Below, one piece after another: positions 1-64,000 of a stretch of 64,000 nucleotides of DNA. Source of the DNA: Actinomycetota bacterium (lineage in GTDB: Bacteria > Actinomycetota > Actinomycetes > S36-B12 > UBA5976); NCBI GenBank assembly GCA_026392515.1, contig JAPLBY010000022.1:16869-80868 (forward strand). The letters are read 5' to 3'. Under the pieces are notes generated by a model. The model saw only the letters and a program-made list of their open reading frames with translations, had not been told where the DNA came from and made no database searches. Within the stretch, counting starts at the first letter, position 1; each line of letters opens with the position of its first letter. A program made the position numbers and the translations under genes.

Positions 1-303
1 CAACTTCCGCGCTTACTTCACTAGCAATAGCGCCACAGGCAACAGTTGCTACGCGGTACTGCACATCATTAACCATCAGATCTGCTTCTTGACGCACAAA
101 TGGCACTGCGCCCTCAGAAAAAGTGGCACATTCCAAAGTGACACTGGCTTCATCAACTTCCGGCATGTCTTCGTAAGCAATGCTTGGCGCAACAGTGGCT
201 GGAGCCATCGATTTTTCCGAAGAACTCGCGGGCTCGGTCTGGTCAGAACAACCGACCAGCGCAAGCGAGACAACAAGACCTGAAATGACAACGGGAAGTT
301 TCA
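1..303 (-). CDS. Lipoprotein, N-terminal part (gene continues past the left edge)
   Basis: Not in the ORF track because there is no stop inside the window. Minus-strand ATG at 301-303. My translation reads MKLPVVISGLVVSLALVGCSDQTEPASSSEKSMAPATVAPS..., which is a signal peptide plus lipobox L-V-G-C. The frame stays open to position 1. Confidence 0.6.
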
Positions 304-399
304 TACTTTTAGCCTACGTCTGGCATGCACACAGGTTGGTTAGCCACACACCTTTGGATACCTGCGAGTAAGTCGGAGCTGACCGATACATTCAGAGTT

Positions 400-1059
400 A
401 TGGAATCACGCTTTGCAAACCCAGGAGATGTTGGTCATTTCCTGCATTACGGGGGATCAGGCGGCACTCACGAACTGGACCACGATTTCGTTGTGGTTGA
501 TGTCGAGACCTCAGGCCTAGATCCAGCTGCCGGAGCGCGAGTAATTGAGATCGCTGCGGTGCGAATTAACCAGGCTGGCCAAATCCAAGATTCCATGTCG
601 TCTCTGGTCAACCCAGAAGATGGCAACACTGGCGCGGATTGGATCCATGGCATCACGTCTGACATGGTTACCGATGCTCCAACTTTCGACCAGATCTTTG
701 ATGACTTAGCGCGAGTTATGGACAATGCGATTTTTGTGGCACATCATGCCAAGTTTGATGAAGGCTTTGTAGCGGCCGAAGCCCAACTTGCTGGGGCCAA
801 GTTACTGACGATGCCAGCTATCTGTACTTATTGGCTGGCTCGGAACACGGTAAAGGGCACGGACAATTTTAAACTAGGAACTTTGGCAACACACTTTGAA
901 ATCTCACAAGAGAGCGCACACACTGCTTTAGATGATGCAAAAGTAGTGGCGCAAATGCTTCCCAGAATGTTATCGAATTACAAAACGCTGACTTACTTCA
1001 CGCAGCCAACTGAGCAACCAAGAATTGGTAAGAGTGCCGCGTTACTTCCGCGAAACTAA
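400..1059 (+). CDS. DnaQ-like DEDDh 3'-5' exonuclease (DNA pol III epsilon family)
   Basis: ORF 325-1059. Exo motifs VVVDVETSGLDP, HHAKFDEGF and HTALDDAKV. Start placed at ATG 400 (MESRF...) because ATG 325 is only 22 nt from the divergent lipoprotein start; 325 remains possible. Confidence 0.85.
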   Translation: MESRFANPGDVGHFLHYGGSGGTHELDHDFVVVDVETSGLDPAAGARVIEIAAVRINQAGQIQDSMSSLVNPEDGNTGADWIHGITSDMVTDAPTFDQIFDDLARVMDNAIFVAHHAKFDEGFVAAEAQLAGAKLLTMPAICTYWLARNTVKGTDNFKLGTLATHFEISQESAHTALDDAKVVAQMLPRMLSNYKTLTYFTQPTEQPRIGKSAALLPRN

Positions 1060-1068
1060 CTTGCGGAA

Positions 1069-1704
1069 CTAGCTAATAGTTACAGTGCCGCTTGCAGTTT
1101 TGAAGGTTACTGAAGTCAATCCGATTTCATCGTCTTCAACCCAAGTCAAAGCGATGTCATCAAGAAGTGCCTCTGGAGTGTCACCCAACCAAGTAGTTAG
1201 GGAATTACGATCGCCACTTAGAGCAAATTCAGTGATGCTTACAGATTCAGTTCCACCAATACTTGGATGCGCACTCATGTCATCCCACTTGATAAAGAAC
1301 GGCAGAATTGGTTCTGCGATCAAGTCGATAACGCCAATTTGTTGCCATGTTAGATCTGTTCCACCTGGGCGAAGGCGATGTCCTGGGCCTGCTTGGCGGC
1401 CAATGCGAGCTTCAAGCGGCGCAACATCGTCAACACGAACTGCCCAACCCATCCAGCCACCGCCAGCCTCAGCGCGGTTACGAACAGCCTGACCAAATGG
1501 CACGGTTTCGGCTACTGGGTGCTCTAGCGGAGCCACGATTTCGATGTATTGGCCAGAGGCCATCGGCAAAATAAAGTTACGGGTTCCAGCACGTGGGTGC
1601 TTACCACCATCGATAAATGCAACGCCTAACTCAGCTCCGAGACGCTGCACTGTGTCCGCAAGTTCGGCATTCGTGACGGCGTAGGCGACGTGATCTAGTT
1701 GCAT
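1069..1704 (-). CDS. VOC / glyoxalase-fold family protein
   Basis: ORF 1069-1767. MQLDHVAYAVTN... and the overall pattern are typical of glyoxalase-like (VOC) proteins. Start set at ATG 1704 (AAGG about 10 nt upstream); the longest start at 1767 is possible. Confidence 0.75.
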   Translation of the reverse strand: MQLDHVAYAVTNAELADTVQRLGAELGVAFIDGGKHPRAGTRNFILPMASGQYIEIVAPLEHPVAETVPFGQAVRNRAEAGGGWMGWAVRVDDVAPLEARIGRQAGPGHRLRPGGTDLTWQQIGVIDLIAEPILPFFIKWDDMSAHPSIGGTESVSITEFALSGDRNSLTTWLGDTPEALLDDIALTWVEDDEIGLTSVTFKTASGTVTIS

Positions 1705-1966
1705 GAGAAAACCTTGGCACAACCGGGACAGGTGCGCATCACCGGGGTCAGGTTTTGGCCGCGACACGCTGGGCGTGTCATTACCGAGGTTGCAGGGGTT
1801 TGTTGTCTAGATTTTCGTTAAGCACCCAGAGGGACGGCGGAGGGGAAGCCACCCGAACTCTGGGTGCTCTTTCATGCCCAAAATTGCTGCCCATTCACAG
1901 CAGTAAATTCTCAACAGTGAACGGTTAACTCTGGAACTCAGTTCGCCAACGTCACAGGCTTTGGGA

Positions 1967-2539
1967 ATGAAAAATTCTCATGATGAGCAGAACCCAGATT
2001 CGTTACTAGATCTGCAGGCACCTTCGCTCAGTGCCCAACAAGTTAAACAACGCAATGCCCAGATATTGAAGGCTGCAAATGACTTTGCCGAAGCTATCGA
2101 AGCCGATGCATTTTCAGCTAGAGAAAACCTAGTTCAAGAGATTTTCCAGCGTCTCCAGGTCGATAAGGATCTGTCGTGGAAAGAGCATGCCAAGTTGAGC
2201 ATTGGCCTTTGCGATATCAGGACTCGTGATGGCCTGCTTCGAAAGCTTCATGATGCACCGGAGTTACGCGGTCAATTTCTGTCGCACCTAATCCGCGAGG
2301 TTTCGCGCTCTACTCAAGAGTTCGCAGCGCCTTTAGCAACGGTTTATGCCGGGATCGCTTGGCTGGAGGGTCAAACTGAACTAACGCGTTTAGCTGTTGA
2401 CCATGCCCTGCAAATTGATTCAAGTTATTCTCTTGCCCAGCTCCTGGATATTGCACTTCGTCATAACGTGCCGCCATCGGTCTGGTCATCGTCCTTGGCA
2501 GCTGTGAGTTTCGATGCTTGCTTAAAGGGTGCTGCGTAA
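1967..2539 (+). CDS. Hypothetical helical protein, possibly DUF4192-like
   Basis: ORF 1961-2539, first ATG at 1967. The C-terminal part (SLAQLLDIALRHNVPPSVW) resembles actinobacterial DUF4192 proteins from memory. The family call is tentative. Confidence 0.55.
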   Translation: MKNSHDEQNPDSLLDLQAPSLSAQQVKQRNAQILKAANDFAEAIEADAFSARENLVQEIFQRLQVDKDLSWKEHAKLSIGLCDIRTRDGLLRKLHDAPELRGQFLSHLIREVSRSTQEFAAPLATVYAGIAWLEGQTELTRLAVDHALQIDSSYSLAQLLDIALRHNVPPSVWSSSLAAVSFDACLKGAA

Positions 2540-2564
2540 TTATCCACAGCAAACAAATCTGGAC

Positions 2565-2592
2565 TTGAATATTCGGTTTGGCGATTTAGGCT
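2565..2592 (+). promoter_or_regulatory. Candidate sigma70-type promoter for the PKD-protein gene
   Basis: TTGAAT (2565-2570), 16-nt spacer, TAGGCT (2587-2592, TAnnnT type). It lies 50 nt upstream of ATG 2642. Confidence 0.3.
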
Positions 2593-2641
2593 CAAGATCT
2601 TGGCGAATTCAATTGGCAACATATGTTTCGGGGGGAACCAT

Positions 2642-3457
2642 ATGAAAGCAAGGCTGTTGCGATTATTAGTTGGTTTTACCTCTGCGTTTTGCTTCTCGAC
2701 TTTGGCCCTTGCACCAGCTACGGCTAACCCAAATGTTGGTGGTAATAATTCAATCTCGGCTTACGTGGGAACTGGCGGCTTACTTTTGCCAGATTCATTC
2801 TCGGGATCGAAAGCAACTAAATCTGCAGTTGCTGATTGCTTAGGCTGCACTTGGCGTTACACGATCTATTGCATGCAGGGCGCAAACGCACCTTGCAAAC
2901 ATGCTGTGACTTCATGTCCGCGGGGAAGTTTGTTGTATCGAGTTTGGTTTGGTCGAACTCCCAGCTCAACAGCGGTAGTTGGATCAGTTTGTTGGGGGAG
3001 TTCTAATCCAGTGACTCGACGACAGGTTGAAGGTCGAGTCGATGATTACGTTGTGCGATACATCCCAGCACTACGACCTGGCTTTGATCCACCAGGAGGC
3101 TCGTTAACAAGCGTGCCGGTGATCTTTTGGACGGGACAGCCAGCTAGTTTCAAGCCGCCGAGTTTTTCGCTTTCTGGTCAATCAGTTTCGATTACAGCCA
3201 ATCCGACTTGGCGCTGGACTTGGGGCGATGGATCGTCGGTTTGGAAGAGTGTGTCAGGAGCGCAGTATCCAAGTCGACAAATCACACATCAGTATCGAAG
3301 TCCGGGAAACTACAGCGTTGGCGTCACGGCAGTCTGGCAGGCCCAGTACACCGTCTCGGGCATTGGCACCTTTGACATGAGCGGCGAGGTCTTGCGGCAA
3401 TCTCGGACTTTGGCCGTTCCGATTAAGTCAGCCAAAACCGTCCTGGTCTCGCATTAA
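2642..3457 (+). CDS. Secreted Cys-rich protein with C-terminal PKD-like domain
   Basis: ORF 2600-3457. Start chosen at MKARLLRLLVGFTSAFCFSTLALAPATA (signal peptide, A-T-A cleavage-like site). PKD signature WTWGDGS...HQYRSPGNYSVGVTAVW. Six Cys within about 55 residues of the mature N-terminal part. Confidence 0.7.
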   Translation: MKARLLRLLVGFTSAFCFSTLALAPATANPNVGGNNSISAYVGTGGLLLPDSFSGSKATKSAVADCLGCTWRYTIYCMQGANAPCKHAVTSCPRGSLLYRVWFGRTPSSTAVVGSVCWGSSNPVTRRQVEGRVDDYVVRYIPALRPGFDPPGGSLTSVPVIFWTGQPASFKPPSFSLSGQSVSITANPTWRWTWGDGSSVWKSVSGAQYPSRQITHQYRSPGNYSVGVTAVWQAQYTVSGIGTFDMSGEVLRQSRTLAVPIKSAKTVLVSH

Positions 3458-3640
3458 TTGACCAAATCCGACTCTGGTGACCTCGATTCTGCGGTGTCAC
3501 CAAGGGGGAGTACACTTAGGGAACATCCTCGTGATGTAGCCCGTGTTGAGCTTCTTGCTTGACAAGGGCTCTTGTTATTGCCTAAGCGATAGCAAGAATC
3601 GAATGTAAGACACCGCAAGTTAGCGCTGAAAGAGGCATAA

Positions 3641-5092
3641 GTGGCACCGAAGAAGGCAGCACCAGCCAAGAAGACAACAGCCAGTAAAACAACAGCCGCA
3701 AAAGCAACGGCGAAAAAAGCAGCTCCTGCAAAGGCAGCCAAGAAGGCGCCAGCCAAGCCAGTGGCAAAGAAGCCAGTCGCAAAGACTGCAGCTGCAAAAA
3801 AGAATTCTGTTCCAGTTAAAAAGTCTGCTGCGAAAGCTCCAGCAAAAGCTACTGCTAAGCCAGCCGCAAAAGGCGCAGCCAAGAAATCCGCTCCAGCCGC
3901 ACCAGTTAAGGGTGCCAAGAAGTCTGCAAAGGCCCTCAAAGGCGATGACATTGAGTTAGATGATGTCGTAATTGATCTTGATGCTGACGTAGTAATTGAC
4001 GATGTTGAACTAGCTGCCGCTGCAGTTCTTGAAGTTGATTTAGAAACTGAACTTGTTGCCGACCTTGCTGACATCGCCGATGAAGATGACGCAAAGCCAG
4101 CAATCGCCGCTGACAGCGACAACTTGGTTATTTCCGATGTTGATGACACCGACGAACCAGTCCAGCAAGTTATCACCGCAGGTGCTACCGCTGACCCGGT
4201 TAAGGATTACCTAAAACAAATCGGTAAAGTTCCGTTGCTTAACGCTGAAGAAGAAGTAGACCTTGCAAAGCGAATCGAAGCCGGTTTGTTTGCCGAAGAA
4301 CTACTTGCAACTCGTGGACCATTCAAGGATCGTCGTCAGGGCGATTACGAATGGATTGCCGAAGATGGCCAGCGCGCAAAGAATCACTTGCTTGAAGCAA
4401 ACCTTCGTCTTGTTGTATCGCTAGCAAAGCGTTACACCGGTCGTGGCATGTTGTTCTTGGACTTGATCCAAGAAGGAAACCTTGGTCTGATTCGCGCCGT
4501 TGAAAAGTTTGACTACACCAAGGGTTACAAGTTCTCGACTTATGCAACTTGGTGGATTCGTCAGGCGATCACTCGCGCGATGGCTGACCAGGCTCGCACA
4601 ATTCGTATTCCAGTTCACATGGTTGAAGTCATCAACAAGCTGGCACGTGTTCAGCGCCAGATGCTTCAAGACCTAGGCCGCGAACCAACGCCGGAAGAAC
4701 TAGCTCGTGAACTCGACATGACACCTGAAAAGGTTGTTGAAGTTCAAAAGTATGGCCGCGAACCAATTTCGCTACACACTCCACTTGGTGAAGAAGGCGA
4801 CAGCGAATTCGGCGACTTGATCGAAGACTCCGAAGCGATTGTTCCAGCCGATGCAGTGTCATTCACTTTGTTGCAGGAACAGCTGGACTCAGTGCTAGAT
4901 ACTTTGTCAGATCGCGAATCTGGTGTGGTCAAGATGCGCTTTGGTCTAACTGATGGCCAGCCAAAGACTTTGGATGAAATCGGAAAGGTTTACGGCGTAA
5001 CCCGTGAGCGCATCCGTCAGATTGAATCCAAGACCATGTCAAAGCTTCGCCACCCATCACGCTCTCAGGTTTTGCGCGATTACTTGGATTAA
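3641..5092 (+). CDS. sigA: Primary RNA polymerase sigma factor (SigA/HrdB/RpoD type)
   Basis: GTG start preceded by AAGAGG. Regions 1.2-4.2 are near-identical to actinobacterial HrdB ([23 protein letters not shown]..., [70 protein letters not shown]). The N-terminal extension is Lys/Ala-rich, then acidic. Confidence 0.97.
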
Positions 5093-5120
5093 GAATTACT
5101 AGCCATTTGTTGGCCGTTGC

Positions 5121-5153
5121 AAAAAGGGATTAGCCAAGCGCTGATCCCTTTTT
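5121..5153 (+). terminator. Intrinsic terminator after sigA
   Basis: AAAAAGGGAT (5121-5130) pairs with ATCCCTTTTT (5144-5153). Extra pairs form inside the 13-nt spacer (AGC/GCT). The T-run follows the stem, and the A-tract upstream gives a bidirectional shape. Confidence 0.7.
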
Positions 5154-5176
5154 GCGTGTCGCAGACCTACGATTCA

Positions 5177-5205
5177 TTGAATTTCGGGCAGGGTTAAGAT
5201 ATAAA
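5177..5205 (+). promoter_or_regulatory. Candidate sigma70-type promoter for the DUF3048 lipoprotein gene
   Basis: TTGAAT (5177-5182), 17-nt spacer, TATAAA (5200-5205). It lies 26 nt upstream of ATG 5231. Confidence 0.35.
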
Positions 5206-5230
5206 TGTTTTCTTCCTCTGGCGGTGTTAA

Positions 5231-6406
5231 ATGAAGTCGGCTATTCGATTTTCAGTAATGGGTTTGGCCTTAGCTCTGGCTGTAAGTGGCTGTGGTGGCA
5301 CCAAGTCTGAAACATCTGATGGGGAAACCGTCACAGTACCTGCTGGCACTCCACCGATCTGGTCATTAACCGGATTGCCAGGACCAGATGATGCCCAGAT
5401 TCAGCCAATCGTTGTAGTGAAGATTGAAAACGATCCAATCGTGCGCCCGCAAACTGGTCTAGATCGCGCTGACTTAATCTTTGAAGAATTAGTTGAAGGC
5501 GGCATGACTAGATTTGCCGTAATTTACCAATCAGATTTGCCAGATGAAGTTGGCCCAGTTCGAAGCGTTCGCCACGTGGACGTAGCCATTGCCGAGCCAA
5601 TTGCAGATGCATTTGTATTCTCAGGTGGCGCTCGTCGAACCATGAAGTTCGTTAAGCGCAAAATTCCAACTTCAATCAGCGTAATTAACGAAGGCGCACC
5701 AGGCATGTATCGCAAACCTGGAGTATCTGCACCACACGATCTATTTTTGAAAATGAGCGAGATGCTCGATTCAATCGCGCCAAAGAACACACTCAGTACG
5801 GGCTTCTTTGTGCGCCCAGAACTTAAGCCAGTAGCAGCGTCAGCATCACCTACGGCTAGTTCAAGTACTTCAGCTTCACCAAAACCATCTTCGACAGCAT
5901 TAACCGGCAAACCAGTTACGCAAGTTGGCTTGAAATTCAGTAGTTTCTCCGGACCTAGCTGGAAATGGAATGCTGCTGACAAAATGTGGATGCGTAGTGA
6001 AGGCATCAAACCATTCCTTAACAAAGACGGAACTCAATTCGGAACTAACAACTTGGTCATTATTGAAGTTCGCGAGATCGATGCAGGCTACAAGGGACAA
6101 ACTGGCGGTTACGTACCTCGCACAGTTTTGACTGGCTCAGGCCGAGCTTGGGTTCTGAGTGACGGTAAAGCCGTAGAGGTTGCCTGGAAGAAACCATTCG
6201 TGGATGCCCAAATGGAACTAACCGACCTTGATGGCAACCCATTCACAATGCCAACTGGTCGCACTTGGGTTGAGTTATTGCCGGTAGTTGCCGAAGGTCA
6301 AACCGGGTTTACCGGCGAATACAGTTTCAACGGCACTTTGGTGGCACTTAAAGATTTGCCGCTACCAGCGGCCACGCCTGAACCTAGCGATAGCGCTACG
6401 CCTTAA
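5231..6406 (+). CDS. DUF3048-family lipoprotein (YerB-like)
   Basis: Signal peptide plus lipobox LAVSGC. Contains VVVKIENDPIVRPQTGLDRADLIFEELVEGGMTRFAVIYQSD...VGPVRSVRHVD, typical of DUF3048. A Ser/Thr/Pro-rich linker sits mid-protein. Confidence 0.85.
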   Translation: MKSAIRFSVMGLALALAVSGCGGTKSETSDGETVTVPAGTPPIWSLTGLPGPDDAQIQPIVVVKIENDPIVRPQTGLDRADLIFEELVEGGMTRFAVIYQSDLPDEVGPVRSVRHVDVAIAEPIADAFVFSGGARRTMKFVKRKIPTSISVINEGAPGMYRKPGVSAPHDLFLKMSEMLDSIAPKNTLSTGFFVRPELKPVAASASPTASSSTSASPKPSSTALTGKPVTQVGLKFSSFSGPSWKWNAADKMWMRSEGIKPFLNKDGTQFGTNNLVIIEVREIDAGYKGQTGGYVPRTVLTGSGRAWVLSDGKAVEVAWKKPFVDAQMELTDLDGNPFTMPTGRTWVELLPVVAEGQTGFTGEYSFNGTLVALKDLPLPAATPEPSDSATP

Positions 6407-6441
6407 CTTGAGATTATTGGCCTAACTAGTAACGAAAGAAA

Positions 6442-6642
6442 TTAAGCGTTATCTAGCTGGTGAGTTTCATCTTGAACATCTACTGCAACTGCGCGAAGAC
6501 GAACTTCGTGCTCTTTGAAGTGATGTCCACAGAACTGAAGGGCAGAGCCACCTTCAAGGAACACGCGAACTAGCGCTTGTGCAGCACATCGATCACAACG
6601 ATCAGCAGCAGTAAGTGGAGTACGAGTGATTGTTGAAGTCAT
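6442..6642 (-). CDS. Small conserved actinobacterial protein with CxxC...CxHH (zinc-ribbon-like)
   Basis: 66 aa: ...ADRCDRCAAQALVRV...LQFCGHHFKEHE.... It resembles small conserved actinobacterial proteins near sigA. Function unknown. Confidence 0.6.
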   Translation of the reverse strand: MTSTITRTPLTAADRCDRCAAQALVRVFLEGGSALQFCGHHFKEHEVRLRAVAVDVQDETHQLDNA

Positions 6643-6877
6643 CCTTGCACCAGTTCCTTTGAATCGTTTTACGTGTTCTGACTATTGTGTAATCATTTCA
6701 GAGTCTTCGCTTTCTAACACGCCGAAGACTTGCAACAAGCATCCAGGTTCACTACTGGCGTATTTGCATCTGCAATTAACTAACTAGAAACTCAAATTCA
6801 CAAACGCACTTAAGTTTGCAGGGAAAGCGGCGTGGCAGCCCTGTAAATGTAAGAAAAATGCCTATTCTTAAAGCGTT

Positions 6878-8962
6878 ATGGCAGCCAAAAAGACCGCAGC
6901 AGTTGCGGGTGATTACAACGCATCTGACCTTTCGGTCTTAGAGGGCCTAGACGCGGTCCGTAAGCGTCCGGGAATGTACATCGGTTCCACAGACTCTCGA
7001 GGCTTAATGCACTGCCTGTGGGAGATCATCGATAACTCGGTAGATGAGGCACTTGGCGGCCATTGCACTCGAATTGAAGTCACTTTACATTCTGATCAAA
7101 TCGCGGAAGTTCACGATAACGGCCGCGGTATTCCAGTTGATGTTGAGCCAAAGACCAAGCTCACTGGTGTGGAAGTTGTAATGACCAAACTCCATGCTGG
7201 TGGCAAGTTTGGTGGCGGTTCTTACACCGCATCTGGCGGTTTGCACGGTGTTGGTGCATCGGTTGTTAATGCGCTCTCAAGCCGCATGGATGTCGAAGTA
7301 GATCGCTCTGGTAACACCCACGTTATGAGTTTTAGTCGCGGCGCACCTGGCGTGTTCGTTGGCAAGGATGAAACTGGCAAGTTCTCCAAACAAGGTGGCC
7401 TTAAGAAAGCTGGCAAGCCAGCAAAGAAGACTGCAACCGGAACTCGCATTAAGTTCTGGGCAGACTCGCAAATCTTCACCCCAGATGCTGCCTTTGATTT
7501 AGACGAGATTCATGCTCGCGCCCGCCAAACTTCATTCTTAGTCCCAGGACTAACCATCGTTGTTACCGACAATCGCGTAAAGAGCGATAACACTTCTGAG
7601 TTTGTGCACGTTGGTGGCATTTCCGAGTTTTGTGAATTCTTAACAACTGGCGAAGCCGTCTCACCAGTGATTCGACTTAAGGGTTCTGGCAAGTTCACTG
7701 AAACTGTACCTGTGCTTGATGACCAAGGGCACATGACGCCGCAATCTGTTGAACGCGAACTTGGCGTGGACATCGCATTGCTTTGGAATAACACTTACGA
7801 CACCACGTTGCAGTCATACGTGAATATCATCTCCACACCTAAGGGCGGTACACACGTAACTGGTTTTGATCGCGCCATCGTCAAGGTAGTTAACGATCAA
7901 CTTAAAGCTCAGCGACTGCTAAAAGCTGGTGAAGATTCAGTATCTAAAGAAGATGTGCAAGAGGGATTAACGGCTGTTGTTACGGTGCGCCTGGCCGAAC
8001 CACAGTTCGAAGGTCAGACTAAAGAAATTCTCGGTACGCCAGCAGCAGCCAAAATTGTTAACACTGTTGTTAGCAATGAACTTTCCAACTGGTTCACTAA
8101 CCCGCCGCGAGGCGCAAGGCCGGCAACTCGAATCGTTCTAGACAAAGTTGCCAATGCATCTCGAGCTCGTCTAGCCGCCCGCCACCATCGCGATACTCAA
8201 CGTCGAAAGACTGCGCTGGAGTCCTCAACTTTGCCAGCAAAGCTAAAAGATTGCCGAAGCGAAGATAACGATCGCACCGAATTGTTTATCGTCGAAGGTG
8301 ACAGCGCGCTAGGTACGGCAAAGTCAGCGCGCAATAGTGAGTTCCAAGCACTGCTGCCGATTCGAGGCAAGATCCTTAACGTTCAAAAAGCATCTCTGGC
8401 TGACATGCTCAAGAACAATGAGTGCGCCTCGATCCTGCAGGTAATTGGCGCAGGTTCTGGTCGCTCATTCGATATGGAAGCAGTTCGCTATAACAAGATC
8501 ATCATCTTGGCTGATGCGGACGTGGACGGCGCTCACATTCGCACGCTGTTGCTTACGCTGTTCCAGCGTTACTTAACGCCACTGCTTGAAGCTGGCCGGA
8601 TTTACGCGGCGGTGCCACCACTTCACCGAATCGAAGTAATCGGCGCTGCCAAGAAGCCAGGGGAGATCATCTATACCTATAGCGATGCTGAAATGGCTGC
8701 CACAGTTAAAGATTTAACTAAGCAAGGTCGACGTTGGAAAGAACCGATTCAGCGTTACAAGGGTCTTGGTGAGATGGACGCGGTGCAATTGCGGGAAACC
8801 ACAATGGATCCAGAAAAGCGAACCCTTCGTCGCATTACTGTGAGCGATGCAAAGTCAGCAGAGAATGTTTTTGAATTGCTTATGGGCAGCGAAGTTGCGC
8901 CACGCAAGGACTTCATTATCGATGGCGCTGCAAAACTTGATCGCACCAAGATTGACGTTTAG
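6878..8962 (+). CDS. parE: Type IIA topoisomerase subunit B, topoisomerase IV ParE-like
   Basis: GHKL ATPase motifs (LEGLDAVRKRPGMYIG, EIIDNSVDE, DNGRGIP, GLHGVGASVVNALS). Toprim motifs (ELFIVEGDSA, LADADVDGAHI) and the QRYKGLGEM tail. It is not in a dnaA-gyrBA context; its partner parC-like gene lies 3 kb away. Confidence 0.85.
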   Translation: MAAKKTAAVAGDYNASDLSVLEGLDAVRKRPGMYIGSTDSRGLMHCLWEIIDNSVDEALGGHCTRIEVTLHSDQIAEVHDNGRGIPVDVEPKTKLTGVEVVMTKLHAGGKFGGGSYTASGGLHGVGASVVNALSSRMDVEVDRSGNTHVMSFSRGAPGVFVGKDETGKFSKQGGLKKAGKPAKKTATGTRIKFWADSQIFTPDAAFDLDEIHARARQTSFLVPGLTIVVTDNRVKSDNTSEFVHVGGISEFCEFLTTGEAVSPVIRLKGSGKFTETVPVLDDQGHMTPQSVERELGVDIALLWNNTYDTTLQSYVNIISTPKGGTHVTGFDRAIVKVVNDQLKAQRLLKAGEDSVSKEDVQEGLTAVVTVRLAEPQFEGQTKEILGTPAAAKIVNTVVSNELSNWFTNPPRGARPATRIVLDKVANASRARLAARHHRDTQRRKTALESSTLPAKLKDCRSEDNDRTELFIVEGDSALGTAKSARNSEFQALLPIRGKILNVQKASLADMLKNNECASILQVIGAGSGRSFDMEAVRYNKIIILADADVDGAHIRTLLLTLFQRYLTPLLEAGRIYAAVPPLHRIEVIGAAKKPGEIIYTYSDAEMAATVKDLTKQGRRWKEPIQRYKGLGEMDAVQLRETTMDPEKRTLRRITVSDAKSAENVFELLMGSEVAPRKDFIIDGAAKLDRTKIDV

Positions 8963-9159
8963 GACTTTTTGGCGCGACTTACTGCAACTGGCACGCCGCC
9001 AACGCCCCAGTCATCCGCAGTAACTTCGTTAATGACGATGCGAACGTTATCTGGATCGGCATCTAATACTCGGATCGCAGCTTCCGAAATCTCTTTGATC
9101 AAAGCATGCTTTTGTTCAACGCTTCGGCCTTCAATTAACTGCACAGTGATAAACGGCAT
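8959..9159 (-). CDS. 4-oxalocrotonate tautomerase family protein
   Basis: 66 aa. N-terminal MPFITVQLIEGRSVEQKHALIKEISEA has the catalytic Pro1 pattern. The stop overlaps the parE stop (shared TTAG). Confidence 0.85.
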   Translation of the reverse strand: MPFITVQLIEGRSVEQKHALIKEISEAAIRVLDADPDNVRIVINEVTADDWGVGGVPVAVSRAKKS

Positions 9160-9171
9160 GTCATTTCCTAA

Positions 9172-9693
9172 CTAGAAGTCGTATGTCTGAAGTTTGCCCG
9201 TGTTCACATCAAACACCGCGCCACCGACGGTTACGTTGTTTGCAACCAAGAATGGGTGAGTACGGATGCGCTTTACGTCGATTTGTAGCGCTTCAATTGG
9301 ATCGCTAACAGTTCGGAATTCCACGCTACGGGTATCAACACCGTATTCCTCAAGAATCGTCTGGTGAATCTCTGGCTCGGACGCACTAGCCATGCGGCAA
9401 TCAGTGTGAGGCATAACTAGAACTCGATTAACTCCGAGTAGGAAGGTTGCCAAGACCAAAGTTCGTAAAACGTCATCAGTTACGCGGGCGCCAGCGTTAC
9501 GAAGAATCTTGACGTCACCTGGGTTCATCCCAACAATCGCTAGGGGACTGATGCGCGAGTCCATGCAAGTAATGATTGCAAGTCCTTGCGCAGCTTTGCC
9601 GGTTAAGTGAGAGCTTTCAAAGTCTGATGCATATAAATCATTAGATGCCAGGACGTCCTTAAAGACATCTTTAGGAAACGGCTGATTCGGCAT
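9172..9693 (-). CDS. Beta-class carbonic anhydrase
   Basis: Zinc-ligand motifs ITCMDSRI and VMPHTDCRM. Size and layout are typical of Rv1284-type beta-CAs. Confidence 0.85.
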   Translation of the reverse strand: MPNQPFPKDVFKDVLASNDLYASDFESSHLTGKAAQGLAIITCMDSRISPLAIVGMNPGDVKILRNAGARVTDDVLRTLVLATFLLGVNRVLVMPHTDCRMASASEPEIHQTILEEYGVDTRSVEFRTVSDPIEALQIDVKRIRTHPFLVANNVTVGGAVFDVNTGKLQTYDF

Positions 9694-9696
9694 CGC

Positions 9697-10665
9697 TTAT
9701 TCGCCGCCGCCACTTGAGTGACCAGGGAATACACCTTGGTGTTCATCGATGTAAGGAACTGAGTTGTTAACAGCCAATCCAGCTTCACCAAACCCAACCG
9801 AGATCAGCGGAACTTTACCGACATAAGTTGTGATGTCACCGGCGGAATAAACGCGCGGCAAGTTGGTCTTCATTGTGGTGTCAACCAAGATACGACGCTT
9901 TTCTAATTCAATACCCCAGTTAGCAATTGGTCCGATGTTGGCAATGAAACCAAGTGCAGCAACTAATGTCTGGGCTGGCAAAGTTCGGGATTCGCCTTCT
10001 TTGTTCTTAATAGTTACTGATTCGATCCAGTCATCGCCAGCAACGCTTTCAACTTCAGAGTTAATGATGAGCTCAACACCCATAGCGCGGACCTGATCAA
10101 CAGTTGCAGCGTGGGCGCGGAAAGTATCGCGGCGATGCACCAGAGTTACTGACTTAGCAATCGGAGCTAATGAATAAGCCCAGTCAAAAGCTGAGTCGCC
10201 ACCACCGATGATCACAACGTCTTTGCCAGCGTGAACATCAAGTTTTGGAACGAAGTAAACCAAGCCTTTGCCAACGTATTCGTTGCCAGCAGGCAATTCG
10301 CGGGGAGTGAAGGATCCGATGCCGCCGGTAATGATCGCAACTTTGGCTTCGATGACTGTGCCTTTGTCGGTAACAACTCGAACTGGGCCAGCTTCGCTGG
10401 TTTCCAGTTCTTCGGCACGCTCGCCCAAGATAAATGTTGGCTTGAATGCGCCGGCCTGCTTCATCAAGCCATCAACTAAATCGCGACCTTTAACTGCAGG
10501 AAAACCGGCAATGTCGAAGATTTCTTTTTCTGGATACATGGCGGTGATTTGGCCACCAGGTTCAGTTAAAACATCTAGTACGGTTACCGAAAATCCACGG
10601 AATCCTGCGTAATAAGCAGCATATAAACCAGCTGGACCGGCACCAATTACTAGAACATCACTCAT
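9697..10665 (-). CDS. Ferredoxin-NADP+ reductase, thioredoxin-reductase-like type (YumC type)
   Basis: FAD motif VLVIGAGPAGLYAA and NADPH motif VVIIGGGDSAFDWA. There is no redox-active CxxC, which argues against TrxB. Confidence 0.85.
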   Translation of the reverse strand: MSDVLVIGAGPAGLYAAYYAGFRGFSVTVLDVLTEPGGQITAMYPEKEIFDIAGFPAVKGRDLVDGLMKQAGAFKPTFILGERAEELETSEAGPVRVVTDKGTVIEAKVAIITGGIGSFTPRELPAGNEYVGKGLVYFVPKLDVHAGKDVVIIGGGDSAFDWAYSLAPIAKSVTLVHRRDTFRAHAATVDQVRAMGVELIINSEVESVAGDDWIESVTIKNKEGESRTLPAQTLVAALGFIANIGPIANWGIELEKRRILVDTTMKTNLPRVYSAGDITTYVGKVPLISVGFGEAGLAVNNSVPYIDEHQGVFPGHSSGGGE

Positions 10666-10692
10666 GTGTTCGAGTTTATCTTTGAATGCGAG

Positions 10693-11934
10693 TTAGCGGT
10701 ATTCGGCGGCGGAGCGTACCCATGAGCCAGAAACTAAGGCCGTAAGGTCGGCGGCAGTTCCGTTGAACACATTCAAATCAAGATGATTTCTACCGCTGTC
10801 ACGACCTGGGCGACAAAGCGTGACATCTACTGGGCAATCGCCAGATGATGGGCGCCAAGGAATCCCATAAAGTTCGCGATCACCGGAGTTTGTGTACTGC
10901 CAGAACGTCCAGACGTATGAGCAGTCAGTCTGCTTCCAGGCTGATTCATAACATGGTCGGCCACTTAGTCCTTGGCCAACTTGAACAGCAGGATCAGCTG
11001 GATTACCAGGTTGAGCTAGCCATAAGTGATAATTGCGAAACTTCTCAACGGTCACTGGATCTTGCAGGTAACGACTGGCTATGAAGTTTCGATACGAATA
11101 CATAATCGGAACCCGCGCAGTTGCTGCCTGCATCGCATCTAGCCAAGTGAAAGTCCACAGGGTCACCATCTCATCGGTGATGGTTGGATCCACGCCTTCA
11201 ACATCTAATACGTATGGCAAGGTGCGTTCGTCGTAACCACCTAGTGCAGCAAGTCTTGCCGCAGCCTGTGCAGCTTGCGCCTGAGCATCAGCCACAATCA
11301 CATTCGGATCGGCCGTAACTGGAATTCGCGCAAAGTGGTAGTAACCAACCAAGATGCCTGCAGCTTTTGCAGCTGGCGCCCACGCTGTCACATGGGGGAT
11401 TGCTAACGCATCCTCAGTTGCCAGACCATCAGAACCCTTAATGAAGGCATATGCCACACCTGCGGCAGCCATTCGATTAAAGTCAAGTGCTTCACCAATA
11501 CTTTGCCAGCGCGAAAGATCAACACCCAGTATTCGGGTGCCTGGTCCAACGGTTACAAAATTCAACGGGGCAACTACTGCAATCGATTGAACTTTTGTTT
11601 TCTTAGTTCCCGAAAGCGCACGAATTGATAACGCTGGTGTTGAAGCCGGAGCAGTTATTGTTGCTGACCACTTGCCACCCTTTTTCTTGGACTTAACGGT
11701 CTTTAAAGTTTTCCACTTCTTGCCTTCCTTGATTTGAATCTTTACTTTGGAACCTTTTAGACCACCAGTAGTTTTTCCCGAAAGTGTGATCTGTTGTCCG
11801 GCAACTAGAGAAGCAGGAATTGGAGTCATAGAAACCGAACGCTTCACGGCAGCTTCAGACGGTACAGCCAGCAACGACAGCACTAACGTAACTGCGATAA
11901 ACAGCACCGACTTGCTTAGGCGAGACAGAATCAC
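10693..11934 (-). CDS. Secreted GH25 muramidase (lysozyme) with N-terminal Ig-like domain
   Basis: GH25 motifs GVDLSRWQ, FIKGSDG, PYVLDVEG (DxE), WTFWQYT and LDLNVFNG. The ORF-track version (to 12099) overlaps parC. I place the start at GTG 11934 (VILSRLSKSVLFIAVTLVLSLLAVPSEA signal peptide), with GAAGG 7 nt upstream, 13 nt after the parC stop. Confidence 0.8.
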   Translation of the reverse strand: MILSRLSKSVLFIAVTLVLSLLAVPSEAAVKRSVSMTPIPASLVAGQQITLSGKTTGGLKGSKVKIQIKEGKKWKTLKTVKSKKKGGKWSATITAPASTPALSIRALSGTKKTKVQSIAVVAPLNFVTVGPGTRILGVDLSRWQSIGEALDFNRMAAAGVAYAFIKGSDGLATEDALAIPHVTAWAPAAKAAGILVGYYHFARIPVTADPNVIVADAQAQAAQAAARLAALGGYDERTLPYVLDVEGVDPTITDEMVTLWTFTWLDAMQAATARVPIMYSYRNFIASRYLQDPVTVEKFRNYHLWLAQPGNPADPAVQVGQGLSGRPCYESAWKQTDCSYVWTFWQYTNSGDRELYGIPWRPSSGDCPVDVTLCRPGRDSGRNHLDLNVFNGTAADLTALVSGSWVRSAAEYR

Positions 11935-11947
11935 AGCGTTGCCTTCA

Positions 11948-14386
11948 TTAGGGCGCAGCGCAAACTGCAGCAACGGGCTTACGAAGTTTGGTGCCTGTGC
12001 TGTCGCGCTTACCGAGTTTGTCTGGAACGTCCACAGCTGCTCCAGTTGAACCACAGGCATGAACTGGACCGTTGCCTGCGGTTGCTGCAACCAACACATC
12101 TTCGCCAGCTAAGAACTTGTGGCAACGAACTCCGCTTGTGGCTCGACCCTTGCCTGGGAATTCAGTTAACAAAGTGAGCTTCATAGTGTGTGCCGCAGTG
12201 CCAGGAAGTGCGCCGGCTTCACCTCCAACAGTTGCCACTAGGCATTCTTCGTGAGCGTCAACAACGGAACCAAAGATCACTTCGGCGCCTTCATAAAGTC
12301 GAATACCAACAACGCCAGCAGCTGGACGACCAGTTGCGCGAACTAGGGAAGCATCGAAGTGAAGTAATTGCGCATCGCTTGTGATCAGAACAACTTCGCC
12401 ACTTTCGTCTTCGCACTGAATTGCGCCAACTAGGTAATCGTCTTCTTCGAGGCGAATCACATTCCAGTCACCAGCTGAGGCAGGTATGTCGTTGACTACT
12501 CGCTTCACAGTTCCAAAGGCAGTGGTTAAGAAAAGCGTGGACTCAGGCTGGTCCAGCGCCATTAAGGAAAGTGGGGTTTCGCCCTTACCTAATGTGATGA
12601 ATTCTTTTAGCGCAGCGCCACCGGCAGCAGACATGGCTGCACCTTCAGCAAGCGCTGGCAAGTTAACAACTGATTGACGTATCACACGTCCAAAACTAGT
12701 AACGATTCCAACGTCACCCCTGGCAGTTGTACGTACCATGGACCGAATTGTGTCGTGACTTGTACGCTTCTTGGCAAACTCAAGCGGAATGTCACCTGTT
12801 GTGCGTGCCAACAATCCAGTTGCTGACATCAATACAAAGCAGGGATCATCTGTTACTTCTAATGGAACTGGCAACGCAGCAGAAATGATGCCATCATCTG
12901 ACAGCAATTGGGACCTGCGATCATCGCCATATTGATTGGCAACATCAGTAAGTTCTTGACCAACTACTTTGCGCAGACGCTTATCGTTTTCCAAGATGTC
13001 AGTTAAATCAGCAATAACGGCGCGCAATTCATCTTGTTCTTTTTCAAGTTCTAATCGCGAGAACTTAGTTAAGCGACGTAGTGGCATTTCCAGGATGTAG
13101 TTAGTTTGAATTTCACTTAAATCAAAAACGCTCATCAAACGTTCCCGGGCCGCAGCTGTGTCATCACTGCCACGAATAACTGCGATTACTTCATCGATAT
13201 CCAGGATTGCAACTAACAAACCATCGACTAAGTGCAAGCGATCATTTGCTTTAGTGCGACGGAATTCACTGCGACGACGAACAACTTGCAGTCGGTGATC
13301 AATGAAAACCTGAAGCAACGGCTTTAAACCAAGCGTTACTGGCTGACCATTAACAAGAGCCACGTTATTGATGTGGAAGGCATCTTCTAGGGGAGTTAAC
13401 TTGTAAAGCTGATCTAGCACTGCTTCGGGATGAAAACCATTCTTGATTTCGATTACAAGTTCAAGGCCAGATTCGTAATCCGTTAAATCGATAACATCCG
13501 AGATGCCTTGCAACTTCTTATTAGTAACCAATTCCTTGATGCGCTCAATTACGCGTTCTGGACCAACTTGGTATGGCAATTCGCGAACAACGATTCCTTG
13601 GCGACGCGGCGAGATTTGTTCGATGTCGACTTTGGCGCGAACTTTAAAACTGCCTTTGCCGCCTTCATAGGCTTCTCTAATCCCATCCAGGCCATAGATG
13701 ATGCCGCCTGTTGGCAGATCAGGTCCGGGAACAAAAGTCATCAACTCATCAAGAGTTGCCTTGGGATGAGCAAGTAGGTGAGAAGCCGCAGCCACAACTT
13801 CGCGCAGGTTATGCGGTGGCATGTTGGTTGCCATACCAACAGCGATACCGGATGCGCCATTAACTAAAAGGTTTGGAATTGCCGAAGGTAAAACTGTTGG
13901 TTCAAGTTCGCGGCCGTCGTAGTTAGGCGTGAAGTCAACCGTGTCTTCATCGAGTGAATCCACCATCGCGCCAGCTGGGCTTGCAAGCCGAGCTTCGGTG
14001 TAACGGTAAGCAGCCGGGCCTTCATCAAGGGAACCGAAGTTACCGTGACCGTCAACAAAAGGAAGTCGTAGCGACCAAGACTGAGCCATGCGAACCAGTG
14101 CGTCATAGATTGCGCTGTCACCATGCGGGTGAAGCTTGCCCATAACTTCACCAACAACACGCGCGCTCTTTACGTGACCTTTGTCGGAGCGCAACCCCAT
14201 GGATGCCATAGTGTGCAAAATTCGACGCTGTACTGGCTTTAACCCATCACGAGCATCAGGTAGGGCGCGGGAGTAGATAACGGAATAGGCGTATTCCAAA
14301 AACGAATCTTGCATTTCATTAGCAACATCGATGTCAACAATCTTTCCAGCATTATGTGCAGGTTTCGATGGAGTGGTTTTAGCCAT
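11948..14386 (-). CDS. parC: Type IIA topoisomerase subunit A, topoisomerase IV ParC-like
   Basis: Contains [43 protein letters not shown] and the active-site region [11 protein letters not shown] see no GyrA-box (QRRGGKG-like) in the C-terminal domain, consistent with ParC rather than GyrA. Confidence 0.85.
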
Positions 14387-14425
14387 AGTTAAACGAGTTC
14401 CTTGCTAACGGTAAGTAAAGGATTC

Positions 14426-15229
14426 TTATTTGTCATTCGGACGATGGCCGAACAAGATGTCATCCCAAGAAGGTGAATCATCAACGGCAACAACTGGTGC
14501 TGGAGTAGGTGCTGGAGTTGCAACCGGCATTGGCACTGGCATGGTTGGATGACCTGGCCCTGCCCATGCTGGTGGTTCAAGTTCTTCAGCTTCTGGTTCA
14601 GAAACTGTTGGAAGACCAACTAACCGTGGCTTTGGATCTTCAGTTTTGCTTGCAGCAGCAGTTGCGCCAGTTGCTTCATCAAATAACCAACGCGCTTCGT
14701 CATCAAGTGCAACGATGCTCTTTGCTAGTGGATCAAAAATCCAACTTGCGATTCCGCCGCCACTTCCGCTGGCCCACGAAACTGTCACAGTCCAACGCGC
14801 ATCATCGCGACGGTAAGAATCCCAAACTAAAGTCAAAGTATCGACACCGCGGTTTGCAAGTTGTCCTGTTGCTAATTCGCCCAGGATTACTTCACCATGT
14901 GGTCGACGAACTAATGTTTCGGCAGCGCGTTTTGCCATGTAAGAACGTTCCGCTAGAACTGGACCGGCATAACGTTCAATCCGCTCAGCATCAACGCCAG
15001 CTTCAGCTGCGATCGTTGCTGCAGTTTCGCCGCGACGAATTCGAGTTTGAATGTCGCGTGGGGAGATGCCGGAATCGGTAGTGGTAACCGTTGCAGTGTC
15101 ATTGGTATTAATGCTGCGGCGGATGTGATCGTCAACGGCTACCGTGAATTCGCCACCGTCTTCGTCCATGAAAATGAGTTCGAGGTTGTCTTCGGAGCGC
15201 CCGACAAAAATTAGCTCTTTCATGGCCAC
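14426..15229 (-). CDS. sepH: Septation protein SepH (DUF3071)
   Basis: Contains MKELIFVGRSEDNLELIFMDEDGGEFTVAVDDHIRRSI, ISPRDIQTRIRRGETAATIAAEAGVDAERIERYAGPVLAER and the C-terminal SWDDILFG motif, all typical of SepH/DUF3071. Confidence 0.85.
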   Translation of the reverse strand: MAMKELIFVGRSEDNLELIFMDEDGGEFTVAVDDHIRRSINTNDTATVTTTDSGISPRDIQTRIRRGETAATIAAEAGVDAERIERYAGPVLAERSYMAKRAAETLVRRPHGEVILGELATGQLANRGVDTLTLVWDSYRRDDARWTVTVSWASGSGGGIASWIFDPLAKSIVALDDEARWLFDEATGATAAASKTEDPKPRLVGLPTVSEPEAEELEPPAWAGPGHPTMPVPMPVATPAPTPAPVVAVDDSPSWDDILFGHRPNDK

Positions 15230-15335
15230 CTTTTTCTATTGCTTATGCCCCTCTAGTTTCGCGGAAAAACCAATAAAATCGGGGTTATTACGGGGTGTGT
15301 CGCATAACTACCAGGGCAGGCAGGACAATAGCCAG

Positions 15336-16175
15336 ATGACCTCGCAGCCGAAGCACTCAACTTTCGATGCCTTGATTGCCGAACCAAACCTTGCCCTAGC
15401 CATGCAGATCGCAAGTGGAACTGGCAAGTTACTTTTAGATCGACCGGATGACCTGGGAGTCACCACAAAATCCACCGCAACTGATGTTGTAACGCTTATG
15501 GATCAGGCGGCTGAGGCGTTTATCGTCGCCGAGCTAGGCAAACATCGGTCAAATGATGCGATCTTGGGCGAAGAAGGCGCAAATCAGGCTGGAACCTCAG
15601 GTTTGCAATGGGTGATTGACCCAATCGATGGCACAGTCAACTACTTGCACAAGGTTCCGCATTGGTGCGTATCGATCGGACTCATGGAAGAAAGTTCGGG
15701 TCTGGCTTTGGCAGGTGTGGTTTATGTGCCGGTTTTGGATCAGATGTATATCTCTAGTCGAGGTTTAGGTGCCTGGGTAGTTGAGGCTGGTGTTCCGCGA
15801 GAACTTAAAGTTTCCGGTTGCACCGAGCTAAGTCAGGCTCTGATGGGCACCGGATTTGGATATTCAAGTTCCCGCCGAGCCAGTCAGGCTCGAGTTTTGC
15901 AGGAAGTATTGCCCAAGGTTGCCGATATCCGTCGACTTGGGTCGTGCGCAGTGGATTTATGCCTGGTAGCCGACGGAGTTTTGGACGGATACTACGAGCG
16001 TGGCGTTAACGCTTGGGATCACGCAGCAGGTGAGTTAATTGCTCGAGAAGCTGGCGCAGTTTCAAGTGGGCTGTTTGGCAAGGCAATTGGAAACGACATG
16101 ATCGTGGTTGCAAATCCTGCGATACATGGCGACTTAGTTGCAATACTTGAAGCCAATCAAGCAGATCGGGATTAA
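15336..16175 (+). CDS. Inositol monophosphatase family protein (SuhB/ImpA/HisN-like)
   Basis: ORF 15144-16175. Start set at ATG 15336 (MTSQPKH...), clear of sepH. Motifs ILGEEG, WVIDPIDGTVNY and AWDHAAG. Confidence 0.85.
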   Translation: MTSQPKHSTFDALIAEPNLALAMQIASGTGKLLLDRPDDLGVTTKSTATDVVTLMDQAAEAFIVAELGKHRSNDAILGEEGANQAGTSGLQWVIDPIDGTVNYLHKVPHWCVSIGLMEESSGLALAGVVYVPVLDQMYISSRGLGAWVVEAGVPRELKVSGCTELSQALMGTGFGYSSSRRASQARVLQEVLPKVADIRRLGSCAVDLCLVADGVLDGYYERGVNAWDHAAGELIAREAGAVSSGLFGKAIGNDMIVVANPAIHGDLVAILEANQADRD

Positions 16176-16176
16176 C

Positions 16177-16695
16177 GTGGCGATTTATTCATTTGGGGAC
16201 AAAGTTCCAAACATTCATCCCAGCGCATTTGTTCATCCTGAAGCAGTAATCATCGGTGATGTTTCTATCGGCGAGATGTCTTTTATCGGACCTTGCGCAG
16301 TATTGCGGGGCGATTCAAGTCGAATTGAAATTGGCGCCCGAACATCTATCCAAGACGGCAGCGTAATTCACTGCACGGCCGAGCTTCCAACAATTGTTGG
16401 CGACGAATGCACAGTTGGCCATAACGCGCACTTAGAAGGTTGCACGGTTCAAAGCGGAGCGCTTGTTGGTTCAGGCTCGTTGGTTTTGCATAAGGCAGTA
16501 GTTGAATCTGGCGCATTAGTTGCCGCAGGGGCAGTAGTTCTTGGTGGGACTTTGGTTCCCAGTGGCGCATTGGCCGTGGGGGTTCCAGCCAAGATCAAAG
16601 AAGGCGCAGCTGACCCAGAAACTATCGCGTACAGCATAAAAACTTATACAGAAAATGCACGCAGATATCCCTTGGAAATGAAAAGAATCAATTAA
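16177..16695 (+). CDS. Gamma-carbonic-anhydrase-like / hexapeptide-repeat (LbH) protein (YrdA/PaaY type)
   Basis: GTG 16177 lies 2 nt after the previous stop. VAIYSFGDKVPNIHPSAFVHPEAVIIGDVSIGE is followed by hexapeptide repeats. Confidence 0.8.
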   Translation: MAIYSFGDKVPNIHPSAFVHPEAVIIGDVSIGEMSFIGPCAVLRGDSSRIEIGARTSIQDGSVIHCTAELPTIVGDECTVGHNAHLEGCTVQSGALVGSGSLVLHKAVVESGALVAAGAVVLGGTLVPSGALAVGVPAKIKEGAADPETIAYSIKTYTENARRYPLEMKRIN

Positions 16696-16782
16696 CCTAG
16701 GGGCGGTGCTTGCTGAGAGTACCCAATGAAGTAAATTCCGACTCGTTGGAATAACCGAAACCGCTAGGAGATTTAGCTCGTA

Positions 16783-17079
16783 ATGGCAACAGACTACGAC
16801 GCCCCGAGAAAGACGGACGAAGAGGAAAACGAGGAAAGTCTCGAAAACCTTAAAGCCCAGCATGCCTCGAAGGTCAGTTCAAGCGTTGATGCCGACGAAG
16901 CTGATCTAAATGAGTCGCTAGAACTACCAGGCGCAGATCTTTCTGATGAATCCATCACGGTTATGGTCATCCCGAAGCAAGCTGATGAATTCACTTGCTC
17001 ACGCTGCTTCTTAGTTCACCATCGCAGCACTTTGGCTAAGGAAGTTAAAGGCCAGCCAATTTGTAACGACTGCGCTTAA
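16783..17079 (+). CDS. DUF4193 domain protein
   Basis: Acidic N-terminus MATDYDAPRKTDEEENEE... and C-terminal Cys pairs FTCSRCFLVHHRS...ICNDCA, typical of DUF4193. Confidence 0.8.
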   Translation: MATDYDAPRKTDEEENEESLENLKAQHASKVSSSVDADEADLNESLELPGADLSDESITVMVIPKQADEFTCSRCFLVHHRSTLAKEVKGQPICNDCA

Positions 17080-17115
17080 GCAGTCTCAATAAATTTCGAC
17101 TGTGCTTAATCAGTC

Positions 17116-17589
17116 TTAAATATTTTTTGCGTTGGTCAACGCAGCAATTAAGGCATCTGGTTTACGGGTAGAAACTTGCCAATAAGGATGCGGATCCTGC
17201 GGATCAGTGACTTCAACAATTATTGTGTTTTTGATTCCGCCACGTAATTGGAAATGTGCGTTGGAATTTGCATCCGTTGATCGCGCGCGACGCGATTGCT
17301 GGTCATCAAGTTTCTGAAGCTTTCCAACATATTGAAGCGGCAGGCGAGCTCGGCCAACTCGAAAGTTTAATTCATCGATTTGAATTAACGGGGTATTAAC
17401 CGCAATTCCAATGGCTGCAGCCAGCGTGGTTGTTATCGCAACAATTAGTCCAAGATCATTGCCATATGCACGCCCGTATGCGATTCCTAAAGACACAGTC
17501 ATGATGAATGCGAAAGTCCACTGCCCAATTGAAGGCCAAAGCCGTTCTTGGAACACCGGATTCTTTCCGTCAACACCTTCGGTAGTCAT
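17116..17589 (-). CDS. DUF3093 membrane protein
   Basis: ERLWPSIGQW is followed by two TM helices. It has the conserved position next to dut seen in actinobacteria. Confidence 0.7.
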   Translation of the reverse strand: MTTEGVDGKNPVFQERLWPSIGQWTFAFIMTVSLGIAYGRAYGNDLGLIVAITTTLAAAIGIAVNTPLIQIDELNFRVGRARLPLQYVGKLQKLDDQQSRRARSTDANSNAHFQLRGGIKNTIIVEVTDPQDPHPYWQVSTRKPDALIAALTNAKNI

Positions 17590-17661
17590 TTAACAACTCA
17601 CTTTTCGGATTACGGGTCTCTGCATCAAGAGTGACTTATTAGAAACGATACTCTAAAGAAC

Positions 17662-18255
17662 ATGGAACGAATTGGTCGCGAAATTCACCCGCTGAGTATC
17701 CCTAGCGAGGCCGTGGCACCAGAGCGTCATCCAGATGCGCCGAAACCAGGCGAAGTTATAGCCAGTCATTACAACAACTGCTTTGGCTGCGGTATCGATC
17801 ATCCAACAGGTCTGCACATGTTGATTGAAGCCGGCGAAGGCATGACAACTCAAGCTGTTTTCGAAGTGACGCAACATCATCAAGGTGCGCCGGGTATTGC
17901 GCATGGTGGGATTTTGTCGCTGGCTTTTGATGAATCGCTAGGTGCAACTAACTGGTTAGTACGAGCACCAGCCGTGACAGCGCACTTAGAAGTTTCCTAT
18001 CGATTACCGGTTCCAGTGGGCACTCTGGTTTACATCCAAGCAACTATGCAGGCAATCAGCGGTCGAAAAATCTGGTCAACTGCAGAAGGCCGATTGAATT
18101 CGCCGGATGGTCCATTAGCGGTTGAAGCGGGCTCGCTTTACATGCAGGTTCCAATTGAGCATTTCACCAAGCATGGTCGCCAAGAAGATTTGGCTAAAGC
18201 TGCAAGCGATGAAAATGCACTGAACTATGTCAAGAAGTTAGACATTGCGCCATGA
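17662..18255 (+). CDS. PaaI-family hotdog-fold thioesterase
   Basis: N-terminal NNCFGCG motif and [17 protein letters not shown]. Confidence 0.75.
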
Positions 18256-18698
18256 GCAAAATCAACATCGAATTTAAGTTGCTGCATGAATTAGCGCAGG
18301 CACCAAAGTATGCACACGATGGTGATGCTGGTGCAGATTTAGTGTGCATTGAAGATGTCACATTAAAGCCAGGAGAGCGTTCGCTAGTAGCAACTGGAGT
18401 AGCAATTGCTTTGCCGACTGGCTATGTCGGGCTAGTTCACCCCCGTTCAGGCTTAGCAACTAAGCACGGAATTGGAATTGTTAACACCCCCGGCACAATC
18501 GATTCAGGTTATCGAGGCGAACTAAAGATTTGCTTGATCAATTTAGATCCAAGCGAAACTGTTTCACTTCCAGCTGGTAGTCGGATTGCACAGTTAGTTA
18601 TTCAAGAAGTTACGACTGCTCAGTTCATTGAAGTGCAAAATCTTGATGACACTGATCGCAGTGACAAAGGTTTTGGCTCAACAGGTATTTCCTCATGA
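18252..18698 (+). CDS. dut: dUTP diphosphatase
   Basis: Motifs [29 protein letters not shown] and GFGSTG. Confidence 0.95.
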
Positions 18699-19315
18699 CA
18701 CAAGGTCCACTTGAGTTCAGTTCTGATTTAGATACAAGTTCCATGCTTGATCTTGGCGCAGTGTTTTTGCCAAACATTCCAGGACTTGAAGTTCATTTGG
18801 ATTTAGATCCACGTTCTGGCAAAGGTAAATCGGTTTCACTGCATCTGAATATGACGATTGCAGAGGTGCAGATTTTTGCTGCATCCGTAAATGATGATTT
18901 ATGGGCAACTATGCGCGATGCAATCTCATCAGGCCTACGCGATCAAAAAGTTGATTGCACGGTAGAGATGGGACGCTTCGGCACCGAAATTCATGCGGTA
19001 ATGCCAACAGTTGACCTCGATGGAAATGTCCACGTGCAACCAGTTCGGTTTGTCGGCGTGCGTGGCTCGCGTTGGTTAGTTCGCGCAGTGATCAGTGGCG
19101 ATGGGGCATTACGAAGTGGACACCCAAACCCTGATGCTGGACCAGACATCGACGAAGTTATTTCTCAACTTGTGATCAACCGTGGTGACGAACCGATCCC
19201 ACCTGGCGAACGTCTTGCGTTGCGAAGTCCAAGTGCGCCTACCGGTGACTCGTCGCAGGGGAGTCAATCTGATTCCAACGATGCAAAGTTTGGCAACTTT
19301 CATATCCAGCTCTAA
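18695..19315 (+). CDS. DUF3710 domain protein
   Basis: GPLEFSS...LDLGAVFLP...[21 protein letters not shown]...[10 protein letters not shown] matches the DUF3710 pattern. Start overlaps the dut stop. Confidence 0.8.
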
Positions 19316-19359
19316 GTGCGGATGAGTATTTTCCGAAGTTAACTGGTTACAGTTATAAC

Positions 19360-20043
19360 GTGAGCAACGCCAATCCAGATCCAGTCAACGACTCAGATCC
19401 AGTTAATGAAGACGTAGTCTCTGAAATCAAAGACGATTCGGCCTTACTTGCTTCTGCTTTAGGTGGTTGGTCGGGCGTAATTGATTCCGGATTGCCATTC
19501 GTAGTGTTCACGATCGCTTACTTAGTTACCGACCGAAACTTAGAAACTACGCTTTACGCCTCTGTTGGAACCGCCGCAGTGCTTGCGTTATTGCGGTTAG
19601 TGCGCAGGCAATCGTTGCAGCAGATTTTCTCAGGATTAATAGGCATAGGTATTGCAGCCTTTTTAGCCCAGCGAACCGGTAACGCAGACAATTTCTTTTT
19701 ACCAGGCATTATCACCAACGCGGCTTACGCAAGTGCGTGCTTGATCAGTATTGCGGTCCACAAACCGTTGCTCGGTTATGTAATTGAAGCGATGCGAGGA
19801 CGCGACATGTCATGGGTTAAAGACCCAGCGGCACATCAGCTATTCAGCACGATCACTTGGCTATGGGCTTTGATTTTTGGAGTTCGAGTAGCGATCATGT
19901 TCCCGCTTTACTTACTAGGACAGACTGCAGCACTTGGCACACTTAAAGTGCTGTTGGGTTATCCATTATTTGCACTGGGAATTTTCGTAACTTTCCGATT
20001 GCTGGCAAAAGCCAAGAAGGAAAGTGAAATCACAAATGACTGA
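19360..20043 (+). CDS. DUF3159 membrane protein
   Basis: GTG start. Multi-TM protein in the conserved position after DUF3710. Family call from memory. Confidence 0.7.
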   Translation: MSNANPDPVNDSDPVNEDVVSEIKDDSALLASALGGWSGVIDSGLPFVVFTIAYLVTDRNLETTLYASVGTAAVLALLRLVRRQSLQQIFSGLIGIGIAAFLAQRTGNADNFFLPGIITNAAYASACLISIAVHKPLLGYVIEAMRGRDMSWVKDPAAHQLFSTITWLWALIFGVRVAIMFPLYLLGQTAALGTLKVLLGYPLFALGIFVTFRLLAKAKKESEITND

Positions 20044-21226
20044 AATAGACGTAGTTAAGATCGGCGAAATAGTCGACCTGCAGATCGACAAAGTTGCTAA
20101 CGGTGGATTCTGCATTGCTCGGTTTAATGGCCAAGTTGTGTTCGTTCGCCATGGTATTCCCGGCGAAACAGTCAAGGCCGAAATCACCGACATCAGCAAG
20201 AAGTTTTTGCGTGCTGATGTAGTTGAAGTTGTTAGTGGCAGCGAACATCGAGTTGATGCACCATGCACTTATGCCGGAGTTTGTGGTGGCTGTGATTGGC
20301 AACATGTAAGTCTTTCGCATCAGCGCAGTTTGAAAAGTGAAGTGGTTCGCGAGCAACTAGCCCACCTGGGTGGAATCACTCATGTAAACGGAAAGCCGCT
20401 TGCTGAGTTTGAAGTAATTGCGCTAAGTCCAAATGAAGATGGCTTACGTTGGCGAACTCGAAATCGGTATTCCCGAATCGGTGGCGTATCTGTTGGTATG
20501 AAAATGCCACGATCACATACTGTGATTGAAATTGATGATTGCTTAATCGCAGTTGAAGGTTCGGTGCAACTTGCGCAAGATAAAGTTCATCTTGGTCAAG
20601 GAGACATCAGCACCGCGCAGAGCTCAACGGGCCAACATGTAGTTGTTGATCAACGTGGTGGACCTTGGCTAGATGAAACTGTAGACGATCGCAGCTGGCG
20701 AATTCATGCTGGTTCATTTTGGCAAGTTCACAAAGATTCGCCAAAAGTTTTCGTTGACACAGTCCGCCGATTTGCAAACTTAAAGCCAGGGGATAAAGCA
20801 CTTGATCTTTATGCTGGTGCCGGATTGTTTGCCGCCAGTATCGCGGCCGACGTTACAGAAAAGGGCGAAGTTGTCGCCGTTGAGTCGGTAATTGATTCCA
20901 TGCGAGATGCTCGCAGATCTTGTAGCGACTTGCCACAAATGGATTTGATCACTGCTGATGTTTCCAAGTGGATAACTCAAATTGATGAAGACTTCGAAGC
21001 AGTAATTCTGGATCCACCTCGCGCCGGTGCTGGACTGGACGTCATAACGGAACTGAATCGGATCACAAAGCGAGCCATTGTTTATGTGGCATGTGAACCA
21101 AGTGCACTGGGTCGAGATGCGAAGTACCTTGCTGATGCTGGTTGGTCGATGACCCAATTGGTAGGACTTGATGCCTTCCCAATGACGGGCCATGTCGAAT
21201 GCATCGCACTTTTCGAGCGGTTCTAG
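20036..21226 (+). CDS. TRAM-domain class I SAM-dependent RNA (uracil-5) methyltransferase, RumA/TrmA family
   Basis: TRAM-like N-terminus, Fe-S Cys cluster CTYAGVCGGCDWQH, SAM motif LDLYAGAGLF, and VYVACEP near the C-terminus. Start ATG 20036 (MTEIDV...); ATG 20024 is possible. Confidence 0.85.
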   Translation: MTEIDVVKIGEIVDLQIDKVANGGFCIARFNGQVVFVRHGIPGETVKAEITDISKKFLRADVVEVVSGSEHRVDAPCTYAGVCGGCDWQHVSLSHQRSLKSEVVREQLAHLGGITHVNGKPLAEFEVIALSPNEDGLRWRTRNRYSRIGGVSVGMKMPRSHTVIEIDDCLIAVEGSVQLAQDKVHLGQGDISTAQSSTGQHVVVDQRGGPWLDETVDDRSWRIHAGSFWQVHKDSPKVFVDTVRRFANLKPGDKALDLYAGAGLFAASIAADVTEKGEVVAVESVIDSMRDARRSCSDLPQMDLITADVSKWITQIDEDFEAVILDPPRAGAGLDVITELNRITKRAIVYVACEPSALGRDAKYLADAGWSMTQLVGLDAFPMTGHVECIALFERF

Positions 21227-21259
21227 CCACCAGCTGAAGAATTCCTAGAGTTTCTGGCG

Positions 21260-21284
21260 TAGAATCTATCTTGACGTCAAGATA
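21260..21284 (+). promoter_or_regulatory. acn core promoter -10 (TAGAAT) plus 18-bp perfect palindromic operator candidate
   Basis: TAGAAT at 21260-21265. TATCTTGACGTCAAGATA at 21267-21284 is its own reverse complement. The AGGAG RBS is at 21290-21294 and the acn GTG at 21299. Confidence 0.4.
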
Positions 21285-21298
21285 CTTTTAGGAGCTCC

Positions 21299-23962
21299 GT
21301 GAGTAGCCTCAATTCATTCCAGGCCCAATCTGATCTAGTTGTGGGCGGGGAAACCTTTACGATTTATCGACTGGATGCTTTGCCCGGCACGCAACGTCTG
21401 CCGTTTACTCACAAAGTTCTACTAGAGAATTTGTTGCGCACCGAAGATGGCGCAAATGTCACGGCAGCTCAGATTCAAACTCTGGCCAATTGGGACGCGC
21501 AAGCCGAACCAACAGATGAAATTCAGTTCACTCCAGCTCGCGTAATCATGCAGGACTTTACTGGCGTGCCTTGTGTCGTCGACTTGGCAACAATGCGTGA
21601 GGCGTTTACTGAACTAGGCGGCGATCCAAATCGCATCAATCCACTTGCTCCGGCTGAATTAGTAATCGATCACTCGGTTATCGCAGATTTCTTTGGTAAC
21701 AATCAAGCCGAAGCTAAAAACGTTGACCTTGAATACGAACGCAACGGTGAGCGCTACAAGTTCTTGCGTTGGGGTCAAGATGCCTTTGACGACTTCAAAG
21801 TTGTTCCGCCAGGCACCGGCATTGTGCACCAAGTAAACATCGAAGCTCTTGCACGCGTTGTAATGGTTCGTAACGGTATGGCTTACCCAGATAGCTGCGT
21901 TGGAACTGACTCACACACAACTATGGTCAACGGCCTTGGTGTGTTGGGTTGGGGAGTAGGTGGCATCGAAGCCGAAGCCGCAATGCTTGGTCAGCCAGTT
22001 TCCATGTTGATTCCACGTGTCGTTGGTTTCAAACTGTTTGGACAAATGCAACCAGGCACTACTGCAACCGACTTAGTTCTAACAATTACCGAAATGCTTC
22101 GCAAGCACGGAGTTGTTGGCAAGTTTGTTGAGTTCTATGGCGAAGGCGTTACTGAAGTCTCACTTGCAAATCGCGCAACTATTGGAAACATGAGTCCAGA
22201 ATATGGATCAACCGCGGCGATCTTCCCGATTGATGAAGAAACTTTGAACTACATGCGACTAACTGGTCGAGCAGAATCGCAGCTTGCACTTGTTAAGGCT
22301 TACGCCCAAGAGCAAGGACTATGGCACAACCCAGCAATTGAACCGGTGTATTCCGAATACATCGAACTTGATTTGGGTTCTGTCACACCTTCGATTGCCG
22401 GACCTAAGCGACCACAAGATCGCGTTGAGCTTTCCAATGCCGGGCCAGCTTTCGAAACCGCAGTTCAGACATACACCCAAGATCGCGCCAAGACTGGAAG
22501 TGTTTCGCTGAACGGCGAAAACTTTGATGTTGCCCACGGCTCAGTTGTAATTGCAGCGATAACTTCTTGCACAAACACTTCAAACCCTTCAGTCATGATG
22601 GCCGCTGGGCTATTGGCAAAGAAGGCCTTTGAAAAAGGACTAACTCGAAAGCCTTGGGTTAAGACCACTTTGGCACCTGGCTCACAAGTTGTTACTGACT
22701 ACTACAACAAGTCAGGCCTTACTCAGTACTTGGATGCACTTGGATTCAACCTTGTTGGATATGGTTGCACCACTTGCATTGGTAACTCTGGACCAGTTGC
22801 GCCAGAGATTAGTTCAGCTATTCAGGACAATGACTTAGCTGCAGTTGCTGTGCTTTCGGGTAACCGTAACTTCGAAGGTCGCATTAACCCGGACGTAAAG
22901 ATGAATTACTTGGCATCACCACCGCTTGTAGTCGCTTACGCAATCGCTGGAACTATGGCAATTGATTTGCAGAACGATTCGTTAGGTAACGATAAAGATG
23001 GTAGTCCGGTTTACTTGCGAGACATTTGGCCAAGCGCTCAAGAAGTCGCTGCGGTAATCGATTCATCGATTGATGCAGACATGTTTACGTCTCGATACAA
23101 GGATGTATTTGCTGGCGATGCACGTTGGCAAAATCTTGACACTCCAACTGGCGCGACTTTTGATTGGGATGAAAAGAGCACATACGTGCGACGCCCACCA
23201 TATTTCGAAAATATGCCAGTTGAACCAGTGCCAGTAACAGATGTGACTGGAGCTCGGGTACTTGCAAAGCTTGGAGATTCAGTAACAACTGATCACATCT
23301 CACCTGCAGGTTCGATTCGTGAGGACAGCCCAGCTGGAAAGTACTTGAAGGAAAACGGGGTCGCTAAGGCTGACTTCAATTCCTATGGGTCTCGTCGTGG
23401 TAACCATGAAGTAATGATTCGCGGAACTTTTGCAAACATCCGTCTGCGCAATCAGTTGTTAGATGATGTTGAAGGCGGTTTCACCAGAGACTTCACTATT
23501 GAAGGCGCACCGCAATCTTCGATTTACGATGCATCCGTTAATGCTGCAGCGAAGAACGTTCCGATGATTATCTTGGCCGGCAAAGAATATGGTTCAGGCT
23601 CATCTCGTGACTGGGCAGCAAAGGGCACTGCATTACTTGGTGTTCGAGTTGTGATCGCAGAATCCTACGAAAGAATTCACCGTTCAAACTTGATCGGCAT
23701 GGGAGTTTTGCCTTTGCAGTACCCAGCAGGACAAACTGCGTACTCATTGGGACTAACTGGAACTGAAACTTTTGATGTAACTGGAATCGTCGAGCTAAAT
23801 GCTGGAAAAACTCCAAGCACAGTTTCAGTGACCGCAACAGCAATTGGTGTATCAGTAAAGACATTCCAAGCAGTTGTGCGAATTGATACTCCTGGCGAAG
23901 CTGACTACTTCCGTCATGGCGGCATCTTGCAATACGTTCTGCGTTCCCTTGCTAAAGCATGA
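21299..23962 (+). CDS. acn: Aconitate hydratase A
   Basis: 887 aa. Contains [47 protein letters not shown] and [10 protein letters not shown]. Confidence 0.97.
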
Positions 23963-24294
23963 GTAGTTGGCCAGCTGATCTAATTCCAGCCGGAGCATCT
24001 GGCTGGGAACAAAAAGCGTGTGCTTGGTTACTTGATAGGTGTCCGTCGGAGTTTCGCACTTACGAGATCTTTCGCACGCATCCAGCTGCGCTTGGCTATG
24101 TGGCAACTTTTCAACTTGAACATCAAGTAGAAGCAATTAGAGATGCCTACCGCAGCGCTAGAACTAATTCGCAGTTAGCGCCTGAGGCATTGAATGAATT
24201 GCTCAGCACTTTGGAGCACGAAGGCGCTCGGTTAGCGCTGGAACTTAGTTCCGCATTGGTTGTGATCGAAGCCTTAAATGCGAGCAAAGCCTAG
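23959..24294 (+). CDS. Hypothetical 111-aa helical protein, translationally coupled to acn
   Basis: The ATG overlaps the acn stop (ATGA). I recognise no family motif. The position between acn and dxs leaves little other use for this 340 bp. Confidence 0.55.
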
Positions 24295-24367
24295 AATCCA
24301 TTGGGTTTCTAGCCCTTGGCATCAGGCGCAAACCCCGAGACTTCATTAGACTTGGGGGACTCACTAG

Positions 24368-26263
24368 ATGGTTAGGGGCAAGACTGTGGCTTTTTTGCCT
24401 GGAATAACTTCCCCTAGCGACTTGCGCGTCCTTTCTGCTAAAAACCTCGACGCATTAGCCGCCGAGATTCGAATTGCGCTAGTTGATTATGTAACCAAAA
24501 CTGGCGGCCATCTAGGACCAAATCTTGGAGTTGTTGAACTTACTCTGGCCCTGCATAGAGTCTTTGATTCGCCAAAGGACCCAATCCTTTGGGACACCGG
24601 ACATCAGTCATACGTACACAAGATGGTTACTGGTCGAGCAAACGATTTTGAAACTTTGCGCCAAGAAGGTGGCTTATCGGGTTACCCAAGCCGGGCAGAA
24701 AGCATTCACGACGTAATCGAAAACAGTCACGCCTCAACTGCGCTGTCATATGCAGATGGAATTGCAAAAGCTTTCGAAATTCATGGTGAGTCAGATCGTC
24801 ACGTCGTAGCTGTAGTTGGTGATGGCGCACTTACTGGTGGCATGACTTGGGAAGCTTTGAACAACATCGCTGATGGGTCTGAAAGATCAATTGTGATTGT
24901 TGTAAACGACAATGAACGCTCGTACTCACCAACTATTGGCGGCATGGCACGTCACTTAGCAACCCTGCGCACTACAAAAGGTTACGAAGGGTTTTTGGAC
25001 TGGGGTAAATCAGTTCTAGAGCGCACGCCAGTGGTTGGTGCACCGGTTTATAACGCGTTACATGGCATGAAAAAAGGGATCAAGGATTTTGTCGCGCCAC
25101 AGGGGCTGTTCGAAGATCTTGGTTTGAAGTACATCGGGCCTATTGATGGTCACAAGATTGCAGATATGGAATTCGCATTCCAGCGAGCTCGCGACTTCGG
25201 TGGACCAGTCATTGTTCACGTAATTACTGAAAAAGGTCGTGGCTACCATCCGGCCGAAACAGACGAAGCGGATCGCTTTCATGCAGTTGGTGTAGTCGAT
25301 CCAGATACCGGCAAGCCATTAACGCAAGCCGCTAAGTCTTGGACTTCAGTTTTCTCGCAAGAACTTGTCGCTATTGGTGGCGAGCGCCAAGACGTGGTTG
25401 CAATCACTGCAGCCATGCTGGGACCTACTGGACTAGATGCTTTTGCTGACAAGTTCCCAGATCGCACATTTGATGTGGGAATTGCCGAACAACATGCAGT
25501 AACAAGCGCAGTTGGTATGGCTCATGCTGGCTTGCATCCAGTTATCGCTATCTATTCCACATTCCTAAACCGCGCAATTGATCAAGTGATTATGGATGCT
25601 GCGCTGCACCAAGCCGGTGTTACATTCGCCCTGGATCGCTCTGGAGTAACTGGCGATGACGGCGCAAGTCATAACGGTATGTGGGATATGGCTTTGTTGC
25701 GAGTAGTTCCAGGTTTAGATTTATTTGCACCTCGCGATGGTGCCCGTCTTGTTTCAGCGTTGCGAAATTGTGTTGATAAATCCGATCATCCGACCGTAAT
25801 TCGATTTTCCAAGGGCGCAATTCCAAATGACATCCCGGCTGTGCAATCACTTGGCTTCGCCGACGTTTTACAGGCCGCAACAAATCCAGATGTCACAATC
25901 GTTTCCATTGGCGGTATGGCTACTCAAGCACTCGAAGCTGCAGCAACCTTGCAGAGTCATGGTTATTCCGTAGAGGTAATTGATCCAGTTCAAGTTCTTC
26001 CAGTAGCAAGTGGACTCATCGAATATCTAGCGAATCGAGAGTTTGTAGTAACAATCGAAGATGGTTTGCTTGATGGTGGAATTGGTGAGGCAATTGGCAG
26101 CGCGCTTCGAGCAGCGAAAGCTACAACGCGAGTCACATCACTTGGAATTCCAAAGAAATTCTTAGATCACGCAACGCGCAAATCCATACTGAACAAACTG
26201 CAGCTTGATGCACAGGGAATTGCTGAAACCATCGAACAGGGTCTTAAAACTACTGTTCGCTAG
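24368..26263 (+). CDS. dxs: 1-deoxy-D-xylulose-5-phosphate synthase
   Basis: Contains GGHLGPNLGVVELT, DTGHQSYVHK, GDGALTGGM, NDNERS and DVGIAEQHAV. The start could also be GTG 24386. Confidence 0.95.
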   Translation: MVRGKTVAFLPGITSPSDLRVLSAKNLDALAAEIRIALVDYVTKTGGHLGPNLGVVELTLALHRVFDSPKDPILWDTGHQSYVHKMVTGRANDFETLRQEGGLSGYPSRAESIHDVIENSHASTALSYADGIAKAFEIHGESDRHVVAVVGDGALTGGMTWEALNNIADGSERSIVIVVNDNERSYSPTIGGMARHLATLRTTKGYEGFLDWGKSVLERTPVVGAPVYNALHGMKKGIKDFVAPQGLFEDLGLKYIGPIDGHKIADMEFAFQRARDFGGPVIVHVITEKGRGYHPAETDEADRFHAVGVVDPDTGKPLTQAAKSWTSVFSQELVAIGGERQDVVAITAAMLGPTGLDAFADKFPDRTFDVGIAEQHAVTSAVGMAHAGLHPVIAIYSTFLNRAIDQVIMDAALHQAGVTFALDRSGVTGDDGASHNGMWDMALLRVVPGLDLFAPRDGARLVSALRNCVDKSDHPTVIRFSKGAIPNDIPAVQSLGFADVLQAATNPDVTIVSIGGMATQALEAAATLQSHGYSVEVIDPVQVLPVASGLIEYLANREFVVTIEDGLLDGGIGEAIGSALRAAKATTRVTSLGIPKKFLDHATRKSILNKLQLDAQGIAETIEQGLKTTVR

Positions 26264-27530
26264 GTTGCTCTTTATCTAGATCCCATATCGCAGTTTCTAA
26301 AACTGGACTCACAATTTCAATTTGCCAAGGTCGCGCGTTGTAATTGGCAAGCACTTGGTTTAGTTCCACAACGTTGTCTGGGGGAGCCCATAAAACTCGA
26401 CGAATTGTGTCAGGTGTCATCAAATTCTCAACTGGAAGACCCAGCTTCTCAGCCACAGCAGAAAGCTGCGCGCGAGAAAACTCCAATCGACGCCAGGCTT
26501 GGGGATTTCTAACTTCCCAGTTTCTTGGCGCTGGTGGTCCCGTTACAGGCAACTTCAGCGCTGGTAATTCGGTGTCTGGCAACCCGTGGGCTCTTAAAGT
26601 TGCTTCAATCCAAGTGCTGGCGTGACGCTTAACGTTTCGTAGGTGCATAAACGAAAGTGTCTTTAGTTCTGACTCTTTAGTTAGCCCAGAACTAGCCAAG
26701 GTAACAATGTGAGAGTCTGACAAAATTCGACCAGCTGCAATGTCTTGTTCGCGCGCGATTTCATCGCGAGCATGCCAAACCTCGCGAATCACAGCCATCT
26801 CACGTGGCCGACGAATTACATGCATTCCGGAAGTACGTCGCCATGGATCCACACGCTCAATTGGCGCGGTAGTGCGCTTAACGTGATCAAACTCTTGTAG
26901 TGCCCATTCATATTTCTGTGCTTCAAGAAGTTGAGCTTCGAGCAACTCCCATAACTCAATTAAGAATTCAACATCGAGCGCGGCATAGTTAAGCCAGGAT
27001 TCCGGCAGTGGGCGAGTAGACCAATCTGCAGCGCTATGTTCCTTTGCTAATGAAAATCCAAGCTGCGTTTCAATCAGCGGGCCAAGTCCAACACGTGGCA
27101 GACCTAGTAAGCGCCCAGCTAGTTCGGTGTCGAACACATTTGCTGTTGGAATCAAACCAACTTCGGCAAGACATACCAAGTCTTGGGATGCAGCGTGCAA
27201 AATCCAGTCAACACCTTGCAAAGCATCTTGCAAGGAATTCAGATTGGCAAAAAGAATTGGATCAATTAAATGTGAACCCGAACCTTTTCGGCGCAATTGG
27301 ATTAAGTAAGCGCGCTGACTGTATTTGAATCCAGATGCTCGCTCGGCATCAAGTGCCACTGGTCCAGTTCCGCCAGAAATCGCTACCACTAGTTTTGCTA
27401 GTTGTTCCGGTGTGGAAACGATTTCGGGAAGACCTTCACGAGGTTCGGTAACTCGAATGCTCTCAACTTCGGGAACTTCAGCACTCTGGGAGTCCGTCAC
27501 TTCTTCGAGTGACTCAATTTGATCTGACAT
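26250..27530 (-). CDS. rnd: Ribonuclease D-like 3'-5' exonuclease with HRDC domain
   Basis: DEDDy exonuclease motifs (VALDAERASGF, HAASQDL, YAALDVEFL). The 3' end overlaps the dxs 3' end by 14 bp (convergent). Confidence 0.85.
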   Translation of the reverse strand: MSDQIESLEEVTDSQSAEVPEVESIRVTEPREGLPEIVSTPEQLAKLVVAISGGTGPVALDAERASGFKYSQRAYLIQLRRKGSGSHLIDPILFANLNSLQDALQGVDWILHAASQDLVCLAEVGLIPTANVFDTELAGRLLGLPRVGLGPLIETQLGFSLAKEHSAADWSTRPLPESWLNYAALDVEFLIELWELLEAQLLEAQKYEWALQEFDHVKRTTAPIERVDPWRRTSGMHVIRRPREMAVIREVWHARDEIAREQDIAAGRILSDSHIVTLASSGLTKESELKTLSFMHLRNVKRHASTWIEATLRAHGLPDTELPALKLPVTGPPAPRNWEVRNPQAWRRLEFSRAQLSAVAEKLGLPVENLMTPDTIRRVLWAPPDNVVELNQVLANYNARPWQIEIVSPVLETAIWDLDKEQPSEQ

Positions 27531-27539
27531 AAATGATTG

Positions 27540-28115
27540 TTAGCGCTTTCGTGAAAGTGCAGTAACACCTTCCGGTAGCGGCGTGAGGCCCGAACTCTTT
27601 TCGACAAGAGCAAGCCAAGCTTTCATATGCAAAGACAGATCTTCAGTATCTGGTGACCAAGATGCGCGAATTTCTAAATCAGTTTCTGTGGAGCGATCTT
27701 CTAATCCTGCAAAAGATCTAGATACCGTGCGGGTCACAGTTCCAGAGGCATTATGAAATTGTGCACCGGCATCGGTTAACGCATCCGTAAGCCAAGACCA
27801 GGCCACTTCATCAAACAGATCGTCAGTCACCACGTCAGATTCAATTGGGGCTCTAACGAAAGAAACCACCCTGAATTCGCCATCCCAAGTGTCTTGACCT
27901 TCTGGATCATGCAGAACTATAAATCGACCCACAGCCAGTTCTTCATCATCACCATCGACAGCTTCAACCGCTAAAGCAATGCTGTGCGGGGCTAGCCGCT
28001 GGGGAGCTGGGACTTCTTCAAGCGAAAATTCTGGGCGCAGTGCTGGGCTTTGCAAACTGTCTAATGCAACCTGCCAAACGTCCACGTTTGAAGCACCTAC
28101 CCCAGAAGAATTCAT
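27540..28115 (-). CDS. DUF3000 domain protein
   Basis: VWQVALDSLQS...LRPEFSLEEVPAPQRLAPHSIAL is typical of DUF3000. It has the conserved position upstream of rnd. Start ATG 28115 (28136 possible). Confidence 0.75.
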   Translation of the reverse strand: MNSSGVGASNVDVWQVALDSLQSPALRPEFSLEEVPAPQRLAPHSIALAVEAVDGDDEELAVGRFIVLHDPEGQDTWDGEFRVVSFVRAPIESDVVTDDLFDEVAWSWLTDALTDAGAQFHNASGTVTRTVSRSFAGLEDRSTETDLEIRASWSPDTEDLSLHMKAWLALVEKSSGLTPLPEGVTALSRKR

Positions 28116-28181
28116 TACATATAAGCATATGAACAATGTTGAAGTTGTGGGCTCAGGCGCGCGGTCAGTTAGGCTGTCGGA

Positions 28182-29009
28182 ATGCCGATAATTCTCGCCC
28201 TGCTATCAAGTATGGTCTGGGGCTTAGCCGACTTTTTAGGTGGAACACTCAGCAAGAAACGAAAAGCGATTGCAGTTATCGGTGGCTCACAATCATTTGG
28301 ATTACTTTTTGCCTCCACTTTGGCCTTGATTTTTGGGTTGTGGACCTGGGACTCAACGGTTTGGGTCAACGGAGCAATCGCTGGCGCCATGGGGTTGCTT
28401 GGACTGGTTGGTTTTTACACTGCACTAGCAACCGGACAAATGGGCATTGTCGCTCCAATTTCGTCTTTGAGTGCGGTAGTTCCCGTAACAATCGGATTAG
28501 TTCAAGGCGAGCGCCCAGGCACTTTGCAAGTTGTTGGAATCGCAGTCGCACTTGTGGGTGTGATTTTGGCAAGTGGACCAGAGCTAAATGGCAAAGTAGA
28601 TCCGCGACCAGTTTTCTTAGCCTTGTTTGCGGCATTAACTTTTGGTTTTTGTGTTTACTTCATGGCAAAGGGTGGACAGATAAATCCCACCATGACAATC
28701 ACTGCGATGCGCGCAACTCAAGTTGCAATAGTTCTAGTCTTAGCGCTGGCGCTTAGATCTCTTGGTGGTCTGATTAAGAAGGACATTCCATTACTAGCAA
28801 CAATTGGTGCGACAGATGCCGGTGCGAATATCTTGTTCGCGTTTGCCGCATCCCTTGGATTGCTTTCCGTCGTAGCAGTACTTGGATCGCTTTACCCAAT
28901 TGTCACCGTGTTACTTGCTTGGTGGATTCACAAAGAACGATTGATACCGGTTCAGTATCTTGGCATTGTCGTTACATTTAGTGGCGTTGCACTTATTGCA
29001 GTCGGCTAG
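28182..29009 (+). CDS. EamA/DMT-family transporter
   Basis: 275 aa with about 9-10 predicted TM helices. N-terminus MPIILALLSSMVWGLADFLGG and duplicated EamA-like halves. Confidence 0.8.
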   Translation: MPIILALLSSMVWGLADFLGGTLSKKRKAIAVIGGSQSFGLLFASTLALIFGLWTWDSTVWVNGAIAGAMGLLGLVGFYTALATGQMGIVAPISSLSAVVPVTIGLVQGERPGTLQVVGIAVALVGVILASGPELNGKVDPRPVFLALFAALTFGFCVYFMAKGGQINPTMTITAMRATQVAIVLVLALALRSLGGLIKKDIPLLATIGATDAGANILFAFAASLGLLSVVAVLGSLYPIVTVLLAWWIHKERLIPVQYLGIVVTFSGVALIAVG

Positions 29010-29413
29010 TTTTTATCTTCAATCAGTGTCATTGAAATTGAGTTAATGCAATACCGCAGATCTGTTGGGGTTTTGTAGCCTTCGCCTTCAAATACGTGAC
29101 CCAAGTGGGAATCGCAAGCAGCACATCTAATTTCAGTTCGAACCATGCCATGTGACATGTCCTTGATTTCAGTTATGGTCTCGGCAGCCAGGGGAGTAAA
29201 GAATGATGGCCAGCCACAACCACTGTGGAACTTTGCATCACTTCGGAATAGTTCAGCGCCACAAGCGCGACAAGCGTAGATGCCGTTAGTTTCGGTATCG
29301 GTGTATTCGCCAATGAAAGGTGCTTCGGTGCCAGATTCGCGCAAGACGCGATATTCTTCTGGGCTCAATTCAGTGCGCCATTGCTCATCAGACTTAACAA
29401 CTTTTTCACTCAT
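29006..29413 (-). CDS. msrB: Peptide-methionine (R)-S-oxide reductase
   Basis: Two CxxC pairs (CRACGAEL, CAACDSHLGHVF), GCGWPSF and RYCINS. Confidence 0.95.
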   Translation of the reverse strand: MSEKVVKSDEQWRTELSPEEYRVLRESGTEAPFIGEYTDTETNGIYACRACGAELFRSDAKFHSGCGWPSFFTPLAAETITEIKDMSHGMVRTEIRCAACDSHLGHVFEGEGYKTPTDLRYCINSISMTLIEDKN

Positions 29414-29470
29414 AGTTAGAGGCTAGAGCAACAGCACACTTCTTGCGAGTGCTAGGCCAACACGTGGCAG

Positions 29471-30169
29471 TTAACTGCGTAACAATCGCTTGAATTCAAA
29501 GTCACCTGAAATAGCGCTTCCTACCTCAACCCAATCAGTTGTCTTTGGCACCGCATCAGGCCACTGTGGCGTGCCACCTACAGTAAGCGGCGAAATCGTT
29601 AGGTCGTACTCATCGATTGCATCTGCTTTGAGTAACTGCGCAAGCAAACTCGGGCCGCCTTCGCAAGTGACCTTACGTAGCCCAAGTTCAAATAGCTTTG
29701 CTATTAAGTTCGTAGCAAAACTTGAGGGATCTTCGTCAGGTAGTGGAATCACGTGCGCAATCTTTAACAGCGCGGCTGAAGGTGTTGTGCTTCCAGCATT
29801 GAAAACTATGGTTGGTTCCTGACCTCCGTTGAATAGCGGTGTATCTAGGTCAAATTCCAGACTTGAACTAACCACGGCAAGTCTTGGTTGCTCGCGACTG
29901 AGAAAAGCAAACTCGTCACGAGCTTTGGGTTGGCGATAGTTTTCATTTCGTGCTGTGTTAGCGCCAACTAAGACCACATCAGATAGCGCGCGAAGCAGTA
30001 ACAAAAGTTTTAAGTCACTGTCGCCAGTGAGGTCTCGAGACGAATCGCTTGGACCAACGAAGTGACCATCTTGGGAAATGATCATGTTTGCTCGAACCCA
30101 ATTTTGTGAATCTGATTCGTAATGCGCAGCGATGTCTGGAAGTGATGCCAGCTGTAGGTCCAAAATCAA
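29471..30169 (-). CDS. RibD C-terminal domain / dihydrofolate-reductase-family reductase
   Basis: Contains NMIISQDGHF, LRALSDVVLVGANTARNENY, CEGGPSLLAQLL and DEYDLTISPLTVGG. Confidence 0.75.
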   Translation of the reverse strand: MILDLQLASLPDIAAHYESDSQNWVRANMIISQDGHFVGPSDSSRDLTGDSDLKLLLLLRALSDVVLVGANTARNENYRQPKARDEFAFLSREQPRLAVVSSSLEFDLDTPLFNGGQEPTIVFNAGSTTPSAALLKIAHVIPLPDEDPSSFATNLIAKLFELGLRKVTCEGGPSLLAQLLKADAIDEYDLTISPLTVGGTPQWPDAVPKTTDWVEVGSAISGDFEFKRLLRS

Positions 30170-30197
30170 AAGATTTTCCTGACTTAGTTTTTCGTGA

Positions 30198-30274
30198 TGG
30201 TGGTCGATACAGGACTTGAACCTGTGACCTCTTCCATGTCAAGGAAGCGCGCTAGCCAACTGCGCCAATCGACC
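30198..30274 (-). tRNA. tRNA-Val (GAC)
   Basis: The reverse complement GGTCGATTGGCGCAGTTGGCTAGCGCGCTTCCTTGACATGGAAGAGGTCACAGGTTCAAGTCCTGTATCGACCACCA folds as a cloverleaf. Anticodon loop TTGACAT; 3' CCA encoded. Confidence 0.95.
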
Positions 30275-30328
30275 GTTGTGGAACGGATGTTTAGTTTTTT
30301 TACTTCGCTTACTCTTTGTGCACTAACG

Positions 30329-30399
30329 AGGTGGAGACGGGATTTGAACCCGTGTACAGGGATTTGCAGTCCCTTGCCTCGCCTCTCGGCCACTCCACC
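30329..30399 (-). tRNA. tRNA-Cys (GCA)
   Basis: Reverse complement GGTGGAGTGGCCGAGAGGCGAGGCAAGGGACTGCAAATCCCTGTACACGGGTTCAAATCCCGTCTCCACCT. Anticodon loop CTGCAAA; CCA not encoded. Confidence 0.93.
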
Positions 30400-30425
30400 G
30401 GGGTCGCCCAATGTGAGCTCTTCCG

Positions 30426-30497
30426 AGCGGATGACGGGATTCGAACCCGCGACCCTCACCTTGGCAAGGTGATGCTCTACCACTGAGCCACATCCGC
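30426..30497 (-). tRNA. tRNA-Gly (GCC)
   Basis: Reverse complement GCGGATGTGGCTCAGTGGTAGAGCATCACCTTGCCAAGGTGAGGGTCGCGGGTTCGAATCCCGTCATCCGCT. Anticodon loop TTGCCAA; CCA not encoded. Confidence 0.95.
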
Positions 30498-30521
30498 GTA
30501 CAGGCTTAACCTGACCCCGTT

Positions 30522-30550
30522 ACCTTAGCCCAATTACGGGATGGGTTCAA
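30522..30550 (-). promoter_or_regulatory. Candidate promoter of the tRNA Gly-Cys-Val operon
   Basis: On the minus strand: TTGAAC (30550-30545), 17-nt spacer, TAAGGT (30527-30522). It lies about 24 nt upstream of the tRNA-Gly 5' end. Confidence 0.35.
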
Positions 30551-30582
30551 AGTCAGCCCGAGAAGGTTCGTAAAATGGAGAC

Positions 30583-31662
30583 ATGACCCAGGGCCTGGCA
30601 GTTGCGATTTTTGGCAGCTTTATGGCGACAAACTTCGTTGAAGCAACTACTGATGTCAGCAAATTAGATGAAGCAGGTTGGTGGGCAGTAACCCAAACTT
30701 TCGAGGGCGAATTTCAGGCATTTCGATTCACTGACATAGAGCCGCTCAACTTGGAAAAGTTAGCCGAGCTGGGACACGATTTAAGTCATAACTCGATAGC
30801 CGTGCAAAACTGGACGTCGTCGATGTCAAGGTCTGAGTATGTCGATGCTGTTGAAAGCATTAGACAAGACATTTCGCGAGGTTGGGTTTATCAAGCAAAT
30901 TTATGCCGCGTACTAAGTGCGCCCATTGATGCAGATTTGAATGTAGTTGCATTTTGGAAATTGCTGGCCGAACACAACCCGGCACCTTACTTAAGCGCGC
31001 TTCAAGTTCCGGCATCGCTCTCTGGGTTGGCAAAAGATGTTCGCATCGTAAGCGCCTCACCAGAGCTGTTCCTTTCCCGCCATGATCAAGTTTTGCGATC
31101 TAGTCCGATTAAAGGGACTGCCCGAGTAGCCAGCGAGTTACTCGAAAAGGATCAAACTGAAAACATCATGATCGTTGATTTAGTGCGAAATGACCTTGGG
31201 CAAGTTTGTGAATCTGGTTCGGTGAAGGTTGTCGATCTTTTGCGACTCGAAGAACATCCAGGTCTTGTGCACTTGGTATCTGACGTAGAGGGAACTTTGC
31301 CCGTCGAATCTGGCTGGCGAGAAATTTTGGCTGCGTTAACACCACCAGGTTCAGTTAGTGGTGCTCCAAAAAGTAGTGCACTGGAAGTTATCCAACGACT
31401 TGAGAATAGTTCCCGGGGAATTTATTGCGGAGGATTTGGTTGGGTGAATGCCGATAACAAATCAGCCGAACTTGCAGTTGGAATTCGAACTTTCTGGCAA
31501 GAATTTTCGGCAGGCACTAAATCCCTAAACTTTGGAACTGGCGCCGGAATTACTTGGGCAAGTGATCCAGCTGGTGAATGGCAAGAAACTGAGTTGAAGG
31601 CCGAGCGCTTGCTATCAATTGCGGCCATGTCATCTGATGCAAAGATTGCAACTAACTCGTAG
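30583..31662 (+). CDS. Chorismate-binding enzyme, aminodeoxychorismate synthase component I-like (short form)
   Basis: Contains SASPELFL, SSPIKGT, ENIMIVDLVRNDLG, PPGSVSGAPK and RGIYCGGFGW. At 359 aa it is shorter than canonical PabB/TrpE. Confidence 0.8.
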   Translation: MTQGLAVAIFGSFMATNFVEATTDVSKLDEAGWWAVTQTFEGEFQAFRFTDIEPLNLEKLAELGHDLSHNSIAVQNWTSSMSRSEYVDAVESIRQDISRGWVYQANLCRVLSAPIDADLNVVAFWKLLAEHNPAPYLSALQVPASLSGLAKDVRIVSASPELFLSRHDQVLRSSPIKGTARVASELLEKDQTENIMIVDLVRNDLGQVCESGSVKVVDLLRLEEHPGLVHLVSDVEGTLPVESGWREILAALTPPGSVSGAPKSSALEVIQRLENSSRGIYCGGFGWVNADNKSAELAVGIRTFWQEFSAGTKSLNFGTGAGITWASDPAGEWQETELKAERLLSIAAMSSDAKIATNS

Positions 31663-31676
31663 ATAGGCTTATACCT

Positions 31677-32549
31677 ATGGCAGTTACACACTTTTGGATA
31701 AACGATGAACTCGTCCCAATCGCGGATGCCAAAGTTAGCGTTCTTGATCATGGATTCACCGTCGCTGACGGAGTATTCGAAACCTTATTGGTTAATGATG
31801 GAAAAGTATTTGCGATTGATCGGCATTTAGCTCGCCTAGCCAAATCTGCCTCAGGTCTAGGTATAGCAATGCCAGATGTATCTGCAATCAACAAAGGTAT
31901 CTCGCAAGTTTTGACGGGTAATCCATCCATCGATTTCGGCCGACTTCGAATAACTGTTACAAGTGGCGCTGGTCCGTTGGGATCTGACCGCACTTCTACT
32001 TCGGCAACTCTGGTCATTTCGCTAGCCGAACAAGCAGCTTGGCCAGCCAGCACCAAAATTCTTTTGGTGCCATGGACTCGCAATGAGAATTCGCCACTTG
32101 CTGGCTTAAAGACGACGTCCTATGCCGAAAATGTTTACGCATTAGATGCCGCAAAGCGTCACGGATTTTCCGAAGCAGTCTTTTGTGACACTTCTGGACG
32201 GCTGTGTGAAGGAACCGGCTCCAACGTTTTCCTTGTTAAGGACGATCAGATCTTCACGCCATCAGATGCCAGTGGATTGTTGCGGGGGATCACACGGGAT
32301 TTGGTTATTGAGTGGGCCAACCACTCAGGCTTCACGGTTGTTGAGAGAGACGTTAATCCGATGGAACTGTGGGATGCTGATGAAGTGTTCATAACTTCCT
32401 CAACTAGAGACGTTCATCCAGTATCTGAATTGGCAAAGCTAGATGTCTCAGGAAATGTTGTAGAGCGCAGGACTTTAGCGCCGGGGTTGGTTACCGAAAA
32501 ACTGGGTAACATTTTTTCGACCCTGAGAGCAGAGAAAATCAATCCATGA
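31677..32549 (+). CDS. Class IV aminotransferase / aminodeoxychorismate lyase-like
   Basis: Contains DHGFTVADGVFETL, LKTTSY, EGTGSNVF and GITR. Adjacent to the pabB-like gene. Confidence 0.8.
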   Translation: MAVTHFWINDELVPIADAKVSVLDHGFTVADGVFETLLVNDGKVFAIDRHLARLAKSASGLGIAMPDVSAINKGISQVLTGNPSIDFGRLRITVTSGAGPLGSDRTSTSATLVISLAEQAAWPASTKILLVPWTRNENSPLAGLKTTSYAENVYALDAAKRHGFSEAVFCDTSGRLCEGTGSNVFLVKDDQIFTPSDASGLLRGITRDLVIEWANHSGFTVVERDVNPMELWDADEVFITSSTRDVHPVSELAKLDVSGNVVERRTLAPGLVTEKLGNIFSTLRAEKINP

Positions 32550-33007
32550 AGACTGAGTCCAAAGTAGCCAAGCCGCGTAAAAATTTGGCTGATCGTCTAT
32601 ATGGCAACTACATGGGTAGACGAAATGCAGCCCGTTCTAATCGCGCTTTAGATGCAACATGGCGTGGCATTATTTTGGTTGTCGGCTTAACAATGGTTGG
32701 GCTAGGCGTTTTCTTCTTGCTGTTCCCAGGACCTGGTTGGGCCGTAATTATCATCGGGCTTATCGTACTAGCGACGGAATACGCTTGGGCCCAGAGAATC
32801 TTGAATCCAGTTCGCGAGTTTTCTTCACGAATCGCTCGCTTAGTAGTTAGCCAGGAGTACCGCACCAAGCGTAGCAACATCATCTTGATCATTACGATCG
32901 TCATTGTCACGATTGCATATGCATATTGGGCTAAATGGGGCGCAACCATGAAAGGCTTCGAACCGATATTGGTTCCGATTGAAAATCTCTTCAACCTAGA
33001 AATCTAG
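32546..33007 (+). CDS. PGPGW-motif transmembrane protein (TIGR02611-like)
   Basis: Contains FPGPGWAVIIIGLIVLATEYAWAQR and flanking TM helices. Confidence 0.75.
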   Translation: MKTESKVAKPRKNLADRLYGNYMGRRNAARSNRALDATWRGIILVVGLTMVGLGVFFLLFPGPGWAVIIIGLIVLATEYAWAQRILNPVREFSSRIARLVVSQEYRTKRSNIILIITIVIVTIAYAYWAKWGATMKGFEPILVPIENLFNLEI

Positions 33008-33101
33008 TTCTGGTTCCAGACTCTCGCTAGCGAGTAAATATATGGCCATTTGCCTTTGCTCCCGTAGACTTTGAGGGTTACCGTTTGAAAAGGAACGCTC
33101 C

Positions 33102-35108
33102 GTGCCACAAGTTCTCGTAGGACCCGATCGAATCTCAACTGAGATCGATGCTGGCGCCTGCGCTTACGACGTCGTAGGGGATAAGGCCCGCCAAGTTGTA
33201 GTGGCCCGCGTCAATGGTGAAATCGTTGATTTAAGTCACCCGCTTGCAGATGGCGATGCCGTTGAACCAATCCTGATTAGTGATCCTGAAGGACTTTCGG
33301 TTCTGCGGCACAGTGTCGCACACATCGTGGCGCAGGCTACCCAAGCGATCTTTGATGACGTCAAACTCGGAATTGGTCCGCCAATTAAAGATGGCTTCTT
33401 TTACGACTTTGGCACGACCCGAACTTTCACGCCCGATGATCTAGCGACGATCGAAAAGAAGTGTGTTGAGATTATCAACTCAGGACAAAAATTCTCACGT
33501 CGCGTAACTAATCGCGAAGCTGCGCGTTCCGAATTAAGTAATGAACCTTTCAAGATTCGTTTGTTAGGTGCTGACGAAGATGCAACTGTTATGTCTGAGG
33601 ATGTAATGGAAGTCGGCGGCGGCGAACTAACGATTTATGACAACATCGATCTTCGCAGTGGTGAACTTCGTTGGTGCGATTTATGTCGTGGTCCACACGT
33701 ACCCGACACTCGTTACATTGATGCTCGCGCCATCAAGTTAATGCGTACTTCAGCTGCTTATTGGCTGGGCGATCAAAAGAACGAATCGATGCAGCGAGTT
33801 TATGGAACGGCTTTGCCAACTAAAGATGGCTTAAAGCAGTACTTGAACATGTTGGAAGAAGCTGAGAAGCGCGATCATCGTCGACTTGGTGTTGATTTAG
33901 ATCTCTTCTCATTCCCAGACGAAATCGGTTCCGGCCTTGCAGTATTCCATCCCAAGGGTGGAGTCATCCGCCGACAAATGGAAGATTACTCGCGCATCCG
34001 TCACGAAAATGCTGGCTATCAATTTGTGTACACACCGCACATTACAAAGGGTGCATTGTTTGAGCAGTCAGGTCACTTGGATTGGTATCGCGAAGGAATG
34101 TTCCCAGCGATGCATCTTGATGAAGAGTTGCATGAAGATGGCACAGTTAAGCGCCAAGGTCAGGATTACTACCTAAAGCCAATGAACTGCCCATTCCACA
34201 ACTTGATTTACAAGTCACGTGGTCGTTCTTATCGCGAGTTGCCGTTACGTCTCTTTGAATTTGGATCGGTTTATCGTTACGAACGTTCCGGTGTTATCCA
34301 TGGCTTAACTCGAGTTCGCGGTATGACGCAAGATGATGCTCATATTTATTGCACCCCAGAACAAATGGGTGGGGAATTGCAAAACCTATTAGGTTTCGTA
34401 TTGGACCTGTTGCGCGATTACGGTCTGGATGATTTCTATCTAGAGCTTTCAACTCGCAATCCCGAGAAATCTATTGGAACTGAAGCTGAGTGGGAGCAGG
34501 CAACTGCAGCACTTGCTGAAGCAGCACAAAAGTCTGGATTAGAACTAGTTCCAGATCCAGGCGGCGCTGCTTTCTATGGTCCAAAAATCTCTGTACAAGC
34601 TCGCGATGCAATTGGTCGCACCTGGCAGATGTCCACAATCCAGGTGGACTTCCAGTTGCCACAGCGATTCGAATTGGAATACCAGGCATCGGACGGCACT
34701 CGCAGTCGCCCAATCATGATCCACCGTGCATTGTTCGGTTCAATCGAACGCTTCTTTGGAGTTTTGCTGGAGCATTACGCCGGCGCATTCCCACCATGGC
34801 TAGCTCCAGTGCAAGTAGTTGGCATTCCAATTGCCGGAGCGCATGTTGATTACTTGGAAGATGTTGCTACGCAACTTCGAGCTAAAGGTATTCGGGTTGA
34901 AGTAGATGGCTCAGACGAACGGATGCAAAAGAAGATCCGAACCGCACAAACTCAAAAAGTTCCGTTCATGCTGATTGCCGGAGACGAAGATATTGCTGCT
35001 GGCGCCGTTTCTTTCCGATATCGTGACGGCACGCAAGAGAACGCTGTGCCGGTAGCCGATGCGATTAACAAGATCGCCGAGATTGTCACCTCGCGCGTTC
35101 AAATCTGA
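33102..35108 (+). CDS. thrS: Threonine--tRNA ligase
   Basis: GTG start with AAGGA upstream. TGS domain, class II motifs ([34 protein letters not shown]) and an anticodon-binding domain. Confidence 0.97.
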
Positions 35109-35115
35109 GATTTAA

Positions 35116-35634
35116 ATGTCAACTGATCCTCGTGGCCCGCATGCTTGGGATCGACTATGGGCGCCGCATCGCAAAGAATATTTAGCAGATGAGGCTGGAA
35201 ATTTCGATGCTGATTCTTGTCCATTTTGTATTGCTCAAGGAGTTTCGGATTCTGAAGGCTTAGTTGTGGTTCGGCGCAGTGCGACATTTGTTGTCATGAA
35301 TAAGTATCCGTACAACAGTGGACACTTACTGGTTTGCACTAATCGACATGTCCCGCTTTATGACGAACTCACACCCGAAGAAGTAATTCAAATCGGTGAA
35401 CTCACTGCGCAGGCTATGCGAACACTACGAACCGTTGCTAACGCTGCTGGATTCAACATTGGATTGAATCAAGGCAATGTGGCGGGTGCAGGAGTGGCAG
35501 ACCACATTCATCAGCACATCGTGCCGCGTTGGGCTGGCGACATAAACTTCATGCCAATTGTTGGTGGCACAAAAGTATTGCCGGAATTAATTGAACAGAC
35601 CCGGTTGCTGTTATCAGAAAGTTGGAGCGACTAA
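35116..35634 (+). CDS. HIT-family nucleotide hydrolase/phosphorylase (Rv2613c-like)
   Basis: Histidine triad HIHQHIVPRW and an N-terminal CPFC motif. Confidence 0.85.
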   Translation: MSTDPRGPHAWDRLWAPHRKEYLADEAGNFDADSCPFCIAQGVSDSEGLVVVRRSATFVVMNKYPYNSGHLLVCTNRHVPLYDELTPEEVIQIGELTAQAMRTLRTVANAAGFNIGLNQGNVAGAGVADHIHQHIVPRWAGDINFMPIVGGTKVLPELIEQTRLLLSESWSD

Positions 35635-36648
35635 TACTGCGGTTGAGTCTTCGGTTGCAATAGAAGAGCCGGGCGTTAATCCACTGGTAAGTGTTACAAC
35701 TTGATTAGATTCAACAATCTTTAATTGCTTAACGGTACCAGAAACCTTTTCAAAGAGATCCAAGTTTTCATTCGGCCCCCACATGCGAGCTAAATCTTCA
35801 GTGATTGATATTCCTACACGGTCGGTTGCTTCATAGGCATCGCAGGAAACCTCGGCCAAGTTAAGTACTGGGACCCAAACCGGTTGCAGAATCGACATCC
35901 AATTGCTGAAAGTATTAACGCCAACCCCATCGTCAATCGGAGTTATTGTGACTACGTCTGGATGTAACCAGGCTGCTTCAAGTTTTGTAACGCTAATTGG
36001 CAAACCGGAAGTGTGGTTCTCCAGAGTTAAATCATCCAGGCCAAGGTAAGCCAGTTGATCGAACAAATCCTCGCGAGCAGAACTGGTGATTGCAATGTGT
36101 TCTGGGTCAGCAGCCTTGGTAATCCAATTAGCATCAACTAAGGCATGGATTTCGCTGGTGAGAATGTCATAGACGCCGGTTAACGAAAGTTCATCATCCG
36201 AATCGATAGGCAAGTAGCGAACTAGTAGGTCTGGCTCTAGAACTCGGCTAGCGATGGCGCACAATTCATCAAAGTCAGCGCGACCGTTTACGACATTGAA
36301 CGCCAAAATGTGTCGGGGTAACGTCGCATCGCGCGCACCTGACCAGAATTCAACAATTTTTGGATCTACTCCAGCGGCGCCATCTAACGACGCAACAAAG
36401 GCATCGCAGGAATCCAGAATTCTATGGTCGGCTTGGGATGGTCGATGCACGATTACAACCACATTTGGAAGTTTTTCGAATGTGGCAAAAGGTGAGGTGT
36501 CGCTTACAGGCCGTGCCCCCATGTTGGCGTAAACCTGTGCCAGGTCCGATGTTTCAGAGGTGATTACATAGATCAATACGTGCGGGTGCCCTGAGTGCAC
36601 ATCGGAACTAGGTAACATCGTCATATCCCTACGAATAGTAGCGGCCAT
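35614..36648 (-). CDS. EF-G-like pseudo-GTPase (G, G' and domain II only; nucleotide-binding motifs lost)
   Basis: By-eye alignment to the EF-G G domain. VVVIVHRPSQADH...SLDGAAGVDPKIVEFWSGARDATLPRHILAFNVVNGRADF...YLPI compares with [12 protein letters not shown]...VLDGA..VFD...GVEPQSE.VWRQA.KY.VPRI.F.NKMD..GADF...LPIG. The G1/G3/G4 motifs are replaced by VITSETSD, HRPSQ and NVVN. The start could be ATG 36648, 36624 or 36618. Confidence 0.65.
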   Translation of the reverse strand: MAATIRRDMTMLPSSDVHSGHPHVLIYVITSETSDLAQVYANMGARPVSDTSPFATFEKLPNVVVIVHRPSQADHRILDSCDAFVASLDGAAGVDPKIVEFWSGARDATLPRHILAFNVVNGRADFDELCAIASRVLEPDLLVRYLPIDSDDELSLTGVYDILTSEIHALVDANWITKAADPEHIAITSSAREDLFDQLAYLGLDDLTLENHTSGLPISVTKLEAAWLHPDVVTITPIDDGVGVNTFSNWMSILQPVWVPVLNLAEVSCDAYEATDRVGISITEDLARMWGPNENLDLFEKVSGTVKQLKIVESNQVVTLTSGLTPGSSIATEDSTAVLVAPTF

Positions 36649-37284
36649 TTGGCAGTAGAGGAATTTATCGTGCTTGATAACGCAAACGCGCGTCGTTCAG
36701 CCGCTCGATTTATTGACCCTGTTGCCAGGCTTATGTTGCGACTGAAGGTAACCCCAGATGGAATTACCTGGTTTGGTTGCGGCGCAACAATTTTCATTTC
36801 AGTGGTTTTTTTGGCACAAGGCAATTTCCTGATCGGTGCAATCTTGTTTGGCGCTTTTGGTTTGATTGACCTGCTAGATGGAACTATGGCGCGCATGCTT
36901 GGCACTGCTGGGCCTTGGGGCGCATTTTTAGACTCGACTTTGGATCGAATATCGGACGCCGCAGTTATCTGTGCATTGATCTACTTCTATGTCAACGCCG
37001 ATAGCAGCAACAGCCAACTAGCCGTGATCGCTGGAATTGTGTCATTGGTTATGAGTTTGATGACTTCATATGCTCGTGCCAAAGCTGAGTCACTAGATGC
37101 CAAGTGCACAGTAGGAATTGCAGAGCGGGCCGAACGCAACTTATTGATTTGGATTTCGCTACTTGTCTCAGCTTTAGTAACCGATGTAATGCCATATGCT
37201 TTAGCAGCACTTGCGGTACTTTCAACGATTACCGTAATTCAACGCATTTTGTTCGTACGAAAACAACTGGTGATAAAAGCGTGA
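36649..37284 (+). CDS. pgsA: CDP-alcohol phosphatidyltransferase (phosphatidylinositol-phosphate synthase PgsA1-like)
   Basis: Motif DLLDGTMARMLGTAGPWGAFLDSTLDRISD (D-G-x2-A-R...D-x3-D). TTG 36649 is the longest start; GTG 36670 is possible. Confidence 0.85.
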   Translation: MAVEEFIVLDNANARRSAARFIDPVARLMLRLKVTPDGITWFGCGATIFISVVFLAQGNFLIGAILFGAFGLIDLLDGTMARMLGTAGPWGAFLDSTLDRISDAAVICALIYFYVNADSSNSQLAVIAGIVSLVMSLMTSYARAKAESLDAKCTVGIAERAERNLLIWISLLVSALVTDVMPYALAALAVLSTITVIQRILFVRKQLVIKA

Positions 37285-38189
37285 AATCGCTACTTGTTGA
37301 TTTTGGGTTTTGGCTTGGCTGGAATGCGCTTTGGATTATGCCAACTCGCTGGGCTTACTATCTTTTCGGTAAAGCAGCTCAGATTGTTTGGCGCAGAGAA
37401 CTTAACGCGATCAAGCAACTCGAATTGAATTTGGCGCGAGTACTTGGATGCGTAGTTAGCGATCCAAGAATTCGACCGCTTAGCTTAATAACCATTCAAA
37501 GTTATATGCGCTATTACTGTGAAACTTTTATGTTGCCTAGGTGGTCAGATGAGCAATTGCTTGGTCGTGTCCGTGCCGAAAATTCCGAAGTTGTTCTTGA
37601 CGCGCTGAAATCCGGCGGCGCGGTTTTAACGCTGCCACATTTAGCAAACTGGGATTGGGCTGGCGCTTGGGCTGCGCGCTATTTCGGATCCTTGTGCACG
37701 GTTGCCGAACGCCTGCGTCCTGAGGGCGTATTCCAAAAGTTTCTTAAAGCACGTGAATCTCGCGGTATAACTCTGATGCCGTTGTCAGGTGAGGGCGGAA
37801 CGTACGAGTTCTTGCGGGAACACGTGAATCAAGGTCGACTGGTTGCGCTGCTAGGTGATCGCGATGTTGCCAAGAGTGGAATGAGTAACGAATTCTTTGG
37901 TCATCGCGCCCCATTACCAATTGGCGCGGCATTATTGGCGCTAGATACCGGCCGACCGCTCTTTACTTGTGCACCTTGGTATGACGGCGAAAATCTAGTT
38001 ATCACGTTTGATGATGAAGTGGTTTTTGATCGAAGTCCGGTACAGGGTCGAGATCGCTTGCGACGTGCTCAAGAGATTACAAAACTTGTGGCAGCAAATT
38101 TCGAGAAACATATCTCGGCACATCCAGATAATTGGCACCAACTGCAGCCAGTGTGGCCAGACTTAGTTTTCCAAGAGGCAACCTCATGA
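37281..38189 (+). CDS. Phosphatidylinositol mannoside acyltransferase (LpxL/HtrB-type, Rv2611c-like)
   Basis: HX4D motif HLANWD. GTG 37281 overlaps the pgsA stop (GTGA). The ORF-track extension to 37104 overlaps pgsA and is rejected. Confidence 0.8.
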   Translation: MKSLLVDFGFWLGWNALWIMPTRWAYYLFGKAAQIVWRRELNAIKQLELNLARVLGCVVSDPRIRPLSLITIQSYMRYYCETFMLPRWSDEQLLGRVRAENSEVVLDALKSGGAVLTLPHLANWDWAGAWAARYFGSLCTVAERLRPEGVFQKFLKARESRGITLMPLSGEGGTYEFLREHVNQGRLVALLGDRDVAKSGMSNEFFGHRAPLPIGAALLALDTGRPLFTCAPWYDGENLVITFDDEVVFDRSPVQGRDRLRRAQEITKLVAANFEKHISAHPDNWHQLQPVWPDLVFQEATS

Positions 38190-39373
38190 GGATTGGCATT
38201 GTTTGTCCATACTCATGGGACATTCCGGGCGGCGTAAGTGCACACGTGGCAGATCTAGCTGAGGCGCTGATTCGAATGGGTCATCACGTAAGCGTGCTGG
38301 CACCAGCTGAATTCGATGAACTGTTGCCGAATTACGTAGTTTCAACTGGAAAGCCAAGAGCGGTTAAGTACAACGGTTCGGTAGCGCGATTGAGTTTTGG
38401 TCCGATCGCTGCCCGAAAAGTTTCGAAGTGGATTGAGGAGGGGGAGTTTGATGTCCTGCATGTGCATGAACCACTTGCCCCGAGTCTTTCGGTCTTAGCT
38501 TGTTGGGCTGCAAAAGGTCCGATTGTGGCAACTTGGCACTCCTCGATGGACAAGTCGCGCATGATGCTTACGCTTTCAAAGCTGGCGCAGACCGCAATGG
38601 AGAAAGTGTCAGCTCGAATTGCAGTTAGTGAAGCAGCGCGAACCACATTGATTAAGCATGTTGGTGGCGACGCAGTAGTGATTCCAAACGGCGTTGACGT
38701 TTCAGCGTTCACAAACGCCAAACCAATGTTTGGTTGGCCCGGCGCGAATCAATCCATCGTTTTCTTGGGCAGAGGTGACGAGCCACGTAAAGGTTTGCAG
38801 GTACTCGTAGATGCTTATCCTGAAATTCGACGACAGCATCCAAATGTTCGATTGCTTATCGCCGGTCCAGGCGAGCCAGCCGACACTCTAAAGAATCTCT
38901 CTCGAGAGGATCGAGCAAGTGTGACCGTGCTTGGCATGGTCGCGCCACAAGATAAAGCAAGCGTGCTTGCATCCGGAACTGTGTACGTCGCACCCAATAC
39001 TGGGGGCGAATCCTTTGGCATTGTGTTGTTAGAGGCAATGGCAAGCGGGACACCCGTAATTGCTAGTGACTTAGAAGCTTTTGAACGTGTGTTAGATCAT
39101 GGCAAGGCTGGCATCACTTTCGAAAACGAAAATTCATCCGACTTAGCAAAAGTAGTTTCTGGTTTGCTGTCGGATCCAAACCAATGCGCAGAACTTTCTG
39201 CTCAAGGAAAGTTGCGAGCAGCGGAATTTGATTGGTCTGTAGTTGCCGAACGGATCGTGGATGTCTACGAGTCAATCAGAGTGCCAGGTGTGAAAGTTGA
39301 ACCAGACTTAACTGGCCAAATGATTGGTCGACTCGGTCGTGGCAGAATAACCCCAGAGATGCGGAGTGATTAA
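38186..39373 (+). CDS. pimA: GT4 glycosyltransferase, phosphatidyl-myo-inositol mannosyltransferase PimA-like
   Basis: Contains MRIGIVCPYSWDIPGGV and the EX7E motif GESFGIVLLEAMASGTPVIAS. The ATG overlaps the previous stop (ATGA). Confidence 0.85.
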   Translation: MRIGIVCPYSWDIPGGVSAHVADLAEALIRMGHHVSVLAPAEFDELLPNYVVSTGKPRAVKYNGSVARLSFGPIAARKVSKWIEEGEFDVLHVHEPLAPSLSVLACWAAKGPIVATWHSSMDKSRMMLTLSKLAQTAMEKVSARIAVSEAARTTLIKHVGGDAVVIPNGVDVSAFTNAKPMFGWPGANQSIVFLGRGDEPRKGLQVLVDAYPEIRRQHPNVRLLIAGPGEPADTLKNLSREDRASVTVLGMVAPQDKASVLASGTVYVAPNTGGESFGIVLLEAMASGTPVIASDLEAFERVLDHGKAGITFENENSSDLAKVVSGLLSDPNQCAELSAQGKLRAAEFDWSVVAERIVDVYESIRVPGVKVEPDLTGQMIGRLGRGRITPEMRSD

Positions 39374-39915
39374 TGAATAGTCAATCGATCATCCTTATTG
39401 TGGCCATTGCTTTTGCAGTTTGGTATTTGTCGCATCAAGCCGGCCGACTTGATCGTCTGCATCATCGAATTGAAGTAACTGAACTTGCGCTGCACGGCCA
39501 ACTCGTAAGACGTGGGGGAATTGTTGCTGAGTTAGCAGCCGTGCCTGGAATCGATCCAGCGCTGTCGGTGCTTTGGGGACAGGCTGCGCACGAAGCACTA
39601 ATTCTGCAAGAGGTCTCATCGCCGGAACGAACTCAGGTTGAAGACGAGTTAACGAGTATTTTAGTTATGACTTTGGACGAAGCCGAGGAAGTCAACGAAA
39701 TCCGAAGCAATCAGCATGCCTCAGCTTTGCTCGATGAGTTGGCCCAAGTATGCGACCGTATCCAAATGAGCCAGCAATTCCATACGGATGCAGTACGTGA
39801 TTGCCTTGAGATCCGTGAGCAATTTTTGGTTAGGTTCTTCCGTTTGGCTGGCAGGGCTAAACCGCCTGTCCCAGTCGATCTGGATGTCCAGATTCCGCCG
39901 GCCTTAGTCGACTAG
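39373..39915 (+). CDS. Single-TM hypothetical protein, distantly LemA-like
   Basis: N-terminal TM helix IILIVAIAFAVWYL is followed by GRLDRLHHRIEVTELALHGQLVRRGGIVAELA, reminiscent of LemA YNRLVxLRNxVxxAWAQIDVQLKRRxDLIPNLV. The ATG overlaps the pimA stop (TAATG). Confidence 0.55.
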   Translation: MNSQSIILIVAIAFAVWYLSHQAGRLDRLHHRIEVTELALHGQLVRRGGIVAELAAVPGIDPALSVLWGQAAHEALILQEVSSPERTQVEDELTSILVMTLDEAEEVNEIRSNQHASALLDELAQVCDRIQMSQQFHTDAVRDCLEIREQFLVRFFRLAGRAKPPVPVDLDVQIPPALVD

Positions 39916-39974
39916 CAAAAAAGCCCCGGCTCGCTAGACTTGGGTAAAACCTAAGAAACTTTAAAAGGATCAAC

Positions 39975-40880
39975 ATGGCAACGGATGCAGCAAGCACAGG
40001 CGTAACTGGTACTACCCGCGTTAAGCGTGGAATGGCCGACATGCTTAAAGGTGGCGTCATTATGGACGTCGTTAACGTGGAGCAGGCCAAGATTGCTGAA
40101 GACGCTGGCGCAATTGCAGTAATGGCGCTGGAACGCGTACCTGCAGACATTCGTGCCCAGGGTGGCGTAGCTCGCATGTCTGATCCAACCATGATCGATG
40201 AAATCATTCAGGCAGTCTCCATTCCAGTTATGGCAAAGGCTCGCATCGGACATTTTGTTGAAGCACAAGTTATCCAAAGTCTTGGTGTTGACTACATCGA
40301 CGAATCTGAAGTTCTAACTCCAGCTGATTACATCAATCACATCGACAAGTGGGCGTTCACAGTTCCTTTCGTATGTGGTGCGACAAATCTTGGTGAAGCA
40401 CTTCGTCGTATCAACGAAGGTGCCGCAATGATTCGCTCTAAGGGTGAAGCAGGAACTGGTGACGTATCAAATGCAACTGGTCACATCCGCACAATCAAGG
40501 GCGAGATTCGTCGACTATCTTCGATGAGCAAAGACGAACTTTATGTTGCCGCAAAGGAGCTGCAGGCACCTTACGATTTAGTTTGCGAAGTAGCTGAAAA
40601 GGGTGCGCTTCCAGTTGTACTTTTCACAGCTGGTGGAATTGCAACGCCTGCAGATGCAGCCATGATGATGCAGCTTGGCGCTGACGGCGTATTTGTTGGC
40701 TCTGGAATCTTCAAGTCTGGCGATCCAGTTAAGCGAGCAAATGCAATCGTGCAGGCAACACTTCACTTTGATAACCCAGACGAGATTGCGAAAGCATCAC
40801 GCGGTTTGGGTGAAGCAATGGTTGGAATCAACGTTGCTGACATTCCTGTGCCACATCGTCTGGCTGAGCGCGGCTGGTAG
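39975..40880 (+). CDS. pdxS: Pyridoxal 5'-phosphate synthase lyase subunit
   Basis: Contains [44 protein letters not shown] and [10 protein letters not shown]. Confidence 0.97.
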
Positions 40881-40885
40881 TTGCT

Positions 40886-41491
40886 ATGTCCCCAGTAATT
40901 GGGGTTCTCGCAATCCAAGGTGACGTGCGGGAACACGCACGTTGTCTCGAACAGCTCGATGTTGATGTTCGCCTAGTAAAAACGGCTGAACAACTAAAAG
41001 GTATTGCTGGGTTAGTTATTCCTGGTGGGGAATCTACAACCATGAGCATTTTGGCCGTTAAAAACAACTTGTTTGGCCCATTGCGCGAATTACGAAATCA
41101 GATCCCAATGTATGGATCGTGTGCTGGATTGATCATGCTGGCTGATTCAATCTCTGATGGCCGAGCGGATCAAGAAACCATTGGCGGGTTGAACATCACC
41201 GCCAAGCGCAACGCGTTTGGTCGCCAAGTTGATTCGTTTGAGATTGACTTACATATTCCTGCGATAGGCGAGCCTGATTACCACGCGGTCTTTATTCGCG
41301 CGCCGCTAGTTGAGGCAGCGAGTTCAGCAGTGGAAGTGCTGGCTGCGATTCCGGCAGACAAGTCACTTACTGGCACGGATCAAGTAGTTGCGGTTCGCCA
41401 AGGTAACCTAATGGCAACGTCGTTTCATCCTGAGATAACTTCAGATTTAAGAATTCATAAGTATTTTGTAGACATGGTGAGGTCAGCATGA
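40886..41491 (+). CDS. pdxT: Pyridoxal 5'-phosphate synthase glutaminase subunit
   Basis: Contains [28 protein letters not shown] and SFHPE. Confidence 0.95.
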
Positions 41492-42240
41492 GTGGACATT
41501 CCAAATGGGCAACAACTAAGCACAAGAAAGCTGTCATTGACTCGCGTCGCGGAAAACTGTTTGCGAAATTAATTAAGAACATCGAAGTAGCCGCCAGACT
41601 TGGTGGGGGAGACACTTCTGCCAACCCAACTCTTTACGATGCAATCACCAAGGCTAAGAAGAATTCTGTTCCTAATGACAACATTGATCGCGCAGTAAAG
41701 CGTGGGTCAGGTGCGGAAGCCGGCGGCGCGGATTATCAAACCATCATGTACGAAGGCTATGGACCAAACGGGGTAGCTCTGCTAATCGAATGTTTGTCCG
41801 ATAACCGAAACCGAGCCGCATCTGATACTCGCGTTGCAGTTACTCGCAACGGCGGCAACATGGCTGATCCAGGTTCAGTTTCTTACATGTTCGAACGTAA
41901 AGGCGTTGTGATGGTGCCCGAAGGCGCATCAACTGAAGAAAAGATTATGGATGCAGTCCTTGATGCTGGCGCCGAAGAAGTAAATGATCACGGTGGCAGC
42001 ATAGAAATCATCAGCGATTCCAAAGATGTCGTTGCAGTTCGACAGGCTTTGCAGGCTGCTGGGATTGATTACGAATCAGCAGAATCTACTTTCGTGCCAA
42101 ACATGACGGTTCCAGTTGACGCAGATACCGCTCGCAAGGTTTTTGCCCTAATTGAGGCCTTGGAAGACGTCGACGACGTCCAGAACGTTTTTACGAACAT
42201 AGACATTTCCGATGAAGTCCTAGCCGAGCTTTCGGACTAA
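41488..42240 (+). CDS. yebC: YebC/PmpR-family DNA-binding transcriptional regulator
   Basis: Contains [28 protein letters not shown]..., full length 250 aa. Confidence 0.95.
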
Positions 42241-42348
42241 CTGCCACTGAAATTTCGCCAATTTATCTGGGGATTTTTCGAAAAAGACCCTCATTGACAC
42301 CAATTGAGCCCCAAATCCTGCACTTTTGGTCAGTTATGGCATAGGCTT

Positions 42349-42364
42349 TCGAACAGATGTTCGG
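42349..42364 (+). promoter_or_regulatory. LexA (SOS) box upstream of ruvC
   Basis: TCGAACAGATGTTCGG matches the Gram-positive/actinobacterial consensus (T)CGAAC-N4-GTTCG(A). It directly abuts the GGAGGA RBS (42363-42368) of ruvC. Confidence 0.6.
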
Positions 42365-42371
42365 AGGAAAT

Positions 42372-42899
42372 ATGCGAATTTTGGGGATTGACCCAGGTTT
42401 AACGCGTTGTGGTGTTGGGATTGTCGATCTCAATGCCAATCGTCGGGCATCTTTCGTGGCGGTGCATGTGCTGCGAACTCCAAGCACAAACGAGTTGCCA
42501 GCACGACTTTTCGAGCTTGAATCCGGTCTTTCTGACTTGTTTGCGACATATCAGCCTGATGCCATCGCGATTGAACGAGTTTTTAGTCAGCACAATGTTC
42601 GTACTGCAATGGGCACAGCCCAGGCCAGCGCTGTGGCAATGTTGATTGCAGCGCGAAATCAACTTGATGTTGCGATGTACACACCAACCGAAGTTAAAGC
42701 CGCTGTCACTGGATATGGCCGAGCAGATAAAGCCCAGATCACATCCATGGTTACGAGATTGCTAAATCTTGCCGAGCCACCTAAACCAGCTGACGCTGCA
42801 GATGCTCTCGCATTAGCACTGTGCCACGCCTGGAAAGGTCATGGCAAGAGTCGAATTGCAGAACACTTAGCTAAACAAGCAACGGTAGGTGTCGGATGA
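42372..42899 (+). CDS. ruvC: Crossover junction endodeoxyribonuclease RuvC
   Basis: Contains MRILGIDPGLTRCGVG and the catalytic acidic residues pattern. Start at ATG 42372 behind GGAGGA (ORF track 42357). Confidence 0.92.
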   Translation: MRILGIDPGLTRCGVGIVDLNANRRASFVAVHVLRTPSTNELPARLFELESGLSDLFATYQPDAIAIERVFSQHNVRTAMGTAQASAVAMLIAARNQLDVAMYTPTEVKAAVTGYGRADKAQITSMVTRLLNLAEPPKPADAADALALALCHAWKGHGKSRIAEHLAKQATVGVG

Positions 42900-43492
42900 T
42901 CTCATCGTTACGTGGTCCCGTACTAGAGATCAGATTAGATTCACTTGTTATTGGCGTTGGTGGTGTTGGCATGACAGTTATGTGTTCACCAGACACAATC
43001 TCGCAGGCTCGGACAGATCAAGAGATAACACTTTTCACTTCGCTAATTGTTAGAGAAGATTCGCTAACCCTGTTTGGTTTTGCAAATTCAGAGAATCGCG
43101 AAATGTTTGAAGTAGTGCAAGGCGTATCTGGATTTGGTCCAAAGCTTGCGTTTACAATTCTCGCATCACTACCAGCTGACGAACTTAGAACTGCAATTGG
43201 CAACGAAGACGTGGCCCGCCTAAAACAAACACCAGGTGTTGGCGCAAAAGGTGCACAACGATTGGTTCTGGAACTCAAGGACCGAATTGGTACCCCAAGT
43301 TCTGGAGCTAAGCGCAGCTCAAGCAAGGAAGCGCAATGGCAGATCCAAGTTGAACAAGGATTACTTGGCCTTGGTTGGTCACCGCGAGACGCGCAACGAG
43401 CAATCACCGCGGTAATCGAAGAAGGCGTAACTGATTCGCAAGCAACATCTGAGTTACTTCGCAGGGCATTACAAATTTTGGCCGGCGCATGA
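42896..43492 (+). CDS. ruvA: Holliday junction branch migration complex subunit RuvA
   Basis: Contains [12 protein letters not shown]...E...F and helix-hairpin-helix [16 protein letters not shown]. Start overlaps the ruvC stop. Confidence 0.92.
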
Positions 43493-44514
43493 GTGATCGA
43501 ATGGTGAACCCAGAACTTTCTACAGAGGAACGTGTTGCTGATGCTGCGTTGCGTCCAACTTCTCTTGCAGATTTCGTTGGTCAAACTCGAGTTAAAGACC
43601 AACTTCAATTAGTTTTGAGTGCGGCTAAACAACGTAATGCCAGCGCAGATCACATTTTGTTATCAGGTCCACCAGGACTGGGTAAAACTACTCTGGCAAT
43701 GATCGTTGCTGCCGAAGTTGGTGCGCCACTTCGAATTACTAGTGGACCAACAATTCAGCATGCGGGTGACCTAGCAAGCATTCTGTCTAGTTTGGTTCCA
43801 GGCGAAGTTCTATTCCTAGACGAGATTCATCGAATGTCGCGAGCTGCCGAAGAAATGATGTATTTGGCGATGGAGGATTTTCGAGTCGACGTAATGGTCG
43901 GTAAAGGTCCGGGCGCGACTTCAATTCCACTTGAGTTACCACCATTTACTTTGGTTGGAGCAACCACGCGTGCAGGTATGTTGCCAGCGCCACTTCGTGA
44001 TCGCTTTGGATTCACCGCACACTTGGATTACTACGAACCAATTGAACTTGAATCAATTGTGATTAGGTCGGCAAGGCAGTTGGGGATTGCTATTGATGCA
44101 GACTCAGCCAGAGAACTCAGTCGCAGATCTCGAGGCACGCCACGAATTGCCAATCGTCTGCTGCGCAGATCTCGTGATTACGCCCAAGTTCATCACGACG
44201 GAGACTTGAACCTGGCGCGAACTCAAGCTGCGCTTGAGCTATATGAAGTCGATGATCTGGGACTTGATCGACTAGACCGCGCAGTGCTTATTGCTTTGAT
44301 AGACAAATTCAATGGTGGTCCAGTTGGACTTTCGACACTGGCACTTGCAGTAGGCGAGGAGCCGGAAACCGTGGACACAGTTTGTGAACCATTCCTAGTT
44401 CGGGAAGGCTTCATAACTCGGACACCTCGCGGACGGGTTGCCACGCCTGCAGCTTGGACAGCTTTAGGTCGAAAACCACCTAAATTGCCCAATCAACTTC
44501 CACTTGAGGACTAA
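43489..44514 (+). CDS. ruvB: Holliday junction branch migration DNA helicase RuvB
   Basis: Contains [12 protein letters not shown], Walker [18 protein letters not shown] and the [13 protein letters not shown] sensor. Confidence 0.97.
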
Positions 44515-44617
44515 GCGGGCGGTCGCTGAGCCTGTGGTTTTGCCCACTAAACTTATACAACAGCGCGTTTTAACGTGATTAATTAGTTTTGGCTTCCAAT
44601 CCGAAAAGGCTTAACAA

Positions 44618-46237
44618 GTGGCTCAGCATTACCGTCCAGGTCGGTCGTTACTGATCTTCACCGTTGGCTTAATTGGATTGATGATTTGGACTTTCCTTCC
44701 TGGCGAGCGTCACACCCCAAAACTAGGCCTTGACCTTCGTGGCGGAACTCAAGTCATCTTGTCGCCATCTGTGGCTGCAGGCGAGACTTTAACTCAAGAC
44801 CAGCTAAATCAAACAGTTGCGATTATTCGTCAACGTGTTGATGGTTTCGGTGTTGCAGAATCCGAAGTAACGATTCAAGGCACTGGCAACGGGGCAAAGA
44901 TCATTGTCACCATTCCTGGTGAAACCAGTCGTACCGTGGTTGATCAACTCAAGACAACTGCACAGTTGAATTTTCGTCCGGTCTTAGCGATTGACTTTGG
45001 TTCGCCACAAGCAAGTGCATCGCCAACCCCAAGCGTTAGCGACTCAGCTAGCCCGAGTGCGTCGCCTTCGGGAAGTGCCACACCTGCAACAAGCACTTCT
45101 ACAACACCAAGTCCAACACCGTCCGTATCAGTTGCACCCGAACTCTTAGTGCCACCAATTCAATCTCCAGATGGTGCCGGTGACTTTGCCGATAGATTCG
45201 CTGCTCTGAATTGTGCTGAGTCAGACATTCTTAATGGCTCAACCGATGACCCAGCACAGTATCTGATTAGCTGTGAGAAAGATGGATCAGTTAAGTACGC
45301 ACTAGCTCCAGCTGACTTAGTTGGAACCGACATTGAGAGTGCAACTGCTGGTCTGCCGCAACAAGGCGCTGGTGGTTGGCAAGTAGATCTTCAAATGACT
45401 ACGGATGGCGCAAAGAAGTTTGCTGATTCCACCACAAAGCTTTCGGCCTTGGAATCACCTAATGACCAATTCGCAATTGTGCTCGATGGTGTTGTCATTA
45501 GCGCACCTTCGGTTAACGAACCAATTCTTGGCGGATCAGCAGTTATTTCTGGCTCTTTCACTGCCGATGAAGCACGCGCGTTAGCTCAAGTTTTGAAGTA
45601 CGGCGCTTTGCCAGTAGCTCTTGATGTGGATGAAGTTCAGCAGATTTCGCCGACATTAGGTAACGATCAGCTTCGAGCAGGTTTGATTGCTGGTGGCTTC
45701 GGTCTATTACTAGTGGTGATTTACCTACTTCTTTACTACCGCGCACTTGGCGTGATTGCGGTAATCAGCTTGGTAGCAGCAGCAATCATGACTTACTTGG
45801 TGTTCGTAATCCTGGGACGCGGAATCGGCTTCACGCTTACTTTGTCAGGTGTAGCGGGTGCGATTGTGGCCATCGGTATTACGGCCGACTCCTTCATCAT
45901 TTACTTTGAACGCATCCGAGACGAGATTCGCGAAGGTAAGCGACTTCGCGTTGCGATCGATCAAGGTTGGATCAGAGCACGTCGAACGATTTTGGCCGCA
46001 GACTTTGTTTCGCTACTCAGTGCAGCAATTTTGTATTACTTATCCGTTGGTAGCGTACGAGGTTTCGCCTTCACGCTAGGTCTAATTACATTCGTAGACA
46101 TCGCAGTTGCCTTCTTGTTTACGCGTTCACTGGTAACAAAGCTTGGAAACTCTAAATGGATGAACTCAGGTTCAGCCTGGACTGGAGTATCGCCAACTCG
46201 ACTTGGGGTAACAAGTTCAACATCGGAGGTTAACTAA
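44618..46237 (+). CDS. secD: Protein translocase subunit SecD
   Basis: GTG start. Contains LGLDLRGG and the C-terminal TM bundle LGYGIGFTLTLSGVAGAIVAIGITADS-like. A Ser/Thr/Pro-rich insertion sits in the extracytoplasmic domain. Confidence 0.92.
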   Translation: MAQHYRPGRSLLIFTVGLIGLMIWTFLPGERHTPKLGLDLRGGTQVILSPSVAAGETLTQDQLNQTVAIIRQRVDGFGVAESEVTIQGTGNGAKIIVTIPGETSRTVVDQLKTTAQLNFRPVLAIDFGSPQASASPTPSVSDSASPSASPSGSATPATSTSTTPSPTPSVSVAPELLVPPIQSPDGAGDFADRFAALNCAESDILNGSTDDPAQYLISCEKDGSVKYALAPADLVGTDIESATAGLPQQGAGGWQVDLQMTTDGAKKFADSTTKLSALESPNDQFAIVLDGVVISAPSVNEPILGGSAVISGSFTADEARALAQVLKYGALPVALDVDEVQQISPTLGNDQLRAGLIAGGFGLLLVVIYLLLYYRALGVIAVISLVAAAIMTYLVFVILGRGIGFTLTLSGVAGAIVAIGITADSFIIYFERIRDEIREGKRLRVAIDQGWIRARRTILAADFVSLLSAAILYYLSVGSVRGFAFTLGLITFVDIAVAFLFTRSLVTKLGNSKWMNSGSAWTGVSPTRLGVTSSTSEVN

Positions 46238-47328
46238 TGGCTAGTTTGAGTCAACTAGGTAATAGCCTCTATCGCGGTGATGTCTCTTACAACATAGTTG
46301 GGCGCCGAAAGGCTTGGTATCTAGTTTCCGCAATTTTAATTGTTTTGTCGATTGCAACTCTGGGCGTTCGCGGCTTGAACCTTGGAATCGAATTCAAGGG
46401 TGGCGCGGAATTTTCAGTTCCACTAACCGTTGCTAACGATCAGTCAGTCTCACAGGCACGTGAAACTGTACTTGCTGCTGGCGAAACACCATCTACTGTC
46501 ACCATCATTGGTGGCGACACAATTCGAATTCAAACTCCAGCACTTTCCACGGAAGCATCCAACGCCTTGAGCGCAGCGCTGGCAGAGTCATTTGCAGTAG
46601 AAGAAGCAAACATCAAAGTCCAGCTGGTTGGGCCGAGTTGGGGCGATGAAGTAACCAAGAATGCACTTCGAGCGCTGCTCGTGTTCCTGGTACTTGTCGC
46701 AGTGTTCTTGTCGGTGTATTTCGAATGGCAAATGGCGATCGCTGCACTTGCTGCACTGGCTCACGACGTTTTAATCACTGTTGGTATTTACGCCTTGAGT
46801 GGGTTCGAAGTAACTCCGGCAAGCGTTATCGGCTTCCTGACGATTTTGGGTTATTCGCTCTATGACACTGTTGTGGTTTTCGACAAGGTTAAGGAAAACA
46901 CCAAGGGCATTCATGGCGGGTCACGTACGACCTATAGTGAAGCTGCAAATCTTGCGCTGAATCAAACTCTGGTACGAAGCATTAACACCTCAATTGTTGC
47001 GTTACTTCCAGTCCTTTCAATTCTGGTCGTCGGAGTTTCGCTTCTTGGAGTGGGTACTTTGAATGACTTGGCATTAGCTCTGTTTGTCGGCATGCTCGTG
47101 GGCACTTACTCCTCGTTGTTCGTTGCTACTCCGTTCTTATGCCAGATGAAAGAACGAACTGCCGAGAACATTGCTTTAGCAAAACGCGTACAAGCCCGTC
47201 GCAAGGGCGGAGACACTGCTGGCGATGACTTAAAGCCAGTAGTTTCCATCGGCGCTCCAATAGTTGCTTCAGCAGGACCAAGGCAACAGCGGGTTAAGAA
47301 AACCCGTTCTCGCAGATCAGGAAAGTAA
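46237..47328 (+). CDS. secF: Protein translocase subunit SecF
   Basis: Contains LGIEFKGG and the six-TM C-terminal module. The ATG overlaps the secD stop (TAATG). Confidence 0.92.
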   Translation: MASLSQLGNSLYRGDVSYNIVGRRKAWYLVSAILIVLSIATLGVRGLNLGIEFKGGAEFSVPLTVANDQSVSQARETVLAAGETPSTVTIIGGDTIRIQTPALSTEASNALSAALAESFAVEEANIKVQLVGPSWGDEVTKNALRALLVFLVLVAVFLSVYFEWQMAIAALAALAHDVLITVGIYALSGFEVTPASVIGFLTILGYSLYDTVVVFDKVKENTKGIHGGSRTTYSEAANLALNQTLVRSINTSIVALLPVLSILVVGVSLLGVGTLNDLALALFVGMLVGTYSSLFVATPFLCQMKERTAENIALAKRVQARRKGGDTAGDDLKPVVSIGAPIVASAGPRQQRVKKTRSRRSGK

Positions 47329-47334
47329 ACCGAC

Positions 47335-47862
47335 ATGGATCGCGCCGGAGTCACAGCCTTAATTGCGCAGATTCCTGACTACCCACTGCCTGGCGTAATT
47401 TTCAAAGACGTAACGCCGATATCGGCCAACCCTGATGCCGCGCTCTGGGTTAACGCCGAAATCGCCGCACGATTTGCGAAATCAGGAATCACTCACATTG
47501 TTGGCGTTGAAGCTCGCGGATTTATCCTGGGTGCTTCCTTAGCAGCGCACATGCATTTAGGTTTTGTTCCGATTCGTAAGAGCGGAAAACTGCCACGCGC
47601 AACGTATAGAGCCGAGTATGAACTCGAATATGGCGCAGACTCAATCGAAATCCACCAGGATGCACTGACCAAGAATGACCGAGTGCTAATTGTGGATGAT
47701 GTACTTGCCACAGGTGGCACGGCTTGCGCAGCCGTTGACTTAATTCAAGAATGTGGCGCCGAGGTACTTGGAATCGCAGTCTTGTTAGACCTTGCTTTCC
47801 TTGGTGGTAGCGCAAAGGTCGCTAGCCGTGACTCGAGAATTGACGTCTTCGCAGTCTTATAA
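47335..47862 (+). CDS. apt: Adenine phosphoribosyltransferase
   Basis: Contains FKDVTPI, EARGFILG and the PRPP motif VLIVDDVLATGGT. Confidence 0.93.
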   Translation: MDRAGVTALIAQIPDYPLPGVIFKDVTPISANPDAALWVNAEIAARFAKSGITHIVGVEARGFILGASLAAHMHLGFVPIRKSGKLPRATYRAEYELEYGADSIEIHQDALTKNDRVLIVDDVLATGGTACAAVDLIQECGAEVLGIAVLLDLAFLGGSAKVASRDSRIDVFAVL

Positions 47863-47899
47863 GTTTCCAAATAGAATGTGGGATAACTAGGGAGGCGTT

Positions 47900-50131
47900 A
47901 TGACAACTGACTTATCAGCTGGCCTGCCGCTTGCCCTAGCAGAGCGTTTCCCACAGGGTTTAGAAACCCCAATTCCAGATCAACTTCGCGAAGTAATCGA
48001 TACCTTGCTCAAGTTCCATCCGGGCAGTGACGAGTCCGAGATCATTAGGGCATATCAAACTGCGGATTACTTCCACAGAGCCCAAAATCGCAAATCTGGC
48101 GAACAGTACATAACTCACCCAATCGCAGTTTCTGGAATGCTGGCTGATCTTGGTATGACATCGCCCACGATCATTGCCGCGTTGCTGCACGACACTGTTG
48201 AAGATACTGAATATGACCTGGAACATCTGCGAGTTGATTTCGGTGATGAAGTAGCTGGTTTAGTCGATGGCGTTACCAAGTTAGACAAAGTTAAGTATGG
48301 CCAGGCGTCTGCATCCGAAACTGTTCGCAAGATGGTAGTTGCAATGGCGCGGGACATTCGAGTTCTAGTTATCAAATTGGTCGACCGCCAACACAACATG
48401 CGAACACTTTCATATTTGTCACCCGAGAAGCAAGAGCAAAAGGCACGCGAAACTTTAGAGATTTATGCCCCGTTAGCTCACCGCCTAGGTATGAATTCAG
48501 TGAAGTGGGAACTTGAAGATTTAGCTTTTGCTTCGCTTTATCCAAAGATGAGTGACGAGATTGCCCGTTTGGTTTCGCAGCGCGCTCCAGCTCGCGATGA
48601 AAGCCTACAAACAATTGTTGACTTCGTTGACGCTGATCTTGCTGAGAACGAGGTTAAGGCGACGGTCAGTGGTCGCCCGAAACATTTCTATAGCATCTAC
48701 CAAAAGATGATTGTGCGCGGTCGTGATTTCGATGACATTTACGATTTGATCGGTGTTCGAATTCTGGTCGATAGCGTGCAAGATTGCTATGCCACTTTGG
48801 GAATCATCCATAATCGCTGGAATCCGGTGCCAGGCCGATTCAAGGACTACATCGCAATGCCAAAGTTCACGATGTATCAGTCACTTCATACAACAGTGAT
48901 TGGTCCAAACGGCAAGCCAGTTGAATTCCAAATTCGAACCCAAGAAATGCACCGGGCCGCTGAATATGGTGTGGCATCGCATTGGCGTTACAAGCAAGAC
49001 AAGGTAGCTGGCAAAGATGGACCAGATGACCTTGGTTGGGTGCGCCAACTTTTGGATTGGCAACGCGAAACTGCCGATCCAGGGGAGTTCCTTGATTCCT
49101 TGCGTGATGACTTAGGTGCAGCCGAAGTTTATGTATTCACTCCAAAGGGTGAAGTTATGGCGCTGCCAGCTGGAAGTACCCCGATTGACTTTGCATACAG
49201 CGTTCATACTGAAGTTGGAAATAGGTGCGTGGGTTCCCGTATCAATGGAAAACTTGCACCACTGGATACCAAGTTGGCCAACGGCGACAACGTAGAGATT
49301 ATCACCAATAAATCTGATTCAGCTGGCCCATCACGGGACTGGATCAACATCGTGGCTAGTGCCCGAGCCAAGTCCAAGATCAAGGCTTGGTTCTCCAAAG
49401 AGCGTCGTGAAGAAGCGATCGAAACTGGCAAAGTAGCAATAGTACGAGCCATGAAGAAAGGTGGCGTTCCGCTTCGGTTACTCACCAACAGCATGCTCAA
49501 CACGCTGGCATTGGAATCAAATTACGCAGACGTCAGTGCACTTTATGCAGCCGTTGGTGAAGGTCATTTGGGCGCCCAAACTGTAGTAACCAGATTGACT
49601 GCCTCCCTTGGTGGCGATGAAGGCTTAATCGAAGATGCTTCCGAGCAAGTATTGCCAAGTCGAGTGGCGAATCGTCGCGATGCAAAACCAGATCCTGGCA
49701 TTACCGTAATTGGCGCCGATGACACTTGGGTCAAATTGTCGCGATGCTGCACGCCAGTGCCAGGCGATGAAGTCCTTGGTTTCGTTACTCGTGGCTCCGG
49801 CATCTCAGTACACAGAACTGATTGCGTCAACGCTGATGATTTGCGAACTCAACCAGAACGTCTAGTTGAAGTAGCTTGGACGCCTGGTAAGAGCAGCATC
49901 TTCTTAGTGAACATTCAAGTTGAAGCACTCGATCGGGCCAGATTGCTTTCAGATGTTACCCGGGCACTATCAGATCAGCATGTGAACATTTTGAATGCGT
50001 CAGTTACTACAACAAAGGATCGCGTTGCCATCTCACGTTTCACATTCGAGATGGGGGACCCGTCACACTTGAATCAAGTGCTTCGTGCGGTAAAGGGTAT
50101 CGACGGCGTCTATGACGTCTATCGAGTTTGA
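47900..50131 (+). CDS. relA: Bifunctional (p)ppGpp synthetase/hydrolase RelA/SpoT family
   Basis: HD domain (HPIAV...LLHDTVEDT), synthetase motifs ([21 protein letters not shown]), and TGS and ACT domains. Confidence 0.95.
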
Positions 50132-50139
50132 GTTACTTC

Positions 50140-51369
50140 TTAACCTAAAGTTGCAGCGCCAGAGCGAGCAGCTTCTAGCAAACCTTGCGCTTGAGCAATT
50201 TGAGTCTCTAACTTAGAAACATCAGCAGTCTTACCTGCAGTTGCAGCGGCAGCTTTTTGCTTTTCAAGTTTTGCGATGCTCGCCTCAAACGAAGTAACAA
50301 GTGAATTAGCGCGATCCACAACCTCTGGCTTGGAGCGATGCCATTGTTCTTCCTGAAGGCTACGGATTGCATCTTCGACTGCCTTAAGTCGGCGTTCAAT
50401 CTTGTCTTTGTCGTTGCGCGGAACGTGTCCGGCCTTTTCCCAAGCTTCCTGAATCTCACGTAAGGCACCCTTGGCAGAGTCAACATTTGTGATTGGAAGT
50501 AAGGCTTCAGCTTTTTTGAGTAATTCAAGCTTGACTTCAAGATTCTTTGTGAATTCTTCATCACGAACGGAGTTGGCCGCATTGCGATTAGCAAAGAACT
50601 TATCTTGAGCGGTCTTGAATTCAGCCCAGAGCTTTTCTTCTTGGCCCTTGGCAGCACGCGCCGTAGCTTTCCATTCGTCCATAAGTTTCTTGTAGGCAGT
50701 TGTGGTGTTTGCCCACTCAGTAGATTCAGCTAACTCATCAGCTTTCTTGATCAAAGCTTTCTTGGCACTTACGGCCTCGGTACGACCTGCGTCCAAAGTG
50801 GAGAAATATGCGCGACGAGCCTTATCAAATGCAGATCTAGCGTGACTAAAGCGCTTCCAAAGTTCTTGTTCTTTGGCCCGATCAGCGTTTGGAAGTTTCT
50901 TCCACTGGTCAAGCAGCTCTTTGTACTTTTCGCCAGTAACTTTCCAAGCAGTGGAGTTTGCTAGCGATTCAGCCAGCGCAACGATTTCTTCTCGCTTAGC
51001 AAGGGCTGCGGCTTTAACCTCAGCTTTCTTTGCACTAGCAGCGGCCTTATGTTCTTCGAAACCAGCCAGCAAAGAATCCTTGCCAGCACGAATCTTGTCG
51101 AAGTCACCCAGCAAATTTGGATTTTCAATTGCCTTGTCGATCCGGTCAATCAAAGCGGTGATGGATTCAACATTGCCCTTGCCGTCTTTTAGACGAGCTG
51201 CGGCTAGTTCAATCTCAGAAACCAAGTCGTGATAGCGCTTAGTGAAGAACTCCAAGCCTTCATTTGGTTCGCCTGCTGCGTACTGACCAATCTTGGTGGG
51301 CCCGGAAGGAGCATTTAGGAATACGTTTCCTTTGTCATCTACATAGCCAAACTCGTTAGTTGTTGTCAT
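50140..51369 (-). CDS. DUF349 repeat protein
   Basis: Repeated helical units with W..F...F...R (LWKRFSHARSAFDKARRAYF, LWAEFKTAQDKFFANRNA). Confidence 0.8.
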   Translation of the reverse strand: MTTTNEFGYVDDKGNVFLNAPSGPTKIGQYAAGEPNEGLEFFTKRYHDLVSEIELAAARLKDGKGNVESITALIDRIDKAIENPNLLGDFDKIRAGKDSLLAGFEEHKAAASAKKAEVKAAALAKREEIVALAESLANSTAWKVTGEKYKELLDQWKKLPNADRAKEQELWKRFSHARSAFDKARRAYFSTLDAGRTEAVSAKKALIKKADELAESTEWANTTTAYKKLMDEWKATARAAKGQEEKLWAEFKTAQDKFFANRNAANSVRDEEFTKNLEVKLELLKKAEALLPITNVDSAKGALREIQEAWEKAGHVPRNDKDKIERRLKAVEDAIRSLQEEQWHRSKPEVVDRANSLVTSFEASIAKLEKQKAAAATAGKTADVSKLETQIAQAQGLLEAARSGAATLG

Positions 51370-51419
51370 GACGTGTCCTTTTGTTCGGGTCCCTTATGGG
51401 CTCTTGGTGTGCCATCCAA

Positions 51420-52220
51420 TTATGGCGTAGTTGAAGCCTTGCTAATAACGACTGCTTGGCTAGGTAATCCATCACTAGATCCATCTAAAACCCCAGCGGA
51501 TGCAACGTTATCGAGTACATCTAAGCCTTCAGTGATGTTTCCCCAGACCGAATAGTTCGGTGGCAATGGTGAATCTTGGTAGACCAAGAAGAACTGGCTG
51601 CCGTTTGTATTAGGACCACTATTCGCCATGGCAACTGTGCCGCGCGGATAAATGTAGTTGCCATCGGCCCCTGCAGTTGGCAAGTTTTCATCTGCAAAGC
51701 TAAAGCCTGGACTTCCAGTGCCGTCCCCAGCAGGATCGCCACACTGAAGTACAAAGATTCCTTGAGTGGTTAATCGGTGGCACGAAGTGTTGTTGTAAAA
51801 GCCTTGGTTAGCAAGCCAAGCGATAGTTCCAACCGTTGTTGGTGCCTTGGCATCCGTTGCAAACTTAATCGAGCCACAGTTTGTTTCGATGCTGAATTCA
51901 CTGGCAGTTGGCAAGTCAGCTGTAGCACTTCCAAAAGTAATGTTGTTGGCTCTAACCTGAACTGGTTCCTGGCAACCCTCGATCGGGGCATTAGTTGAAA
52001 TTGCGACCGGCTCAGGCTGAGTTGAAGCGCTGGCGGCCGGATCGGCAATAATCTCTTCAGATTGACCATTTTGATATGTGGCAAAGCCGATTAAGCCAAC
52101 AAACAGCAACCCGAGTACCACGACGCTGACAAAGCGGTCACGCACCTTGCGGTGGGCACGACGTTCTTGCTGACGCGCAAATTTGGCTCGGGCTAGTTCA
52201 CGTTCTCGTTTTGAAGGCAC
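51420..52220 (-). CDS. Membrane-anchored cyclophilin-type peptidyl-prolyl cis-trans isomerase
   Basis: N-terminal basic segment plus a TM helix. Cyclophilin motifs FHRL-like (CHRLTTQGIFVLQCGDP), MANSGPNTNGSQFF and VWGNITEG. Confidence 0.9.
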   Translation of the reverse strand: MPSKRERELARAKFARQQERRAHRKVRDRFVSVVVLGLLFVGLIGFATYQNGQSEEIIADPAASASTQPEPVAISTNAPIEGCQEPVQVRANNITFGSATADLPTASEFSIETNCGSIKFATDAKAPTTVGTIAWLANQGFYNNTSCHRLTTQGIFVLQCGDPAGDGTGSPGFSFADENLPTAGADGNYIYPRGTVAMANSGPNTNGSQFFLVYQDSPLPPNYSVWGNITEGLDVLDNVASAGVLDGSSDGLPSQAVVISKASTTP

Positions 52221-52300
52221 AATTCATCATTCTACGGTGCCCTAGATATGAGCAAATTCGCGGTAGCCTAGGGGAATTCCGAGTAACAGGTGCGTGGGTA

Positions 52301-52990
52301 ATGTTAATTAAGAGCTTTGGTGCTGGTCCGTGGCAGACCAATTGCTATGTAATAGCGCCAAGTGCCAACTCAGAGTGCATAATCATCGATCCAGGCTTAG
52401 GCAGTGCACCTGGAATCAAAGAGATCATCGCGGAACACAATTTGAAGCCAATTGCCACAATGTTGACGCACGGTCATATCGATCACATGTGGTCAATTTT
52501 TCCAGTTGCAACTGGATATGGAATTCCCGCCTACATTCATGGCTCAGACCGATTCTTGCTAAATGATCCCGGTGCCGGTGTTTCGGTTGAAACTAAGAAT
52601 GCCCTGATGGAAATGATGGCAAGTGATGACGTATTTGCTGAGCCTGAAGACACCAGAGAAGTTACCGATCAGATGACAATGGAGTTAGCCGGATTGAAAT
52701 TCACCGTGCTGCATGCTCCTGGTCACACGCAAGGTTCGATTCTGTTTGATTTCGACGGTGACGTGAACCATGTGTTTACTGGAGACGTACTTTTTGCCGG
52801 CGCAATTGGACGAACGGATCTGCCAGGTAGCTCTCCTGCAGACATGGACACTTCGTTACGCGACGTAGTTTTGAACTTACCTGACTCATCATTGGTATTC
52901 CCAGGCCATGGTCCAGCCAGCAACATGACAGTAGAAAAAAGCAACAATGAATATTTATTGCGTGTTGCTAAAGGTCTTAGCGCAATATGA
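52301..52990 (+). CDS. MBL-fold metallo-hydrolase (glyoxalase II-like)
   Basis: Contains THGHIDH, HAPGHTQGS and GRTDLPG. Start at ATG 52301 (MLIKSFG...); the ORF-track start 52211 overlaps the divergent PPIase gene. Confidence 0.8.
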   Translation: MLIKSFGAGPWQTNCYVIAPSANSECIIIDPGLGSAPGIKEIIAEHNLKPIATMLTHGHIDHMWSIFPVATGYGIPAYIHGSDRFLLNDPGAGVSVETKNALMEMMASDDVFAEPEDTREVTDQMTMELAGLKFTVLHAPGHTQGSILFDFDGDVNHVFTGDVLFAGAIGRTDLPGSSPADMDTSLRDVVLNLPDSSLVFPGHGPASNMTVEKSNNEYLLRVAKGLSAI

Positions 52991-54252
52991 CCGAGTTATT
53001 TAGGGCTCCAAAAGGAACCTACGATGTCATACCGCCGTTCTCGGCGCTGTGGTTAAAAGTTCGTGATGCACTGTCGACGCCACCGAGAAACTCTGGCTAC
53101 GGATACATCGAAACTCCGATTTTTGAAGACACAGCTCTTTTTGTTCGAGGTGTTGGTGAATCGACTGATGTGGTTTCAAAAGAGATGTACACCTTCGAAG
53201 ATAAAGGTGGACGCAGCCTCACATTAAAACCCGAAGGTACGGCTGGCGTTCTTCGCGCAATGTTGGAGAACCGAATGGATCGGGGAGCCTTACCTGCAAA
53301 AGTTTGGTACACGGGTCCGCACTTTAGATACGAACAGCCACAATCAGGTCGATACCGTCAACATACGCAAGTTGGCGTGGAGACCATTGGATCTTCTGAT
53401 CCCGCACTTGATGCTGAAGTAATTTGGATGGCACATCACGCGCAACGAAACATTTTGGGACTTAAGCAAGTTCGAATCTTAGTTAACTCACTCGGTTGCC
53501 ATGAATGTCGTCCTGACTATCGCCAGAAGCTAGTTGAGTTCTTGAATAAGTGTGATTTGGATGAGGCAACCCGAGCTCGCGCCGAGATAAACCCATTACG
53601 AGTTCTCGACGACAAGCGCCAAGTAGTTCAAGATCAACTTAAAGACGCGCCATTGATGCCAGACAACTTATGTGCGACATGTTCTGAACATCATGAAAAA
53701 GTCCTCGGATATCTAGATGTCTTGGGCGTGCAGTACGAAAAAGCCCCACGCTTAGTTCGCGGTTTGGATTATTACGTGCGAACTACATTTGAATGCGTTC
53801 ACGATGGCTTGGGCGCCCAATCTGCAATTGGTGGCGGTGGTCGTTACGACGGTTTGATCGAAACTCTTGGAGGTCCAGCCATTGGTGGCGTGGGCTTTGG
53901 TTTAGGTGTGGATCGAACCTGTCTTGCAGTGCAAGCAGAAGGATTGAAGCTGGTTGATGAAGCCAGCGCCGAAGTGTTCTTGATTCCAGTTGGCCAAGAA
54001 GCAATTACCAAAGTCGTGGGACTAGCAGGGGAGATTAGGGCTGCTGGAATCAATGTTGACATTGCTTATGACGGCAGATCCATCAAGGCTGCCATGAAGA
54101 GTGCGGATCGAAGCGGTGCGAAGTTTGCAGTGATCATTGGCGAAGATGAGATGGCTAGCTCAACTGCGGTTGTTAAAAACCTCGTAGATGGATCACAAGA
54201 GAGCCTGGCCGTAGAATCACTAGTAAGTGTTTTGCTCGATCGAATCAAATAG
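52987..54252 (+). CDS. hisS: Histidine--tRNA ligase
   Basis: Contains PKGTYD, LKPEGTAGVLRA, FRYEQPQSGRYRQH and GGGRYDGL. The ATG overlaps the previous stop (ATGA). Confidence 0.96.
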   Translation: MTELFRAPKGTYDVIPPFSALWLKVRDALSTPPRNSGYGYIETPIFEDTALFVRGVGESTDVVSKEMYTFEDKGGRSLTLKPEGTAGVLRAMLENRMDRGALPAKVWYTGPHFRYEQPQSGRYRQHTQVGVETIGSSDPALDAEVIWMAHHAQRNILGLKQVRILVNSLGCHECRPDYRQKLVEFLNKCDLDEATRARAEINPLRVLDDKRQVVQDQLKDAPLMPDNLCATCSEHHEKVLGYLDVLGVQYEKAPRLVRGLDYYVRTTFECVHDGLGAQSAIGGGGRYDGLIETLGGPAIGGVGFGLGVDRTCLAVQAEGLKLVDEASAEVFLIPVGQEAITKVVGLAGEIRAAGINVDIAYDGRSIKAAMKSADRSGAKFAVIIGEDEMASSTAVVKNLVDGSQESLAVESLVSVLLDRIK

Positions 54253-54271
54253 TCCAATTAAGGAACCTTAA

Positions 54272-56017
54272 ATGCTAAGAACTACCAATGCCGGCGCGCT
54301 CCGTTTAAGCGATGCTGGTTCGCAAGTCACTTTGGCTGGATGGGTAGGCAAACGCCGCGACCATGGTGGCATTGCATTTCTAGACCTTCGCGATTCAACT
54401 GGCACAGTTCAAGTTGTCGTTCGTGATGAAGCCGTTGCCGGAGAACTCCGATCTGAGTTCTGTCTACAAATCATCGGCACAGTTGAGGCACGTCCAGCTG
54501 GAAACGAAAACCCAGAGATTCAGACTGGCGAGATTGAAGTCATTGCAGATTCTGTTGTTGTACTGAGTAAGAGTGCGCCGCTTCCGTTCCCAATTGATGA
54601 TGCGATCACAGTTGGTGAAGAAACACGTTTGAAGTATCGTTACTTAGATTTACGTCGTCCAGCAGCTGGCAACATCTTACGAATGCGAAGTGACGTCAAC
54701 CGATTAGCGCGCGAAGTTTTGCACGATCGCAACTTTGTTGAAATTGAAACCCCAACACTTACTCGCAGCACACCTGAAGGTGCTCGTGACTTCTTAGTCC
54801 CAGTTCGATTGCAGCCTGGACATTGGTACGCCTTGCCACAAAGCCCGCAGTTGTTCAAGCAACTTCTGATGGTGGCTGGCATGGAACGCTACTACCAGAT
54901 CGCTAGATGTTACCGAGATGAAGATTTCCGCAAGGATCGTCAACCAGAATTTACTCAGCTCGATATTGAAATGAGCTTCGTGGAGCAAGAGGACATCCTA
55001 GAAGTCGGCGAAGCAATCGTTCGCAAACTTTGGCAAGGAACTTTGGATTACACAATCGGTGACATTCCGCGCATGACTTACTTTGATGCGATGGATAAGT
55101 ACGGTTCTGATAAACCAGATCTACGTTTTGATATTGAATTGTCTGACTGCACTGCTTATTTCAAGAACACTGAATTCAGAGTGTTCCAGAATGAGTATGT
55201 CGGCGCAGTTGTAATGCCTGGTGGAGCCGATCAACCACGTAGAGCATTTGATGCTTGGCAAGAATGGGCGAAGCAACGCGGCGCTAAAGGTTTGGCCTAC
55301 GTAACTTTTGACGCTGATGTAACTCTCGGTGGACCGGTTGCAAAGAATCTTTCTGATGAAGAACGATCAGGACTGGCTGCACACTTAGGAGCTAAGCCTG
55401 GGGATTGTGCATTCTTTGGTGCGGGCGAGAAGTCCAACACTCAGCAGTTGTTAGGCGCAGTTCGACAAGAAGTTGGCGAGCGTTGTGGACTGATCGACGA
55501 GAGTCAATGGTCTTTCCTTTGGATTGTTGATGCTCCAATGTTTGAAAAGACCGATGACGGCGGCTGGACTGCAGTGCACCACCCATTCACTTCACCAAAT
55601 TCAGAATGGGTTGACCGGTTTGAAGAAGCGCCAGATAAAGCTTTGGCGTGGGCTTATGACATTGTTTGCAACGGCAATGAAATTGGTGGCGGTTCAATTC
55701 GTATCCACCGAAGTGATGTGCAAGAGCGAGTCTTTAGTTTGCTTGGTCTAAGCGACGAAGAAACGCGTGAGAAGTTTGGCTTCTTACTTGATGCATTTGC
55801 TTACGGGCCACCACCACATGGCGGTATTGCTTTTGGTTGGGATCGTATTTGCATGCTGCTTTCTGGCGCTACCAGTCTGCGTGACGTGATTGCATTCCCG
55901 AAGACTGGCGCTGGCTTTGATCCATTAACTAGTGCACCAACTCCAATCACAGATCAACAGCGACTTGAAGCTGGGATTGACGCAGATCCATTCGCTCAAG
56001 ACGCTAGCGATGACTGA
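54272..56017 (+). CDS. aspS: Aspartate--tRNA ligase
   Basis: OB-fold N-terminus. Contains [43 protein letters not shown] and GGIAFGWDR. Confidence 0.97.
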
Positions 56018-57329
56018 TTCGCTTTTTGATCAAGAATCTGGCGGTTCGCCGCTAGCGGTTCGAATGCGCCCACGCACTCTTGATGAGTTCGTTGGTCAAC
56101 GTAAAGCGATTGCAAAGGGAAGCCCATTACATAAGCTCCTGCAGCCGAATGACGTTGATACCAAGTCATCAGTGATTCTTTGGGGTCCACCCGGAACTGG
56201 CAAGACAACTTTGGCGCAACTAATTGCCAGAGCAGGCTCAGCAAAGTTTATGGAGCTCTCGGCAATTAATGCTGGAGTTAAAGATGTCCGAGAAGTAATC
56301 ACGGCAGCGCAAGAGAATAAATCGCTTTATGGTGTTTCAACAGTGCTATTTGTTGATGAAGTGCATCGCTTCAATAAAACGCAGCAGGATGCACTGTTAC
56401 CAGGAGTTGAAAACGGTTGGGTAACTCTGGTCGCTGCTACTACCGAGAACCCATCCTTCTCAGTTATTGCTCCACTGATGTCACGTTCGCTTCTAGTGAC
56501 ATTGTCTGAGTTAGATGAAGGCGAGATCACCAATGTCATCACCCGCGCGATTTCAGATCCACGTGGCCTAAACGACGCAGTCACGATTACTTCTGATGCA
56601 CTCGAAATGTTAATTCGATTAGCAGGTGGGGACGCTAGGCGAGCTTTAACAGTTCTGGAAGCGGCAGCGGGAGTGGCGCTTGAAAATTCGCATTCCGAGA
56701 TTACAGTTGATGACATTAGTTCAGCAAGTGATCACAACGTTGTGCGATACGACAAAGCTGGAGATCAGCACTACGACATTATTAGTGCTTACATCAAATC
56801 GATTCGTGGATCTGATCCAGACGCTGCGCTGCATTACTTAGCACGGATGCTTGAAGCTGGTGAGGACCCAAGATTCATTGCTCGTCGATTAATGATTAGC
56901 GCCAGCGAAGACATTGGACTTGCTGACAATTCGATGTTGTCGCTAGCAGTATCGGCAGCCCAGACTGTGGCACTCATTGGTATGCCAGAAGCTCGAATCA
57001 CTTTGTCGCAAGCAACTATTGCGCTGGCTCTTGCGCCGAAATCGAACAGTGCCTATCTGGCAATTGATCGAGCAATTGATGACATTAGAACTGGCGACAT
57101 CGGAACTGTTCCAGCTCATCTGCGGGACTCGCACTATGCGCGGGCCGGAGATTTAGGCCATGGTGTTGGGTACTCGTATCCACACAATGAGGCGGCTGGA
57201 GTGAGTGAACAGGTTTATCTGCCAGATCCGTTGACCCATGCCAAGTACTACCAACCAACTGATCGTGGTGAGGAAGCAGTATTGAGTCAGGTTTGGAGCA
57301 AAATTCGTTCCATTCTGGGTAGGGATTAA
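56010..57329 (+). CDS. rarA: Replication-associated recombination protein A (RarA/MgsA AAA+ ATPase)
   Basis: Contains [16 protein letters not shown], Walker [21 protein letters not shown] and a MgsA C-terminal domain ([32 protein letters not shown]). ATG 56010 overlaps the aspS end. Confidence 0.93.
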
Positions 57330-57427
57330 GCCGAAACCTACTTAGTTCGTTAGGGTTTAGGGGATAGCGCGCCAGATTTGTGGGTTTTTACTAACAAACT
57401 GACACTAAATAGAAAGAGTTGATAGCA

Positions 57428-60088
57428 GTGGAATCCGCTGAAATTCGATCCAGATTTTTGAACTACTTTGAGTCCAAAGGTCACACGGTCGTGCCTAGCG
57501 CCAGTCTGCTACTTGATGATCCAACGCTTTTGTTTGTTAACGCGGGAATGGTTCCATTCAAGCCATATTTCTTAGGTGAAGCTGCGCCGCCTTACCCGCG
57601 CGCAGTCTCTGCGCAAAAAGTCGTTAGAACTTTAGATATTGAAGAAGTAGGCAAGACCACTCGCCATGCTTCGTTTTTCCAAATGTGTGGAAACTTTTCC
57701 TTTGGTGACTACTTCAAAGAGCAAGCAATTCCATATGCCTGGGAATTACTAACCTCACCAGTGTCTGCAGGTGGCTACGGCTTCCCAGAAGACAAGCTTT
57801 GGGTAACTGTTTATTTAGATGATGACGAGAGCGTAGACATCTGGCACAAAGTTGTCGGTGTACCTATGGAGCGAATTCAACGCCGCGACATGGCCGATAA
57901 CTATTGGTCAATGGGTGTGCCTGGACCATGTGGACCGTGTTCGGAGATTTATTACGATCGCGGACCTGAACATGGCCGTGAAGGTGGACCGATTGCGGAT
58001 GAAACAAGATATCTAGAAGTTTGGAATCTTGTGTTCATGCAATTTGAACGCGGCGAAGGACCTGGCAAAGAGAACTTCCCAATTCTTGGCGAACTTCCGT
58101 CAAAGAGCATTGATACTGGAATGGGTCTTGAGCGAATGGCTGCGTTGCTTCAAGGCGTAGACAACATTTATGAGATCGACACAACGCGAATCATTTTGGA
58201 TCGCGCCAGCGAGCTAAGTGGTCGCAAGTACGGTGCTGATCCAAAGTCTGATGTTGCCTTACGCGTAGTTGCTGACCACGCGCGAACTTGTGCCTTCCTA
58301 ATTGCTGATGGAGTACTTCCTGGAAACGAAGGTCGCGGATACGTTTTGCGACGCATCCTGCGTCGTGTGGTTCGCAATATGCGCTTACTTGGAACGAACG
58401 AGCCTTCGATGAAGGAACTTATTGCAGCCAGCATTACTGCAATGGCACCGCAGTACCCAGAGTTACTGAACGAACAAGGCCGCATTATGTCGATCGCGGC
58501 TGCCGAAGAAGAAACTTTCTTGAGCACACTTGAGCGCGGCACTTCAATGTTTGATTTAGCAGCAGCGGATTTGAAATCAACTAAGACAAAGGTGCTTAGT
58601 GGCGACTCGGCTTTCGCGCTGCATGACACATTTGGATTCCCAATCGACCTAACTCTCGAGATGGCAGCCGAACAGGGTTTAAGTGTTGATGAAGAAGGCT
58701 TCCGACGCTTAATGCAAGAGCAGCGTTCCCGCGCTAAGGCAGACTCAGTTGCTCGAAAGAGTGGCGTTGCCGCAGTTACAGTTTATCGCGACATCATGGG
58801 TAAGTCCGGCGTAACTAAGTTCACTGGTTACACCGAAACTCAAACTGAGAGCGTTGTAACTGGACTTGTTGTTGATGGCGTGGATGTTAACAGCGCAGTC
58901 GAAGGCGATGAAGTTGAAGTACTGACGGATCGCACTTCGTTTTATGCTGAAGGTGGCGGTCAGCTCGCTGATCATGGCCGGATCACACTTGGTGACGGTT
59001 CCGTAATCGAAGTCTCCGATGTCCAAACTCCAGTCCCAGGACTTTATGTTCACCGTGGTCGAGTTTTGTCGGGTGCACCAACGGTTGGCGCAAGCGCACT
59101 TACCCAAGTGGATGTTCAGCGCAGGCTAGCAATTTCCCGCGCTCACACTGCAACACACATGGTTCATAAAGCATTCCGTGAAGCACTGGGCGAGACTGCA
59201 ACTCAAATGGGTTCCGAGAACTCACCAGGTCGCTTCCGATTTGATTTCCCAAGTGCCGGAGCTGTTCCGCAATCAGTACTTTCAGATGTCGAAGCTCGGG
59301 TTAACGAAGTATTGCTTGACAACTTGCTAGTTACTGCAGAATTAATGACGCAAGAACAGGCTCGAGCAACTGGAGCCATGGCGCTGTTTGGTGAAAAGTA
59401 TGGCGACCAAGTCCGCGTTGTCAGCGTCGGTGATTGGGCTCGGGAACTTTGCGGTGGCACCCATACCGAACGTTCAGGGCAACTAGGCGTTATCACTTTC
59501 TTGTCTGAGAGCTCTATTGGAGCTGGAGTACGACGCGTGGAAGCACTCGTTGGTGCAGACGCTTACCGATACTTGGCCCGAGAACATCATCTAGTCGGTC
59601 AACTCTCTGAGATGACAAAGGTGCGAGCTGAGGAATTGCCTGAGCGAATTTCCAAAATGATGGAACGTTTGAAGGCCGCGGAAAAGGAAATTGCAAAAGC
59701 CCGAACTGCAGCGCTTACTAGCAACATTGAGTCACTTGTTGGTGAAGCTGTGCGTGTTGGTGAAGTTTCGCTGTACAGGTTCACAGCACCAACCGGAACT
59801 TCAGCAGGCGACCTGCGTGATTTAATGACCAATGCGAAAGGCAGCATCAAGACTTCGAACTTTGTACTAGTTGGCGCAACAATTGAAGATGACAAAGTTG
59901 CCGTCGTGGTAACAACTGATTCGGCTGCGCGTGATGCAGGCGCATCGGCTGCTGCAGTTCTTAAAGCGATGCTTCCAGCTCTGGATGGTAAAGGTGGCGG
60001 AAGTCCTGAGATGGCACAGGGTGGCGGCTCGGGTGTGGCAAATCTCGACTCTGCATTCACCGCAGCAGCCAGCGGGATTAGCAGCTAG
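57428..60088 (+). CDS. alaS: Alanine--tRNA ligase
   Basis: Contains FLNYFESKGH, FVNAGM, FFQMCGNFSFGDYFK, the editing-domain HTATH motif and the C-terminal DHHA1 (GGGSPEMAQGGG). GTG 57428 is preferred (AGAAAGAG 9 nt upstream); TTG 57419 is possible. Confidence 0.96.
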   Translation: MESAEIRSRFLNYFESKGHTVVPSASLLLDDPTLLFVNAGMVPFKPYFLGEAAPPYPRAVSAQKVVRTLDIEEVGKTTRHASFFQMCGNFSFGDYFKEQAIPYAWELLTSPVSAGGYGFPEDKLWVTVYLDDDESVDIWHKVVGVPMERIQRRDMADNYWSMGVPGPCGPCSEIYYDRGPEHGREGGPIADETRYLEVWNLVFMQFERGEGPGKENFPILGELPSKSIDTGMGLERMAALLQGVDNIYEIDTTRIILDRASELSGRKYGADPKSDVALRVVADHARTCAFLIADGVLPGNEGRGYVLRRILRRVVRNMRLLGTNEPSMKELIAASITAMAPQYPELLNEQGRIMSIAAAEEETFLSTLERGTSMFDLAAADLKSTKTKVLSGDSAFALHDTFGFPIDLTLEMAAEQGLSVDEEGFRRLMQEQRSRAKADSVARKSGVAAVTVYRDIMGKSGVTKFTGYTETQTESVVTGLVVDGVDVNSAVEGDEVEVLTDRTSFYAEGGGQLADHGRITLGDGSVIEVSDVQTPVPGLYVHRGRVLSGAPTVGASALTQVDVQRRLAISRAHTATHMVHKAFREALGETATQMGSENSPGRFRFDFPSAGAVPQSVLSDVEARVNEVLLDNLLVTAELMTQEQARATGAMALFGEKYGDQVRVVSVGDWARELCGGTHTERSGQLGVITFLSESSIGAGVRRVEALVGADAYRYLAREHHLVGQLSEMTKVRAEELPERISKMMERLKAAEKEIAKARTAALTSNIESLVGEAVRVGEVSLYRFTAPTGTSAGDLRDLMTNAKGSIKTSNFVLVGATIEDDKVAVVVTTDSAARDAGASAAAVLKAMLPALDGKGGGSPEMAQGGGSGVANLDSAFTAAASGISS

Positions 60089-60091
60089 TAA

Positions 60092-60547
60092 ATGGTCAAC
60101 GGCGTTCGCTTAGCTCTTGATGTTGGTTCAGTGCGAATCGGTGTAGCTAAGTGTGATGCAGAAGGCTTGCTGGCCACACCGTTAGTAACGATTACATCAG
60201 GCCCAGATGCAGTTAACGAAATCTATGAACTGGTGCACGAGTTCGAAGCTAAGTGCGTATACGTCGGCAAACCGATTTCATTAGCTGGCAAAGATACTGC
60301 GAGCACCATGGCTGCTCTAGATTTTGCAAGCCTCTTGGCAAAGCAGCTTGAAAATGATTCCGTGACCGTCCGATTAATTGATGAACGATTGAGCACTGTC
60401 AGTGCACAACGTGGCATGCATGAGGCGGGTCGAACGGTTAAGCAAAGCCGTGATGCAATAGATCAGGCAGCTGCCGTGGTTATCTTGGAACACGCACTGG
60501 CTACCGAACGAAATGTTGGGAACTTTGTCGGAGAGGAAGTGAGTTGA
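60092..60547 (+). CDS. ruvX: Holliday junction resolvase-like protein RuvX/YqgF
   Basis: Contains LALDVGSVRIGVA and DERLST. Confidence 0.9.
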   Translation: MVNGVRLALDVGSVRIGVAKCDAEGLLATPLVTITSGPDAVNEIYELVHEFEAKCVYVGKPISLAGKDTASTMAALDFASLLAKQLENDSVTVRLIDERLSTVSAQRGMHEAGRTVKQSRDAIDQAAAVVILEHALATERNVGNFVGEEVS

Positions 60548-60549
60548 GT

Positions 60550-61662
60550 ATGAGCAACATAGACCTGTTCAGCAATTCTTCGACTCCGAATCCTAAAGAG
60601 CCGGGACATAGATCTAAAAAGAAGTCATTGGCCAAAAACTTTGCCATCATTCTGGCTGTGATCGCAGTTATTGGTTTAGTGACTCCGCAGATTATTTCCC
60701 GGTTATCTGGCGCGCCAGATTTCCCAGGTCCAGGTTCAGGTTCAGTTCAGGTTCAAATTGAGCCAGGGGAGACCTTGGCTCAGATCGGTAATAACTTAAA
60801 GGCCTTAGGTGTGGTTGCCTCGGTTGATGGCTTTATTGCAGCAGCGAATGACAATCCCGACAGTGGCTCTATCGCTCCTGGAGCTTACAACTTGTTACTC
60901 GAGATGAAGAGCTCGGATGCGATTTTGGCGTTACTCGATCCAGCAAACCGAGTTGTCACCAAGGTTGTGATTCCAGAAGGTAAGCGCGCCACTTGGACGA
61001 TCAATACGCTTGCAACTGAAACTGGTCTACCGTTGGCAGATTTCGAATCCGCAATTGCTAACGCAAGCAATTTAGGTTTGCCTGATTACGCAGATGGCAA
61101 TGTTGAAGGTTTCCTATTTCCGGCCACTTATGAATTCGGGCCGGGCACAACTGCCGAACAAATGATTAGCGAAATGATCGCTAGGTTCAACGCTGAAGCC
61201 AAGAGCATCGATCTGGAAGCGCGAGCCGCACAAATGGGTAGAAGTGCCTACGAGATTGTGATCGTCGCTTCGCTTTTGGAAGTAGAAGGTCACCCAAGAG
61301 ACTTCACGAAAGTTGCCCGCGTGGTTTACAACCGATTAGCCGAACCGATGCCGTTGCAGTTTGATTCAAGCGTTAATTATGGACTTGGTAAGACAGACGT
61401 GATTCTTACAACGGAACTTCTTAATGAAGACACTCCTTACAACGTGTACTTACGTCCTGGTCTGCCGCCGACTCCAATTGATAGTCCAGGAGCGCAGGCG
61501 CTAGAAGCAGCGCTAAATCCAGCAGCGGGAGATTGGCTCTACTTCATCACTATTGACTTGAACACTCAGGAAACTAAGTTCACTCGTTCGTACGAAGAGT
61601 TCTTAGTTTATAAAGATGAGTTCTTAGCTTTCTGTGATGCAAATCCAGGAGTGTGTTACTGA
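60550..61662 (+). CDS. mltG: Endolytic murein transglycosylase MltG (YceG-like)
   Basis: N-terminal TM anchor. Contains IPEG, EGFLFPATY, ASLLEVE and LPPTPI. First ATG at 60550 (ORF-track TTG 60544). Confidence 0.9.
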   Translation: MSNIDLFSNSSTPNPKEPGHRSKKKSLAKNFAIILAVIAVIGLVTPQIISRLSGAPDFPGPGSGSVQVQIEPGETLAQIGNNLKALGVVASVDGFIAAANDNPDSGSIAPGAYNLLLEMKSSDAILALLDPANRVVTKVVIPEGKRATWTINTLATETGLPLADFESAIANASNLGLPDYADGNVEGFLFPATYEFGPGTTAEQMISEMIARFNAEAKSIDLEARAAQMGRSAYEIVIVASLLEVEGHPRDFTKVARVVYNRLAEPMPLQFDSSVNYGLGKTDVILTTELLNEDTPYNVYLRPGLPPTPIDSPGAQALEAALNPAAGDWLYFITIDLNTQETKFTRSYEEFLVYKDEFLAFCDANPGVCY

Positions 61663-62477
61663 TGCAAGCAGCCGTACTAGGAAGCCCAGTTTCTCATTCA
61701 CTTTCGCCAGTGCTTCACAATGCTGCCTATCGAGCACTAGGTCTAGATCACACCTATTCAGCAATCGAAACTGCTGAATCGGAACTTGGCAGTTTCCTTG
61801 GATCTGTGGACTCAAATTGGCTGGGTGTTTCGTTAACTATGCCGCTTAAGGAAGTTGCATCTGATTACGCAGATACTTGTGACGAACTTTCCACACTGAC
61901 TGGTGCGATTAACACATTAGTTTTTGGTACTGAAGTTAGTGCATTCAACACCGATGTGCTGGGTCTAGTCGATGCGCTGGCTGAAGCGGGATCGCAACAG
62001 ATCTCGAGCGGGGTAATTTTCGGCTCTGGAGCTACTGCCAGATCAACTCTTGTCGCCTTACAAAGACTTGGCGCAACTGAAGTTAACTGCGTTGCCCGTA
62101 ATGTCTCTGATGTTGAACGGATGGCGAAAGTTGCACAAGAAATCGGTGTGAACTTTAGTCACACTTCAGTTAGTGACTCCGCCTGGTTGACTGCCGATGT
62201 TGTAGTGAACACCACGCCAATGGGGGCACTAGATGAGTTGGCGCGTGAGGTTTACTCACCAGCCGGACTTCTTTTGGATGTGGTTTATAACCCGTGGCCA
62301 ACACAACTAGCAGCATCTTGGGCAGTCACTGGAGGCACAATCGTTTCTGGCTTAACCATGTTGCTACATCAAGCTGGACATCAAGTGACTTTGATGACTG
62401 GAAAGCCTGCACCGGTTGTGCAGATGTGCGAGGCGCTAAATGCCGAACTATTAGCCAGGGGATTAAGTACTATCTAG
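61662..62477 (+). CDS. aroE: Shikimate dehydrogenase
   Basis: Contains LGSPVSHSLSPVLHNAAY, SLTMPLK, NT and NTDVLG. ATG 61662 overlaps the mltG stop; GTG 61653 is possible. Confidence 0.85.
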   Translation: MQAAVLGSPVSHSLSPVLHNAAYRALGLDHTYSAIETAESELGSFLGSVDSNWLGVSLTMPLKEVASDYADTCDELSTLTGAINTLVFGTEVSAFNTDVLGLVDALAEAGSQQISSGVIFGSGATARSTLVALQRLGATEVNCVARNVSDVERMAKVAQEIGVNFSHTSVSDSAWLTADVVVNTTPMGALDELAREVYSPAGLLLDVVYNPWPTQLAASWAVTGGTIVSGLTMLLHQAGHQVTLMTGKPAPVVQMCEALNAELLARGLSTI

Positions 62478-62522
62478 GCCTTCAATTCGGTGTTATTGCC
62501 CAAAAGGTGAAAGACTAGAGGC

Positions 62523-63698
62523 ATGTTGCGTTGGTTAACCGCTGGAGAATCTCACGGGCCTGCGCTTTCCGCGATTATTGAGGGCTTGCCGGCTGGAATT
62601 GAAGTGCAAACCTCAGACATTGATGCCGCACTAGCCAGGCGTCGACTTGGCTTTGGCCGCGGCGCCCGAATGAAATTTGAGCAAGACGCAGTCACCATTA
62701 CCGGCGGTATCCGTCACGGTTTAACCCAAGGTGGCCCAGTTGCAATAACCATTGCAAACTCCGAGTGGCCAAAATGGCAAGACGTTATGTCTGCTGATCC
62801 AGTTTCCGCCCAGGATCTAGAAAGTATTGCGCGCAATGCACCGTTAACTCGACCCCGCCCAGGCCACGCAGATCTTGCAGGTATGCAGAAGTACTCACAC
62901 ACTGATGCTCGGCCAATCTTGGAGCGAGCAAGTGCTCGTGAGACTGCAGCTCGAGTGGCCCTTGGCGAAGTTGCTAAGAGATTTTTACTTCAAGCTGCTG
63001 GCATCACCGTCATGAGTCACGTAGTAAGCATTGGAACAGTTGCTACTGATTCAGATGAGATTCCAAACTTTTCAGACTTGGCAAAGATCGATCAAGATCC
63101 AGTTAGGTGCTTCTCGCCAACAGCAAGTGAAGCAATGCAAGCAGAAGTTACTGCAGCGCAATCAGATGGTGACACTCTTGGCGGAGTAGTAGAAGTTGTT
63201 GCACATGGCGTGCCAGTTGGTTTGGGTTCACACGTTCACTGGGATCGCAGACTAGATAGCAAACTTGCAGCCGCCTTGATGGGCATCCAGGCAATTAAAG
63301 GTGTCGAGGTTGGCGATGGCTTTGAAACCTCTCGCCGCCGTGGCTCAATGGCCCATGATGAGATTTACCGAGAAGACGGCGAGATTCATCGCGAAACAGC
63401 GCGCAGTGGTGGCACCGAAGGCGGCATGAGTACCGGAGATGCTATCCGCGTTCGGGCTGCCATGAAACCAATTTCAACTGTGCCGCGCGCGCTTTCAACT
63501 ATTGACGTGAACACAGGGGAGCCTGCTACCGCGATTTCCCAACGTAGCGATGCTTGCGCAGTACCAGCAGCTGGCGTCGTAGCAGAAGCTATGGTCGCTT
63601 TAGTTTTAGCCGAAGCTTTACTAGAAAAGTTTGGCGGCGATCATGTTTCTGAGACTGCCCGAAACATCGAAGCGTTTAAATCGAATCTAAGGATTTGA
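62523..63698 (+). CDS. aroC: Chorismate synthase
   Basis: Contains [34 protein letters not shown] and [10 protein letters not shown]. Confidence 0.97.
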
Positions 63699-63700
63699 TT

Positions 63701-64000
63701 ATGTCGACCATAGTTTTAGTTGGCGTTCCTGGCGCCGGAAAAACTACTGTTGGAAAACTTCTGGCCAAGAATCTTGGCATCGACTTTTTCGATAGTGATC
63801 AAGTTATTGAATCTCGCGCAGGTAAAAGCGTTTCCGACATCTTCACGCAAGACGGAGAACCGGCATTTAGAAAGCTGGAACACGACGTAATTTTTGAGCT
63901 ACTTGATTCAAACAACGTTGTGCTGGCTCTTGGTGGTGGTTCGCTAGGTAATGATGAGACCAGAGCCAAAGTTAAGGACGCTACGACAGTTTGGCTTGTC
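63701..64000 (+). CDS. aroK: Shikimate kinase, N-terminal part (runs off the right edge)
   Basis: My translation from ATG 63701 is MSTIVLVGVPGAGKTTVGKLLAKNLGIDFFDSDQVIESRAGKSVSDIFTQDGEPAFRKLE... It has the Walker A motif and the DSD shikimate-binding motif, and is open to the window end. Confidence 0.9.
   Translation, partial: MSTIVLVGVPGAGKTTVGKLLAKNLGIDFFDSDQVIESRAGKSVSDIFTQDGEPAFRKLEHDVIFELLDSNNVVLALGGGSLGNDETRAKVKDATTVWLV

What the first reader, a model, noticed from the sequence alone, without database searches (positions are those of the whole stretch)
35614..36648. Truncated EF-G-derived pseudo-GTPase encoded in reverse orientation between thrS-HIT and the PIM-biosynthesis genes
The 344-aa product aligns by eye with the G, G' and domain II parts of elongation factor G. 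For example, VVVIVHRPSQADH..RILDSCDAFVASLDGAAGVDPKIVEFWSGARDATLPRHILAFNVVNGRADFDEL...RYLPI matches [63 protein letters not shown]...QLPIG. The G'-like stretch is AREDLFDQLAYLGLDDLTLENHTSG..SVTKLEAA. Every nucleotide-binding element is nevertheless replaced: G1 AHIDAGKT becomes VITSETSD, G3 DTPGH becomes HRPSQ, and G4 NKMD becomes NVVN. The switch I region is much shorter, and domains III-V are missing entirely. It is the only reverse-oriented gene in an otherwise co-directional block. In M. tuberculosis, as I recall, that block is contiguous (thrS, HIT, pgsA1, acyltransferase, pimA = Rv2614c-Rv2610c). Its 3' end overlaps the HIT gene by 21 bp, and its longest ORF abuts the pgsA ORF with zero spacing. 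An intact 1-kb reading frame in a compact genome argues for a maintained function, such as a GTP-independent scaffold or ribosome/partner-binding module, rather than a decaying fusA fragment.
Basis: partly seen in the sequence, partly recalled or inferred. Interest (0 to 1): 0.6.

Follow-up and report, generated by a model that had tools for sequence, protein, structure and literature searches.

The report
Truncated, GTP-site-dead EF-G2 remnant
This gene of a freshwater actinobacterium (Nanopelagicales) is a shortened copy of the spare translation factor EF-G2 that has lost all its GTP-binding motifs and its three C-terminal domains, yet is kept under strong selection, so it probably still does a GTP-independent job, most likely on the ribosome.

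Summary
Window 35614-36648 (-) holds a real, intact gene. Its true start is probably ATG 36618, giving 334 aa.

- **Homology.** A family profile hits genuine 700-aa EF-G2 proteins (E=3.6e-13 across 1.8 billion proteins; hhalign probability 98.8%, E=5e-17). An AlphaFold model (pLDDT 93.6) matches the EF-G G/G'/domain II part (Foldseek E=2.8e-18).
- **Lost parts.** G1, G3 and G4 are replaced (TSETSDLA, HRPS, NVVN) and switch I is deleted. The protein ends at the domain II/III boundary.
- **Position.** The gene is not an insertion. In other Actinomycetota a full-length EF-G2 with an intact P-loop sits at exactly this place, divergent from pgsA and convergent on HIT. Intermediates of 520, 400 and 382 aa occur at the same place. 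S. coelicolor SCO1528 lies next to SCO1525-1527.
- **Selection.** The gene is intact in 18 of 18 Nanopelagicales loci, with dN/dS about 0.10. The second half of the G domain plus G' has dN/dS 0.018, as constrained as thrS.

Best reading, inferred and not shown: a nucleotide-independent binding module that keeps the surface EF-G-family factors present to the ribosomal bL12 stalk. It is a new variant of a known kind and is annotated only as "hypothetical protein". Interest is moderate to high.

The parts
35614..36618 (-). EF-G2-derived short gene, probable true extent: 334 aa plus stop, start at ATG M11. The longest ORF runs to 36648.
   Evidence: ORF. ATG 36624 and ATG 36618 are invariant in 15 loci, whereas M1 is TTG or TAG in others. 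AGGGA lies 7 nt before ATG 36618. Most homologues are called at 334 aa.
36337..36585 (-). N-terminal half of the G-domain fold (residues 22-104). It carries the dead G1 (TSETSDLA, 36538-36561) and dead G3 (HRPS, 36436-36447), and switch I is deleted.
   Evidence: Alignment to EF-G2; AF2 strands and helices; dN/dS 0.12.
35929..36336 (-). Ultra-conserved core (residues 105-240): the G4 strand with NVVN (36286-36297), helix D with RADFDE, and the G' subdomain (about residues 150-232, 35953-36201) with ADPEH and the acidic helix SSAREDLFDQLAYLGLDD.
   Evidence: dN/dS is 0.018 with unsaturated-to-high dS of 1.3, so the constraint acts on the protein. hhalign aligned this region at E=5e-17. The residues shared by short and long forms are W102, PR111-112, DFDE, LP146-147, DPEH and R192.
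35617..35883 (-). Domain II-like beta-barrel (residues 256-344). It ends with LVAPTF, which aligns with the P-x-P at the EF-G2 domain II/III junction.
   Evidence: AF2 beta strands at 261-340. Foldseek alignments span the whole query against EF-G 1-405 fragments. The alignment ends at about residue 421 of P0163. dN/dS 0.23.
35614..35634 (.). 21-bp convergent overlap of the gene's 3' end with the 3' end of the HIT gene.
   Evidence: Coordinates. The same overlap is seen in related loci.
36619..36669 (.). Short divergent spacer between the EF-G2-like start and the probable pgsA start (GTG 36670). It contains the conserved element CTACTATTCGTAGGGAT.
   Evidence: Nucleotide alignment of 15 loci. 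The consensus scan found no sigma-70-like promoter.
36670..39373 (+). Divergently transcribed pgsA (CDP-OH_P_transf), acyltransferase (Lip_A_acyltrans) and pimA-like GT4 genes. These are the constant neighbours of EF-G2 and its derivatives.
   Evidence: Pfam; synteny in L001-L033.
33102..35634 (+). thrS and the HIT-family gene, the convergent neighbours.

Best explanation
The gene is the positional orthologue of actinobacterial EF-G2 (the EFG II subfamily). It has been cut back to the G domain, the G' subdomain and domain II. It has lost every nucleotide-binding motif and switch I, and it is maintained by purifying selection in Nanopelagicales and related uncultured Actinomycetota.

It cannot act as a GTPase or a translocase. 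The most likely mode of action is as a nucleotide-independent binding module. The part under the tightest constraint is the acidic helix D + G' face. That is the surface through which EF-G-family factors meet the C-terminal domain of ribosomal stalk protein bL12 next to the GTPase-associated centre. I therefore propose that it still docks at the ribosomal stalk or factor-binding site without GTP and modulates factor access there, continuing in minimal form the 'stress-specific, non-translocating' role reported for mycobacterial EF-G2.

**Shown:** homology, truncation, motif loss, synteny, selection and where the constraint lies.
**Inferred:** no nucleotide binding (about 0.8) and binding to the stalk or ribosome (about 0.3-0.35).
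For: - **Homology to EF-G2.** NF009377 is the best NCBIfam hit. The A1 profile hits P0163 and P0164 at E about 4e-13. These carry GTP_EFTU, EF-G_D2, EFG_III, EFG_IV and EFG_C, and P0163 passes the EF-G2 equivalog cut-off at 1086.8 against 890. hhalign gives 98.8%, E=5e-17.
- **Fold.** AF2 pLDDT 93.6. The top Foldseek PDB hits are all EF-G, including M. smegmatis EF-G2 9k0z_7 at E=4e-14.
- **Same locus.** EF-G2 forms of 702 and 703 aa (L021, L022), 520 aa (L024), 400 aa (L033) and 382 aa with a P-loop (L023), and dead forms of 337-380 aa (L027-L032), all lie divergent from pgsA-acyltransferase-GT4. SCO1528 is an EF-G paralogue (PMC7157823, PMC6344877) and lies next to the PI cluster SCO1525-1527 (PMC4255298).
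- **Motif decay series.**
- **Selection.** 18 of 18 loci are intact; dN/dS is 0.10 overall and 0.018 for residues 105-240, against 0.019 for thrS.
- **Shared core.** The residues conserved across the deep short clade are the same ones conserved in full-length EF-G2: W, PR, ADFDE, LP, DPEH, R.
- **Charge.** The protein is acidic, with G' at pI 4.1. This fits the conserved acidic G' patch that contacts L7/L12, and Margus et al. noted higher conservation of the G' tip in EFG II (PMC3150367).
[quoted passage not shown] GTP hydrolysis is therefore already dispensable in the parent family.
Against: - No experimental or expression data exist for the short form.
- The faces that contact the sarcin-ricin loop and the 30S subunit (the N-terminal G half and domain II) evolve 6-12 times faster than the core. 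That argues against full EF-G-like docking between the subunits.
- The AF2 alignment contained real EF-G2 sequences, so the fold match is not independent of the sequence homology.
- The assignment of helix D and G' as the bL12 contact surface comes from general knowledge of EF-Tu and EF-G. It was not tested here.
- The invariable adjacency to pgsA hints at a link with phosphatidylinositol synthesis instead.
- I could not check whether these genomes keep another full-length EF-G2 or a separate domain III-V gene.
Confidence: 0.45

Rival explanations
1. The protein has been neofunctionalised away from the ribosome. The conserved G' core would bind a non-ribosomal partner tied to the neighbouring genes, for example by regulating or scaffolding PI/PIM synthesis (PgsA, acyltransferase, PimA) or the HIT (Ap4A-type) enzyme.
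For: - The divergent adjacency to pgsA is the one constant in every locus examined. It holds even where HIT-thrS have been displaced by inserted genes (L029, L030, L033).
- The spacer to pgsA is only 45-51 bp and holds a conserved element, so the two transcription units probably share control.
- The ribosome-facing parts evolve fast.
- Two trGTPases, CysN and Snu114, are known to have left translation (PMC4342817).
Against: - The adjacency is also true of full-length EF-G2s with an intact P-loop. Mycobacterial relatives of these bind ribosomes although they are encoded elsewhere (as I recall, Rv0120c).
- Conserved gene order in Actinomycetota may simply be inherited.
- No domain or motif points to lipid or nucleotide-sugar chemistry.
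Confidence: 0.18
2. It is half of a split EF-G2. Domains III-V, and perhaps a nucleotide-binding partner, would be encoded elsewhere in the genome, and the pieces would assemble into a functional factor.
For: - Intermediate architectures exist at the same locus, such as a 520-aa form with G, part of III and V but no IV. Domain content in this family is therefore plastic.
- I could not scan whole Nanopelagicales genomes.
Against: - The window holds no remnant of domains III-V.
- The P-loop, switch I, G3 and G4 are all gone, so reassembly could not restore GTPase chemistry.
- The C-terminus is fixed by overlap with HIT in all loci.
Confidence: 0.07
3. It still binds a nucleotide or another small ligand in the remodelled pocket, making it a cryptic or atypical NTP-binding protein and not a true pseudo-GTPase.
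For: - The N-terminal half remains under purifying selection (dN/dS 0.12).
- The replacement motifs are conserved within the close family: S31, D35 and H68 are invariant and S71 is also invariant.
Against: - The G1 lysine and threonine, the G3 aspartate and glycine, the G4 lysine and aspartate, and all of switch I are absent in every member of the short clade.
- These replacement residues are not conserved across the deeper short clade.
Confidence: 0.1
4. It is a decaying pseudogene remnant of EF-G2 with no function.
For: It evolves faster than its neighbours: 53-96% identity against 90-98% for thrS. It has no Pfam hit.
Against: - It is intact with no stop codons in 18 of 18 loci.
- dN/dS is 0.10 overall and 0.018 in the core, while dS is about 1.
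- The family has about 45 representatives at 50% identity and a deep clade structure.
- It is retained in streamlined genomes.
Confidence: 0.02

Closest known systems
Actinobacterial EF-G2 ('elongation factor G-like protein EF-G2', NCBIfam NF009377; the Actinobacteria group of the EFG II subfamily of Margus et al. 2011, PMC3150367)
   Same: - It is the best-scoring family for the query.
- It occupies the same genomic position, divergent from pgsA and convergent on HIT.
- It shares the family-specific motifs RADFDE, LP and ADPEH.
- It has the same G, G' and domain II folds.
- The parent family already has a diverged G domain and relaxed G2 and G4 motifs (PMC3150367; TKID, TNLD and TRLD).
   Different: - The short form has 334 aa instead of about 700 and lacks domains III, IV and V.
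- G1, G3, G4 and G5 are replaced and switch I is deleted.
- It scores 32.8 bits against the cut-off of 890.
Mycobacterium smegmatis EF-G2 (MSMEG_6535; PDB 9K0Z and 9K10; Baid & Sengupta, FEBS J 2025, cited in bioRxiv 10.64898/2026.05.25.727771)
   Same: - It is a homologous protein (phmmer E=0.041; Foldseek E=4e-14).
[quoted passage not shown]
   Different: - It is a full five-domain protein that still has a nucleotide pocket.
- It is encoded at another locus in mycobacteria (my recollection: Rv0120c in M. tuberculosis).
- Its ribosome binding was shown by cryo-EM, whereas nothing has been shown for the short form.
Streptomyces coelicolor SCO1528
   Same: It is an EF-G paralogue (PMC7157823, PMC6344877). 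Its locus tag directly follows the PI cluster SCO1525-SCO1527 (PMC4255298), so it occupies the same chromosomal slot.
   Different: It is listed among the EF-G paralogues of S. coelicolor and its function is unknown. I did not inspect its sequence, length or orientation here.
Truncated EF-G2 derivatives with an intact P-loop at the same locus (P0165 382 aa, P0175 400 aa, P0161 520 aa; uncultured high-GC Actinomycetota)
   Same: They sit at the same locus, share the G, G' and domain II core, and lack domain IV.
   Different: They still carry GxxGxGK[ST] and DxPG and reach the Pfam GTP_EFTU threshold. They are apparent intermediates in the decay series and, as far as I could find, are themselves undescribed.
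Eukaryotic pseudoGTPases, i.e. G-domain folds that no longer bind nucleotide, such as CENP-M and the p190RhoGAP pseudoGTPase domains (from my own knowledge)
   Same: The concept is the same: the G-domain fold is retained as a binding scaffold after the G motifs are lost.
   Different: They belong to unrelated branches of the GTPase superfamily. I found no bacterial or translational-GTPase example in the literature search.

Membership tests
Translational GTPase / EF-G family (functional member) | G-domain fold with a G' insertion, followed by a domain II beta-barrel | tested here: met
   AF2 pLDDT 93.6. Foldseek against EF-G gives E=2.8e-18, with TM 0.62-0.67 to the 1-405 fragments. hhalign gives 98.8%. 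Caveat: the AF2 alignment contained EF-G2 sequences.
Translational GTPase / EF-G family (functional member) | Nucleotide-binding motifs G1 GxxxxGK[ST], G2/switch I, G3 DxxG and G4 [NT]KxD | tested here: not met
   The aligned positions read TSETSDLA, a deletion, HRPS and NVVN. No motif occurs in any frame or in any short-clade member.
Translational GTPase / EF-G family (functional member) | Domains III, IV and V (tRNA-mimicking translocation arm) | tested here: not met
   The protein ends at the II/III boundary. HIT overlaps the stop codon. The window holds no remnants.
Actinobacterial EF-G2 (NCBIfam NF009377 equivalog) | Score at or above the curated cut-off (890 bits) over about 700 positions | tested here: not met
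   32.8 bits, covering profile positions 103-241 only. The syntenic full-length P0163 scores 1086.8.
Actinobacterial EF-G2 (evolutionary descent / orthology) | EF-G2 is the closest family, and the gene sits at the same chromosomal position as bona fide EF-G2 | tested here: met
   A graded series of 702, 520, 400, 382 and 334 aa occurs at one locus.
Actinobacterial EF-G2 (evolutionary descent / orthology) | Placement inside the EF-G2 clade in a robust phylogeny | tested here: inconclusive
   I ran only a crude neighbour-joining tree on 181 columns. Short dead forms make one large clade plus several smaller ones interspersed with long forms. No support values were calculated.
Actinobacterial EF-G2 (function) | Binds the 70S or 50S ribosome at the factor site | not testable with these tools
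   Needs co-sedimentation or cryo-EM.
PseudoGTPase (nucleotide-free G-domain scaffold) | G-domain fold retained, G motifs lost, protein under purifying selection | tested here: met
PseudoGTPase (nucleotide-free G-domain scaffold) | Demonstrated absence of nucleotide binding | not testable with these tools
   Needs binding assays.
Pseudogene | Frameshifts or stop codons in orthologues, dN/dS near 1 | tested here: not met
   18 of 18 loci intact; dN/dS 0.10 overall and 0.018 in the core.

The most novel reading that the evidence does not exclude
The short protein would be the minimal functional core of actinobacterial EF-G2: a GTP-independent, acidic helix D/G' module that binds the bL12 stalk or the GTPase-associated centre and tunes the access of translation factors in slow-growing, streamlined cells. 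If so, the long-unknown selected function of EF-G2 resides in G' and needs neither GTP hydrolysis nor domains III-V. The repeated, stepwise loss of those parts in several actinobacterial lineages would then be a natural deletion experiment that defines this function.
Probability: 0.3. Interest if true: 0.75.

Novelty: new variant of a known kind. Interest (0 to 1): 0.6.

Why it matters
- **EF-G2's unknown role.** EF-G2 (EFG II) is widespread, but its role is still unclear. Here evolution has stripped it to about half its size and removed the GTPase chemistry, while holding one surface (helix D + G') as constant as an aminoacyl-tRNA synthetase. That points experiments at a specific face and a specific candidate partner, bL12-CTD. 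It also suggests the selected function of the paralogue is binding, not catalysis.
- **A possible first.** As far as my searches show, it would be the first described pseudo-GTPase derived from a bacterial translational GTPase.
- **Ecological weight.** Nanopelagicales (acI) are described as among the most abundant freshwater bacteria (my recollection, not checked here).
- **Annotation.** Where a source names the family at all, it is 'hypothetical protein', and the query has no Pfam hit. The alignment built here could seed a family model.

Tried and rejected
- **Pfam on the query alone.** It gave no hit even at E=10. Homology became clear only through NCBIfam, the profile search and hhalign.
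- **First AF2 run.** With the shallow 16-sequence alignment the model was unusable (pLDDT 48). I replaced it with a 147-sequence alignment.
- **Promoter and terminator scan.** It found no sigma-70-like promoter and only chance-level terminators around the gene. This is uninformative for Actinomycetota.
- **Alternative frames.** I looked for a hidden P-loop and for domain III-V remnants in the window and found none.
- **Other candidates in the window.** The 694-aa ORF at 6878-8962 is GyrB/ParE-like, not a second EF-G.
- **Rfam and tRNA scans.** These returned only three tRNAs at 30.2-30.5 kb.
- **Literature.** Searches for 'pseudoGTPase' with EF-G and bacteria, and for Nanopelagicales with EF-G, returned nothing. 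The FEBS J 2025 EF-G2 cryo-EM paper is not in the held library, so I cite it only through papers that cite it.
- **Genome collection scan.** My one genome-contig scan went on the close family. It used strict peptide patterns, so it recovered only 20 Nanopelagicales-type loci. I therefore could not survey named actinobacterial genomes directly.
Full report
**1. What is in the sequence**

The window comes from a Candidatus Nanopelagicales (acI) freshwater actinobacterium. The closest public loci are Nanopelagicales MAGs, and local GC is about 48%.

The ORF at 35614-36648 on the minus strand encodes 344 aa. It is the only minus-strand gene between 30.5 and 50.1 kb. Pfam confirms its neighbours:
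- thrS (33102-35108) and a HIT-family gene (35116-35634) on one side;
- pgsA-like CDP-alcohol phosphatidyltransferase, a Lip_A-type acyltransferase and a GT4 (pimA-like) glycosyltransferase on the other.

The 21-bp overlap with the 3' end of HIT is real.

The 'zero spacing' to pgsA is not real. In an alignment of 15 related loci the first ATG is not conserved: it is TTG in several loci and TAG in L013 and L014. By contrast ATG 36624 and ATG 36618 are invariant, and AGGGA lies 7 nt before the second of these. On the other strand a GAGGA site precedes a conserved GTG at 36670. The gene therefore most likely encodes 334 aa, as most gene callers decided. A 45-51 bp divergent spacer separates it from pgsA.

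**2. Is it related to EF-G?**

Yes, and well beyond chance.
- Pfam alone sees nothing. NCBIfam's best hit is the actinobacterial 'EF-G-like protein EF-G2' model NF009377, at E=2.4e-8 for residues 82-222. PDB chains of EF-G are the top, though weak, phmmer hits.
- A profile of 16 family members (A1) was searched against 1.84 billion representatives. It found about 45 short relatives and then proteins of 500-700 aa at E down to 3.6e-13. Those carry GTP_EFTU, EF-G_D2, EFG_III, EFG_IV and EFG_C. P0163 passes the EF-G2 equivalog cut-off at 1086.8 bits against 890.
- Profile-profile comparison of A1 with ten long EF-G2s gives probability 98.8%, E=5.1e-17, for query 77-252 against EF-G2 101-281.
- Plain tblastn of long EF-G2s against the window gives E=1e-13 to 1.6e-18.
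- With the deep 147-sequence alignment, AlphaFold2 gives pLDDT 93.6 and pTM 0.90. The shallow alignment had failed (pLDDT 48). All top Foldseek PDB matches are EF-G (best E=2.8e-18). The crystallised N-terminal fragments 1-405 match over the whole query (TM 0.62-0.67), and M. smegmatis EF-G2 (9k0z_7) matches at E=4e-14.

One caveat applies. The AF2 alignment contains genuine EF-G2 sequences, so the fold match corroborates the sequence homology but is not independent of it.

**3. What has been lost**

The multiple alignment shows these replacements relative to full-length EF-G2:

| Element | Full-length EF-G2 | This protein |
|---|---|---|
| G1 | GPSSAGKT | TSETSDLA (residues 30-37) |
| Switch I (about 30 residues) | present | deleted |
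| G3 | DSPG | HRPS (68-71) |
| G4 | TKID | NVVN (118-121) |
| G5 region | present | changed |

The C-terminal LVAPTF aligns with the P-x-P motif at about residue 421 of P0163, which is the domain II/III junction. No P-loop, DxPG or [NT]KxD motif occurs in any of the six frames of 35400-36900. No trace of domains III-V occurs anywhere in the window. None of the short-clade representatives has a P-loop.

**4. Where it came from**

The gene is not an intruder into a contiguous thrS-HIT-pgsA block. Contigs encoding the distant relatives all carry the gene in the same slot and orientation, divergent from CDP-OH_P_transf, Lip_A_acyltrans and GT4, and usually convergent on HIT-thrS:

| Protein | Length | State | Locus |
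|---|---|---|---|
| P0163 | 702 aa | full EF-G2 | L021 |
| P0164 | 703 aa | full EF-G2 | L022 |
| P0161 | 520 aa | G + part of III + V, P-loop intact | L024-L026 |
| P0175 | 400 aa | P-loop intact | L033 |
| P0165 | 382 aa | P-loop intact | L023 |
| P0121, P0129, P0159, P0166 | 337-380 aa | dead | L027-L032 |

- These loci range from 49% to 73% GC, and their thrS is 64-92% identical to the window's. The series therefore spans diverse Actinomycetota, not only streamlined ones.
- Where extra genes separate the gene from HIT-thrS (L029, L030, L033), the pgsA adjacency persists.
- In S. coelicolor, SCO1528 is an EF-G paralogue (PMC7157823, PMC6344877) and SCO1525-1527 is the phosphoinositide cluster (PMC4255298), so the arrangement also exists in a model organism.
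- A crude NJ tree puts the window's protein in one large all-dead clade of 300-380 aa forms. Other short or dead forms are scattered among long ones. This suggests more than one truncation event but gives no statistical support.

**5. Is it maintained?**

All 20 Nanopelagicales-type species loci keep identical synteny. In the 18 sequences that could be codon-aligned there is no stop codon, and length is 333-334 aa.

Pairwise Nei-Gojobori dN/dS was computed on pairs with dS below 1.5. dS is close to saturation, so the values are approximate.

| Gene | dN/dS |
|---|---|
| This gene | 0.10 |
| thrS | 0.019 |
| pimA | 0.036 |
| HIT | 0.043 |
| pgsA | 0.048 |
| PGPGW membrane protein | 0.09 |

The constraint is very uneven along the gene.

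| Region | dN/dS |
|---|---|
| Residues 11-104 (former nucleotide-binding half) | 0.12 |
| Residues 105-240 (G4 strand, helix D, whole G' subdomain) | 0.018 |
| Residues 241-344 (domain II) | 0.23 |

- dS in the central part is high (1.3), so the constraint acts on the protein, not the DNA.
- Across the deep short clade the residues conserved at 80% or more are W102, P111-R112, D125-F126-x-E128, A131, R135, L146-P147, D181-x-E183-H184 and R192. These are the same residues conserved in long EF-G2s.
- The protein is acidic, with pI 4.35 overall and 4.1 for G'.
- The pseudogene explanation is therefore excluded.

**6. How it most likely works**

Shown:
- It cannot be a canonical GTPase, because G1, G3, G4 and switch I are gone.
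- It cannot translocate or recycle, because domains III-V are gone.

Inferred, from established knowledge of trGTPases and not tested here:
- The helix after G4 (helix D) and helix A of G' are the surfaces that EF-Tu and EF-G present to the C-terminal domain of stalk protein bL12.
- Margus et al. describe the conserved acidic G' patch that interacts with L7/L12. They note that the G' tip is more conserved in EFG II than in EFG I (PMC3150367).
[quoted passage not shown] Its authors regard it as a stress-specific factor (bioRxiv 10.64898/2026.05.25.727771, which cites Baid & Sengupta 2025).

The simplest extrapolation is that the short protein keeps only the stalk-facing function and acts without nucleotide. 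It could work as a modulator, an occupant or a decoy at the stalk or factor-binding site. I put this at about 0.3-0.35.

The fast evolution of the faces that should touch the sarcin-ricin loop and the 30S subunit argues against classical inter-subunit docking. It leaves room for a non-ribosomal partner.

The main rival is a role tied to the always-adjacent, divergently transcribed PI/PIM operon (about 0.18). Its support is purely positional. The remaining rivals are:
- a split gene (0.07);
- cryptic ligand binding (0.1);
- a pseudogene (0.02).

**7. Comparison with what is known, and novelty**

By descent the protein belongs to the actinobacterial EF-G2 lineage. It fails the family's defining features: the equivalog score, the five-domain architecture and the G motifs. 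It should therefore not be annotated as EF-G2 or as a GTPase.

- Where a source names it at all, it is called 'hypothetical protein'.
- The reviews and surveys of trGTPases that I could read (PMC3150367, PMC4342817) do not mention truncated or motif-less EFG II forms.
- Full-text searches for pseudoGTPase with EF-G, and for Nanopelagicales with EF-G, returned nothing.

I rate it a new variant of a known kind.

**8. Verdict**

- The proposed binding function is localised but unproven.
- Interest is 0.6.

Noticed in passing
window 36616-36643 (minus strand), and the same place in L003-L018: A nearly invariant 28-nt element, CCGCTACTATTCGTAGGGATATGwCGATG, runs into the real start codon of the EF-G2-like gene. 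It contains a TAnnnT (TACTAT/TACGAT) hexamer and an AGGGA Shine-Dalgarno-like site. It may be the core promoter and RBS in the 45-51 bp divergent spacer shared with pgsA.
   Followed up: partly
window 36337-36618: The 5' third of the gene has clearly lower synonymous divergence (median dS 0.70) than the middle (1.30). This hints at a nucleotide-level constraint, for example the pgsA promoter or operator embedded in the coding sequence.
   Followed up: partly
window 36649-36672: The longest pgsA ORF starts at TTG 36649. Conservation and an AGAGGAA site at 36657-36663 point to GTG 36670 as the real start.
   Followed up: partly
window 37104-37284 and 38132-38189: The longest ORFs of the acyltransferase and of pimA overlap the preceding genes by 181 and 58 bp. 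In related contigs the called genes overlap by only about 4 bp (for example L024 and L027), so the real starts are probably further downstream and translationally coupled.
   Followed up: no
window 35614-35634: The invariant C-terminal LVAPTF of the EF-G2-like protein lies in the 21-bp antiparallel overlap with the end of the HIT gene. Its invariance may partly reflect dual coding.
   Followed up: no
L024-L026 (P0161), L023 (P0165), L033 (P0175): Uncultured high-GC Actinomycetota carry intermediate EF-G2 forms at the same locus. One is 520 aa with G, part of III and V but no IV. Others are 382-400 aa with an intact P-loop but a degenerate G4 (TNLD, TGVE). These GTP-site-bearing truncations also seem undescribed.
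   Followed up: partly
L017 (CAMBGF010000003.1): The record is titled 'MAG: Bifidobacterium breve'. It nevertheless carries the complete Nanopelagicales-type locus, with thrS 91% identical to the window's, so the taxonomic label looks wrong.
   Followed up: no
window 39373-39915: A 180-aa ORF with a sub-threshold LemA match (E=4e-5) is conserved between pimA and pdxS in every related locus, including the high-GC ones. Its function is unknown.
   Followed up: no
window 30198-30497 (minus strand): A cluster of tRNA-Val(GAC), tRNA-Cys(GCA) and tRNA-Gly(GCC) lies immediately upstream of the co-directional block.
   Followed up: no
L021 6432-6893: In the locus with full-length EF-G2, an extra 153-aa ORF with no Pfam hit lies between EF-G2 and HIT. 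It is absent from the window.
   Followed up: no
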